Source: Squalus acanthias (taxonomy: Eukaryota). From it: a DNA stretch of 64,000 nucleotides. Positions 1 through 64,000 of the stretch are shown one piece after another. The notes under the pieces were generated by a model that saw nothing but the letters and a program-made list of their open reading frames with translations, was not told where the DNA came from and ran no database searches. Position numbers and translations under genes: made by a program. Each line of letters begins with the position of its first letter. The stretch's first letter is position 1. The DNA lies in the NCBI GenBank assembly GCA_030390025.1, contig CM059428.1:102672001-102736000 (forward strand), in the 5' to 3' direction.

Positions 1-1340
1 GTTCCTATTCGTGACAGGGTATCGTGTTCCTACTCGTGACAGTGTATCATGTTCCTACTTGTGATAGGATATCATGTTCCTACTCCTGACATGGTATCAT
101 GTTCCTACTTGTGACAGGGTATCGTATTCTTATTCGTGACAGGGTATCGTCTTCCTACTCCTGACATGGTATCGTCTTCCTACTCCTGACATGGTATCAT
201 GTTCCTACTCCTGACATGGTATCATGTTCCTACTCCTGACATGGTATCATGTTCCTACTTGTGACAGGGTATCGTATTCTTATTCGTGACAGGGTATCGT
301 CTTCCTACTCCTGACATGGTATCGTCTTCCTACTCCTGACATGGTATCGTGTTCCTACTTGTGATAGGATATCATGTTCCTACTCCTGACATGGTATCAT
401 GTTCCTACTTGTGACAGGGTATCATATTCTTATTCGTGACAGGGTATCGTCTTCCTACTCCTGACATGGTATCGTGTTCCTACTCCTGACATGGTATCGT
501 GTTCCTACTTGTGACAGGGTATCATGTTCCTACTTGTGACAGGGTATCGTATTCTTTTTCGTGACAGGATATCATGATCCTACTCGTGACAGGGTATTGT
601 GTTCCTATTCGTGACAGAGTTTCGTGTTCCTACTTGTGACAGGGTATCATGTTCCTACTCGTGACAGGATATCGTGTTTCAACTCGTGACAGGATATCAT
701 GTTCCTATTAGTGACAGGATATCGTGTTCCTACTCGTGACAGGACATCGTGTTCCTTCTCGTGACAGGATATCGTGTTCCTATTCATGACAGGATATCGT
801 GTTTCAACTCATGACAGGGTATCGTGTTCCTATTCGTGACAGGGTATCGTGTTCCTATTCGTGACAGGGTATCGTGTTCCTATTCGTGACAGGGTATCAT
901 GTCCTATTCGTGACAGGGTATCATGTCCTATTCGTGACAGGGTATCATGTCCTATTCATGACAGGGTATCGTGTCCTATTCATGACAGGGTATTGTGTCC
1001 TATTCGTGACATGGTATCATGTTCCTATTCTTGACAGGATATCGTGTTCCTACTCGTGACAGGACATCGTTTTCCTATTTGTGACAGGGTATCGTGTTCC
1101 TATTCGTGTCAGGGTATCGTGTTCCTATTTGTGACAGGATATCGTGTTCCTATTCGTGTCAGGGTATCGTGTTCCTATTTGTGACAGGGGATCGTGTTCC
1201 TATTCGTGACAGGGTATCATGTTCCTACTCGTGACAGGTTATCGTGTTCCTACTCGTGACAGGGTATCGTGTTCCTACTCGTGACAGGATATCGTGTTCC
1301 TACTCGTGATGGAATCGTGTTCCTACTCACGACAGGGTAC
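1..1340. repeat. 25-bp tandem satellite/minisatellite (consensus about GTTCCTAYTCGTGACAGGGTATCGT) in HEPACAM2 intron 3
   Basis: More than 50 consecutive 25-bp units are visible, with a run of 24-bp variants at about 900-1020. The array decays into divergent copies up to about 1620 and is cut by the window start. Confidence 0.97.
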
Positions 1341-1792
1341 GGTGTTCCTGTTCATGTCAGATTATTACGTTTGTACTGCTGACCAGGTATCAGGCTCCTG
1401 CTCATAGCTGAGTATTAGGTTCCTGTTTGTGCAAAGGTATCATATAACTAATCTTTCAAGGGTACTGTGTTCCTGCTCATGTCAGGATATTCTGCTCCTG
1501 CTTATGGCAAGATACAATATTTCTAATTGTGGCAGGATATCATATTCCTGCTGCTGTCAGGGTATTGTGTTGCTGTTCAGAACAGGGTATTCTGCTCCTT
1601 CTCCTGGCAAGGTATATTATTATTAGTTGTGAAATAGAACCATTTTATTTGTCCTGCCATCTTGGGCTCCCATTGCTTTGAATATAATAATACGCTTAAT
1701 AAGTTTCAACAGTGCTACTCTATATTTAAAGCATGCAACAGATCCAACACAATGAACTGCTCCTGAATATCAATATTTAACATATGACTTAC

Positions 1793-2077
1793 AGTAAATA
1801 TTCGGTGCAATCGGTTCACTTTCATTCATACTGATCGGGTTCTTTGCCACACAGGTGTAATTACTAAGGTCGTCTTTTAAAACGGGAGAAATGAACAGCA
1901 TCTTGTTGTCTGAGGAAAAGATGTGACGAGAGCTTGCCAGTAAGGGCTTTCCATCTTTCAGCCACTGATAAATGACCTTAGTGCCTTTATTCACAGTACA
2001 GGTGAGTGTCGCATTGTCTACATACTCCACTGCTCCCCATGCTGGATCACTGCGCACCACTGGCTTAGAGACAGGAA
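1793..2077 (-). CDS. HEPACAM2: HEPACAM family member 2, coding exon 3 (Ig C2-type domain)
   Basis: Acceptor ttttgcAG at 2078-2080 and donor GTaagt at 1787-1792; 285 nt, phase 1. Translates (V)PVSKPVVRSDPAWGAVEYVDNATLTC...YQWLKDG...NYTCVAKNPISMNESEPIAPNIY, matching my recollection of human HEPACAM2 (PVTKPVV...GAVEYVGNMTLTC...YQWLKNG...NYSCLVRNPVSEMES). Confidence 0.93.
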
Positions 2078-3939
2078 CTGCAAAACAAAAAGATATTTCA
2101 CAGTCAAAGTGTCACAGCTGATAACCTGAGTAATACAAGCAATGCTAACTGGACTTCGTGTATTATTCATCTATTTTTAATGCAGTCTCAGAATTAATTA
2201 TGGAGTAGATTTTATGGATTAGTGCTCTGGGTGCAGAGCTCTGCGTGACAGGAGAACAGTTTGGGTGTGAAGGTCTGCCCGCCCTACATGGCTTTTATTC
2301 CATTCAAATGAATTACAAAACTTAAAATGTTACAATTTAAAAAATAACAATGTATCAGGATAATTTGTTCAGGCTGTTACATAGAAACTGCTGTCAATGC
2401 CAATAATCAACATCTTTTTGTTCGCTGCATTTCAAATCATTCTTGAGCAGACAAATTTAAGATGTCATTCAGGGTCTGGGTAAACAATGCATTGTGGATA
2501 TGTCAGGATTTTTTTCTGTTAGCATTCATCTTTTTCTAACAATAATTGGACACTCTACAACTCAATTGCCAAAGTTTTCAACATTTATACCAGTTTAAGT
2601 GGTTTGTTAATTGTTTGAGAAGCATTCAAGGACCATTGTTGCAGGTGTGTTCTGACTGGCTGCTTGTTTTTGTTATTGCTAATGCATTCTCAGTATGAAA
2701 TAGGGGTCAGGAAAGGGGAGAGCTCAGAGAAAGTGCACTTGTGCCATCTTGCTTACGGCTCGACAGTTTTGACAAAAACAGGTATCCCACCGAAAAATAG
2801 GAATTTCAGTTTCTTAAAGTTTTATTCAAATATCTTTATATACACTTTATCATATCCCAATATGAGTCAGCAATGTCAGGTGAGAAGGTGAGGAAGTTGA
2901 GCAAAACTCCACAATATCTAACTAAGCTTACACTTCATTACTCAACCCTGGTCATTTGCTTTCCATAGATAACATTGCATGACTAGTTCTGTCTATACAG
3001 ATTCCTATAATCTCCAATTCCATTTCCAAGCAGGCATTTGTCTCATTCTTTTTGAAGCAATTAATCAACAATGCATTAACTTTTTTTTTTGGACTTAACC
3101 CCAGTCACAGTTTATTTGTACCTCTCTTTCTGGCAAACTAGTTATGTGAGATATCAGAATTCATCAATACCAGCCCATTATTTGAACTTTGCCTTCTTAG
3201 CCCCAACTTGAATCAAATTCCTGCACCAGCAATAAAGAACTCTAGGCCTCAGTACTAACCTGCTCCTACCTGCTTCTGTCCAACTATCTGTGCATTGCCA
3301 AGTCTGTAACTGTCTATTAAAGAAAGAATTGACTTGAAAAGTCGCATCAGTATATACATTACAAAATTAAAGCCTGGTGGCATTTGTAGCATACTTAAAA
3401 TAAACAATAAGGCTTAGATGAAATAGAAATAGTTCTGTAATAGCAGTGGAATCAACAGCAGGTGCTGAGGTGAGGTCGTAACAGCAGCAGTTCATGCACA
3501 TATATATCCTTGCTGATTTGACTGTGCAAGAGGCTTTGGCACATGAAAGGACATTCTGGAAGACCAGGCAGATATATGGAATTTCAGAAGAGAGAGACAC
3601 AGATAGCATATGTGTGAGGAGAGCAAAAGTAAGATATAGAGATAGACAAAAGAAGCAAACAAAGTGAGGGAGAGAATGAGAGCGAGGTAGATATAGAGAG
3701 TGTGAGTATTGGAGTTGGAGTGGATGAGACACAGAAAAAGTGAGAAACAGGGACAGGAAAAAACAAGTAGGGAAACAATAGCCCAGATTTTGCAAATCTA
3801 GCAAAAATAGGATACAGGTGGCCCATGGTACAGGCGTATCTAATTTGAAGAGGCTACTGGCCCATGAAAAGATTGTCTGGACAGCTTGGCTTGCAGAACA
3901 CTTGGCTAAGGAGTGGAAAATGTCCCGTGGCAATGACTC

Positions 3940-4210
3940 ACAGTAAAAGACAAATTTGTGGTGGTGGCAGAAAAGTGGACTGAATTTTCACAATAATACA
4001 GCAGAGACGTGTAGGAAGCACTGCTCCTTTTGGTGCTGAAGGTCCTGCCGCAGGGGGTGCACCAAAGGAGGGGTGCCCCTCCAGCTAAGGCACAAGTGAA
4101 AGCTGCATGGAGAAATGTCACCAACCAAGCCAATGCAGTCACCTGGGCCACTTGTGCCTGGCTGCAAATGAGGAAGAAGTTGGCTGGTATCAGAGGACGG
4201 TGAACGTGCG
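3940..4210 (+). mobile_element. Decayed Harbinger Myb/SANT gene fragment
   Basis: Translates ...PPAKAQVKAAWRNVTNQANAVTWATCAWLQMRKKL..., the W..V...VN.....W.Q.RKK pattern of Harbinger Myb/SANT-like proteins. Stops are present and no termini were identified. Confidence 0.55.
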
Positions 4211-5856
4211 GATGCGCCTCATTTCTTGTGAGCCTGTCAAGCACAGAATTTCTGCAGCCTCTGGGAGGTATCATTCAAAGCTTTGTACACAGTGATTGCC
4301 CTTTTGCGCACACTGATTTATTGAGCAACGCTGGACAGCGCGCTTTCCTTGCTGGTGGATGTGGCAGCTTTGGAATAGCAAACAGATGGGGAGTAATTTT
4401 CACCATCACTGCCTGGGTGGTTATCTAATGGTAATCTGCTGGAGTGGTTCACCCAGCCTTGCTTGCAAAATGGAAGCAGTGAAGTCAGGTCTCTCCTGAC
4501 ATGTCTAGGGATCTTTAAACACAGTTGACAGAGAAGTGCTGGCTCTGCCAAACTGTCTCCAATATCAGTGCACCTGCATTTGTTATCCGATCATGAATTC
4601 CTCTTCCTCAACTAAACCATTCAACTCGATCAGAACCCCCAAAGGAATACCCACCCAGTTTGTATGGTGGATTTAAATGTCAGCGGTAACCAAGAATATT
4701 GAATCAAATTATTGGTAGGGGGAAAAAATAAAACATTTAAAAATTATGGATTACCCAGGAAAACCAACTTATAATTGAAAACACACAAACACTTTTATCA
4801 CCAACTCCCTCTGCGATCTCCCTTCAAGAAGCTTACTTGAGCAGACTAGGACCCATTTTACACAGGTGAAGTGTGCGCTGCGGGCAAAGTCTCATTTGAA
4901 GTTGCAAGATTTGGTACATGACCTGATTTGAATAACTATGTTACTTTAATTAGGCTTGCACATGCCTGTAGTGTTGCTTTGTTTTGTACTCCCAAATTAA
5001 GCACTGCAAAATGATTGTGGATCAAGCACATAAAATCCAGGCCTGGTTTTATGACCAATGTACATGCAGTGCGACATTCAGCCAGTGGCACACAGTCTTG
5101 CAAAATTAGCCCTTGTGAGAAAGCATGAGAGACAGTTTGAGAGAAAAGAAGTGTTAATGGGTAGAGGATATAGGCACTTACTATGGAGCTGCACTCATCT
5201 GGATTGTTCATTACAATGCAAGGAGTTTATTGTGGAGTGATTCTGACATGAGTTGTCTGATATATTCAATATCCATTGTAACTGGGAAAGCTATATTTGT
5301 CCTGTATTCCAAATTAGTACAGTATAAGAATCTTTAGTGATGTTTGCAGACAGTAGAAGGGATTGAACTAAAAAAAAGTAACTTTGAAACATTCCCAAAG
5401 TAGTTGCACATAATGTGAGCATTGTTCTGTGGAATTCCCTCTCACAACTGATTATTGAGTGTGGGATAGGTACCACAAAAATATTCCTCCTGCATCAACT
5501 TGAATCTGAATCTTGGCCTGAAGAAAGCTACTCTGAGACCGGTCACATATTAAGATAATACTTTGGGAGACCGAAGCTTACCTGTGAAATCGGCAGTCTA
5601 TAAAAAGGCAATTATTTCAGGAGGTGCAGCTCCTTCTAGGGTACAGTTAATGTAAGTAAAGAAATTCCAGGACAAGCCAATAACCCTGCTTAGCCATACT
5701 GATGAAGCACATGGTACTTCGAGGACAATTATATGAAATCGCTGCTGGATGGATGGAAAATCACAGGAAGCCCCCTCCCTGACCTGCACTCCATGTGGGC
5801 AAGACTCTACGCCAATAAATAAAAACTGGGTAAAGGGAGTTTGAAAACCTACTCAC

Positions 5857-6207
5857 CATTGACATGAACGGTCAGTTGTCGACTAGCTGATGCCACCTTC
5901 ACTCCAGAGATAGTCACTTTTATGGTATATTCACCATCATCGCGTAATTCCACTGGGTTAATCAGCAGTGAAGCACTGGGAGGGGATAAGAAAAACCTAT
6001 GCCCATGTTCCATGTCAGGAGTCAAGGTGTTGTTTATAGCAGTCACCAGAAGCATGGAGCCTGAAGATTGGCTTTGGAAAGTCCAGGTTATCTGAATGTT
6101 CTGATCTTTAGTTCCAGTGGTGTAGTTTGCAGGGAGCAGTAAAGGTTGTCCGACAGTGCCCAGGATCAATTCGGTTGGCACTGTGACTGTAACAGCTCCA
6201 CAAGTGC
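5857..6207 (-). CDS. HEPACAM2: HEPACAM family member 2, coding exon 2 (Ig V-type domain)
   Basis: Acceptor tttccttTAG ending at 6208 and donor GTgagt at 5851-5856; 351 nt, phase 1. Translates TCGAVTVTVPTELILGTVGQPLLLP...IQITWTF...PPSASLLINPVELRDDGEYTIKVTISG...SASRQLTVHVN. Confidence 0.93.
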
Positions 6208-8290
6208 CTAAAGGAAAAGTCAAAAGACTGAAAATCCATACGAATCTTCAATACAAGTACACCAGCCACAAGGGATTCATCTTTTAGAAACCGAAAATAA
6301 TATTTTTTACACTCTATTTATTTGGTTTAAACTGAAATTTTACAAGCTAGTAATACAATGAGAGGTTCAGATGACCTTACTGTCTGCAAGAGAAAAACTA
6401 AAATGCTGTATAATGTAAGTAAAACCTTGGGATGTAATCATTTAATTTTCTCTCCTCTTCTGCCCCTAGATCTGTTTGTCGCTGGTGGGTCTGGCACTGG
6501 GTGGGACTGCTGTGTTTTCTTTAGCTAAAATGGCATCGGGGTCCTAATTACATCATAGGACCTCAATTTTAATATATTTATGAGGCCCTCGTCTGCCTAC
6601 CTATGGCAGGCGCCTCGGCTGCCTCTGAAAAGTGCGCGGTTAAAATAAAATAAAATTGGGGCTAAGATTTTTAATATATTGTAGATAGACAGAAATTGTG
6701 ATGGAAAATCAGTTCTTTGCCCAGATGGACTGAGGAATTGATTGGTTTAGTTCTCTGGAAAATAATGTCATTGATCAATTTTGAAATAACTGCAGCTGGC
6801 AAATGAAAAGAGCAACACCATTATTTTACTTGTTGGAAACTCATTTTAAAAAATCACTTGCATTTTCAGTGCTGCAGCTCAGCAGTACTAGAGAAAGTGG
6901 ATCTGTTTCTACAGGTAATATTGTGCACAGAAAATGGAAGAGACTGTCATTTCTATTTTTACAATTTTCTTCTTTTATCTCCCCTTCCGCACGATTTGAC
7001 TAACAATGGGGCATGATACGACAGGTACCAGCAACCCTCCAGAGCTCACTCAAGTTGCCAGTTTTGATGTGTCAGCCTAAACAATGAATGCCAGCAGGCT
7101 ATTTGTAGGTGGATGTCATGACAGTTGAGCCCTGACCTCATCCATTGTCCACAAACAAGCACTTTTGCAGCAGGAGTCACTGGATAGTGATCAGGAGCAG
7201 GAATCCTGGCTGATTTTTTTTTTCCTTTTAGAACACTGGAGCCAATTATAGCAACCAACTGCTGCTTCAAAACTGTCCAACTCTATTTACATTTTTCATT
7301 TGACTTCTTTCCATGATCCAAATACAGACATTTAAATTAAGAGGAGCAAAGTATGCCATTTCATTCTTCGGGAGAAGAAGAAAGACTTTTCCATCAAATA
7401 TTATAGAGATTATGAAATCTCGTGCTGTTTTCCTTGTTGTGCTCTCTGAGCAGAGACAAAGAAAGCAAGCTTGTTCGTCCATGAATTTCCAATTTCAGTC
7501 ACTATGGAAAAACTTACATCTAGTACCCACACACAGAACACAATAAATGCCTTCTTGTGTCCCAGTCTAGCACATCTTGCTGAAATTAAACAAATGTAAC
7601 TACTATGCAAATACATTGCTGTTTTTCTATGCATTGACATCAGAGTCACTGACAATAATTTGTCATTGGTATCTTTTCACCTTTCACCTCCTTTATCATC
7701 CAGGTTATGAAGGAAATCTTGCACTTACTCACTCAATTTAGACCCTTACAGAAGTTGCATACGTGAATGACTCATTGCACCTGCTTGGTAACTAAGCTTC
7801 AACTTTTGAGTATATTTCTTGCCAATTATTTCCCCTTCCTTCTCTCCTGAAGGCATTGACTCCTTGCTGGGTTAATGTAACACTGGTGCTGGGTGCCATC
7901 TGGTACCTCAACCAACTTCATATATCAGTCTTGACAGTAAGTGTCAGAGTGACATTTGACTGCAAGAGAGACGACAGCCAAACCTGATTCACATGCACCC
8001 ACAGGAGGGAGGGAGCCCCGAGGCAGCAGCGGCCCACATTATAGTATATACCCATTATCCCTATTCTCTGTCTCCAAACCAAGTCCCGACCTATGCCAAT
8101 AGGTTGCTTCCAGTTCCATGTGCTTCCATGTTCCGACATTTAAACTACAGTAACATTAAACATTCTACCTAAGACAAGCGCTGTGACCCCCAAAAATGGC
8201 CAGGGTCAGGGATCCACCATTATCGTGGCAGAACTCTTGTCATGATCAAGATGCGTTGGGATTCCACAAGAACAAAAGATTCTGGTTTAT

Positions 8291-8446
8291 GGGGTTGAGT
8301 TTCTGTTGGGTGTCATCAGATCATCTGCCGTAACTTTGGAGGAAGATTTGCAGAAACCCTGCAGAAATGGTGTAAACCGTGTTTCCATGGATGTTCCGTT
8401 AAATTACAGTGGACGATCAGGAGAATCCCCATGAAAATTCAACCCC
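8291..8446. mobile_element. Small MITE (Harbinger-like TIRs)
   Basis: Terminal inverted repeats GGGGTTGAGTTT / AAATTCAACCCC with an internally quasi-palindromic body. Confidence 0.6.
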
Positions 8447-8802
8447 ATGACTCCAGATATATTCTCGAATGTCCTTCTTTCTGCTCTTCCACTCCTCACT
8501 GGTCCCTCTCAGGCTACACACCTTCTGTGTTTGAAAGGGTAGTGGTAGACAGTTTGTCCCTGGGCCACTGTCAATGGTACGTTTGACCATTTCTTGACAC
8601 AGCCCAATGAAGACATCCCATTCCATTTTCCCTTTATGTGGGGAAATGATTGCAACCCCATGGTGTCTCTTGCAACTGAAATTGAAAACTCCCAAAATGG
8701 AAGATCCAACTTGCATGACACCACCTTTGTGGTACGGAATGTTGATACAGTACTCGAACATACTGTGCTACCATACCACAAAGACGTATGCCTTTTGTAA
8801 TG

Positions 8803-9076
8803 AGAACAATAAGAAGTTGCATTTATACAGTGCCTTTAACATAGAAAAACATCTCATGGCACTTAACAAAAGTGGAATTAGACAAAAATGGATACCAAGC
8901 TGAAGGAGTACATATTGTGGGGGTGGGGGGTGGGGGGTGAGGGGGTTGACTAAAAGCTTGGTCAAAGATGTGGGTTATAAGGACAATCTTAAAGAAGGAG
9001 AGGGAGGGAGAGGTGGAGAGGTTTGCAGTGGAGCAGTCGAGAGAGGTAGTGAAGAGGTAGAGCTGGGTGTCGTCAG
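8803..9076 (-). mobile_element. L2-type LINE 3' fragment
   Basis: The minus strand reads ...TDDTQLYLFTTSLD (a YADDTQLY-like RT motif), followed by a 3' end finishing CTGTATAAATGCAACTTCTT. Confidence 0.6.
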
Positions 9077-9167
9077 TGTTTTGAACATTTACTTGGTGTG
9101 GTAATGTAACAACTGCTTTATTCAGTTTATTCTGGAACATTTCTTGCTGGATATATTAATTAGTATT

Positions 9168-9998
9168 AAAGAAAGAAAGACTTGCATTTATATAGGCCCG
9201 TATTTTCCGATGCCTACGGGTGGTACGCGCTGTGTACACACCCGTAGGGACATCGGAAATGCCGGTTTCAGGCATGCGAAGAATGCTCTTAACAGATCGG
9301 ACACCTGTCCTGGAGAAGGGCCTCTGCGGGCAGAGAGTTCCGCTTTCTGCAGAACCTCCGCCCGCTGAAAACCCTTAGAAATCTTATGCCTGGTAAAAGC
9401 AGGCGTAAGGCCTGCTTTCACCAGCATAAGAGTTGAAAAAAGTAAAAACAATAATTTTTTTTCACTCATTTATAATTTAAAAATACTTTTAAAAAAGGTA
9501 AGTTTACTTTTAGTCCCATAAAAAACTTGAATTATTTTTTTCAAAAAATTAAATTTTTGTTTAAAATATTTAATTTAATGTAATTTTAACTCATTTTAAA
9601 AACGTGATGGTTTTTAAAAAATTTATTTAACGTTTTAGTGTCTTTTTGGGGAGATCTCCATTCATACTTTTGACGGGTCGATCTGTCAAAAGTATGAAGG
9701 GAGATTCCCTGCTCCTATTGGCTGGCCTGGCCCACGTGATCCCAGGGACGCTTGCGAACTGCATGCGCCCCTGGGATACGTGGCCCCTGTGCATTTCAAC
9801 TGTGGAGAGGCCCAGGAGCGGAAGTGCCTGGACCGCGGGAGCCCTCAGGTAAGTTCGTAGATTTTTTTCTGATAGGAGCCATCCGCACGCAGGAAGCCTC
9901 CTATCGGAAATTATGGGCCATAGTGTCTTTCATGACCTCAGGACGTCCCAAAGTGCTTTACAGCCAATGAAGTACTTCTGAAGTGTAAGTCACTATTG
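9168..9998 (-). mobile_element. 3' end of a Deu-domain SINE (SacSINE1/AmnSINE1-like), split by a MITE
   Basis: Removing 9195-9922 restores ...CTTCAGAAGTACTTCATTGGCTGTAAAGCACTTTGGGACGTCCTGAGGTCATGAAAGACACTATATAAATGCAAGTCTTTCTTTCTTT on the minus strand, the typical tail of this SINE group. Confidence 0.7.
9195..9919. mobile_element. Non-autonomous Harbinger-type MITE
   Basis: TIRs GGCCCGTATTTTCCGAT / ATCGGAAATTATGGGCC; 3-bp TSD ATA at 9192-9194 and 9920-9922; AT-rich core. Confidence 0.88.
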
Positions 9999-10880
9999 TT
10001 AAGAGGAGGCCCTGGAGTTTTTTTTACAGTATGTTTGTTTCAATTGAGTTCCCTCCAGTATTCCATTAGCTATATTCAAATACAATATAAATCAGTTAGC
10101 ATACGTATGAAAGCTGATCCCAAAACACAGAAGTCTCAGTGTGCTGGTGTGAGTGATGTGGCAGAAGCAATAATTAAAATATAATGGGTATGACTAAAGA
10201 AATATAGCTTGTTACGAAACATTCTTACTGCTTGTTTAGGAATGTTTCCAAAGTAAATGAAGTTGAAATGTTTGTAGGCTTGTCATTTTAATATAAAATT
10301 GCAAATGAATTGACTGAGGTTGTAAGAAGGCACAGATCAACGTTTGTGTGTACTGGATTTCCTGACACTGCCACCATTTTTCATTTTCCTCTCTCTGATC
10401 ATGTTAAAATGTCACGGTTCTGATGTGTGTTGAGTGACTTGCTGGCACTGCTATCATGAGCAGCAGGCAGTGGTGAAGCACTGAGTCCTGTCCTGCTGAG
10501 GCTGTTATTATTCCCATCAGTTCCTCTGGAGCTGATGTCATGAACAGTAGATGGGTTTACTGTAGCTTCTATCATACCATATCCCTGTTGCCTGTAGTAC
10601 CATCAAAACACAATGGGAATATCACATGGCATTTATAGTTTGAACAGTACTGCCTAGTAGTGCCAGCCTGTCGTCTAATTGATTTACCTAATTTTCTCCA
10701 AGTCCCATTGGTACAGCTCTACCTCCAGTGCTCAAAGTACATTTGCATAATCAATTTATTATTACTGGCAAATAAAAGGTATAAAACACTGATGGGGTTA
10801 GGGCTGCCTTTGGCTTTTCATGGGAGGAAAATTGAGGCCAATGTGCCTGTGGAGAGAAATGCTGACTAATCCTTTATTGA

Positions 10881-11070
10881 TGCGGAGATGCCGGTGTTGG
10901 ACTGGGGTGGACAAAAATGAGAAGTCGCACAACACCAGGTTATAGTCCAACAGTTTTATTTGAAATCACGAGCTTTCGGAGCGCTGCTGACAAAGGAGCA
11001 GCGCTCCGAAAGCTCGTGATTTCAAATAAAACTGTTGGACTATAACCTGGTGTTGTGCGACTTCTCATTT
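10881..11070. mobile_element. Penelope-like element end in inverted configuration (perfect 75-bp hairpin) with hammerhead-like core
   Basis: Direct repeat TAATCCTTTATTGA flanks the insert at 10867-10880 and 11071-11084. Arms 10914-10988 and 10997-11071 are perfect reverse complements. CTGACAA-aGGAGCagcGCTCC-GAAA is a minimal hammerhead-like motif. Confidence 0.8.
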
Positions 11071-11515
11071 TAATCCTTTATTGACATATAAATTGGACAG
11101 GTTGATGGGTAAACAAACTGACTGAAACTAAAGAAAGAGACTGAGAGAAGGACATTAAGAAAGAGAGATAAACAATGGCAGAGGTTCGGAATATCTTTCC
11201 TATTACATTTTGCCAATTGAAGGAAATGTTCAGAAAACTACCAAGTTTGGAGCATTTTAATGTTTTAAATATGCTTATTTATTTCCCATTTCTAATTTAA
11301 TATATTATAGCTTGCTCAGAAATAACTTACATCTTCAAACCACTATAAAAATATTGATATTTCATATTTGTATAGTTTGTGTAATATTAAATTATATATC
11401 AAAAAGTAAACAGTTTTAACGTTTATTACTCAATACTACAAAAGTTACAAAGATTTATTGCTGAATTTCAGAAATACGCTACTTATTTAAATTAATATTA
11501 CAACAACAGTGACAC

Positions 11516-11660
11516 ATTGGCCTGGGTGGTGATCTAGTGGAGTAGATTGCCCGCCCATTGTTGAAGCCGCCCAATTTTCATCCCAAATCAATGGGATGAA
11601 AATCGGGTGTGTTCTACAACAGGTAGTTGATCACTCTGCCAGGTAACCACCCAGACAATG
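11516..11660. mobile_element. Old palindromic MITE
   Basis: Ends CTGGGTGGT / ACCACCCAG and a central hairpin ATTTTCATCCCA-AATCAA-TGGGATGAAAAT. Confidence 0.6.
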
Positions 11661-13643
11661 AAGTTGAAAATGAAAAGTATCTGGCTGGGGTGGGTGTGGT
11701 GCCAGGTTCCCCACTGCCTTCCCCCCCGCCCCACACAAATTTCCCTTAGCTGCCCCCATGGCTCCCCAACTATCCTGGCTAGCTTGAACCCCCCAAATAG
11801 GCCTCACTTATGACTCCATGCCAACACTGACCCTACATGAGGTGCCATTGAGAGATGGAAAAGTGGGAACTCCTGATGTAGGCGTTCTCACCCCAGCTGC
11901 ACTGATGACCATGTTTGGGAGAGGGCTGAGGCTCTCACCCAAACAGACCAATCAAAATCTTTGATCGAAGGCTCCAATCTGGCATATCTTGGCTCCAGCT
12001 CAATTTCTTGCTCTTTTTGGGGCCACAGTTTCTTCATGTCTAACAATCAGTTACCACCTCTTGTCTTTGAGGGCTCCAAATTTAGTGCTTCTTCAACTAT
12101 CGGAAGCTTTCAAAACCCAAGTTTGGCATCCTCTAATGACTACTTCCTCAGTTACCTTGTCTTCTCTTTCACTCTTTCTGACCTTGGTGCTCACCTGCAT
12201 TATGGGCCTTGGCCATTCCCTAGTTTCTCAATAACAAAAGAAATGAATAAATCCCACCGATCACCCATTTAATCGTTGGATCCTAAAGGTAATGAAGCAG
12301 TACTTTGGAACATCCAGTCATCTTTGAATGTTCACTATGTGGCAGGACCAGGCAAGGATCACACTTAATAATCCTGCACTTATGCTGTGGTTTTATTTAA
12401 AAACACGGTTGCCACTTTAAAACACAGCTATAATAATTGGGGTTGACAGATTTTCCCAATAATTATTTTCTTTATACTTATATTCCATTCTCTAGAATGC
12501 AGATTTTAGTTACAGACTTAATTCACCTGGTATTCAATTGTAGCATGTGGTTACAAGAACATCAAAAATGTAAACATGAAATATATGCTGGGAATATAGA
12601 TCATGTAAATTTATGTAATAGAGTATTTGGAATGTGTAATATTTATATAGTAGACTGCAGCTGCTATAGCTGTGTGAGTGTAAACAGATATCACCTGCTC
12701 TGTATCTTCTCTTTTTATTTATTTCTCAAAATAGTTCCTTTTTTTCATTAAGCTGAACACCATTCTGCTAAAAGTTAAGCGGGATGGAGCTGTACAGATC
12801 CCCTCCTGTGAAATAAGTTCCACTTCCTTAGCTTAAGCAGTAGCTGCTCACAGAAAGAGCCAAACACTTGTCCGGAAGTTCACAATTTGCAATGTTTAAA
12901 ATTACTTTTCTTTCGCGCGCTACTTGTTTAAAGAACCAGATACCGACTCATCTCTGGAAAAATACAATCCCAATGAGTGACTCCGATCCGCAATGTCTGT
13001 CAAAGGTATAATTTCCACACAAAGATCTGATCGTCTTGACTAACTCTGATCCATAACATTTTAAAGACCTTTAGTCTGTAGTAAAAGGTTTGTCGAAAAT
13101 TGATCTCAAAGGATTTGGAGGTACTTCTAATTTTAAAGCTGCAGGTGAGACAAACTCGATCCGCCCTGTGCGTCGCCTCGGGTCAACCAAATAACCATCG
13201 TCTTTACAGCTCCTGTCCTGTTCATCAAAAATAAGCAGGGCTCAGGTTAGAGTAGATGCTGCTCATACCCTCCGGGTTATATCAGTCTGCCGGGCCGGGC
13301 GGGTTGTCACTCAATAGAAGCAGAAATATTCTACCGACTTGAACCAGCCGCCCGTGAATGTGACCTGTTGCGGTCTCGGTGCCCCTAAGATCCCGCCTAT
13401 TCTTGTTGTTTTACATATTTACTGGTCTCATGCTCTGAAACTCCTCAGTTCCGTCTACCCAAAAAGACAATTTTGCTGTAAATATTTAAAAGTTCCAGTT
13501 ACACAGTCTGCGACTGGCAAGTTTTGCTGGATCCCGCCTTTACACGAGAATCCCAGCACCTGAACTGTCGCTTGGTTTTTATAAGTTCAAAACTTTTTTG
13601 ATGATCAAACGCAAATAACTTTTGTTTTCAGTTTTTTTCCTAC

Positions 13644-13722
13644 CTATTGCCAAGATGCATATCTCGTACAGCAGAAGATGAATTTTGCTGCCGAAGGGAT
13701 CCATGAAGGCATCCTGTCCCAT
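13644..13722 (-). CDS. HEPACAM2: HEPACAM family member 2, coding exon 1 (start codon and signal peptide)
   Basis: ATG at 13722-13720 gives MGQDAFMDPFGSKIHLLLYEICILAI(G), followed by a GTagg donor; 79 nt, and phase 1 fits exon 2. MGQDAFM-PFG is the characteristic HEPACAM2 N-terminus. Not in the ORF track because it is short. Confidence 0.92.
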
Positions 13723-15233
13723 AGAGAGCCTGGGTGGCTTTGTATTATGTTTGTCTGTTAGGGTGCAACTGGTCCCAGCTTCGTTTGACAGTGAAATGAG
13801 CTAACTCTTGCTTTGGCTCCGGGTTCCCAGCACACACGCAAAGAGAGAGAGAGATAACACACATAAACATACACTGCACCTACCCATCAGTTTAACATCT
13901 CCTCCCACCTACACACCACAGCACTGACACATACAGGAGAAATACGAGCACTGGAAAGTCATATTTCATAATAAATAAACCATCATCAGCATCATGTACC
14001 CGAGCATGGACGACAACAGTGCTGATAATCGATATTTAGGATTATTGGGTTCTACGTGTTTAAAGCTGGGTCCATATTTTAATTCACTACCCTGGGTGTA
14101 ATGGAAACAGTACTGAACTAGATCGCTTTTGTTCGTGCAGCTTAACATTTTTGTCCTTTGGACTAGTTGCCTATGAAAGGATTTGGACTGTTATTGAACT
14201 GAAGCTTTAATACATCCTCTTTCTGTGAAATTTCTGAAGTGTAAAACTGAACTGAACCAAAGGGGAACAATTAAAACACTCCTGATGATAGCTTTGGGAA
14301 CTGTTTGATCTGATCATGAACTATAATCAATGAAAGAGAGAAAAAATGGGTGCTTGAAGCACATAAAATATGCCCTGTATGTTATCTTTACAATGAAAAA
14401 TGTTTATTTTATCTAATGTCGGAACAACATTCTCAACACTAATAACGGAGGTACATCTGTTTTAGCAGAACTAACATCTATACAGCTTTGGTTGTATTGA
14501 CCTTCAAACAGAACTATTCCGTACAGCAGGTTTTTTTCACAGATTTAACAGAACAAACAAGATCCTCTTTCCAGTATTTTAAAACCAGCTGAAAAAAATC
14601 ATTAGCTGTCACTTTCTGAAAGTAAGTTAATAGATTTGAACTCTGTTTTCTTCAGTTTTTGCTTTGTTGAACCTGATATGCCTTCTCTTTGTCAGCTCTA
14701 TATAGGGGGCTTCTCCAGCCTGACTTTGCCTGTTTCAATGAAGTGTCACACTTGAAGTGTTGATCTATCATTTTCTTTCAGGTTCTGATCGACTTGCAAT
14801 GCATTATATTTCCATCCCCTGTACTGAGCATGACTGTATTTCTGGCCTTATTATAAAACTATAATGGTAATTTTACAAATTTGCATCCTGGTACAGAGCT
14901 TCACCTGCCAGGAGCACATATCAGGGGGGAAAAATTCGGTTGCTTAGCACCTCCCGTTAGCGCCCGAAGAGGTCGCTAATGGGGCACAACGCAACTAGTG
15001 CCCGGGCGTGGCAATGTTTGTGCCGCTGCCGAAATTGACCAGAGTTTTTGCGGCGGCTCTAAACACTACCGCCCCAATCTGCTGCGCAGATCGTGACATC
15101 AGTCGAGCGTGCAACGCCCCGGTGGCGGCCCGGACCGGATATTGAGTGGCGTCCCCCCTCCTTTCCGCCAGCCGCAAGCAACGACAGGGAGACTGGAACG
15201 TTTCCCAGTCGGTGAGGGGCTGGGGGTGGGGGG

Positions 15234-16595
15234 TTGTGGTGGATGCTATTTAAAGGCGGCCTCTTCCTGCCTTTTTTTGTGGGAGACATTTTTGCAAAAC
15301 TCACTCTGACAGAGAGAGAGATTCTGAGAGATTCTGAGAGAGACTTTTGCATAGAGTCAACACTGTGTGAAGTAGTTTTGGCTACTGAGCATCACTTTGC
15401 AGGTACTTTTGGATTTGACCTTCATTACTTCGATTGTCAAGAGACTGTGGGGGCTGCACTGATTCGGGGCGTCGTCCTGCGCCTGCAGAATCGGAGGCAT
15501 CAGACACGCAGAGAGAGAGTGGCAATCATGGCCAGAGGGCGGAGGGCCCACAGGCCTCTGCACAGGAGACCTTACCCTCCCAGGGTATTCCGGGAACAAT
15601 TCTCCTACAGTCATTTGTCTGAGGAGCAGTGTTTGCGCAGGCTGCGCTTCAGCAAGGAGGTGGTCACTGAGCTCTGCCACCTGCTGCAGCCAGATCTGCA
15701 GCCTCAACTGAGGACCAGGACGTCTCTGTCGGTGGCAGTGAAGGTCACAGTGGCTCTGAATGTTTTTGCCACCGGCTCCTTTCAAGCAGCTACTGGGGAC
15801 ATCACCAATATCTCCCAGTTCGCGGTCCATTGCTGTATCCGGCAGGTCACAAATGCCCTCTATAAAAGGAGACGCCAGTACATCTCTTTCCCGATGACCC
15901 AGGCCAAACAGCATAAACGCGCATTGGGCTTTGCGAGGATAGCGGGCTTCCCCATGGTGCAGGGCGCCATTGACTGCACGCATGTGGCATTGCGGGCACC
16001 ACATGAGAATGCAGAGGTTTTCCGAAACCGCAAGGGGTTCCACTCCTTAAACGTCCAGTTGGTCTGTGACCACAGACAGCTGATACTTGCTGTCAATGCC
16101 CACTATCCTGGCAGCAGCCACAATGCTTTCATCCTGTGCCAGACTGCTGTGCCAGAGCTTTTCCAGGCAGCGCATCAGCCAAGTGGTTGGTTCCTTGGGG
16201 ACAAGGGTTATCCACTCTGCACCTGGCTGATGACACCGCTCCATAACCCCAACACCCCTGCTGAGCTGCAGTACAACGAGAGCCATCTCGCCACCAGGAA
16301 CATCATTGAGCAGACGATCGGCGTGCTCAAGCAACGGTTCCGCTGTCTGGACCACTCAGGAGGAGCCCTGCAGTACTTGCCTGAGCGAGTCTCCCTCTTC
16401 ATAGTTGTTTGCTGCATTCTTCATTACCTTGCAATCCTCAGGACCCAGCCAATGCCACCATGCCTTGGAGCACCACCAGAGGAGGAGGAGGAAGAGGAAG
16501 AGGATGATCAGCAGCAGCACCAAGGCGGGAGGGAGGCCCACAATGTTGAAACTGCAAGGGCCGTCCGTCGAAGACTGATAACAAGCTGCTTCTAG
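15234..16595 (+). CDS. Harbinger (HARBI1-like) DDE transposase; real start probably downstream of the ORF start (e.g. MARGRR at about 15528)
   Basis: Uninterrupted ORF with [30 protein letters not shown] (usually HDx), LGDKGYP and IIEQTIGVLKQRFRCL, plus an acidic C-terminal tract. Confidence 0.93.
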   Translation: MWWMLFKGGLFLPFFVGDIFAKLTLTEREILRDSERDFCIESTLCEVVLATEHHFAGTFGFDLHYFDCQETVGAALIRGVVLRLQNRRHQTRRERVAIMARGRRAHRPLHRRPYPPRVFREQFSYSHLSEEQCLRRLRFSKEVVTELCHLLQPDLQPQLRTRTSLSVAVKVTVALNVFATGSFQAATGDITNISQFAVHCCIRQVTNALYKRRRQYISFPMTQAKQHKRALGFARIAGFPMVQGAIDCTHVALRAPHENAEVFRNRKGFHSLNVQLVCDHRQLILAVNAHYPGSSHNAFILCQTAVPELFQAAHQPSGWFLGDKGYPLCTWLMTPLHNPNTPAELQYNESHLATRNIIEQTIGVLKQRFRCLDHSGGALQYLPERVSLFIVVCCILHYLAILRTQPMPPCLGAPPEEEEEEEEDDQQQHQGGREAHNVETARAVRRRLITSCF

Positions 16596-16993
16596 GCCCC
16601 TACTCAGGAAGTGGCTTCTGGCATGGAGAACAACATGATGGAAAGCAACCCGCAACCCCTACAGCCGGCCAAGGCAGCAATGATTCCAATGGTCAAACAT
16701 GTACATTTTCAATACAACAACTTTTTTATTTTACAAACTCTGTGTGTGTCATTTATTCATGACAAACTAATAGAAACAAACACAAAAAATCATTAATTAA
16801 CATAACTGGTTCTCACAACCTGGAGATAATGGCCAAAACACTAAACAAAAGTTATTACACGAACCTCGGCCTTTAATAAAAACATTCCCAACATTTCGTC
16901 AGACCTCCTACTTTTTGCCCTTTGAGGGTGATCTCCTTCCCTTGCACACTTGCTCCCTTCCCACCCTACTGCTCCTCCGTAATGGGGCCCTAG

Positions 16994-17702
16994 TCTTCTT
17001 CTTCTTCTTCTTAGGCAGTCCCTCGGAACCAAGGATGACTTGCTTCCACATTAAAAATGAGTTCTCAGGTGACTGATGAGTCCAATGCGGGATCCACAGT
17101 CTCTGTCACAGGTGGGGCAGACGGTGGTTGAAGGGGCGGGTGGATGGGGTGCTTGGGTTGAGGTGCGCTCCTTCCGCTGTTTACGCTTTGCTTCCGCTTG
17201 CTCCCAGTGAAGAGACTCGAGGTGTTCGGCACCTTCCCGGACAGAGGCTGGGACGACCTTGGATCTAGACTGGAGGCGACGGAGGTTGAATAGTTTCACG
17301 TTTGTTCTGTAGATTAGCTCCACTCCAGCGAGGAGCTTACTGAGGGTGAGATGGAGCATTGCAGCCAGGAAGATCGAGAAGAGCGTTGGTTCAATGACAC
17401 AGCCTTGCTTGACCCCGGTCCGTACGTGAATTGGGTCTGTGGTGGATCCGTTGGTCAGGATCACGGCTTGCATGTCGTCTTGAAGCAGGCGGAGGATGGT
17501 GACAAACTTTTGAGGACAGCCGAATTTGAGGAGGACACTCCATAATCCCTCACGGTTGACAGTGTCGAAGGCCTTTGTGAGGTCAAAGAAGGCCATGTAC
17601 AGCGGTTGGTGCTGTTCCCTACATTTCCCTTGTAGTTGACGCGCGGTGAAGATCATGTCCATTGTGCCCCTTAGTGGGCGGAATCCGCATTGCGACTCTG
17701 GC
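16994..17702 (-). mobile_element. RTE-clade LINE, 5'-truncated and internally deleted
   Basis: RT motifs PESQCGFR..GTMDMIF..RQLQ.KC.EQ..PLYMAFFDLTKAFDTVNR and GVKQGCV; C-terminal C2H2 CPTCDRDCGSRIGLISHLRTH; (GAA)n tail at 16994-17012. Confidence 0.9.
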
Positions 17703-18628
17703 TGCAGCCAGTGACTGCAGCAAAGCTGGTGGAAGGCTGCTGAATGTCAGATCCTGAGACTACAGATGCCCTTGAAGGATGGCCTCGACCAGCTCTGGGC
17801 CTGGAGGGCCCGGCTGCAGACTGCACCAACTCTGCATGGGCGGCAGCATTCTGGGCTACAGGCAGTGACAAGTGCAATGGGGAAGTGACAGTGGTGGCAG
17901 CAGGAATGCTGTCATCTTGAGAGAGGACAGCACCTCCCTGCTCGACCGACACACTGGCACTCCCACGGGGCAGCACCTCAGCATCCGGAGCAATCTGCTG
18001 GAGCACAGTTTGCTGGCCTGCTGCGGCGCGGTGAGAGCCCCGGGGAAATGTGTCCGAACTAGTGACGATGGCAGCAGTCAGTGCTTGCGTGGCCTCAATC
18101 TGAGACTGCAAGAGAGCAGTCTGAGATTGGATCACGGCAGCCAGTGACTAAATTGCAGCACTAAGCATTTGCGTGGCGTCCGCCTGTGCTGCAGCGTAGT
18201 GCTCCACACTCCTTGCCAGTGCATCAATGAATTCAGGCACCCTTCCCACTGCACCCATGAGCTGAGTGTGCATGTCCATTGCCTGGGTGTTCATTTCAGC
18301 AATGAGCCGCTCCTCCTCTGTGTCCAGTGCAGCAGGACTCGCTGGCCTACTCTCCCTCCGGGGAGAAGGCCCCCGACCTTCACTACCCCATCGGGTTGCT
18401 GCAGCCCACTGGGTCCTGGAGCTTCACCCTCATCAGACCCTTCCCCCCTGCTCCCCTCCAGGGAAGACATGGTCCCAGTGTGGGCATGGGCTTCCTCGGG
18501 AGAGGGTGGCGCTGAGGCTCCGGCTTCCTCTTCCTCCTCGCCTGCGGCTTCGCTCCCACTGACAGCTTGAAGGCACCGTCTCCTCAGCTGGTGAATCACC
18601 ATCTGAAAGCAGGGAGGTACAAGAGTGG

Positions 18629-20431
18629 TGTAGGCATCGAACGCAGGCCCCAAGGATTTTTGGTATCGGACATTTTGAATAGCGGTTACTGCTGATTTGA
18701 CCAACTGCCTGTTTGGAGAGGATGAGAGGGGCCCAGGTAGTCGTGTACAGGAGATTCCAACCAGGCCTACAAACTAATTATGGGAGAATGTCTGGGCAGA
18801 CAGAATTCTCTGGGAAGACAATGGCCCAAAAATTCGTGAGGAAGCCTTCGTGCGAGGGTAAGGCTTCCCCGCGATCTCTCACTGCGCGTTGGCTTTTTCA
18901 GTTCCAGCTCGCACGAACTTGATGTTCTGGACAGCTGCTGTGCTGGGCTTGCGTATCCCACAGGCGCAGTTAATTCGTGCGAGCTGTGGGATCACGTGAC
19001 TCAGTTAGAGCCAATGGCAGCACACCATCTTCCATTCATAACTTTCACATAAGTGCTGTGAAAGCTATGAATACTATAGCCCCCCAAAAGAACAGCTAAA
19101 CCTCAATTAAATTTTTTTTAAAAACCATCACATTAATAAAATAAGTATAGTTAAATAAATTAACCATTTTAAATAAAAAATTAAATTTTTGAAAAAATTT
19201 AAAATCTTTTAAAAAGTTATAAAAATAAACTTACCTGTCTTTAAAGTCTCTAAAAAAGATATACCTGTTAAAAAAAATTCAAAATAATACTTACCTTGTT
19301 AAAAGTGGGTCTTACTCCTCCTTTTTTTATGTGTAAAATCTTCCATACTTACCTGCGCGTTGAAACCACTAAGTGCACTGCATGCGCGCAGCCTGTAGCG
19401 CGCACGCGGTTCACTTAGGAACCGCCCCCTTTTCCATTCACCAAGTGCCGGTTTTCAGCGCATGCGCAGTGCATGCAGAAAACCGGCAATTGGAGACCGA
19501 ATATGCGAGAGTACGCAGTGCGTACTCTCGCGTATCAACACAAATTTTTGGGCCATTAGGTCTGGGGAGATGACTCATACGGTCACAAGCACCGAGATGA
19601 GATAGCCCCGAAAGGCGGGAACCGGACAAAAGAGGGCCATTGTAAATTAATGGGAAGCCACTTAACCCAGGATCAGGTGAGAAGTGCGGCCCATCAGCTG
19701 CCATTAACACCAGCACCTAGATGGGATAGCCCCGAAAGGCGGGAAACCAGACAAAGAAGACAAAGAAGGGTGATTAAAAAGACATCACTGCAACTACACA
19801 GAGCGGAATGAACTTTTAGGATATAGAGAAGGCAGCTTTGGGCCTTTCGCTCTCTCGCTTGCTCTAAACCACCACGAGCGACAAGAGCCTTGCCTTGCTC
19901 TTCAACTGTAGGAACGAACCTCGAAACTGGGACTTGGACACTGCATCGGCGATACGGAACCAGGAGACACGCTCTACACAGGGAAGCAGTGAGCAAGAAA
20001 ACGGACAATCAGGGTGAGCATTGTCCAAGCCCACGCATCCTTAAGACCACTGGTACTGTGTGAGGGGGTGTTGTGTGTCCCAACCAAGCCAGAGGGGTTT
20101 AGTGGGGAGGTTCTGTGTGTATTATATAGTGTATGTTCCGGGGTTTGTGGGACAAGTCCATGTTATACTCTGTACAGCAACACAGTGTGATTTTAGGCAT
20201 CTTAACACGAGACAGGGGCCTGTTCGACGGGCCAAGTTGTATTGTTGTACTGTTTGATTTACAACACCAGGCAATTTACGTACTGGAGGCGGGTGTGTGT
20301 GTTAACGTTATTAAACACCATACGGTTGAGTCCGAAAAGCTTGTCTGTGTCCCAATGGTGTTCACCATAATTCCTGTCGTCTAGAACTAAGTAGGAGGGG
20401 TGATTCGAACCACCAAAGCAAACCACCTACA
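18629..20431 (+). mobile_element. Solo LTR (about 1.07 kb without its nested MITE)
   Basis: TGTAGG...CCTACA termini; 4-bp TSD GTGG at 18625-18628 and 20432-20435; internal direct repeat GATAGCCCCGAAAGGCGGGAA; TATA-like motif at about 19820 and ATTAAA at about 20310. Confidence 0.88.
18823..19554. mobile_element. Harbinger-type MITE inside the solo LTR
   Basis: TIRs GGCCCAAAAATT / AATTTTTGGGCC with AAT and ATT flanks. Same architecture as 9195-9919: GC-rich ends and an AT-rich core with repeated ACTTACC. Confidence 0.82.
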
Positions 20432-21865
20432 GTGGTTTTAGCGTGAGGACAGGGGGACAGTAAGGGAGGAAGGAGTGCAGCGATTTAGTAAGTTGGATTG
20501 AAAGTGTAAAAGGCTGGTGCTGTGAGGGACAAGAGGAATGAGAGAGGAGAGAAAGCTGATGACCTTACCATTGCTGTCCCGAACGGGGTCGGCCTCTCCA
20601 GGGGCGACGGGACCGAACACCTGGCTTGCCACAATCCTGTGGACACGCGCCTCAAGATCGCTGAGGGGTTGCAGCTGAGGCGGCCCTCCACCCGTCCGTT
20701 GCTGCTGTCTCCTGTTACGAGATAGCTTGGCCTGCAAGAAAAAGGACGGTGTCTGAGTAAATATACAGCCATGGTCTTGCCGGATGTGCCTCCCATAGTT
20801 GAATAGCCCTTACTGTATGCAGCCATGGTCTTGCCTGATGTGCCTCCCATAGTTGAATAGCCCTTACTGTATGCAAGGTGTGGAATGTGCATGTGTGTTT
20901 TATGAGAGGGCCATAGGTGTTGGATGAGTGTTGGGCATTGGGGTTTTAAGACCCTCTGGCCATAGAGTGAGGTTGAGAGGGAGGGATGGAAAGGTATTGA
21001 AAAACAGCTACTCACCCTGACGACCTGAGTGAGGTCTTTGTACTTTTTGCGACATTGCTTATGGGTCCTGGGCACCATGCTCCTGGAGGAGACATGATGA
21101 GCCACCTCCCTCCACACTCTTCTGTAGTCATGCGGCAAAGGCCTCCTGCCACTCTCAGGGTAGAGTATAGATCTTCTGCGCTCCACCGCGCCAACCAGAG
21201 CCTCCAAGGCCCGGTCGCTGAAGTGCTGAGCTCGTTCCCTCACCCTCTCCATAGTCCTTGGCTGAAAAATTTAGGCACAGATTTGTCCACGACGAGATTC
21301 AAGGCTGCAATGAGCATGGTGTGGCTGGAGAGCAAGATCGACCCTTCGCTTTAAGAACTGTCCGGCGCCAGTGTGTCTGTGTTCCATTGCTAACTGACAT
21401 CACCTGCGCTTCGCCAGCGCTCTGAGGTAGCGCCTCGATCCTCGGCCTTTGCGCCTTAAGACAGGTGTGTAGCGCCTGATTTAGCGCTCCAATCACCTCC
21501 AGGGGTGATAGAAGCCCAGTTTGGAATGGAGGCGATAATTAGTGCCAGGCGTTAAACTTTGCGCCTGGCCGATAATTGCGCCCCAAATGGGGCGATATCG
21601 AATTTCTCCCCCTAACTCTTCAACTATTCCACAACAGAGGGCAGGATATACACAAAAATAATCTGACTCACATTTTCTGGCCCAGGATGGGTGTGTCCTT
21701 CACGATGAGCAGGGACCACAATTTCAGCTGCAAATACCTGGTTCCTGCCAGTGGTATATTCAATTATTCAGGTCACACCACTAGGGGGCCATTCAGACAA
21801 ATAGGTCTTGCATCCCCTCATGGAGAAATAGACCCAAACCGACGAATATGTTAGCAAAACACATT

Positions 21866-22258
21866 GGCCACGAATTTAATTCTGGAGGCGGGATGGGGGC
21901 GGGACAGCTGGTTTCCTGGTTCCGCTCCCAGTTGCATCCGCTCTGCAGACGTGATTTCCCCTTGATTGGCCTTCTGAAGCCTGCCCTGTGGGCTTACTGG
22001 CCAATTAACAGGAAGCGTCATCAGCCGGTTTCCTTAAAGGGACCACGTCCACTTGGAGTTTGACAGTTGTTCTGTCAGTGTTTGACAGTATTGAGGTGCT
22101 GCAAACACTGACCAGCACTGCACAAAGGTGAACACTTGCACCCAGGCTCTCCAATGACTCCCTCCATACCAGGGTTTCCTACCCGCTGTCAATCTTTGCA
22201 ATTTTGACAGTGGACCCGCCTCCAAACCCACCCCCTCAACGCGATTAAATTCGCGGCC
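21866..22258. mobile_element. Harbinger-type MITE
   Basis: TIRs GGCCACGAATTTAAT / ATTAAATTCGCGGCC; TSD ATT on both sides. Confidence 0.85.
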
Positions 22259-22261
22259 ATT

Positions 22262-23748
22262 GGGCTAGAAAGTCATTATAGCCCAGGAATGGGCGATATC
22301 TTTAAAAGTTTGAGAATTGGCACCAGGCGCTAATGCTTTAGACTGCACCCAAAATTCATTCTCACTGCTCAAAGAAATGATTGGGGCGCTAAATCAAGTC
22401 TTAAACGCCTAGCTCAGTGGCATTACACTTAAAGGGTGGACCAATATCGGGTGCAGTCTAATCTCAACTCAGCATTGCCACAGGCTTTTCCCAGTACTTA
22501 AAGGGGAGGTTCATTGATACTACAGCACCTCATTCTCAGCATTGCTGGCTGTGCAGCTGCCTCAGCAAGGCGAAGCACAGCAAGGAGAAGGAGCCGGAGG
22601 ACTGAAGCAGGTGTGCTCATGGCAGATCCACCTCAGTCGGGTGGTCAGGGTGATTGAATGCTTCACCAAATGCTACATACCACCATCTGTACCACAAACT
22701 TCACACACTGCCCAAAGCACCACCCCCCCAGCGCTCACCCACCAACAATCTCTACCTACCAACACTGACACCCACATCTTACGCCTTGCACACAATGACA
22801 GCTATTCAACTATGGCAGGCACAAGGGTCATTAGTTATTAGAATGAATGTGATATGTTTATGCATAAATTTATTAATGGAGTTTGTAATATTTTGTGGTC
22901 TCTCTCATTTCACCTTTGCGTCCAGGAGGATGCTGTGATATGGCATGACACAGGGATGGTATGATGGGCATGTGGTGAGCAAAAGGGATCTGGGGTTTAA
23001 GTCATCCTGCTGTGAGGGAGGAGGTGGCAGAGTTCTGTGACCACCACCTTGGTGATGCGGAGCTGTCTAATACACTGCTCCTCGCTTAATTGAAGGTAGG
23101 AGAAGTGCTGTCAGAATACCCTTGGAGGGTAAGGCCTCCTGGTGAGAGCCCTGATGTCCCTCCTCATTCCTCTGCGCACATGTTCCCGTATTTCTGGCTG
23201 CCGATGCTCCCTCCACCATAGATCCTGGAGGATGCGGTGGCGCCAGTACAGCCCCCATTAATGTTGCCAAGTGTAGCAGTTTGAATCTTTGAACAATAAA
23301 TGTAGCCACTTTGCACTTGCCAGAAGACTGCTGCTAAAAAAGAAGTTTGAAATTACTCATACAAACTGCTCCACTGGCTGAAACTGACAAGAAGCCACTG
23401 AAAGTAACCTGCCCTGACAGCTGCGAGTGATTAATGCTGATGCCTTTAAATAACGACGCTTGAGCCGGCTTCCTGCAGCTGTGCACCTGCTCTCCCTGTC
23501 GCTGTCTGGTCGAGGCACAAAGGTGACAATGAATTTTGCGGATCGGGAGCCCAGTGAGTGTTGTATGCTCACTGACGTCATGATCTGCCTGAAGTCCCCG
23601 GCGGTACCTCGTACTGGCGGCACAATGGGGGGTCCGGATTTGCCGTGCGTCGCTGGATTCGCCTCACCCCGGCGCTACTGCATCAGCGCCCCATTACTGC
23701 CATCTGCTGGCGCTAACGGGAGGCGCTGAGGTACCAAATTTTTCCTCC
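22262..23748 (-). mobile_element. Internally deleted Harbinger derivative with Myb and transposase remnants
   Basis: The right end GCGCTAACGGGAGGCGC...AAATTTTTCCTCC is homologous to the left end of the 14925 element. ATT flanks on both sides; degenerate left TIR. Confidence 0.65.
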
Positions 23749-25277
23749 ATTGGATTTAATCGTGAAAATCGGTGGGAGCTGAAATAGGAGTCATGGAAAT
23801 CTGAATTGTTAAATAAGATTAAAAACTAAAACAGACATTTTGGCTTGGAAGCAAAAGACAAACAAGAGAAAGTGGTCATGAATGATTAAAGCATCAGAGA
23901 AGGAGGTCTAGAGGATAGTGACTTACAGCATAAAGCTATACTCAGTACTTCAATACCAATGATTACCATTTCATACGAACATACAAAATTGACGGGCAGG
24001 AAAAGATCAACTGGTCGATCAAGCCTGCCCCACACACCATAATGGCTGGAGCACCATGACTAGACTCTTCCCCCACCCGTCTCATTCTCATAGCTCTCCA
24101 TAGCCACAATATCACCCACAATGTGGGGGAACCAAAACTGGGCACAGTACTCCAGTTGCAGTCTAACCAGTGACCTATATAGTGACAAAATAGTGTCCTT
24201 TGATTTATACTGAATGGTTCTATTAATACCACCCAATACTCTGTTAGCTTTAGCTACAACTTCTTTACATTTGTCATGAACCTTCAGTGAACTGTGCACA
24301 ATACCTAGACCTTTTTCTCTCTCAACTTCTTTCAGTATTGTTCCATGCAAATGATACATCGATTCTGTGTTGGCATTTATCCAAGTTAAACACCAAGTGA
24401 TCCGCTGCCCAAATGCATCTAAATCTCTTTGCATCTGATTGCACTCCTCTACTGTCTTAACCCTTGCACAATTTTTTTGAATCATCTGCAAACTTACTGA
24501 CCATACTCTCAACAACGCTGTCCAGGTCATTATTAAAGACAATGAATGATAGCGGACCTAGGACCGATCTCTGGGGGACATCACTAATAACATGTCTCCA
24601 GGCTGAACCATATCCATTAACTACAACATTTTCGCTGCAGGATTGGAGTCAATTCCTAATTCAGCGTTTCAAATTCCTAGTGACACTACAAGATTCTATC
24701 TTGTGAAGTGACCTCGTGTGAGGTACCTGATCAAAGGCTTTCTGAAAGTTCAGATACACAGGGCTGGATTTTACCAGCCCTGAGGAGGCGGGTTTGGAGG
24801 CGGGACTGTTGGGAAAATTTGAAAAAATGACGGCGGGTTCCGATCCCGCCGTCAACCCGCCTCTGCGCAACTTTGCCAGAAGCGGGCTTGCAGAGTCCAT
24901 TTCGGTCGCGCCTCCAGGCGGCGGGATAGTTCCCTTAAGGCTCTTAACTACCACTATAATGCCATTTTGAGAGGCCTTTCACATTTTTCCACATTTCCAG
25001 CATGCTGCACGTCTCTCCTGAAACACGCCAGCTAATCCTGTCGGGTTGACAAGTGGCTGGCTTCCTAACAGCTGCAGCTCCACCATAAAAACGGAGCTCT
25101 CAACAAGGATCAGTTGCAGGTGGCATAACTTTGTTTTCTCAGGTCTTGGAGAACTTTTTGCAGGTCCACTGATTTTGGATGTGGTGAAGCTGAGATCCAT
25201 CTCCACTGTGACCTCCTGGGAAAACCCTTTCCCCACATTGACTGAGCGCTTCCTCAACTGAGGTATCTACCAGCAGC

Positions 25278-26551
25278 ATGGGAACCATTGATTTCCTTTC
25301 ATCCTGGACCTCAGATTCAGACGAAGAGCAGCCGTGGCAACAGCAGAACCAGGATCAACAGCAGCAACAGCAGCAGCAACAACAGGAGCGCCAACCTGCT
25401 GCTCACCCACCTGATAGTGCACAGGGCAGAAGGCGCCAGCGCATGGAAGCACGTCGCTGCAGGAGATACCCCCAAAACAGGGTTTATAGGATGAGGATGA
25501 GCTTCCTCAACATGAGTGAGCAGCAGTGCCAAAGGAGGCTGAGACTTTCGCGAGAGGTAGTCGGTGACATTTGCACAATGCTGCACCAACACCTGGAGCC
25601 CAGAGGAGCAGGTGGACACCCCTTACCAGTGACTGTCAAAGTCACCACCGCACTCAACTTTTTTGCTTCAGGCTTCTTCCAGGGATCATCAGCAGACATC
25701 AGCGGCATCTCCCAGTCGGCCACACACACTTGCATCAATCAGGTTAATGATGCCCTCTTCGCAAAGGTGCACAATTACATACACATCTCCATGGATCAAG
25801 CAAGTATAACCACGCGTGCGGTTGGCTTTGCAAATATGGCAGGCTTGCCAAGGGTGCAGGGCGTCATAGACTGCACACATGTGGCCCTTAAGGCACGCCA
25901 TCACAACCCAGCTCTTTTTGTCAACCGCAAGGGCTTCCACTCCCTCAACATGCAGTTGGTGTGTAACCACAAGAAGGACATTTTGCATGTTTGCGCCAAG
26001 TACCCTGGCAGTGGCCATGACTTGTTCATCCTGCGGCAGTCTAGTGTGCCTCCGCTCTTCAATCCGCCAAACCAACTTTCGGGATGGCTACTTGGAGACA
26101 AGGGCTATCCCCTGAAGACGTGGCTAATGACACCATTCAGGAGGCCATCCAACGAAGGTGAGGAACACTACAACTCCAGCCACATTTTGACCAGATCCAT
26201 CATCGAGCAAACCATCGGCTTGCTGAAGATGCGATTCAGATGCCTTGACAGATCAGGTGAGCCCTGCAGTACTCAGCAGCCAGGGTCTCCAGAATCATCG
26301 TGGTCTGCTGTGCGGATTGAAGAGTGGAGGCACACTAGACTGCCGCACGATATCACACAACATCGTGGCTTGCAGCTGACTGAGAACAAGTGGCTCAGTG
26401 CATAGCCTCCTCAGAAGAGGAGGAGGAGGATGATGATGAGGAGAACGAGAACGAAGATCTTGCGGATGCGCATCAACCAGCTGCAGCAGCACGCGAGCAC
26501 ATTGCTGCCCGGGATGCAAGGGATGCACACATCATGGCCAGATTTGCTTAA
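25278..26551 (+). pseudogene. Harbinger transposase, frameshifted near the C-terminus
   Basis: Motifs [35 protein letters not shown] and [21 protein letters not shown] frameshift at about 26260 and an inverted insertion at about 26312 follow; N-terminal polyQ. Confidence 0.9.
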
Positions 26552-26820
26552 GTTGCCCATTCAAACACATGTGCCTGGCACCTTCTTACCACATCACAGA
26601 TAATGGACAAGAACCTGTGGCTTCCTATCACACTGACCACCATCATGACAAATTCAATTCGCCCTGAGCCCTCAATGTGCAACTTCCATTTCTGAAATGA
26701 CAGAGTCCAGAACTTCAACAGTTTGCCATCATTTCATTTTAATACATTGACTAAAGGATGGCATTTAACAATTAAACACAACAGGACACCCAAGTGACTA
26801 CCCTTGTGACTACTTGTGCT

Positions 26821-28795
26821 TTATCTTCCTCTTACGCATGCTCCTACGTGGTGCTTCCCCTGTGGCTTCAGCAGATGTGGAGGCCCCTTCTCACTTTCAT
26901 GCTGCTCCTGCTTCGACACCTTTGGCGGGTGTCCTCTGGGGTTGCGAGCCTGTGAGGGTTCGCCAACAGTCTGCTGCTCCTGCGGCTGTGCAGAGGCTGA
27001 GACGCCTATCTCAGTTGGGTGAGGACTCTGGTGGGGCCCTGACCGAGGCCTCCGCAGTGGCATGGGAGTGTGAGCGCTTGGAGAGGAGCCCCCACTTCCT
27101 TGTTCTCTGCCACCAACATCCCTCTCATGGGTCAGTCCCACTTCAGAGCTAGCGAGTGGCTTGACAGCACCTTGCTGCACTTCAGGGGGGCCATGAGGAC
27201 CTGTTTCTGCACTGGAAGTCCTACTCCAGAGGACTTCCATGAAGATTTGGTTTCTCTGATCAATAGCTGTCCATCGCTCCTCCAGAGATGTCGGTCTATT
27301 CTGAACATTCACCATGTTTTCCACACTCTGGCGACTTAGCTCCTCCATGGCTGTAGCCATCCTCTCCTCTACCATAGCCATCCTTTCCACGGAGATAGCC
27401 ATCCTTTCCATGGAGGTTGCCATCCTTTCCACGGTGATATGTTCATGCGCCAATGCCTCCACAAAGGCTCTGCTCATGTTCGCGATGGACTCCTCCATTC
27501 GCTCCACACTCACAGCGACCCTGGAGACAAAACCTGCCAGAGACTCCTGCACCTGTTCCTGGAGTTCCAGCACCGCTCTCCTTCTGGATGGATCCGGAGG
27601 CACAGGGTCGACATGCAGCTGAGCCGAGCTGACAGAGTTCTGCACCCTCCGACGAGGACTCTCCACTGCTGTCCCTGTCTCCACCATCTGTTGATGCTCA
27701 CTTGTGAGCTGTGATACACCAGGTGACAACACTACTCTATGTCCCGAAGGTCCCACTGAGGTGTGCGTATCTGCACTGGTGCTGGGTGCACTTAATTCTG
27801 TTGACGCTGCGCCCTCAGAGGATGCAGGTTCCCCTGAGGAGTCTTCTGGTTCAGGCTGTTCCTCCTGGACAGTGGGGAGGGGGGCTGTCGATGGTCCTGT
27901 GGGGAAGTAAAGGCATGAGTTAGACATGTGATATAAACGTAGTATGCACATGGAATAGTGCAGATGATCATAAGTCAATCTGTTTGAGCATCAGAAGCCA
28001 TATCAGTCACTCATGCAATGTAAATGAGAGAGATGCAAATCTATTCTGTCACCAGCTTGCTCTGATGCGCCCGTCTGTCCGTCCCCCACTTCCACATCCT
28101 CCTCGGTGCCAATGATCTCTAGGGCCGCCTCCTCTGCGCTGGTAAGGTGGGCTATTGAGGGTGGCCCTCCTCCTGTCCTCGCCCTTTCCCTCTAGTTGTG
28201 GGCTCGCTTTTCCTGCAATGAGGGACACAAGTGGAGTTTGAGTGAGAATGAAGGAGTGAGCGTAGAGAATCCATAGCATAGGTGCTTAGAAGGACACAAA
28301 GATGGAGTGAGGTCCCAATACTAAGGGCCCTCCCTGTGTGTTGTTGTTGTTGTCATAGCATGACAGTGATAGGGAGTGTGAGGGTAGCATAGTCAAATAG
28401 TTAAGTGATTGTGTACATAGAGAGTGAGGGAATGGTTAAGGGTGCAAGGGATGTAAGGGTAAAGTGGGATGTGTAGGAGTACGTTGACAATGCAGAGTGA
28501 TGGTGCTGAGAGGAGATGGGGAGCAGAATGAGGGTAAAGGTGATGCTATACTCACTTTGCCTGTTCAGACAAGGTCATTGAACCTCTTTCGGCACAGCAG
28601 CCAGGTTCTGCTGCACATCGATCTGGAACTGACCTCCTGGGCAACTTGCAGCCACACAGCTTTGGTCTGCTGGGGAGGTTTTTTCCTCCCAGAGGATGGA
28701 AACAGCACCTCCTTTTGTGCTCTGGCTCCCTCCACCAGAGCATGGAGTGAGTCATCATTAAAGCGTGGCGAGGCCTTGGGCCTTGAAGTCGACAT
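26821..28795 (-). pseudogene. Harbinger Myb/SANT-like gene: exons 28556-28795, 28053-28212 and 26821-27896
   Basis: Exon 1 reads MSTSRPKASPRFNDDSLHALVEG...WLQVAQEVSS...RTWLLCRKRFNDLV* with a premature TGA. Canonical GT-AG introns and a long open exon 3 with heptad-like repeats. Confidence 0.85.
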
Positions 28796-29335
28796 TCCAC
28801 TAGCTCCAAACACTATTATGAAGAGAAGCAATCACAAGCATATTGGCTGAAAATGAACCAAGGCTGCTTGGAGCCCTTAAATGCAGCTAGAAAAATGACG
28901 TCATCAGAGGCGAGTTTCAGGCCCAAAAAACGAATTGGGCCAGGGGTGCGCACACGCTGGGAATCAATTGGCTAATTAGGGCAAAATCGCTAAACAAGCC
29001 CGCCTGACAGCGAAGGCGGGACCCGCCGACCACCTGACCCGCCCCCAACCCGCCACCAATGGCAAAATCGAGTCCACAATGTCTACTGGATTTCCCACAT
29101 CCACTATCCTAGTGGCTTCCTCAAAGAACTCGACCAAATTTGTACGACATGACCAATTTTTCCAGAAGCCGTGCTGTGTATTTCTAATGACCCTCTTCCA
29201 TTTCCCAGTGATCATTTGGGCAACTCTTTTGATCCCTTCGAGCATCTTCCCAAAAATGGATGTCAGACTGATAGGCCTTTAGTTCCCTGGCTCTGGCTTG
29301 TCCCCTTTAATTGAATGTAGGAACTAAATGAGCTA

Positions 29336-31028
29336 CACGAGCATTCGCAACCATCTTCAGCCAGAAGTGCCGAGGGAATGATCCATCTTGGTCTCCTCCT
29401 GAGGTCCCCACCATCACAGAAGCCAGTCTTCAGCCATTTCAATTCACTCCATGTGATATCAAGGAACGGTTGAACGCGCTGGATACAGCAAAGGCTATGG
29501 ACCCAAGAACATCCCGACTGTCGTGCTGAAGCCTTGTGCTCTGGAACTAGCTGCATCTCTAGCCAAGCTGTTCCAGTACAGCTACAACACTGGCATCTAC
29601 CCAATAATGTGGAAAACTGCCCAGGTATGTCCTGTCCACAAAAAGCAGGACAAATCAATCCGGCCAATTACCACCCCATCAGTCGACTCTCAATCATCAG
29701 CAAAGTGATGGAAGGTGTTGTAGACAGTGCTATCAAGCAGCACTTACTCACCAATAACCTGCTCACTGAAACTCAATTTGGGTTCCGCCAGGACCACATG
29801 GCTCTAGACCTCATTACAGCCTGGGTCCAAACATGGACAAAAAAGCTGAATTCCAGAGGTGAGATGAGAGTGACAGCCCTCAACATCAAGGCAGCATTTG
29901 ACTGAGTGTGACATCAAGGAGCCCTAGTAAATCTGAAGTCAATGGGAATCAGGGGAAAAACTCTCCACTGGCTGGAGTCATACCAAGCACAAAGGAAGAT
30001 AGTTGTGGTTGTTGGAGGCCAATCATCTCAGTCCCAGGACATCACTGCAGGAGTTCCTCAGGGCAGTGTCCTAGGCCCAATCATTTTCAGCTGCTTCATC
30101 AATGACCTTCCCTCCATCATAAGGTCAGAAGTGGGGATATTCGTTGATGATTGCACAGTGTTCAGTTCCATTCGCAACTCCTCAGATAATGAAGCAGTCC
30201 GTGCCAACCTGCAACAAGACCTAGATGACATTCAGGCTTGGGCTGATAAGTGACAAATAACATTTGCGCCACACAAGTGCCAGGCAATGACCATCTCCAA
30301 CAAGAGAGAGTCTAGTCACCTTCCCCCGACATTCAATGGGATTACCATCGCCAAATCCTCCACCATCAGCATCCTGGGGGTTACCATTGACCATAAACTT
30401 AACTGGATCAACCCATAAATACTATGGCTACAAGAGCAGGTCAGAGGCTGGGTATTCTGTAGCGAGTGACTCACCTCCTGACTCCCCAAAGCCTTTCCAC
30501 CATCTACAACGTGATGGAATACTCTCCAATTGCCTGGATGAGTGCAGCTCTAACAACACTCAAGAAGCTTGACACCATCCAGGAGAAAGCAGCCCACTAA
30601 TTGGCACCCCATCCACCACCTTAAACATTCACTCCCTCCACCACCGGCTCACCATGGCTGCAGTGTGTATCATCTACAAGATGCACTGCAGCAACTTACC
30701 AAGGCTTTTTCGACAGCACCTCCCAAACCTGTGACCTCTACCACCTAAAAGGACAAGGGCAGCAGGTGCATGGGAACGCCATCACCTGCAAGTTCCCCTC
30801 CAAGTCACACACCATCCTGACTTGGAAATATATCGCCGATCCTTCATCGTCACTGGGTCACAATCCTGGAACTCCCTCCCTAACAGCACTGTGGGAGTAC
30901 CTTCACCATATGGACTGCAGCAGTTCAAGAAGGCGGCTCACCACCACCTTCTCAAGGGCAATTAGGGATGGGCAATAAATGCTGGCCTTGCCAGCGATGC
31001 CCACATCCCATGAACGAATAAATGAAAA
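29336..31028 (+). mobile_element. 5'-truncated CR1/Jockey-group LINE (second family)
   Basis: RT motifs QFGFRQDH, GVPQGSVLGP and FVDD; A-rich tail; TSD AGCTA at 29331-29335 and 31029-31033. Closely similar to 42350-45098. Confidence 0.88.
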
Positions 31029-32504
31029 AGCTAGCTTCCAGTCGAAGGGAACTATACCGGACTATATTGAAGATATGGGGAAGGGGCTTACAGAGCATCT
31101 GTCCCATTTCTTTAATCACCCTTGTTTGGACATTATCCGGACCAGGAGCCCTATCAATTTTGAGCTTTCCTAATCTATCCAACATGACAGTATTATCTAT
31201 TTTAATATTAATAATGCTATTCAATACAGAACACGCCCCATTTGGAATATAAGAATCATCTACATAAGTATAGACTGATGTGAAATAGTCATTCAGCAGC
31301 TCTGATATTACCTGAAAATCAGTTTGAATATGTCCTACAGTATCCTTCAGTGGTCCTATATGATCCTTAATGGTCTTCTGACTCCTGACATAGCTGAAAA
31401 AGCTTTTGCTATTACTGTCACAATTGCACACCATCTTCTTTTCCAGAGATCTCTTGGCTACCCTTATGGCTGTTTTTGTCTCCCTCAATTGCATGTGATG
31501 CTTGTCCCTGTTCTCCTGCGAGTTAAATTCCTTAAGTGTGTAGAATGTCTTCTGTTTGAATCTGATTTGCCTCTGAATGTTCCTGGTCAACAATAATGGT
31601 TTTGTTTAGCCATGTGCCCTTCTTTTAACCCTTGGGACATACATGGCTTCATTTCTATTTGAGTCATTCTCTTTCTATTTGCAGAGAAAGAGAGAGAAGG
31701 GAGAAATATTAACCACATATATGGCAGCCAGCAATGGTGTATGAAATGTGATTTTATTTCTCGTTGGTTAACGGACCTGCCAGATTCACTCATTCGGAGA
31801 GTGAATCACTCATTTCGATTTAAAAGTACAATCTATTTTGTTGTAGGCCACTCTTGAAAATAAAGAAAAATATGTTTGAATGAAATCACACTCTGCAACT
31901 TTTGATCATCATAAATGTAATTCCTAACATTTCTCTGCTGTTAACGGCACTGTAGTTAAAAGGCTATGTTCATTTGTGGTGCACATGCAGAGGGGTCAGG
32001 TGGGCTGAAAGGTTTTCTCACATTCCTAATTTTTTTTATGTTCACCTATCTAAAAATGAAGTACTGCTGTGAGCCATCGTATTGCCTCTATTTATTTCTT
32101 AAAAGCAGTAAAGCAAATCACAGTTAGCACACAGGCATTGCACTCAATGGGAGTTAATGTTTTTGTCCTTTTTAGCCAACCTGCCTCTATGTGGTTTCTT
32201 GAAGCTCAGGTGCGCTACAAAATTCACAACTTCATAGCCAATCAGAAAGCAGCTGAGAGTACTGTTCAACGAGCTAAAAAAACACTTCACCAGGATATAG
32301 AGTGCATTGTGGGCTAATCCAGCTGTGCCATACACAATTTCTGTGAGAAATAGAAGGAACTAGCAGAAGGCATGAAGCAAGATTGACAGATCCAGCCCAG
32401 CAGATGGTAGTCGGCGACATGAGGACACATCAAAGTGCTCCTTTGGGAGTGGAGTGGCAAGGCACCAATGACCAGAGGGCATGGGAAGCCATCACAAAAG
32501 AATT

Positions 32505-33420
32505 ACATAGAAATTACAACACGGATACAGGCCATTGGCTCAATGAGTCCGAGTGGTTGTTTATCCTCCACATGAGCAGGAGTCCTAATCCCATGTGTCC
32601 GACTTGTTCCCATATCCCATTATTCCCCTTTCCTTCAGCCACCTTTCTAACTTATTTTAATAGTTGACATGGTCTCTGATTTAATCACTAACTGAGGTAA
32701 TGCCTCACAACCCTCTCCATAAAAAATGTCTCCTGCTTTTTGTTCAACATCTCTTACATTTAATCTTTCGTCTACATCCCTTTGTTCTATTTCCTCAACC
32801 ACTGGAAACAGTTTGTTTCTGTCTACAAGTCCTATTCTTGCATAATATTAAATATTTCTATCAAATCACCTCATAATCTCCTCTGTTCTCATGAAAACAG
32901 CCTCAATTTTTCTATTGAACCTGTGCAGTACCCCCTCTACATCCTTCCTATAGTGTGGAGCCATGCTATTCCACCATCTTATCAATATCCACTTGCAGCT
33001 TCCTTTGGTCCTCAGAATTATTTATTATGCCTCTTATTTTGATATCATCTGTAAATTTGGATATCACTCCATCTGGCCTTATATCAACATCATTGATGTA
33101 CACGATGAAGGGAATCGGTCCCAGAACAGAACCCTATGGTACACAACTACCCACTTCCAACCATTCTGAGAAACTGCCCTTAACTCCTACTTTTTGCTTT
33201 CTCCCTTCTAACCAGTTTTTAAACCAATTTGCTACCATCCCCCTAATTCCAGACCTCTTCATCTTCTCCAATCGTCTCTATGTGATACATTGTCAAAGGC
33301 TTTCTAAAAGTCCATGTACACTACAACCACTGCTTTTACCCCATCCACCCTATCTCTCATCTCCTCAAAGAACTCCATCAGGTTTGCCAAGCACAAGCCG
33401 ATCCCTGCTCATTTTGTTAT
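32505..33420 (-). mobile_element. Old CR1 LINE 3' fragment
   Basis: Minus strand shows VPxGSVLGP-like and F.KAFD-like RT motifs, with a CR1-type 3' tail near 32505. Confidence 0.7.
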
Positions 33421-34189
33421 CTATTTTTATACTATCGATTGCAAACATGCCTTTTCAGGATCATTTGTGTGCAGATTTGACACCAGGTAGGTAGTATTTA
33501 GTATTATTGTTTAGTAAAATGTAGGGGCCCCAAACTGAACCTTTGCATGGGCCTCTTGCAAGGCAAACACTGCTCTGGCAAACAAGCCTCATCACAGCAA
33601 TCAGGATTATTATCACTTTGTGCTTATATCAACCCAAAAACACACACTGCAAAGGCTTTTACTGATTTAGAAGAGGAAGCACAGTGTGTCATTTCTCTTG
33701 GCTGTGGAAGGGACACAGGTAGTACCTGAAGAATGATTGGCTGTTGCTGCATGCAGGCCCAGAATTGCCATCAGACCTCTTGGGTTGCTTTATAATTCCT
33801 AACTCACAAGGCCAGTTTTGAAAGAAAGGATACTTCATGAGCATTATGCAGGAAAGGGACATGTAAATAGAAACAGTCACTTGCCTTCTTAGGATTATGG
33901 TGTTGCAAACTGGGCTTACCACACTTTTAGATTCCACTTATCTCTTCTGCATTGTGGTAACACAAGAGTTGATTCTGGTCTGTAGCTGCTCAGTGGCAGT
34001 CCACCATTTTTATTACTGGGAAAACTGGTCTTTTGTCAAATAGGCGGTTGAGAATGTCATCAAATTGATGGATATATTTGCAAAAACAAACGTGGTAATT
34101 CTAGTCATGCTACAGGTAGTTGCATTGTGCAATAGTACTATTAAGCCTTGCGAGGCCTCAGGCCGATTGTGTCTCCTTACACAATGAAA

Positions 34190-35798
34190 CTTTGAGTGCT
34201 GCACTGCAACTACCAAGAACTACTTAATGGCACAGTTTTAAAGAGTGTGCAGAGAAAGAGGGACCTGGGAGTTAATGTGCATAGGCCCCTGAAGGTGGCA
34301 GGACATATTGAGAGAGTGGTTAACAAAGCATATGGGATCTTGGGCTTCATAAATAGAGGTTCAGGGCTGGATTTTGTCAATGGGAATGTGATGGAGGCGG
34401 GACTCCCACTTTTTGGGTTGTAGTCCCGCCTCCATCGACTTGTGGTCAACCCACTGTATTTTTCCTTGATTGACCTTGTTAAGCCCGCCCAGCGGGCTTA
34501 GCAGGCCAATCAAGGGTCCCTTGGATACAGGTGACGTCAGCCATTGAAATTTCACCTGTCAAGAGCTTTTGACAGATGAAATTTCAGCCTTTGACAGCTC
34601 TGTGAAGCTGTCAAACACTGACAATATGATTTCTAACGTGAGTCCCTGTACTTAGACTCAGTTAGAAATCAATCCAGCACAGAAAGCAGAGACTGCAGCT
34701 TTTGACAGCTCCGCGGCCATTCTGCTTTCTGTGCCGGTGAGCTGAGGGACTCCCGAGAACTGAAGGAAGGAAGCCTGCAGGACAAAGTTAAGGTAAGTAC
34801 AAGTTCTTAAAACACTTTACACACACCAAACACACTTAACTCTGCACTCATGCACCCATCACTTACCTGCACACCGAACATCTCGACCCCTCCAAGCCCT
34901 CCAGACCAACGGTCCGCCTCGCTAAATCAGCGTGGTTCGGACCTGTCGGGAAGCCCACACTTCAGGGCTAAAAATAGGGATTAGGCAAAAAACTGCCTGT
35001 TAACTACCTGTTAACAGGCAGTTTATTGGCAATAATCACCTTCCCGCCTCGGGGAGGCGGGTCCCAGCGCAGGTCGGGTACCCGCCTCCTGTGAAACTAG
35101 CATGGAGGCAGGTTGGGGGCGGGATGGGTTCGGGACCCCCGAATCTGCTATTTTAACCCCCCACACGCCTCCAAACCCGCCTCCACGGGTCAATGAAAAT
35201 TCTGCCCATTGAGTACAAAAGTAGAGAAGTTATGCTAAATCTTTATAAAGCGCTGGTTAGGCCACAACTGGAGTATTGCGTCCAGTTCTGGTCACCACAC
35301 TTTAGAAAGGATGTGAAGGCCCTTGAGAGGGTGCAGAGGAGATTTACCAGAATGGTTCCGGGGATGTGGGATCTTAGCTACAAGGACAGGTTGGAGAAGC
35401 TGGAATTGTTTTCATTAGAGCAAAGGAGGTTGCGGGGTGATTTGATAGAGGTGTACAAGATTATGACGGGTTTGGATAGGCTAGATGGGGAAAGGCTGTT
35501 CCCACTAGTTGATGGTACAAGGACTAGGGGACACAGATTTAAGGTTTTGGGTAAGAGATACAGGGGGGATGTGAGGAAAAACTTTTTTACGCAGCGAGTG
35601 GTGAGGACCTGGAACTTACTGCCGACGGAAGTGGTGGAAGCGGAGACACTCAATGTTTTCAAGGGGAGACTGGATAGGCCCTTGAGGGAAATAAACTTGC
35701 AGGGCTACAGGGATAAAGCGGGGGAATGGGACTGACTGGATTGCTTGACAGAGAGCCGGCGCGGACTCCTTCTGTGCCGTTATAACTCTACTCTATGA
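34190..35798 (+). mobile_element. CR1 LINE 3' fragment split by a MITE
   Basis: Reads RDLGV...KAYGILGFINRG | IEYKSREVMLNLYKALVRPQLEYCVQFWSP...FFTQRVV..WN, ending in a CTATG-type tail. Confidence 0.9.
34364..35207. mobile_element. Harbinger-type MITE
   Basis: TIRs GGGCTGGATTTT / AAAATTCTGCCC, the same TIR class as 24761-29075. It interrupts the CR1 reading frame; the TSD is not clean. Confidence 0.82.
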
Positions 35799-36319
35799 AG
35801 ATAAGCATGATTGTATTTATAAACAGGTTTTAATTTATTTGCTTTGTCATACCAAACAAAATTAATAACAAAAATTGTGTAAAACATCTAATGATAACAA
35901 AAAAACAGTTTAAGTCTATTAATGAACAATTATATTGAACACATTTGATTTCTGTTGCCATTCCATTTTGTGATATTGATGGTAGACTCAAACCAGCCTG
36001 AGACAGCACTAGGTGGCACTCTAAGCACAGAAATTTGAATTTAAACACAAGAGCGAGCCAAAGGGTGCAGTTATACTGCGAAACGGTTTCTGCTTTGCAG
36101 CGACACAATAGTGACTATCGATCCAACCTGACTCCAGAGTGGAGTGGTGTGAGGCCCTCTTAAACCCCTTGGGTTTGATACTGCATGCAGTATAACTCCA
36201 GTGCAGTATAAAGCGCGGTTTAAAAAGCGCTCAGTGATCGTGGAGCTTTGTACACGCACATGCCTACAGAGCTGTCTCTGGACCAGAAGAATTTGACTTG
36301 GAGCCAGACTGTATAAACA

Positions 36320-37630
36320 AGTCTGGATCCACCCAGGACTACAGATATCTCCAAGATATTCAGCGTTCCTCGAACCACTGCTCTCGCCGTATCCTGAGAT
36401 CCACGCTGAATGCCATGCGACGCCACATGAACACTCTCGACCTCTCTCTTCAGCAGCACCGACTCACTCTATCTCAAAGCTGTCCTGGTCCGCAGTTCCA
36501 TTTCATCCTTCGCCTCATCCGGCGCTTTAACAAAAAACTTTTTTTCTTCCTTTCAGGTGTCAAGGATCGCAAGCTTCAACAACTCTTGGACACCAACGCC
36601 CTTCCGGAACCTTCTTCCCCTTCACTTTCCTCTGACCCCCCTTCTCCCAATCTCACCCCCTGCCGCGTTTTCACTATCCCCTCTGACCTTCCCCTCTCTG
36701 ACCCTGAACGATCAGTCCTTAGCAAAGGCCTGAGCTTCATCCCCTTACGCCCCCACCTCAATGAATTTCGAGCTCGGCACGATGCTGAGCTCTTTTTCCG
36801 CCGCCTTCATCTCCGTGCCCACTTCTTTGGCCAGGAGTCTTCCCCCCGCACGGCTGACCCTTTCTCCCGCTTTCAGAATTCTCGTTCTACCTGGACCCCT
36901 CCCTCTGGCCTCTTACCCTCTCTAGATCTTTTCGTTGCTAACTGCCGCCGTGACATCGGCCATCTCCATTTCTCTGCTCCCCTCACTCACTCCAGCCTAC
37001 CTCCCTCTGAACTTGCAGCACTTCATTCTCTCAGATCCAACCCTGACATTGTCATTAGACCTGCTGACATGGGTGGTGCTGTTGTTGTTTGGCGAACAGA
37101 AATAGACAGTTTCCTAGAAGTAAAGGGAATTAAGGGTTACGGGGAGCGGGCAGGAATTTGGACATGAGTCTAGGTTCGGATCGGTCATGGCCCTGTGGGT
37201 AGCGTAGTGGGCCCAGGGGCCGTGTAGCCTGATCCTGCTCCTATTTCGTGTGTCCAATTCTGTTGGGTTCAGGAGATGGTTCTGTGATAGTAGATTGGCG
37301 GTTAGGATCAGATCAGCCATGATCTTATTGAATGGCGGAGCAGGCTCGAGGGGCCAATTGGCCTACTCCTGCTCTTATTTCTTATGTTCTTATGTGTTCT
37401 TATGAACCGACCTCTACCTAGCGGAAGCTGAACGCCAACTCTCCGACACCTCCTCCTACCTCCACCTGGACCATGACCCCACTACCGAACATCAAGCCAC
37501 CGTTTCCAAGACTGTCACTGACCTCATCTCCTCTGGAGATCTTCCCCCCACGGCCGCCAACCTCATAGTTCCCCAACCCCGCACAGCCCGCTTCTACCTC
37601 CACCCAAGATCCACAAACAGGACTTGCCCC
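36320..37630 (+). mobile_element. Penelope-like retroelement ORF fragment (N-terminal part of RT)
   Basis: Motifs LSDPERSVLSKGLSFIP, ELFFRRL.LRAHFF and NPDIVIRPADMGGAVVVW. After the CR1 insert it continues YLAEAERQLSDTSSY...RFYL.PKIHK. Confidence 0.85.
37098..37403 (+). mobile_element. CR1 3' end inserted in the Penelope ORF
   Basis: Reads EIDSFLEVKGIKGYG, then a 3'UTR stem-loop and (TTCTTATG)n tail; short GAAC duplication at the junctions. Confidence 0.8.
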
Positions 37631-38340
37631 ACGGAACTTACACCCCATGCCTTCTTTAAAATCCTCTTTATGTACGAAAATTAAAGTTTGAAGCCGTCAA
37701 ATCATCATTTAGGCACACCATATGAAAACTTTACGATTTTTAATGTGACTCATTCTGATGATATAAAAATGCCTTCAAAGATACAGAAAATACAGTGCTG
37801 GTCTCAATTAGAAGAATTTTAAAAATCACTTAACTAAGTTGCGATAAAACACCAGAAATATGATTATGCACTGTACCAAAAACCATATTCATGATCAAAC
37901 CCGCACTCTGCAAACTGGAGAATCACATTACATCTTCAATATCTGGTGATGTAGCAGATTGCAGAAGTTTACAGAACATAACTACTCCTTCTTGGATTTA
38001 CAAAATATTAAAAAAAACAATCCTTTATTATTCCTGCAGTAAATACCAGACCTGTAATTCCCTTAGCAAATATTGGACCCATCGCCCAAGTGCCTAGATT
38101 CGCAGCCATCATATGTGAATGTGTGAACATGCAACTTTGTGTAGGCAGCATATTTAGTATTTGATTCTTATCACATTTTATGGGCCACAGAACAAACGCA
38201 TTGTGATGACAGCAATGCAGAGTGCTCGGTAAAAACCTATGCCTTTGGCAGAGTGCTGTACATTCTCCTTCAGGCTTACAGGGCAGTGCTGTTATGAATT
38301 GTAAGGTAGCATTGTTAAATTATGCAAAGTGTGAGCACGC

Positions 38341-38600
38341 TTACCATGGCAACCATGCATAGTCAGCACATTTCTTCCTCACCTGTTTCCAGGTTTGGGC
38401 CACAGGTGAGACACCATTAATCCCTGCAACTTCCACCAACACTGCTCTGATCGTACCCTTGATTGGAAAATGCCTCTCTGCTGCAAAAAGACGCATCCTT
38501 TTCTGTAGCACTTCCTGCAGTGGCACCTCTGAATCAGCACCTCGGGATGATTCTGTTCTGCCTCTGCGCCTTGCTTCTATCATTTTTAAATATTGGAGCA
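38341..38600 (-). mobile_element. Decayed Harbinger Myb/SANT remnant
   Basis: Translates ...VEVAGINGVSPVAQTWKQVRKKCAD, the Myb/SANT-like W.Q.RKK.D motif. Confidence 0.55.
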
Positions 38601-38902
38601 AAGCCTATTAGAAGTGGCCAGCAACCCTTTATGAGTTGCTGGCATTGAATATTCTGCCTCCGACCCACACATGCTCCTAGTGCCTCATGTGCTGCGGGCG
38701 CCAAAACTATAGTTAAATGAACTGAACTTGTTTCACAGTGTGAGGTCATCACAATGTGCATCAGGTGCACAGTCTCAAAATCACTGGCTCTATGCCAGGA
38801 GCACATCATCAAACCTGTGATTGTAAAAAGACAAACTTCAAAGAAATGATTAAAGAGCTTGGTCACGGACATATTAATTCAGAGCTTTTGAAAGCTGCAG
38901 AT

Positions 38903-38920
38903 TGGCGCCCAATGTGGGGC
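38903..38920 (+). promoter_or_regulatory. Retroviral primer-binding site, tRNA-Lys(CTT)
   Basis: TGGCGCCCAATGTGGGGC differs from the canonical Lys1,2 PBS TGGCGCCCAACGTGGGGC by one CpG transition, and the match ends exactly at 18 nt. Confidence 0.88.
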
Positions 38921-40201
38921 GGTAACTAAAACTAAAACCATTGATCTTTTGGTCCGACAGGATTCACACGCTCCCTATGCGCAAGTAATAGCCTGGCATG
39001 AACAGGGATGCCCTCTACCAGCACCCACCCCATGGGCAAACGCAACTGTAGTACAACATGGTGTGGATAAAAACCCTCCCCTGCTAATGGTTAAAAATAA
39101 AGAGGGAGACTTAGTAGTTTGTATTCCTCCTCAGTTGAAGGAAGAAATTCTAGCACTCTTCCATTCTCACCCGACAGCGGGACATTACTCAGCGACCATT
39201 ACACTACAAAAGTTATTACCCATTTGCTGGTGGCCTGAAATGGAGCAGCGTGTGGAACAATATGTTAATCGCTGCCTGCCATGCTTACAAACAAACCCTC
39301 CTTCATGTTCTAATCATGCCTTTCTTAGGTCACAGCCCCCTCCCAAGGGACCATGGACACACCTACAGATTGACTTTATTGGCCCGCGAACAAAATCCAA
39401 GGGTAACTACAAGTACGCGCTTGTGGTAATTGATCAGTTCACTAAATGGATCGAGGCGTTTCCCAAAAGAAACAATAAAGCGTGCACTGCTGCCCAAATT
39501 CTCCTGAGTGAGGTGTTCTGTAGGTGGGGATTACCACTACAAGTGGATAGTGATCAGGGTCCACACTTCACGGGGGCAGTTTGCACAACCCTACAAGAAA
39601 TGTTACAGATAAAACATAAATTGCACATCGCGCACCATCCACAATCATCAGGGATTGTGGAGAGGGGGAATCGAACTCTAAAAACAATGCTGCAGAAGCT
39701 GTGTACAGACACCCCACTCAGTGGACTAACATGTTGCCCTTATGTTTGATGGCAATACGTTCTACCCCACACGGGACTACGAGGGTAAGTCCATATGAGG
39801 CTATGACTGGGAGACAAATGCGGATACCAGGACATGCAACATTGGGAAATAATACACCATTAAAGTTACAACCCTGCAGCCAAAAATGGTTACAAACCTT
39901 GATAGATCATATGGACGAGGTGAACAGGCTGGTGGCCATTAACAAAGGCAAATCGCGTGAACAAATCAAGCGATATTATGATAAGAGGGTAAAACCATTT
40001 GAGTATGAGGTTGGGGACCAGGTAATGTTACAAAATTTCTCTCCAAGAAAACACTCATTCGAGGTAAAATGGACGGGCCCTCATACCATAGTAGATAAAT
40101 TAAATCCAGCTATGTATCTACTGAATGTGCCATATGGTCCGAAGGGAGAACCTAAACTGAAATGGTTCCATATCAATCAGATGAAAACTGTTAAGAATTA
40201 A
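38921..40201 (+). pseudogene. Retroviral-type integrase (HHCC, DDE and GPY/F C-terminal module), one frameshift at about 39700
   Basis: Motifs HSHPTAGH...CLPC, PWTHLQIDFIGP, VDSDQGPHFT, HHPQSSGIVERGNRTLK, SPYEAMTGR and KWTGPHTIV...WFHINQMK. Confidence 0.92.
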
Positions 40202-40234
40202 GATGTTACATTTTGGTCTACCCACAGGTTAAAG

Positions 40235-42340
40235 ATGTGGCTCTGTATACTGATATTGATGATTGGATGTGCAGCGAGCTCTACAGAGGTAACAAAATCT
40301 TTTGACTTTACCATCAACATCTGTACACTGGATCAAGGAGGTGAATGCGCTCCACTCCCCATCTATGACACGGAACCTCAAATTATTGGTGGACATAAAC
40401 AATCAAAGAACCATAGTGGTTCATCTGAGACATATGGGGGGGATGTTTCGGTTTGGATCAGAAACAGTACAAAAGATAATGTAACAACAACATATGTGAC
40501 GGGTTGTGGTACATTACAAGAAAAGGTGTATAGTTCATCAATAAGGGACGTCTCCCCACTTGGGTCACTAATAAACATTTATCAGGGCTATCCAGCTATT
40601 ACGATGATGCAGAACTATGTAAGATCAGAAGTTTGATTAGGATCCACCCCGTCAAACACTATTCTACACCTGCTACCTTGATCCAGTGTATAGATGTTGA
40701 TGGTAAAGTCAAAAGATTTTGTTACCTCTGTAGAGCTCGCTGCACATCCAATCATCAATATCAGTATGCAGAGCCACATCTTTAACCTGTGTGTATCAGG
40801 TGCGGGATAAGGGACAGCAAAGGCCCAAAGGTGTGGAAATTCCTGAAGAAAAATAATGGAATCTGGGAACAGGTACAAGAATCAAACCAGGGCCCAGTAG
40901 CTTCAGAGAGCAAGGAATAAATGCAATTATGTTGGCCTCGGTGGTGGAAGAAACACACCGGCCAGTATTCTTGTATTGGGTCAAATATTATCTCGGACCT
41001 TAAAAAGCAGAGTGATGATTGGCCTCCTATCCCCGAAGTTAATATAAAGGTTACCTCAGCAGGGAATGAACCCTTTATGACAACCTTTAAACGTTGGGGA
41101 AATTATAAGGACCCCGAGAATAAAGATAGCAGCATAGTCGAATTCAAAAATGCGATAACCGGATGTGTAAGGGAGGATGGGTATTTCTATAGCGTTAGGC
41201 TCACACCCTATGAGAAAACAAACCATTCAGAACCTCAAGAGGGAGTACTCGAGAAACAATGTCCCCACTTAAAACCGGGACCTGGGAATGGTCTTGTAAT
41301 TATCACTACCTATAAAGCAGTGTATCATCAAGTAATACCAGAAGTGGCCCCTGTTATCCTCAATTTAACAGACCTAATACTACCAAAGTGGTGCCCTGAC
41401 AAAACAGCACAATTAACTCAAAGAATGCTGCAGCAGGTTTTTACCAATACTGGGAAAAGGCGACTTTGTCGACGAGCATAGAGAAAACAGAAGGGGCCTT
41501 CCACCACGAGCTTAGTACCACTCAAGAGGAAAGCCAGGGAAAGAGTAGGCGGAGAAGAGGATTGATAAATGATGGGCTCACGGGTTTCAACACAGTAACC
41601 TCAATAGTTAACTCAATGGATTCCGCAGATTTACAGAGACAATTACAAAGGGTAAGGGAGAAATTGAAGGAGATACTCAGTAAGGAAAACAGCATAAAAA
41701 GCGAGGAGCTAAGGGAGGATCAGGTAATGACCTGTGGGACATCATACACGAGATAGAGGATCATGCCAAAAGAATTAATGATCTGATTAGAGAAAACAGA
41801 AATGCCTCTGATCAAGCAGCCCATAATGACGTATGCGTTATGTACGGGAATTGGCTGATTGAGCAAACTAGGGAAAACCTTCAGACCATCAATAAGGGGC
41901 GTCTCCCCACTTGGGTCACTAATAAACATTTATCAGGGCTATCCAGCTATTACGATGATGCAGAACTATGTAAGATCAGAAGTTTGATTAGGATCCACCC
42001 CGTCAAACACGAATGCCACAAGGTAGGGAGTCAAAAATTGTTAGGACTAATAATACAATATAAGGAGGGACATAGAAATTCCTCCTTGGATTAGGATAAT
42101 TTCCCATGTACTGGTCATCACCCAACTCGTAGTACTGATATGCTTACTATTCTACACCTGCTACCTGAGACACCTAATGTACAAATCCCGATCGCGTTTA
42201 AATATGATCACAACCCAGAATATCTTAGAGTTACATAAACGTGGGAGAACAAACCCATATGTAAGATTTTAGTTTTGAGGGGTCGGCAAAATTTTAACAA
42301 TGTTTACTAAATCCTACAGGTACACTCTGTCCTACAAGCT
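40235..42340 (+). pseudogene. Envelope-like class I fusion glycoprotein gene, rearranged and frameshifted
   Basis: Splice acceptor ...CTACCCACAG just upstream of the ATG; signal peptide MWLCILILMIGCAAS; sequons NHS, NST, NVT and NLT; furin site SRRRR|GLINDGLTGFNTVTSIVNS followed by a long heptad-rich helix and NKGRLPTWV. Confidence 0.8.
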
Positions 42341-42349
42341 TGAAGGAAT

Positions 42350-45098
42350 AAATTTGCTAAATGGGATAGATTCAGAACAGATCTAGCAGCTCAGAACTGG
42401 GCATCCATGAGGCGCTGTGGGCCATCAACAGCAGCAGAATTGTATTCCACCACAATCTGTAACCTCATGGCCCAGCACATCCTTCACTCTACCATTACCA
42501 TCAAGCCAGGGAACCAACCCTGGTTCAATAAGGAGTGTAGAAGAGCATGCCAGGAGCAGCACCAGGCGTACCTAAAAATGCAGTGCCAACCTGGAGAAGC
42601 TGCAACACAGGACGACATGAATGCTAAAAAGCGGAAGCAGTATGTTATAGACAGAACTAAGCGATCTCACAATCAACGGATCAGATCAAAGCTCTGCAGT
42701 CCTGCCACATCCAGTCATGAATGGTGGTGGATAATTAAACAACTAATGGGAGGAAGAGGCTCCATGAATATCTCCATCCTGTCGAAGTCTCGACTCCGAG
42801 TAAGACTCTGAAACAAACTGTACCGTCAGATAAACAAAGCTTTATTCTTTTACTTGCGCAAGGGGAGCGAGAGTCCAGTCAATGGCTAGGCTCACACTCC
42901 AAAGAACATTAGCGAATGCAGCATATTTATACATTAAAACAGGCAAGCGTTCCATAAATCACGTGTAATGGTATTGTATCATCTTAAACGAATTAAGAGT
43001 TTAAACAAAGACACTCAAGGTCAGCAGGACAGAAATGTCTTCAGACAAGGTAAGTTCATTATATTCTGTCAGGAGGCATTGTCTGAGTCTTGTTACCAAA
43101 AGGATGATTAACTCACGCATGTCTGATTATCATGTTTGTACAGTGGAGAACACCAGTTCCATATGATCATGTATAAAGGTAGCTAGTCAACTCTGTACAA
43201 AGCTATTTCAGTATTCAGGCAGATAAAGAGAAACAAGATTGACCTTTAACAGAATTGTTTTTCATTCTTTGGCAAGATGTCGTTATGTTAGTTGCTGGCG
43301 ACTCGACTTTTTAGTCCACAGGCAATGGTACACGATACATTAGATGTCAAGTATCCCATCATGCACTAGTAAGGGCAAAATCATATTTCCACAATCCTCA
43401 ATGATGACAGAGCCCAGCACGTGAGTGCAAAAGACGAAGCTGAAGCGTTTGCAACCATCTTCAGCCAGAAGTGCCGAGTGGATGATTCATATCGGCCTCC
43501 TCCTGAGGTCCCCAACACCACAAAAGCCAGTCTGCAGCTAATTTGATTCATTCCACATGATATCAAGAAACAGCTGAGCGCACTGGATACAACAAAGGCT
43601 GTGGGCCCCGACAACATCCCGGCTGTCGTGCTGAAGACTTGTGCTCTCTAGCCAAGCTGTTCCAGTACAGCTATAACACTGGCATCAATCTGACAATGTG
43701 GAAAACTGCCCAGGTATGTCCTGTCCACAAAAAGCAGGACAAATCCAATCCGGCCAATTACCGTCCCATCAGTCTACTCTCAATCATCAGCAAAGTGATG
43801 GAAGGTGTCGTCCATAGTGCTATCAAGCAGCACTTACTCACCAATAACCTGCTCACTGATGCCCGGTTTCGGTTCCGCCAGGACCACTCGACTCCAGACC
43901 TCATTACAGCCTTGGTCCAAACTTAGGTAAAAGAGCTGAATTCCAGAGGTGAGGTGAGAGTGGCTGCCCTTGACATCGAGGCAGTATTTGACTGAGTGTG
44001 ACATCAAGGAGCCCTAGTAAAACTGAAGTCAATGGGAACACCTAGAACAAAGGACGATGGTTGTGGTGGTTGTAGGTCAATCATCACAGCCCCAGGACAT
44101 CACTGCAGGAGTTCCTCAGGGCAGTGTCCTAGACCCAGCCATCTTCAGCTGCTTCATCAATGACCTTCCCTCTATCATAAGGTCAGAAATAGTGATATTC
44201 GCTGATGACTGCACAGTATTCAGTGCCATTCGCAACTCCTCAGATAATGAAGTAGTCTGTGCCTGCATGCAGCAAGACCTGGATGACATTCAGGCTTGGG
44301 CCGATAAGTGGCAGGTAACACTTGCGCCACACAAGTGCCAGGCAATGACTATCTCCAAGCGAGCATCTCACCACCACCCCTTGACATTCAACGGCATTAC
44401 CATTGCCAAATCCCCTACCATCAATATCCTGGGGGTCACCATTGACCAGAAACTTAACTGGTCCAGCCATATAAATACTGTGGCAACAAGAGCAGGTCAC
44501 AGGCTGGGTATTCTGTGGCGAGTGTCTCACCTCCTGACTCCACAAAGCCTTTCCACCATCTACAAGGCACAAGTCAGGAGTGTGATCGAATACTCTCCAC
44601 TTGCCTGGATGAGTGCAGCTCCAACAACACTCAAGAAGCTCGACACCATTCACGACAAAGCAGCCCGCTTGATTGGCACCCCATCCACCACCTTAAACAT
44701 TCACTCCCTCCACCATCGCCATACCATGGCTGCAGTGTGTACCATCTACAAGATGCACCACAGCAACTTGCCACGGCTTCTTCGGCAGCGCCTCACAAAC
44801 CCGTGACCTCTTCCACCGAGAAGGACAAGGGCAGCAGGCGCATGGGAACACCACCACCTCCAAGTTCCCCTCCAAGTCACACATAATCCTGACTTGAAAG
44901 TATATCGCCGATCCTTCATCGTCGCTGGGTCAAAATCCTGGAACTCCCTCCCTAACAGCACTGTGGGAGTACCTTCACCACATGGACTGCAGCGGTTCAA
45001 GGCGGCTCACCACCACCTTCTCAAGGGCAACTAGGGATGGGCAATAAATGCTGGCCTTGCCAGCGATGCCCACATCCCATGAACGAGTAAAAAAAAAG
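42350..45098 (+). mobile_element. CR1/Jockey-group LINE (same family as 29336-31028), split by a solo LTR
   Basis: Motifs QPWFNKECRRA, NPANYRPISLLS, GVPQGSVL, FADD and IYKAQVRS..EYS; poly-A tail at about 45089-45097. Confidence 0.9.
42780..43393 (-). mobile_element. Solo LTR, 614 bp
   Basis: TG...CA termini; 4-bp TSD ATCC at 42776-42779 and 43394-43397; minus-strand TATAAATA at about 42925 and AATAAA at about 42843. Confidence 0.85.
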
Positions 45099-45536
45099 CA
45101 AGTATTGATGAGGTAAAATGAAAAACTTTTCAAACTAACGATAATGATGAGTTTGCAAGTATATACCCAAAACAATAATAAGTATACGTTATATAGGCAT
45201 TGTCCACAATATCCTCGGGTGCTCAATGAGGCTAGGATGGAAATGTGCCTGAAGAATCACTAAGCAGGAGTGGAAACAAATTTCTACCCCATTGAATTTC
45301 CAAAGAACAGCGTGCCATTGACTGCACCCAGGTGCACACTTAAGCACCTGTGCAAAACTCCATCTAATTCATTTACAGAGAAAGATATCACCCAATGAGC
45401 ATCAGAATGGTGTGCAACCACCACTAAAGAATTCTGCATATCTCAGCGTGGTTTTGCAGGGGGTGTCATAATACCATCATAAGAGCAGCAACAGTTTTGT
45501 CCACTTGAAACATGGCTCATGGCACAGTTGGCCTTT

Positions 45537-46460
45537 TAAGAACATAAGAATATATAGGAGCAGGAGTAGGCCTTTCGGCCCTTCGGACCTGCTCCGCCAT
45601 TTATTAAGATGATGGCTGATCTGCTACCTCAACTCCACATTCCCTCACTATCCCCATATCCCTTGATTCCCTTAATATCCCAAAATCTATCGATCTCTGT
45701 CTTGAATATACTCAATGGCTGAGCATCCACAGCCCTCTGGGGTAGAGAATTCCAAAGATTCACAAACCTTTGAGTGAAAAAATTTCTCCTCATCTCAGTC
45801 CTAAATGACTCCAAGTTCTAGACTCCCCAGCCAGAGGAAACATCCTCCCAGCATCTACCCTGTTAATCCCCTTAAGAATTTTATATGTTTCAATGAGATC
45901 ACCTCTCATTCTTTTAAACTCTAGAGAATATAGGCCTAGTCTACTCAATCTCTCCTCTTGAGACAATCCCCTCATCCCAGGAATCCCTCTAAGGCAAGTA
46001 TATCCTTCCTTAGGTGAGGAGATCAAAACTGTACACAGTACTCCAGTTGTGGTCTCACCAAGCTCCTATATAATTGTAGTAAGATTTCTTTACTCTTATA
46101 TGCTCAAACACCCTCTTTACTCAAAACCCTTTGTAATAAAGGCCAACATACCATTTGCTTTCCTAATCGCTTGCTGTACCTGCATGTTAACTTTCTGTGA
46201 TTCATGTACAAGGACACCCAGGTCTCTCTGAATACCAACATTTCCCAGTCTCACCATTTAAAAAATATTCTGCTTTTCAATTTTTCCTACCAAAGTGGAT
46301 GACTTCACATTTCTCCACATTATATTCCATCTCCCATGTCCTTGCCCAATCACTTAACCTGTCTAAATCCCTTTGCAGCCTCCTTGCATCATCCTCACAG
46401 CTTACTTTCCCACCTAACTTTGTATCATCAGTAAACTTGGATACATTAGACTCGGTCCCC
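45537..46460 (-). mobile_element. CR1 LINE 3' fragment
   Basis: Motifs RMRGDLIETYKIL and FFTQRFVNLWNSLP; (TTCTTATG) tail at the left end. Confidence 0.88.
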
Positions 46461-48030
46461 TTTTGCCATACCCATCAGGAAAGAGCCAGTGATGAAGTAC
46501 CTGTGAGAAGTATTGAGCAAATGTTTGGAGCAATAATCAAAATTGTTGGGCACTGATGGCAGGGAGCCCCAGAAGAGAGTGCTGCAAACCATTTAGAGGA
46601 AGGTGGCAGAGGCAGTCAGTGCTACCTAACAACCCGAAGAGCTTCCCCACAGTGCAGGAGGAGATTCAATGACCTCACAAGTGTAGATATGGTATACCGG
46701 GGCTCTCTTGACAATATATATCTTCTACCACTCAGACAGCCTTCATTAAAGAAAGAAAGGAAAGAAAGACTTGCATTTATTCATTCAGCTAATACACTTT
46801 CTCTCTCAGCATCTGAGGGTCAAGGGAACTCACTTGTGGAAAGTGTAACTTCTGCAAACACTCAAACACCCTCTTTACTCAAAACCACTCTGCTAACTCA
46901 CTTTGCCTGCCAGAAAGGCTACAGTTAGTCTTCAAGGACACTTAATTTAAATGGCCAATGCATCTCCTCATCATGGGATGCACACACTTATATGGGAGAA
47001 AGTGTTTTTTCACTCACATGCCCTTAACATTGCCTTCTCTCCCTCCAAAGTAAAAGATGATCTACAACCAGCCTGAAAGAAATACAACTGAGGGCGGAGC
47101 AGCTGTGCAGAAAACACTAAGTGCACAAGAAGAGGAGGCTGCACTTCATGGACAGGCAGACACAAGAAACTGTGCAAGAGGCCAAGGTTGGAGGCGAGGT
47201 GGCAACAGTAGGTTGGTAAAAGTGGGAAATACACACCATCGGTAGTCTCAGTTTTAAGTGCTTCCTCAAAGTATTGCCATGCCCTTGCCCACAACAACAA
47301 TTTCTTCAAGGGGGAATGTCACTGTGTGACAACTAAACAAGCTCCTCTGTGTTTCACATCATAGGTGGTGCCTTGCAGGAAGAGGCTGCCAACAATGAAG
47401 ATCACACAGTACTTCCACTGGGAATTAGTTGCTGAAACTACAGCTGCCTTTCTTCATTGTGATATTATGAATCTTCAGACGCTCACTGGGCTGTATTGCG
47501 GAGCTCCACCAGATTTATCCAGGCACCTAAAATGAGACTTGAGAATTTCTATAGTCTGCTCTATGTCTTGTAGTGTCATGGGCCTCATTGTATCTGTTGT
47601 ACCCCTCTCTCTGTGGAACCCTTACTGGAATCATCAGCCAAACCTGCAGGGGATATTCCTAATCACCAATCAGGAAACCAAATACGTTGAACAGAATTAG
47701 AAGGGCTCACATGATGGATTATTGCATGATGAAAGCACCATGGGATCTTCCTGGTATCTGGCAGTCATGTGAAGGAAAAGGTGATTAATATCACACGTGA
47801 GCTGGACATTTATAGAATGAAAGCCTTTACTATTCATTAATTGAAGGAATTGTCATACGGAGCTTTGAGTGTCACAAGAATTTTATCCATTGCTCCTTGC
47901 ATCTGTCTGAATCCTGCCAGGCTGTAGAAGCATAGAAACATAGAAACATAGAAGATAGGAGCAGGAGTAGGCCATTCGGCCCCTCGAGCCTGCACGGCCA
48001 TTCGATGAGATCATGGCTGATCATCTAAAC

Positions 48031-51000
48031 TCAGTACCCTGTACCTGCCTTCTCCCCATATCCCTTGATACCTTTAGCTTTAAGAAATATATCTAACTCA
48101 ACCTTGAATATATTTAATGACTTCACCTCAACTACCTTCTGTGGTAGAGAATTCCACAGGTTCACCACTCTCTGGGTGAAGAAATTCTTCCTCATTTCTG
48201 TCCTAAATGGTTTACCCGTTATCCGTAGATTATGACCCCTGGTTCTGCACTCTCCGACCATCAGGAACATTCTTCCTGCATCTAGTTTGTCCAGACCTGT
48301 CAGAATTTTATATGTTTCGATGAGATCCCCTCTCATTCTTCTATACTCCAGTGAGTAAAAGCCCAATCGACCCAATCTCTCCTCATATGTCATTCCTGCC
48401 ATCCCAGGTATCAGCCTTGTGAATCTTCGCTGAACTCCTTCCATGGCAAGAACATCCTTCCTCAGATAAGGTGACCAAAACTGCACACAGTACTCAAGGT
48501 GTGGTCTCACCAAGGCCCTGTACAACTGCAGCAGGACATCCCTGTTCCTATACTTAAACCCTTTCGCTATGAAGGCCAACATACCATTTGCCTTCTTCAC
48601 CACCTGCTGCACCTGCATGCTTACTTTCAGCGACTGGTGCACAAGGACACCCAGGTCTCGTTGCACTTCCCCTTCTCCCAATCTATTGCCATTCAGATAA
48701 TAGTCTGCCTTTCTGTTTTTGACACCAAAGTGGATAACCTCGCACTTATCCACGTTATATTGCATCTGCCACGCTTCTGCCCACTCACCCAACCTGTCCA
48801 GATCATCCTGGAGTTTCTCGGTATCCTCCTCGCAGCACACACTCCCACCCAGCTTTGTGTCATCTGCAAACTTGGAGATATTACATTTAATTCCCTTATC
48901 TAGATCATGAATGTATATTGTGAATAGCTGGGGTCCAAGGACCGATCCCTGCGGTACCCCACTAGTCACTGCTTGCCACTTGGAAAAAGACCCATTAATT
49001 CCTACTCTCTGCTTTCTGTCCGCCAACCAGTTCTCTATTCAAGTCAATACCTTGCCCCCAATCCCATGTGCCTTAACTTTACCTGCTAATCTCTTATGTG
49101 GGACCTTATCGAAAGCCTTTTGAAAGTCCAAATACACCACATCTACTGGTTCTCCCTTATCTATTTTCCCAGTTACATCCTCAAAAAATTCCAGTAGATT
49201 AGTCAAGCACGATTTACCTTTTGTAAATCCATGTTGACTTTGTCCGATTCTGTCACTGTTTTTCAAATCCTCAGCTATTACATCCTTTATAATGGACTCT
49301 AGCATTTTCCCCACTACCAATGTCAGGCTTACCGGTCTGTAATTCCCTGCTTTCTCTCGACCACCCTTTTTGAATAGTGGGGTAACATTAGCTACTCTCC
49401 AATCCATGGGTACAGTTCCAGATTCCATCGAATGTTGGAAGATGATCAGCAATGCATCTACTATTTCTAGGGCCACTTCCTTAATTACCCTAGGATGTAG
49501 ATTATCAGGCCCTGGGGATTTATCGGCCTTCAATACCGTCAATTTCCCTAACACCATTTCCCTGCAAATACTGATTTCTTTCAGTTCCTCCCTTTCATCA
49601 GACCGTATGTTCTCCAACATCTCTGGGAGCTTATTTGTGTCCTCCTTTGTGAAGACAGAACCAAAATATGCATTTAATTGGGCTGCCATTTCTTTGTTCC
49701 CCATTATAACTTCCCCCGCTTCTGACTGCAAGGGACCTACACTTGATTTCACTAATCTTTTTCTCTTCACATATCTATAAAAGCTCTTACAGTCAGTTTT
49801 TATGTTCCCAGCAAGCTTACTTTCATATTCTATTTTCCCCTTCTTATTAATCCCTTTGTCCTCCTTTGTTGAATCCTAAACTGCTCCCAATCCTCAGGGC
49901 TACCGCTTTTTCTGGCCAATTTATATGCACTCTCCTTGGATCTTATGCTATCCCTAATTTCCCTTGTTAGCCACGGTTGAGTCACCCTTTTTGTTTTATT
50001 CTTATGCCACACTGGGATGTACAAATTCTGTAGTTCATCCATGCAGTCTTTGAATGTTTGCCATTGCCTATCCACAGTCAACCCCTTGAGTGACATTCCC
50101 CAATCAATCCTACCCAATTTGCGCCTCATACCATCGTAGTTTCCTTTATTTAAATTCAGGACCCTAGTCTCTGATTCAACTACTTCACTCTCCATCCTAA
50201 TGAAGAATTCTATCATATTATGATCGCTCTGACCCAAGGGGCCTCGTACAACAAGATTGCTAATTAATCCTTTCTCGTTACATAATACCCAGTCTAAGAT
50301 GGCCTGATCTCTGGTTGGTTCCTCGACATATTGTTCCAGAAAACCATCTCGTAAACATTCTAGGAATTCCTCCTCCATAGTATTTTTACTAATTTGGTTA
50401 GCCCAATCTATATGTAAATTAAAGTCACCCATGATGACTGCTGTGCCCTTACTGCATGCTTCTCTAATTTCCCTTTTAATGCCATCCCCAACCTCCGTAT
50501 TACTGTTTGGAGGTCTATATACCACTCCCACTAACGTTTTCTGCCCCTTGTTATTTCTCAGTTCTACCCATACAGATTCCGCATCATCAGAGCTAATATC
50601 CTTCCTTTCAATTTTGTTAATCCCCTCTTTAACCAGCAATGCTACCCCACCTCCCTTTCCTTTTTGCCTATCTTTCCTAAATATTGAATAACCCTGGATG
50701 TTGAGTTCCCAGCCTTGGCCACCCTGGAGCCATGTTTCTGTAATCCCAATCAAATCGTATTCATTTACCTCTATTTGCGCAGCTAATTCATCCACCTTGT
50801 TCCGAATGCTCCTTGCATTAAGACACAAGGGTAAAAATTGAGTCGCGCCCCATTTGGGGCGCTAACCTCGCCGGGGCGCAACTTTTAGCGCCCCGAAAAA
50901 ATTAGCGGCCCCGCGCCGGAACTTCAGTGGTTGCGCCCCAAGAGGGAAGCGGGGCGCCACTGGAAGCACCCCGCATCCCTCTTGGGGCGCTGCGAGTGAA

Positions 51001-51575
51001 TATCCTGGCGCTACGTGCAGGCCTTCCTCCCCTTCTTAAAGGGGAGGGACCCTGCGCAGCGCGAACCGGGGCCCAGCTGGGCCCCCAGGGATCGGGAGTG
51101 CCGGCAAAAGAGCCCGGCACTCAAGAGAAGTGCCGGGCTCTTGGAGCGCAGCCGGCACTTCACGGTGGGGGGGCTTCACGGGGGCCGGGGACAGCAACGG
51201 GGGCAGGTGCTGGCAGGCGGCCAGCAACAAAAATGGCCGCCTGCCACCTCCCCTTTAAATATCGCCGCCCCGGCCGCACGTACGCCTCCCTGAACCCGTC
51301 GGACATAGCGTCTGGCGGTAAATCAGGGGGCGCGACTGAAGATCACGGCCGGGGCGCGAGCGGGGTGCTGCGCACGGCGATGACATCATCGCCGGCGGCG
51401 CAGCGCCACAGGGCGCTACCGGCTGCCGCCGCCGCTAACCTCCCACTAAATTTTTCGGGAGGCGTGGGCGGCGCTGCGCCCGGGCGTTAGCTGCTTTACG
51501 CCCCATTAGCGCCCTCTTAAGGCGCTAACAGGAGGCGCAAGCAGCTGAATTTTTCCCCCAAAGCCTTCAGGCTTG
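48031..51575 (-). pseudogene. CR1 ORF2 (AP endonuclease and reverse transcriptase), with frameshift, stop and MITE insertion
   Basis: Motifs CLNARSIRNK, GITETW, MGDFN, SDHN, NYRPVSLT, YLDFQKAFDKV, GVPQGSVLGP and KFADDTK. Confidence 0.93.
50829..51558. mobile_element. Young GC/CpG-rich Harbinger MITE
   Basis: TIRs GGGTAAAAATT / AATTTTTCCCC; TSD CAA at 50826-50828 and 51559-51561. Removal restores LKALCLNA of ORF2. Subterminal motifs are shared with the 14925 family. Confidence 0.9.
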
Positions 51576-51746
51576 TTTTTTTAATGCTTTCAGACCTATA
51601 TGAATTATTATTTACGATGACCATGTTTGATTTAAACCGTTGAGTTCTTTGCCTTCTACTTTTGTTTTTCTCCTTCCTGTCTTTAGCTTTTATCCTTATT
51701 TCCCTTTCCTCTGTCTCCCTGCTCAGGTTCCCAACCCCCTGCCACT

Positions 51747-52698
51747 TTAGTTTAAACCCTCCCCAACAGCACTAGCAAACACTCCGCCTAGGACATCGGT
51801 CCCGGCCCTGCCCAGGTGCAGACCGTCCCGTTTGTACTGGTCCCACCTCCCCCAGAACCGGTTCCAATGTCCAAGGAATTTGAATCCCTCCCCCTTGCAC
51901 CATTCCTCTGGCCACGTATTCATTTGAAATATCCTCCTATTTCTACTCTGACTAGCACGTGGCACTGGTAGCAATCCTGAGATTACTACCTTTGAGGTCC
52001 TCTTTTTTAATTTACCTCCTAACTCCCTATATTCTGCTTTTAGGACCTCATCCCGTTTTTTACCTATATCGTTGATGCCTATGTGCACCACGACAACTGG
52101 CTGTTCACCCTCCCCCTCCAAAGTGTTCTGTAGCCGCTCCGAGAGGTCCTTGACCCTTGCACCAGGGAGGCAACACACCATCCTGGAGTCTCGATTGCAG
52201 CCGCAGAAACGCCTATCTATTCCCCTTACAATTGAATCCCCTATCACTATAGCTCTTCCACACTTTTTCCTCCCAGCCTGTGCAGCAGAGCCACCCATGG
52301 TGTCAGGAAGTTGGCTGCTGCCGCCTTCCCCTGATAAGTCATCCCCCCCAACAGCATCCAAAGTGGTATATCTGTTTGAGAGGGGGATGGCCACAGGGGA
52401 CCCCTGCACTACCTGCCTGCACCTCTTACTCTGCCTGGTGGTCACCCATTCACTTCCTGCCTGTACACCCTTCACCTGCGGTGTGACCAACTCGCTAAAC
52501 GTGTTATTCACGATGTTCTCAGCATCACGAATGCTCCAATATACATCCATCCGCAGCTCCAGCGCCGCAATGCGGTCCGTCAGTAGCTGCAGCTAGATAC
52601 ATTTCCCACACACATGGTTGTCAGGGACACAGGAAGTGTCCCTGATTTCCCACATATTGCAGGAGGAGCACACCACGGCGCCGAGCTCTCCTGACATG
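51747..52698 (-). CDS. CR1 ORF1 (N-terminal zinc finger and SGNH/GDSL esterase domain)
   Basis: CSSC...CGKC at the N-terminus; IVIGDSIVRG, PGARV, HIGIND and DGLHL blocks. Confidence 0.88.
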
Positions 52699-53368
52699 AC
52701 TTACCCTTTAATTAATTAATTAAAATTAAACTAATTGAATCCCACCAATTTGACTTCAATTAAATGATATACTCAAGGGCCCTTGCTTAACAGCAGTCCC
52801 TGCTACACCACAGAGACTCTAGAAACTATAAACCACAGAATTTAAGTATGGAAAAAAGGAGAAAAAGAGAAATACTCACCAACCAATCACTTACCTGCTT
52901 TCTGGTGACGTCACACTTTGATTATTTTCTACTTCTCTCTCTCCCGCTCTCGGGGCTCAGATTGGTAAGCCTACCTGGTCGCTGCCGCCTTTTCTCAGCT
53001 CCGCCTTGCCGCAGCCGCTCCACCCAGGTCCGCAGCCTCTGTGGGCCTACCTGTTCGCCGCCGCCTTTTCTCAGCTCCGCCTCGCCGCAGCCGCTCCACC
53101 CAGGTCCGCAGCCTCTGCAGAACTGAATAACTCCTTTAATGGGAGCAGAACAGGTACAGGAGGAAGAGGAAATGAGAGAGGCAAACAGGAGAAGGTGTCA
53201 TGAAAGGAGAAGAAGACCAAGTAGGAGATACCTTCCATCAGAATCTATTGACCACAGCACTCCCTCGATCATGTCTCAGAAGAGGTCTGCTGAAGGAGGC
53301 AAGAAGGCATAGAAGGAGAAGCAAAATACTCCAAACAGTCCAACCCAGCATCATTCCAAAAGAACAGG

Positions 53369-55580
53369 AAAATACTGCGGATGCTGGAAATCTGAAATAA
53401 AAACAGAAAATGTTGGAAATACTCAGCAGGTCAGGCAGCATCTATGGAGAGAGAAACAGCGTTAACGGGCTGGATTTTGCGGAGCGGGGGGGGAGGTGGT
53501 CAGCGGGCGAGATCGGTGGCGGGTTGGGTAAGAAAGTGTTTTTTTTCTCCAGCGGGTTGGGACCCCGCTGTGAACCCGCTGCCCACGCGCTTTTACCAAA
53601 TGTTGGGTCTGTCAGCGCTAAGCAGACCCGACATGCAGCGGCGGGGAGGCAATTAAAGTAATTCGTGGCTTAATTACAGCCACTTATCAATGCCTTTTTC
53701 CCAGCATTTTGGATTTGACAGGTCGCACACCGGTTTCCCGTTGTGCCTAGACCTCGTCTGTGAAGCTGAGGCGGGAGGTCAGTGTCCATTGAATCAGCTG
53801 ATGAGTTAACAGCTTCAAATGTCAAGTCAAAGCTCCCAGCTGATTGAGAAATGTTCCCTTTACCACTAGCTTCTCTAAACTGCATTTCCACTAGAGATTC
53901 AGGATACTGCAAGTCTTTACACAAGTCTCCATCCAGTCTGACCTCATTACCTCGCCCACCATTGACAGATTGCTTCTATCATCTCTACTTCACCTGCCAT
54001 CTATTCCATCAGCATGGGTACCCTTGAAACTCTCTCACCTTGGTCCTCAGAATCCCACCACGATCAGCCCCAAAACCAGTATCACCAGGCACACCAGCAT
54101 CACCAGGCAAACCAGCAGCACCAGGCACACAAACAGCACCAACCACAACACCTTCTCTGCAATCAACTGATGCTGCACAGGACACAGGGCATCAGCACCC
54201 GAGCACATTGCAGCCCGGGAGGTCAGGGATGGCCTCACCATGGCCAGATTTACTTCACTTGATGCTGTACACCCTGGCTGCCACATGATGAGCCAGGTTG
54301 GCACCACCCCACACCAACACCATAAAGCATCCCTACAATGCCCAAGTGATTCCTTTCACACTCATCACCATTGCGGGGGGTACCGTTATGTCTCACCATT
54401 CACTGCAACTCACTAAGCCACTTCCAAAGGTGCACACAAATCTGTCCAAGAACACAAAGTGTTGAAAATATAGGTTTCAATGTTTGACACCACATTAACA
54501 GAAACTTAACATGAACATTGCATAAAACACCCAAGTGCCTACCATTGTGTGTTGTTAGTTGGTATGATTGCACTAGGATGAAGGTGAGGGTGAGGGGTGG
54601 CTAGTGAGATGGGGAAGTGATAATGTAGATAGAGAGGGATGGGTGGAGGTGCAAGGTAAGTTGGTGTGAGTAAGGATGTGCAGGAGTAGGGTAGGGAAGG
54701 CAGAGTGATGGGGATGTGATGAGAGGCACAGCAGGATGAGGTTGAGTGTGGCTTTGTACTAACGTTTCATGATCTACTGAGATCATTGAAACATTTGCGG
54801 CACTGCAGCCTGGTCCTCCTGACCACAAACCTGCTTGTGCCCTCCTCTGCAATGTGCAACCAGGCTGTGTTGATCTCCTAGGGAGGTCTCTTCCACTCAT
54901 GGGAAGAGAAGCGGACCTCCCTGTGTGCTCTGACTCCCTCCATAAGCATATGGAGGGAGTCATGGGAGAGCCTGGGTGCAGCCGTGCACCTCTGTGCAGT
55001 GCTTGTCAGTGTTTGTAGCACCTCAATGCTGTAGAACACTGACAGCACAAATGTCAAAAGAAAGTTGGACATGGTCCCTTTAAGGAAACCGGCTGATGAC
55101 GCGTCATCAAATGACGTCACCAGACCCGCTTCCTCTAATTGGCCGGGAAACACGCTGGGCGGGCTTAACAAACCCAATCACGGTAAATTAATTTCAGATG
55201 CCGGGATGGAGACAGCAGCGTGGTCGGGACCTGCCATCGACGTTGCCCACCACGGACCCGCCTGAGGTTCGTAAAATCCAGCCCATAGTTTCAGGTCAAT
55301 GACCTTTTGTCAGAACTGGCATAAGTTAGAGATGTAACAGGTTTTAAGCAAGTACAGAGGCAGGGAAAGGGGGGGGAGGAAAGAACTAAAGGGAAGAGCT
55401 GTGATAGGGTAGAAGACAGGAGTGATTAAATGGCAAAAGGGATGTTGGTGCGAGGCAAAAGGGAGTGATAATGGGTCAGGAAAAAAAACCAAAAGATGGG
55501 TTTAGAGGAGCTGCAAATGGCAACAACAGAGTCATTACCAACAACTGCTGTCAGAAAAAATGGGAGCAGTGGTTATGATC
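53369..55580 (-). mobile_element. Penelope-like 3' end (pLTR) split by a Harbinger derivative
   Basis: After removing the insert the minus strand reads CTGACAAAAGGTCATTGACCTGAAAC|GTTAAC...AGATGCTGCCTGACCTGCTGAGTATTTCCAACATTTTCTGTTTTTATTTCAG, a Penelope-type terminus. Confidence 0.7.
53467..55284 (+). mobile_element. Internally deleted Harbinger (transposase 5' part and Myb exon 1)
   Basis: Perfect TIR GGGCTGGATTTT / AAAATCCAGCCC. Q/H-rich transposase N-terminus at 54014-54262; minus-strand APRLSHDSLHMLMEGV...QCRKCFNDL at about 54770-55000. Confidence 0.85.
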
Positions 55581-56507
55581 TTGTATGATTATCATGGATT
55601 AGTTGATTTGTAGGATACTTGTTTTAATATCTTATAATCATCAGTATCTTATAATCATCAGTAATGGATTTATAATCGTGTGTAAGAATTAAATGTCTAT
55701 AATCATCAATTGTATGCAATGATAACCTGAATTATATATGACATGTAACCCTTTGGCTTATAATTAAAAGTCTGTGAGTAAGCTGTAACCAGACAGACTG
55801 GGGTGAGAAAAAATATTGCTGCAGTTGAATAGTGAGACTGTGGGTGAAAGTTGGATATTAGCCAACAATAAGGATGAGACATAGAGGGCAGCTCGCCTGG
55901 GAAGCAAAGTCGGGTGTAGCTACCACTGTGTTGGAATGTTATAATATCTGCAGTGAATTAAAAACATGGCCTTTCGCAGCAAACAGCAAGGACCCATATC
56001 TCTACACTGGAGACATGTTCCTTTTGTGTTGCCATAACTACCCCAGATATAACTCTTGATGGTCAAAAACAGATGATGTCAGGGTGTCATCAGACTAAAA
56101 ACATGCGTAAGCCAAGGTGCTGCAGACGTGGCATCTTTATGATTGGATTTTGGGTTTTGGGTGTAAGCCAGTGATTGGTTCAGTAAGATTCCATAGGTTT
56201 TGAATGAGAGTAAGGGTATAGGAAGGGGTCTTAACAGTCACAAAGTGTGGAAGATTTCAGAAGTAGAAGATTTCATAAAGAGTAGAAGACCTCAGGAAGA
56301 ATCAAGGAGACAGCCAGGAGACAAAGGGAGAGACAAGAGTCAAGAGACAAGAGACACAGGGTGCAGCTTACTCACAGTTGCGGCTTCTACCCAGAGTATA
56401 AGGGGTAATATAAGTCTCAGTTATTCTCTGTAAACTGCTGCTCAAATACTGCAATGTATTCAGTCTTGCTTCTGCTGAATAAAGTTAAATCACTGCCCCC
56501 AATGTGG

Positions 56508-56925
56508 GGCAGAGCGAGGCCCGAGAGCGGAGGCAGCAGACCTGAGAGGGAGCGAGAGCGGAGCCTGAGGATATAAAGAGCGCGGCAGAGCGAGGCCCGA
56601 GAGCGGAGGCAGCGGACCTGAGAGGGAGCGAGAGCAGAGCCTGAGGATATAAAGAGCACGGCAGAGCGAGGCCCGAGAGTGGAGGCAGCGGACCTGAGAG
56701 GGAGCGAGAGCGGAGCCTGAGAATATAAAGAGCACGGCAGAGCGAGGCCCGAGAGTGGAGGCAGCGGACCTGAGAGGGAGTGAGAGCAGAGCCTGAGGAT
56801 ATAAAGAGCGTGGCAGAGCAAGGCCCGAGAGCGGAGGCAGCGGACCTGAGAGGGAGCGAGAGCGGAGCCTGAGGATATAAAGAGCGCGGCAGAGCGAGGC
56901 CCGAGAGCGGAGGCAGCGGACCTGA
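56508..56925 (+). repeat. 76-bp tandem monomers (about 5.5 copies) forming the CR1 5'UTR; each full monomer carries a TATA box
   Basis: AGAGCGAGGCCC recurs at 56511, 56587, 56663, 56739, 56815 (variant) and 56891; each full unit contains ATATAAAGA. Confidence 0.95.
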
Positions 56926-57152
56926 CAACAAAAACAAGGAGTGACGTCAGAGGAAAGCAGGGAAGTGATTGGTTGGTCAGTATTTCTCTCTTTATCTTGG
57001 GCATTGGTTTAAATTAAGAGCCGGGATTAAAATCTAAACGTTCAGAAAGAGGGAGCTGATTGGTGAGTATCTGGTAAGTGTTTTTGCTTGGCTTTCTTAA
57101 AGTTTTTAAGTTTATTCCAGCTAGGTTAGTAAATAGTCTGTTAATTAGAGGT

Positions 57153-58099
57153 ATGGCAGGGCAGCTCACACCCATGGAATGCACATCCTGTGCCATGTGG
57201 GAAGTCCTGGACACCTCCCGTGGTCTGGACGACCACATGTGCGGGAAGTGTCGCCAGCTACAGCAGCTCAAGCACCGGGTTATGGAGCTTGAGCGGCAGC
57301 TGCAGTCACTGCTGTGCATCTGCAAGGCTGAGAGCTACGTGGATAGCACGTTTCGGGAGGTGATCACCCCGCAGCTTAAGAGTGTGCAGGCAGAGAGGGA
57401 ATGGGTGACCGTCAGACAGAAGAGGACCAGGCAGGTAGTGCAGGAGTCCCCTGAGCCCATCTTGCTCACCAACCAGTTTTCGGTGCTGAGTACTGGTGAG
57501 GGCGATGGTTCCTCTGGGGAGTGCAGCCAGAGCCAAGTCCATAGCACCATGGAAGGCTCAGCTGCACAGGCGGGGGGGAAGCGGAGAGGGAGAGCAATAG
57601 TGATAGGGGATTCAATAGTTAGGGGAGCAGACAGGTGTTTCTGCGGCCGCAGACGTGACTCCAGGATGGTATGTTGCCTCCCTGGTTCCAGGGTCAAGGA
57701 TGTCACTGAACGGCTGCAGGGCATTCTGAGGGGGGAGGGTGAACAGCCAGAGGTCGCGGTCCATTCGGTACCAACGACATAGGTAGGAAGAGGGATGAGG
57801 TCCTGCAGGCAGAGTTTAGGGAGCTAGGAAAGAGGTTAAAAAGCAGGACCTCAAAGGTAGTAATCTCCGGATTACTACCAGTGCCACGTTCCAGTGAGTA
57901 CAGAAATAGGAAGATAGAGCAGATGAATGTATGGCTGGAGAGATGGTGTAGGAGGGAGGGCTTTAGATTCCTGAGGAATTGGAACCGTTTCTGGGGGAGG
58001 TGGGACCTCTACAAGCCAGACGGGTTGCACCTCAATGGGAATGGGACCAATATCCTCATGGGAGGGTTTGCTAGTGTTGTTGGGGAGGGTTTAAACTAG
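57153..58099 (+). pseudogene. CR1 ORF1 (zinc finger, coiled coil, SGNH esterase), one frameshift at about 57765
   Basis: MAGQLTPMECTSCAMW...CGKC, VIGDSIVRG and DGLHLN. Confidence 0.9.
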
Positions 58100-58158
58100 C
58101 TTGGCAGGGGGATGGGAACCTAAGTATAGAGTCAATAGGGAGTGAAGAAAAACTGGAA

Positions 58159-61039
58159 TTGGAAAACAAAAACGTAGAAAGTAAATTGGAAGGACGGAGG
58201 AATCAAGGGCTAGATAGCAGTCAACAAGGAGGTTTGCCTGTACTAAATGGTATATACTTCAATGCAAGGAGTATAGCGAACAAGGCAGATGAGCTGAGGG
58301 CACAGGTAGATACTTGGGACTATGATATTATAGCTATTACAGAGACGTGGCTGAAAGAGGGGCAGGTATGGCAGCTCAACATTCCTGGTTACAGGATTTT
58401 CAGACGGGATAGAGAGGGAGGTAAAAAGGGAGGGGAGGTCGCGGTATTGATTAAAGAAACTATTACAGCTGTCAGGAGGGATGATATGGTGAAGGGATCA
58501 TCAAACGAGGCCATATGGGTCGAATTGAAAAACAAAAAAGGGGCGATCACACTGCTGGGAGTGTACTACAGACCCCCAAACAGTGAGAGGGAGATAGAAG
58601 AGCAAATATGCAGACAAATTTTTGAGAAGTGCAAAAACTATAGGGCAGTAATAGTAGGGGATTTCAACTACCCCAACATTAACTGGGATAAAATTAGTGT
58701 GAAGGGTATAGAGGGTGCGGAATTCCTAAAATGCATCCAGGAGAACTTTTTTCGCCAGTATGTAGCAAGCCCAACAAGGGAGGGGGTGGTTCTGGACTTA
58801 GTTTTAGGGAATGAAGCTGGGCAGGTAGAAGGCGTATCAGTGGGGGAGCATTTTGGTGCTAGTGACCATAATTCTGTTAGATTTAAGGTAGTTATTGAAA
58901 AGGACAAGGATAGATCAGGAATAAAAATTCTAAATTGGGGAAAAGCAAATTTTGCTAAGCTCAGAGTGGATTTAGCCATAGTGGACTGGAAACAGCTACT
59001 TGAAGGTAAATCAGTGTCAGAGCAGTGGGAGGCATTCAAGGAGGAGATCCGGAGGGTTCAGACCAAATATGTGCCCTTAAAGAAAAAAGGTGGGACTAAC
59101 AAATCTAGAGCCCCCTGGATGTCGCGGGACATACAGGGTAGGATAAAGAAAAAAAGGGAGATGTATGACAGATACCGAGGGCTAAATACTCCAGAATCTT
59201 TAGAGGAGTACAGAAAGTGCAGGGGTGCAATTAAAAAGGATATTAGGAAAGCAAAGAGAGAGCATGAAAAATTCTTGGCAAGTAAAATCAAGGAAAACCC
59301 AAAGATGTTTTATAAATATATTAAGAGTAAGAGGATAACTAAAGAAAGGGTAGGGCCTATTAGAGATCATGAGGGTAATCTGTGTGTGGAGGCGGGGGAC
59401 GTCGGTAGGGTTCTTAATAAATACTTTGCGTCTGTTTTCACAAAGGACAGGGGCGAAGCAGACATTGCTATCGGGGAAGGAGTGTGAAATATTAGATGAA
59501 ATAAACATAGTGAGAGAGGAAGTATTAAGGGGTTTATCAGCTTTAAAAGTGGATAAATCCCCAGGCCCGGATGAAATGTATCCCAGGCTGTTAAGCGAAG
59601 CAAAAGAGGAAATAGCAGAGGCCCTGACCATCATTTTTCAATCCTCTCTGGCTTCAGGTGTGGTGCCGGAGGACTGGAGGACTGCTAATGTGGTACCCTT
59701 GTTTAAAAAGGGAGAAAAGGATAGACCGAGTAATTACAGGCCAGTCAGCCTAACCTCGGTGGAAGGAAAATTATTGGAAAGAATTCTGAAGGACAGGATA
59801 AATCTTCATTTAGAAAGACACGGAATAATGAAGGATAGTCAGCACGGATTTGTTAAGGGAAGGTCGTGTCTGACAAACTTGATTGAATTTTTTGAGGAGG
59901 TAACAAGGAGTGTAGATGAGGGTAGTGCATTTGATGCAGTTTATATGGACTTTAGCAAGGCTTTTGATAAGGTTCCACATGGCAGACTGGTCACGAAGTT
60001 AAAAGCCCATGGGATCCAGGGCAAAGTGTCAAGTTGGATTCAAAACTGGCTCGGAGACAGGAAGCAGAGGGTAATGGTTGATGGGAGTTTTTGTGACTGG
60101 AAGGCTGTTTCCAGTGGGGTTCCGCAGGGCTCAGTACTAGGTCCCTTGCTTTTTGTGCTTTATATCAATGATCTAGACTTGAATATAGGGGGTATGATTA
60201 AGAAGTTTGCAGATGATACTAAAATTGGCTGTGTGGTTGATACTGAAGAAGGAAGCTGTAGACTGCAGGAAGATATCAATAACTTGGTCAGGTGGGCAGA
60301 ACAGTGGCAAATGGAATTCAATCCAGAGAAGTGTGAGGTAATGCATTTGGGGAGGGCTAACAAGGAAAGGGAATACACATTAAATGGTAGGACATTGAAT
60401 AGTGCAGAGGAACAAAGGGACCTTGGAGTGCATGTCCACAGATCCCTGAAGGTAGCAGGCCAGGTAGATAAGGTGGTTAAGAAGGCATACGGAATGCTTG
60501 TCTTTATTAGCCGTGGCATAGAATACAAGAGCAGGGGGGTTAAGCTTCAACTGTATAAAACACTAGTTAGGCCTCAGCTAGAGTACTGCATGCAGTTCTG
60601 GTCACCACATTACAGGAACGATGTGATGGCACTAGAGAGGGTACAGAGGAGATTTACAAGGATGTTGCCAGGAGTAGAGAATCTTAGCTATGAGGAAAGA
60701 CTGGATAGGCTGGGTCTGTTTTCCTTGGAACAGAGGAGGCTGAGAGGAGACCTTATTGAGGTGTATAAAATTATGAGGGGCATAGATAAAGTGGATAGAA
60801 AGGACCTATTTCCCTTAGCAGAGGGGTCAAAAACCAGGGGGCACAGATTTAAAGTAATTAGTGGAAGGTTTAGATGGGATTTGAGGGGATATTTCTTCAC
60901 CCAGAGGGTTGTGGGGGTCTGGAACTCACTGCCTGCAAGGGTGGTAGAGGCAGGAACCCTAACCACATTTAAAAAGTACTTGGATGTGCACTTGGGATGC
61001 TGTAACCTGCAGGGCTACAGACCAAGAGGTGGGAAGTGA
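58159..61039 (+). pseudogene. CR1 ORF2 (APE and RT), single frameshift at about 59480
   Basis: Two long overlapping ORFs (442 aa and 556 aa) carrying all endonuclease and RT motifs. Confidence 0.93.
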
Positions 61040-61168
61040 GATTAGGCTGGATAGCTCTTTGTTGGACGGCGCGGACACGATGGGCCGAAATGACCTCCTT
61101 CCGTGCTGTAACTTTCTATGACTCTATGAATCATTTTGAACCATGGGTCCCTCTGGGATCCTATAAAT

Positions 61169-61186
61169 TGGCGAGCTTAGCCAGGG
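61169..61186 (+). promoter_or_regulatory. Primer-binding site, tRNA-Arg(ACG)-like
   Basis: TGGCGAGCTTAGCCAGGG lies 3 nt after the LTR end; imperfect match to TGGCGAGCCAGCCAGGAG. Confidence 0.65.
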
Positions 61187-61205
61187 TGATTCTTTTATAA
61201 ACTAA

Positions 61206-62099
61206 GGGGGAAAAATTCAGTTGGTTGCGCCTCCCGTTAGCGCCTTAAGAGGGCGCTAATGGGGCGCAAAGCAACTAGCGCCCGGGCGCGGCGATGTTTG
61301 CGCCGCTCGCGAAATTAACTAGACATTTTGCGGCAGCGCTAAACACTACCGCCACGATCTCCTGCGCCGGCAGATCGTGACGTCAGTTGAGTGTGTAACA
61401 CCCCGGTAGCGCCCCGGAGCGGATATTGAGTGGCGCCCCCCTGCCTTACCGCCTGCCGCTAGCAACGAGAGGTTGAGGGGAGCGTTTAGCAGTCAGGAAG
61501 GGACTGGGGAAGCGCTATTTAAAGGCGACTGCTTCCTGCCTTTTTTTATTGGCGACATTTTTGAACCACGCATTCTGAGAGAGACAGAGAGTGACTTCTG
61601 GAGAGATTCAACGCTGTGTGAAGGAGTTTTGGGTACTGAGCAGCACTTTGCAGGTTCATTTTGATTTGCCCTTCCTTGTATCGATTTAGAAGAGACTGTG
61701 GGGGCTGCACTGTGAGCTCTTTCCGTGGGCCTCTCCATTGTTATTTCCAGCAGATTTGATGTACAGGTCTCTCCAGGCTGAGATTCAAGGCTGCAATAAG
61801 CAGGATGTGGATGGAAAGCACGATCAACCCTCCCCTTTAAGAACTGGCCGGGGCCATTGTGTGTGTGTTCCATTGCTGACTGACATCTCATGAGCTTCGC
61901 CAGCGCTCTGAGGTAGCGCCTCGCTCCTCGGCCTTTGTGCCTTAAGACAGATGTGTAGCGCCTGATTTAGCGCTCCAATCACCTCCAGGGGCGATAAAAG
62001 TCAAGTTTGCAGTCGGTGGCGATAATTAGTGCCAGGCGCTAATCTTTGCGCCCGGCCGATAATTGCGCCCCAAACGGGGCGATACTGAATTTTTCCCCC
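61206..62099 (+). mobile_element. Harbinger MITE, deletion derivative of the 14925-21612 family
   Basis: TIRs GGGGGAAAAATTCAGT / ACTGAATTTTTCCCCC; TSD TAA at 61203-61205 and 62100-62102. The left ~500 bp and right ~270 bp align by eye to the ends of the full element. Confidence 0.93.
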
Positions 62100-62102
62100 T
62101 AA

Positions 62103-63045
62103 GTTCCTAGGACTGGTGTGGTTTGTGCAACCTCGTCAGTTAAGGAAGCAAATCCCTCGGGGGTGGGGTGCGGGGGGCGGGGGGTAGCTCATTGCCACAA
62201 GTAATAACAAGTTAGCAGAAATGGCGGGCTTGACAGAAGTTGAACATGACAGGGATAAAGAGTTTGGAAAATTAAGTGTAACTGATTTAGCATCGTTTCT
62301 GATGAGTCCAGAAGGCGACTCACATCAGAATTTCTGTGCGCAGCATAGTGAAGTAAGAGAAAGGAAACATTTAGAAGCACAAAGAATAAGAGAAGGGGAA
62401 TATTTGGAAACACAAAAAATAATAGAGAGGGAGAAATAATACCTGCAGCTAGAAACCAGGAATCTGGGAACTCAGCAAATGAAGGGAAAAGAACAGGGAG
62501 AATCAAAAGAAGCTGTGGAGACGACTGTCCAAAAGGCGGAAAAAAGAAACGTAAAGTTGAAACCATGACAAGCTGCCAGCTTCTGTGCCGAGAAAAATAA
62601 CACACGCGAATTACCGAGTGAAAGGAGCCTTAAAGGATGTTGGAATTTCAGTTGTGTGAAAGTGTGCGTTAAAGTGTGGAAGTTTTCCTGACTATGAATG
62701 TTTAAGAAGTTACAGCATTCCTTTTGTCTGAAAGTCTGTCTTTAAAAAAAGTGTCTGTTATGTTTGTTTTAGCTCCACTCACTTTTCTGTGCACAGAGCT
62801 AAAAGCCATTTAACCCTTTGTAGTCGTGTCTTGCTGAAGGGATAATTACAAGTCGTAGCACTTTTCGGGCTACCCCAGATCAGACGTATTCCCCAGACGT
62901 TCACCTTCAACTAAAGTTAAAGATAGCCGAATGCTATAAGCTGCTTAATTGGGTCTAAAGGTCAGACTACCTCTCCCTAAAGGAAAGGAACGACGTGAAG
63001 ATGTTACCGTCTTCCGGATAGCACTTTTAATAAGTTTAATTAGAC
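62103..63045 (+). mobile_element. Probable ERV leader/internal region
   Basis: Continues directly from the PBS once the MITE is removed; no gag is recognisable. Confidence 0.45.
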
Positions 63046-64000
63046 TGTAACCTTCCGGATATTATGAGGGTCCGGAATACCCCCCAGAATTCTGCAACTC
63101 CTTTGAGTGTACAGAAATTGAGTTTGCAAGTTTATACAGAAATACTCTGAGACAATTCTAAAAATATATAGATTTATTAAAGAACCGACATTTAGTTAAC
63201 AGCTGTTATGGCAATCGCAACTTTAACCGTTCAAAATACAAATAGCTTACATTTTCTTATTCTCAAATCTTAACTTCGTTACATTTCCACACTTCTACTT
63301 ATTTCTTAATCCAGAATATCCACCAAAATCAAATACCTTGATTATCCGAGACTCAGAGTTGTAAACTTACAGAGCGTGCCTGTGAAGTTGAGAAACGTTT
63401 GCCCTTCCAGCGACTTCTGACTTTTCATCTGAACGACTCTTTTTTATACTTTTTTTTAGTGGTTTATTCTTTGAAGTATTCTGCTGATGTAAGCTAATTG
63501 TCTCTAGTGATACTCTATTGAATTGTTTTCTATTCTTACTGTCATTTCAGCTGCCAACTCTTAGAATTCTGTCTGTACCTTTAGGTGTCTCAAAAACTTA
63601 GCTTTTTTATGGTTATTATCGATTTATCTATTTGATGCCATTCTTAGGCAGTCTTTCTATTGAATTTCTAAATCACCTCTGCTGTTTGTAACACAGACTC
63701 CTGTCTCCTTATGTTCCAAGTTTAACACATAAACAATGTAATTGCTTGGTGTCATCTATTGCTGTAATATCTACAAAGTCTCTCTGTAGGTACTTTTTAC
63801 AATTTGTAATTCAAAAACACTTCATCTCGGGTGTTCTTTGCATTTCTTATTTACTTCAATTGGTTATATTAAGAACCATGTCTCCTTGTTCTAAGTTTAA
63901 CATAAAACTATTTTACGGCAGGTATTTCTTTTACTTGATGTCATTTTTTCAAAGGCACTTGTTTCTTTTAATGTTCTGTGCACCTGTTCGACGTGTTAGA
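63046..64000 (-). mobile_element. Possible LTR in reverse orientation, running off the window
   Basis: Begins TGTAAC; minus-strand AATAAA at about 63175 and TATAAAA at about 63445 are in LTR-like order. The other end is not visible. Confidence 0.4.

Follow-up and report, generated by a model that had tools for sequence, protein, structure and literature searches.

A dead, rearranged copy of a shark endogenous retrovirus family with a polymerase apart from lokiretrovirus-like sequences and a predicted F-type envelope

INTRODUCTION

The Env of lokiretroviruses resembles the fusion (F) proteins of Mononegavirales. In the accessible part of the report by Wang and Han (PMC7947760), these viruses are known from five vertebrate classes, with cartilaginous fish not among them and none of the three screened orectolobiform genomes positive, and four scenarios for the origin of retroviral Env are left open. 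Foamy virus Env has the F fold as well (PMC11468914, accessible text), and the FLERVs of sharks and frogs are known from pol only in the part of PMC5512871 that was available. Among invertebrates, Gypsy elements commonly bear an F-type env, according to the available portion of a preprint that announces a vertebrate follow-up (bioRxiv 2023.10.26.564294). In the accessible part of Han 2015 (PMC4422223), the elephant-shark lineage CmiERV I clusters with snakehead retrovirus (SnRV).

Here, we describe an element at positions 38903–42340 of the window, i.e. of the whole 64,000-nucleotide stretch of Squalus acanthias DNA that was analysed. It belongs to an endogenous retrovirus (ERV) family with many copies and is itself dead, having undergone deletions and rearrangement. 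The initial annotation described a retroviral relic with a non-gamma class I fusion env and took it to be lokiretrovirus-like or a member of an otherwise undescribed lineage. The overall explanation that we consider probable is a dead copy of a many-copy ERV family in which Pol stands apart from loki-like sequences and env has an F fold.

RESULTS

Organization of the window copy

The window copy keeps the tRNA-Lys primer-binding site (PBS), the integrase and env. Gag, protease, reverse transcriptase (RT), tether and RNase H are gone, env is shorter by 0.68 kb, little is left of either long terminal repeat (LTR), and the copy codes for nothing functional. All features lie on the forward strand unless stated otherwise. 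The U5 end of the 5′ LTR is represented by ∼39 bases (38862–38900; 83–95% match to the LTR end of fuller copies), the remainder being missing. The PBS, which the initial annotation had already assigned to tRNA-Lys, follows at 38903–38920 and matches the 3′ end of the host tRNA-Lys(CTT) at 17 of 18 positions. The tRNA 3′ end used for this assignment is taken to be that of tRNA-Lys(CTT); among three loci with that end, two were called as tRNA-Lys alone and the third also contains tRNA-Lys. The 3′ end of the PBS is the junction of a ∼4.7-kb deletion with short G-rich microhomology. At this point the PBS abuts the linker between RNase H and integrase, with 4705 bases fewer than in a fuller copy (tblastn and copy comparison).

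The end of pol, comprising the linker and the integrase (38916–40201, with one frameshift near 39720–39750), was identified by Pfam, tblastn and phylogenetic tree. It contains the integrase H2C2 domain (39123–39299; Integrase_H2C2, E 3e-17) and the DDE core (39351–39641; rve, E 9e-15). The GPY/F-type tail noted at the outset is present at 40070 (WTGPH) and scored weakly in Pfam (SH3_Tf2-1, E 0.096; MLVIN_C, E 0.13). A putative splice acceptor (40211–40227, AG at 40226–40227) is located 7 bases 5′ of the env start codon; it had been predicted ahead of env and is present as a sequence match. The same text occurs in 18 of 20 loci, several of which represent one copy, in a search that itself demanded the AG. 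No splice joint for env was found in family-env contigs of two sequencing runs presumed to be RNA.

The env remnant begins with a signal-peptide-like start and N-terminal region (40235–40535; hydropathy 1.81 at the start), which is followed by a 252-bp templated insertion (40536–40795) and by a candidate immunoglobulin (Ig)-like domain ahead of the fusion core (40789–40980, with a stop codon at 40918–40920), the latter suggested weakly by a sister copy. The F2-like part of the fusion core (41275–41546, frameshift near 41443) was assigned from sequence and model and comprises a GPGNGL motif, a PVILNL strand and a long helix. Next come an RRRR furin-type site (41547–41558) with a fusion-peptide-like stretch (together 41547–41615) and a heptad region with the beginning of the F1-like core (41616–42058, frameshift near 41730), assigned with the help of the model of a sister copy. 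At a deletion junction (42059–42069), most of the cysteine-rich ectodomain has been lost, with 679 bases of another copy replaced by 11. The membrane anchor and tail (42070–42292) include a transmembrane stretch at approximately 42096–42152 (hydropathy 2.68). The copy ends with the first ∼44 bases of the LTR in inverted orientation (42293–42336, reverse strand), and comparison with fuller copies shows that the polypurine tract (PPT) is missing, as is all else of the 3′ LTR. The signal-peptide-like start, the RRRR site, the fusion-peptide-like stretch and the heptads that continue across the frameshift near 41730 had all been pointed out beforehand and were confirmed. No Pfam family matched the env-like frames of the window.

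Self-comparison and comparison with other copies resolved the templated insertion into three pieces: a direct copy of 41887–42010 from downstream env (40536–40659, 124 bp), a direct copy of 42146–42166, also from downstream env (40658–40678, 21 bp), and an inverted copy of 40219–40338 from the signal-peptide region (40676–40795, 120 bp). Other family copies carry 22 bases at this site, and contigs from sequencing runs X2 and X17 are without the insertion. Four of the five junctions of the window copy, including the PBS junction, were seen in none of the 56 other loci checked; a junction similar to that of the env deletion is found on contig C8, in four copies arranged in tandem. In run X1, a contig identical to 38700–38945 extends 25–29 bases beyond the PBS junction, less than the length set for counting it as bridged, and an assembly artefact at the private junctions is unlikely. 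The junctions have short overlaps, and their likely origin is therefore a switch of template in reverse transcription, or else repair.

Fuller copies of the family, age and selection

A genome search for fuller copies with RT and LTRs, as advised in the initial annotation, recovered two-LTR copies with the full domain order. Between the LTRs these have, from 5′ to 3′, the Lys PBS, a gag that contains a single CCHC knuckle, protease, RT, tether, RNase H, integrase and env. An 801-base env probe gave at least 40 scored matches at 88–100% identity among 137 candidates. With an RT probe, 150 rows were scored, over 50 of them with an identity of at least 76%, and numerous sister families were found at 58–68%. 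The fuller copy that served as a map is itself interrupted by stops and frameshifts; Pfam matches in fuller-copy sequence comprised zf-CCHC in gag (E 1.2e-7), RT_RNaseH_2 (E 7e-20) and RNase_H (E 6e-17). The LTR is ∼790 bp long with TG..CA ends, the env frame of one fuller copy stops 9 bases short of the LTR, and the RT motifs of fuller copies are YVDD and LPQGF. Target duplications of 4 bases, read from the flanks, were present in all three copies with both ends resolved.

The identities of the LTR pairs (97.6, 96.5 and 94.5% over 650–800 bases) correspond to an age of 24–55 Myr at an assumed substitution rate of 0.5e-9 (taken from the accessible part of PMC10699275), or 55–125 Myr at an assumed rate of 2.2e-10 (from PMC4422223, likewise available in part). 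The family env was under purifying selection: between subfamilies, dN/dS was 0.21–0.34 in all seven comparisons for env (four copies) and 0.12–0.16 for pol, both as estimates without a significance test. Among close copies the env values were 0.31–0.91, as decay after insertion would give. Three loci contributed nothing to this analysis for lack of env overlap. The purifying selection on env suggests that the family spread by infection.

Placement of the polymerase

The nearest named Pol proteins are from Xenopus tropicalis (50–59% identity), sawshark, frogs such as bullfrog, and coelacanth, with A0A803JYW4 and XP_073459965 among them, and they are mostly annotated as NYNRIN-like. Three RT-based trees were built: RT (81 rows), RT plus connection (47 rows) and a mixture-model tree of 31 of those 47 rows. 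The SnRV, walleye epsilon-like and loki-like references were picked by eye via motifs in the alignments contained in the accessible part of PMC7947760, and not by name. The in-genome RT rows L092, L094 and L098 (long branches, probably off-frame tails) were removed after the first RT tree, and the trees were composed without any foamy, FLERV or ERV-L sequence. In all three, the loki-like rows separate as a clade whose sister is the clade with this family, and the non-loki retrovirus clade containing the family has support of 99/98, 100/98 and 100/99 (the third under the mixture model). In AU tests on RT plus connection (411 columns), forcing the family to group with loki was rejected (p 0.0017), as was forcing the wider clade (p 0.0126); on RT alone (quick tree, 65 of the 81 rows), grouping the family with loki gave p 0.084 and was not rejected. 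The in-genome families with F-type env form one clade with moderate support (88–89/95–97), and the sampled in-genome gamma-env elements fall elsewhere, beside SnRV, epsilon and gamma viruses. Depending on the tree, the SnRV-matching protein groups apart from the family (97/97, 97/94) or has no resolved place. In raw RT plus connection identity, the family is as close to loki-like elements as to SnRV and to gamma-env elements (36–37%). Among PDB structures, the RT best matches foamy Pol, with E 4.5e-44 versus 1e-25 for MLV, and RT had no match in viral contigs.

The integrase tree, also among the checks advised, placed the window integrase in a 100/99 clade with the family, its sisters and the sawshark and Xenopus proteins, the sawshark protein being nested among in-genome sister families. 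The loki-like integrases form a 100/100 clade that excludes the window integrase, and the deeper branching order lacks resolution. In summary, the family Pol belongs in the trees with retroviruses proper and outside the lokiretrovirus-like sequences, in the company of frog, coelacanth and other shark elements. Judged by the defining features of a lokiretrovirus, the family is not one, and the membership first suggested is not supported.

The envelope

The initial annotation had also stated that env has no CX6CC or ISD motif. This is not demonstrable from the window alone because of the ectodomain deletion, and it was borne out by two long natural env frames from other copies (633 and 663 residues), which served as references and contained no CX6CC and no ISD/QNR motif. 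In a control, the motif search found ISD and CX6CC in 20 of 20 in-genome TLV_coat loci. A gamma-type env was rejected on the basis of these two frames.

The sequence modelled was the natural 663-residue frame of a sister copy with a 43-row alignment, not the window copy itself. The model has a mean pLDDT of 58.8 and a pTM of 0.48, with 301 of 663 residues under pLDDT 50. The F2-like and cysteine-rich cores reach 70–92, and the N-terminal region, the fusion peptide and the C-terminal linker are below 50. A model built from a single sequence (pLDDT 37.5) was not used. In a Foldseek search against the PDB, all 39 rows listed were paramyxo- or pneumovirus F proteins (best E 6.6e-11), at TM-scores of 0.33–0.5 and an rmsd of about 30 Å. 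Matches in BFVD were to lispi/arlivirus glycoproteins, baculovirus F and paramyxovirus F, and also to predicted walleye epsilonretrovirus Envs (E 5e-7 and 9e-7) and feline foamy Env (E 4e-6).

Profile evidence, though weak, points in the same direction. The first Atlas match was the PF00523 cluster, with a score of 0.94 (shuffled sequences attain 0.9 in 4–10 of 100). When a 39-row env profile was compared with the PDB, the top four of seven matches were hPIV3-type F chains (E 0.13–0.19; 0.23–0.34 with a second alignment). Fusion_gly was the Pfam family matched by the most env members (5 of 39; best E 0.0055, short of the curated cut-off). Nothing in Pfam scored above a curated threshold with the env sequence, and no env homologs were found in a large protein set or in a single-sequence PDB search. 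The family env is predicted with moderate confidence to be a non-gamma class I fusion envelope with the paramyxo/pneumovirus F fold, which agrees with the relic described at the outset.

An extra N-terminal region of ∼200–250 residues stands before the fusion core. In a sister copy, it gave Pfam E-values of 0.081 for Ig_3 and 0.25 for neuroplastin and was modelled as all-beta at pLDDT 34–58; the two window pieces of the candidate domain had no Pfam score on their own. The extra domain is probably Ig-like, which we regard as a lead rather than a result. F-type env is present across several deeply diverged in-genome families of one Pol clade, at 24–46% identity; several of the other families have an env homologous to that of the family described here, at 24–37% identity.

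DISCUSSION

In the ancestral virus, reverse transcription would have been primed by tRNA-Lys, and env would have been expressed via a spliced RNA. Furin may have cleaved a trimeric Env precursor at R-x-R/K-R and so freed the fusion peptide, and refolding of the heptads would then yield a six-helix bundle like that of F. The N-terminal, probably Ig-like domain likely served cell binding, and we propose that a separate attachment protein would consequently have been unnecessary. Repeated infection of the germ line, tens of millions of years ago, is the likely way in which the family spread. Most likely, F-type Env is an ancient feature of retroviruses, common to loki and foamy viruses and retained in this basal clade, and the gamma-type Env of the elephant-shark relative would be the replacement.

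The same observations could reflect a chimera, in which a basal retrovirus of this Pol clade took over the F-type env of a lokiretrovirus (alternatively that of a mononegavirus, a baculovirus or an env-bearing Gypsy element) and then gained the N-terminal domain. The older state in the clade would in that case be a gamma-type Env like that of CmiERV-1. By eye, the landmarks of the family env core stand in the same order as in the published loki Envs compared (8 of 23 entries in the accessible source). Env exchange does occur inside the clade, since CmiERV scaffold 2, as far as its available sequence shows by eye, is close in Pol yet has an env with ISD and CX6CC. In addition, the family env is nearer to that of a young family (37%) than to those of its Pol sisters (24–28%), whereas for Pol the relation is reversed (48% versus 61%). 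The negative orectolobiform screen by Wang and Han, as given in the accessible text, implies that a donor lokiretrovirus would have been outside sharks or is extinct. However, the spread of F-type env across deeply diverged families suggests long residence in the clade, and the F-like foamy Env (from the available source) and predicted walleye Envs mean that repeated capture would require several events. We consider such a capture rather unlikely. A true, divergent lokiretrovirus, which would be the first from cartilaginous fish, would explain the F-like env, the tether with RNase H, the integrase of broad loki/NYNRIN type and the AU result on RT alone, but it is excluded by the three RT-based trees, the integrase tree and the AU tests on 411 columns. 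Moreover, the RT has LPQGF as in retroviruses proper, where loki-like rows have CPFGY, and the long N-terminal extension of Env is missing from the loki Env entries compared; this reading is highly improbable.

A basal relative of foamy viruses from the shark/frog FLERV clade, with an env that is simply foamy-type, would account for foamy Pol as the best PDB match of the RT, for the Lys PBS and 4-bp target duplication common to the family and fish FLERVs, for the nearest named Pol coming from X. tropicalis and for the match of the env model to feline foamy Env; in the accessible part of PMC5512871, shark and Xenopus FLERVs cluster and env was never found there. It is set against a gag CCHC knuckle that is reportedly missing in foamy-like fish ERVs, a family layout without an accessory region between env and LTR and without GGGTG at the PPT/LTR border, an extra domain before the F core rather than between F2 and F1, and an RT for which, by eye, ZFERV-2/AciFLERV are less close than CmiERV lineage I and SnRV. 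The family is probably not foamy-related, and we give this origin only a small chance. A Gypsy element was rejected, as a second RNase H is present and the RT lies outside Gypsy elements in the trees, and a co-opted host gene was rejected because the copy is broken and multi-copy.

The predicted F fold on a Pol apart from lokiretroviruses hints that this kind of envelope is probably ancient and common across retroviruses. Its occurrence on a Pol that is neither loki nor, probably, foamy-like, its presence in a number of old families and the purifying selection on it favour an F-type Env in the common ancestor. A broader proposal, which we put forward tentatively and at close to even chances, is that the family represents another major lineage of retroviruses, the third or fourth, which branches basally within retroviruses proper, is abundant in cartilaginous fish and keeps the ancestral F-type Env with its own Ig-like head. 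If this is true, then together with loki, foamy and possibly walleye Envs it would make F-type the original state and gamma-type and lentiviral Envs later replacements, one such replacement being caught within the family's own clade (CmiERV-1). The origin of Env becomes testable through an Env-versus-Pol tree. This env class, with no curated match, is invisible to Pfam-based ERV annotation, which may account for 'pol-only' reports of elements from sharks and frogs. As for the window copy, it is a ruin that chiefly marks the family.

Comparison with known systems

An F-like Env is already known for loki and foamy viruses, and it is its occurrence on this Pol lineage for which no paper was found in the literature searched; Repbase, subscription journals and supplements outside the search could hold one. 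The Pol lineage itself appears to be already known (CmiERV lineage I by eye, and X. tropicalis Pol). Of the 'otherwise undescribed lineage' proposed initially, what stands is the combination with an F-type Env and not the Pol. The accompanying premise of lokiretroviruses as the sole retroviruses with an F-like Env is right for loki and incomplete, considering the F-like foamy Env (accessible text of PMC11468914) and the matching predicted walleye Envs. The initial remark that lokiretroviruses are unreported from cartilaginous fish agrees with the accessible text of PMC7947760.

Lokiretroviruses resemble the family in an F-like Env that has a signal peptide, a furin site, a fusion peptide, heptads and an anchor, in a tether with a second RNase H (seen in the fuller copy and gone from the window copy) and in an integrase of similar broad type. 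They differ in RT and integrase clade, with references picked by motif and by eye, in the RT motif and in Env, which in the family is ∼200–250 residues longer at the front (an extension missing from the compared 8 of 23 loki entries). Metaviridae (Ty3/Gypsy) are set apart by the second RNase H and the RT position of the family, and gamma-type Envs by the ISD and CX6CC that the family env is without. Foamy virus Env, in the accessible source, is likewise built on the scaffold of paramyxo/pneumovirus F and has gained a module for binding (putative in the family), but its receptor-binding domain lies between the two subunits, whereas the probably Ig-like domain of the family is N-terminal; gag and genome layout also differ.

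The elephant-shark CmiERV lineage I is close in Pol, with 38 of 56 identical residues at the start of RT (hand translation of the available sequence of CmiERV scaffold 2), and shares a gag with one CCHC, the same integrase end and a simple ∼10-kb genome. The env of scaffold 2, in contrast, is gamma-type by eye (ISD and CX6CC), a type absent from the family. Its PBS is presumably Leu-type, differing from the Lys PBS of the family. CmiERV lineage I reportedly clusters with SnRV; in the present trees, the SnRV-matching protein falls apart from the family or has no resolved place. Finally, paramyxo- and pneumovirus F proteins (PF00523; PDB 1ZTM, 3RKI) differ from the family env in its N-terminal extension, its coding by an LTR element and a sequence identity of 10–14%, and they resemble it in predicted fold, in domain order and, weakly by profile, in the cysteine-rich region.

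Related elements and rearrangement of env

The same genome contains another family of retroviral elements (loci L131-L163, e.g. G000:C3:117906902) with an env that is homologous to that of the family of the window copy, with which it shares 37% identity. The Pol proteins of the two families are 48-56% identical. This other family is very young: identity was 99-100% in 144 of the 144 scored matches, and open frames of 800 or more codons were present in most of the matches. An Ig-like motif is also clearer in its env (Ig_3, E 0.04).

The deletion within env in the window copy (junction at 42059..42069, where 11 bases replace 679 bases of the ectodomain) is common to four tandem copies on contig C8 (L005, L007, L008 and L011; G000:C8:127438322-127453200), which are spaced by ∼3.7 kb. 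The deleted variant was therefore copied before, or apart from, the window insertion. Loss of most of env was observed in a sister family (L072, L074, L075, L078, L080, L082 and L083), in which pol is kept and env is reduced in many copies to its last ∼90 codons; such copies spread without an env. At L121, L123 and L127, a partial integrase and a gamma-type env are preceded by the 3′-terminal part of an F-type env, and these loci may be nested elements or recombinants.

The primer-binding site differs between subfamilies, with one copy, L172 (G000:C11), carrying a Lys-type site, which we take to be Lys3-like, other than that of L033, L035 and L180. The window copy is flanked by what we presume, from translated frames, to be LINE-like and Penelope-like repeats (29340-31028, 36238-37684, 42344-45097 and 45550-50861).

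Distribution and similarity to known proteins

Contigs from four other organisms (runs X6, X8, X10 and X11) spanned the env stretch in full (30 of 30 bins), with a likeness of 85-100%, and the family therefore extends beyond a single species label. In a single integrase tree, in which the NYNRIN branch is long, the mammalian NYNRIN integrases clustered (support 96/95) with those members of the wider clade that come from frogs and coelacanth, and not with the loki-like integrases. In a fold search with the predicted F-type structure of a sister-copy env, the top match was an unnamed viral protein of 928 aa (A0A384ZVF2, E 6e-16), and the predicted Env structures of WEHV-1 (E 5e-7) and walleye dermal sarcoma virus (E 9e-7) were also matched.
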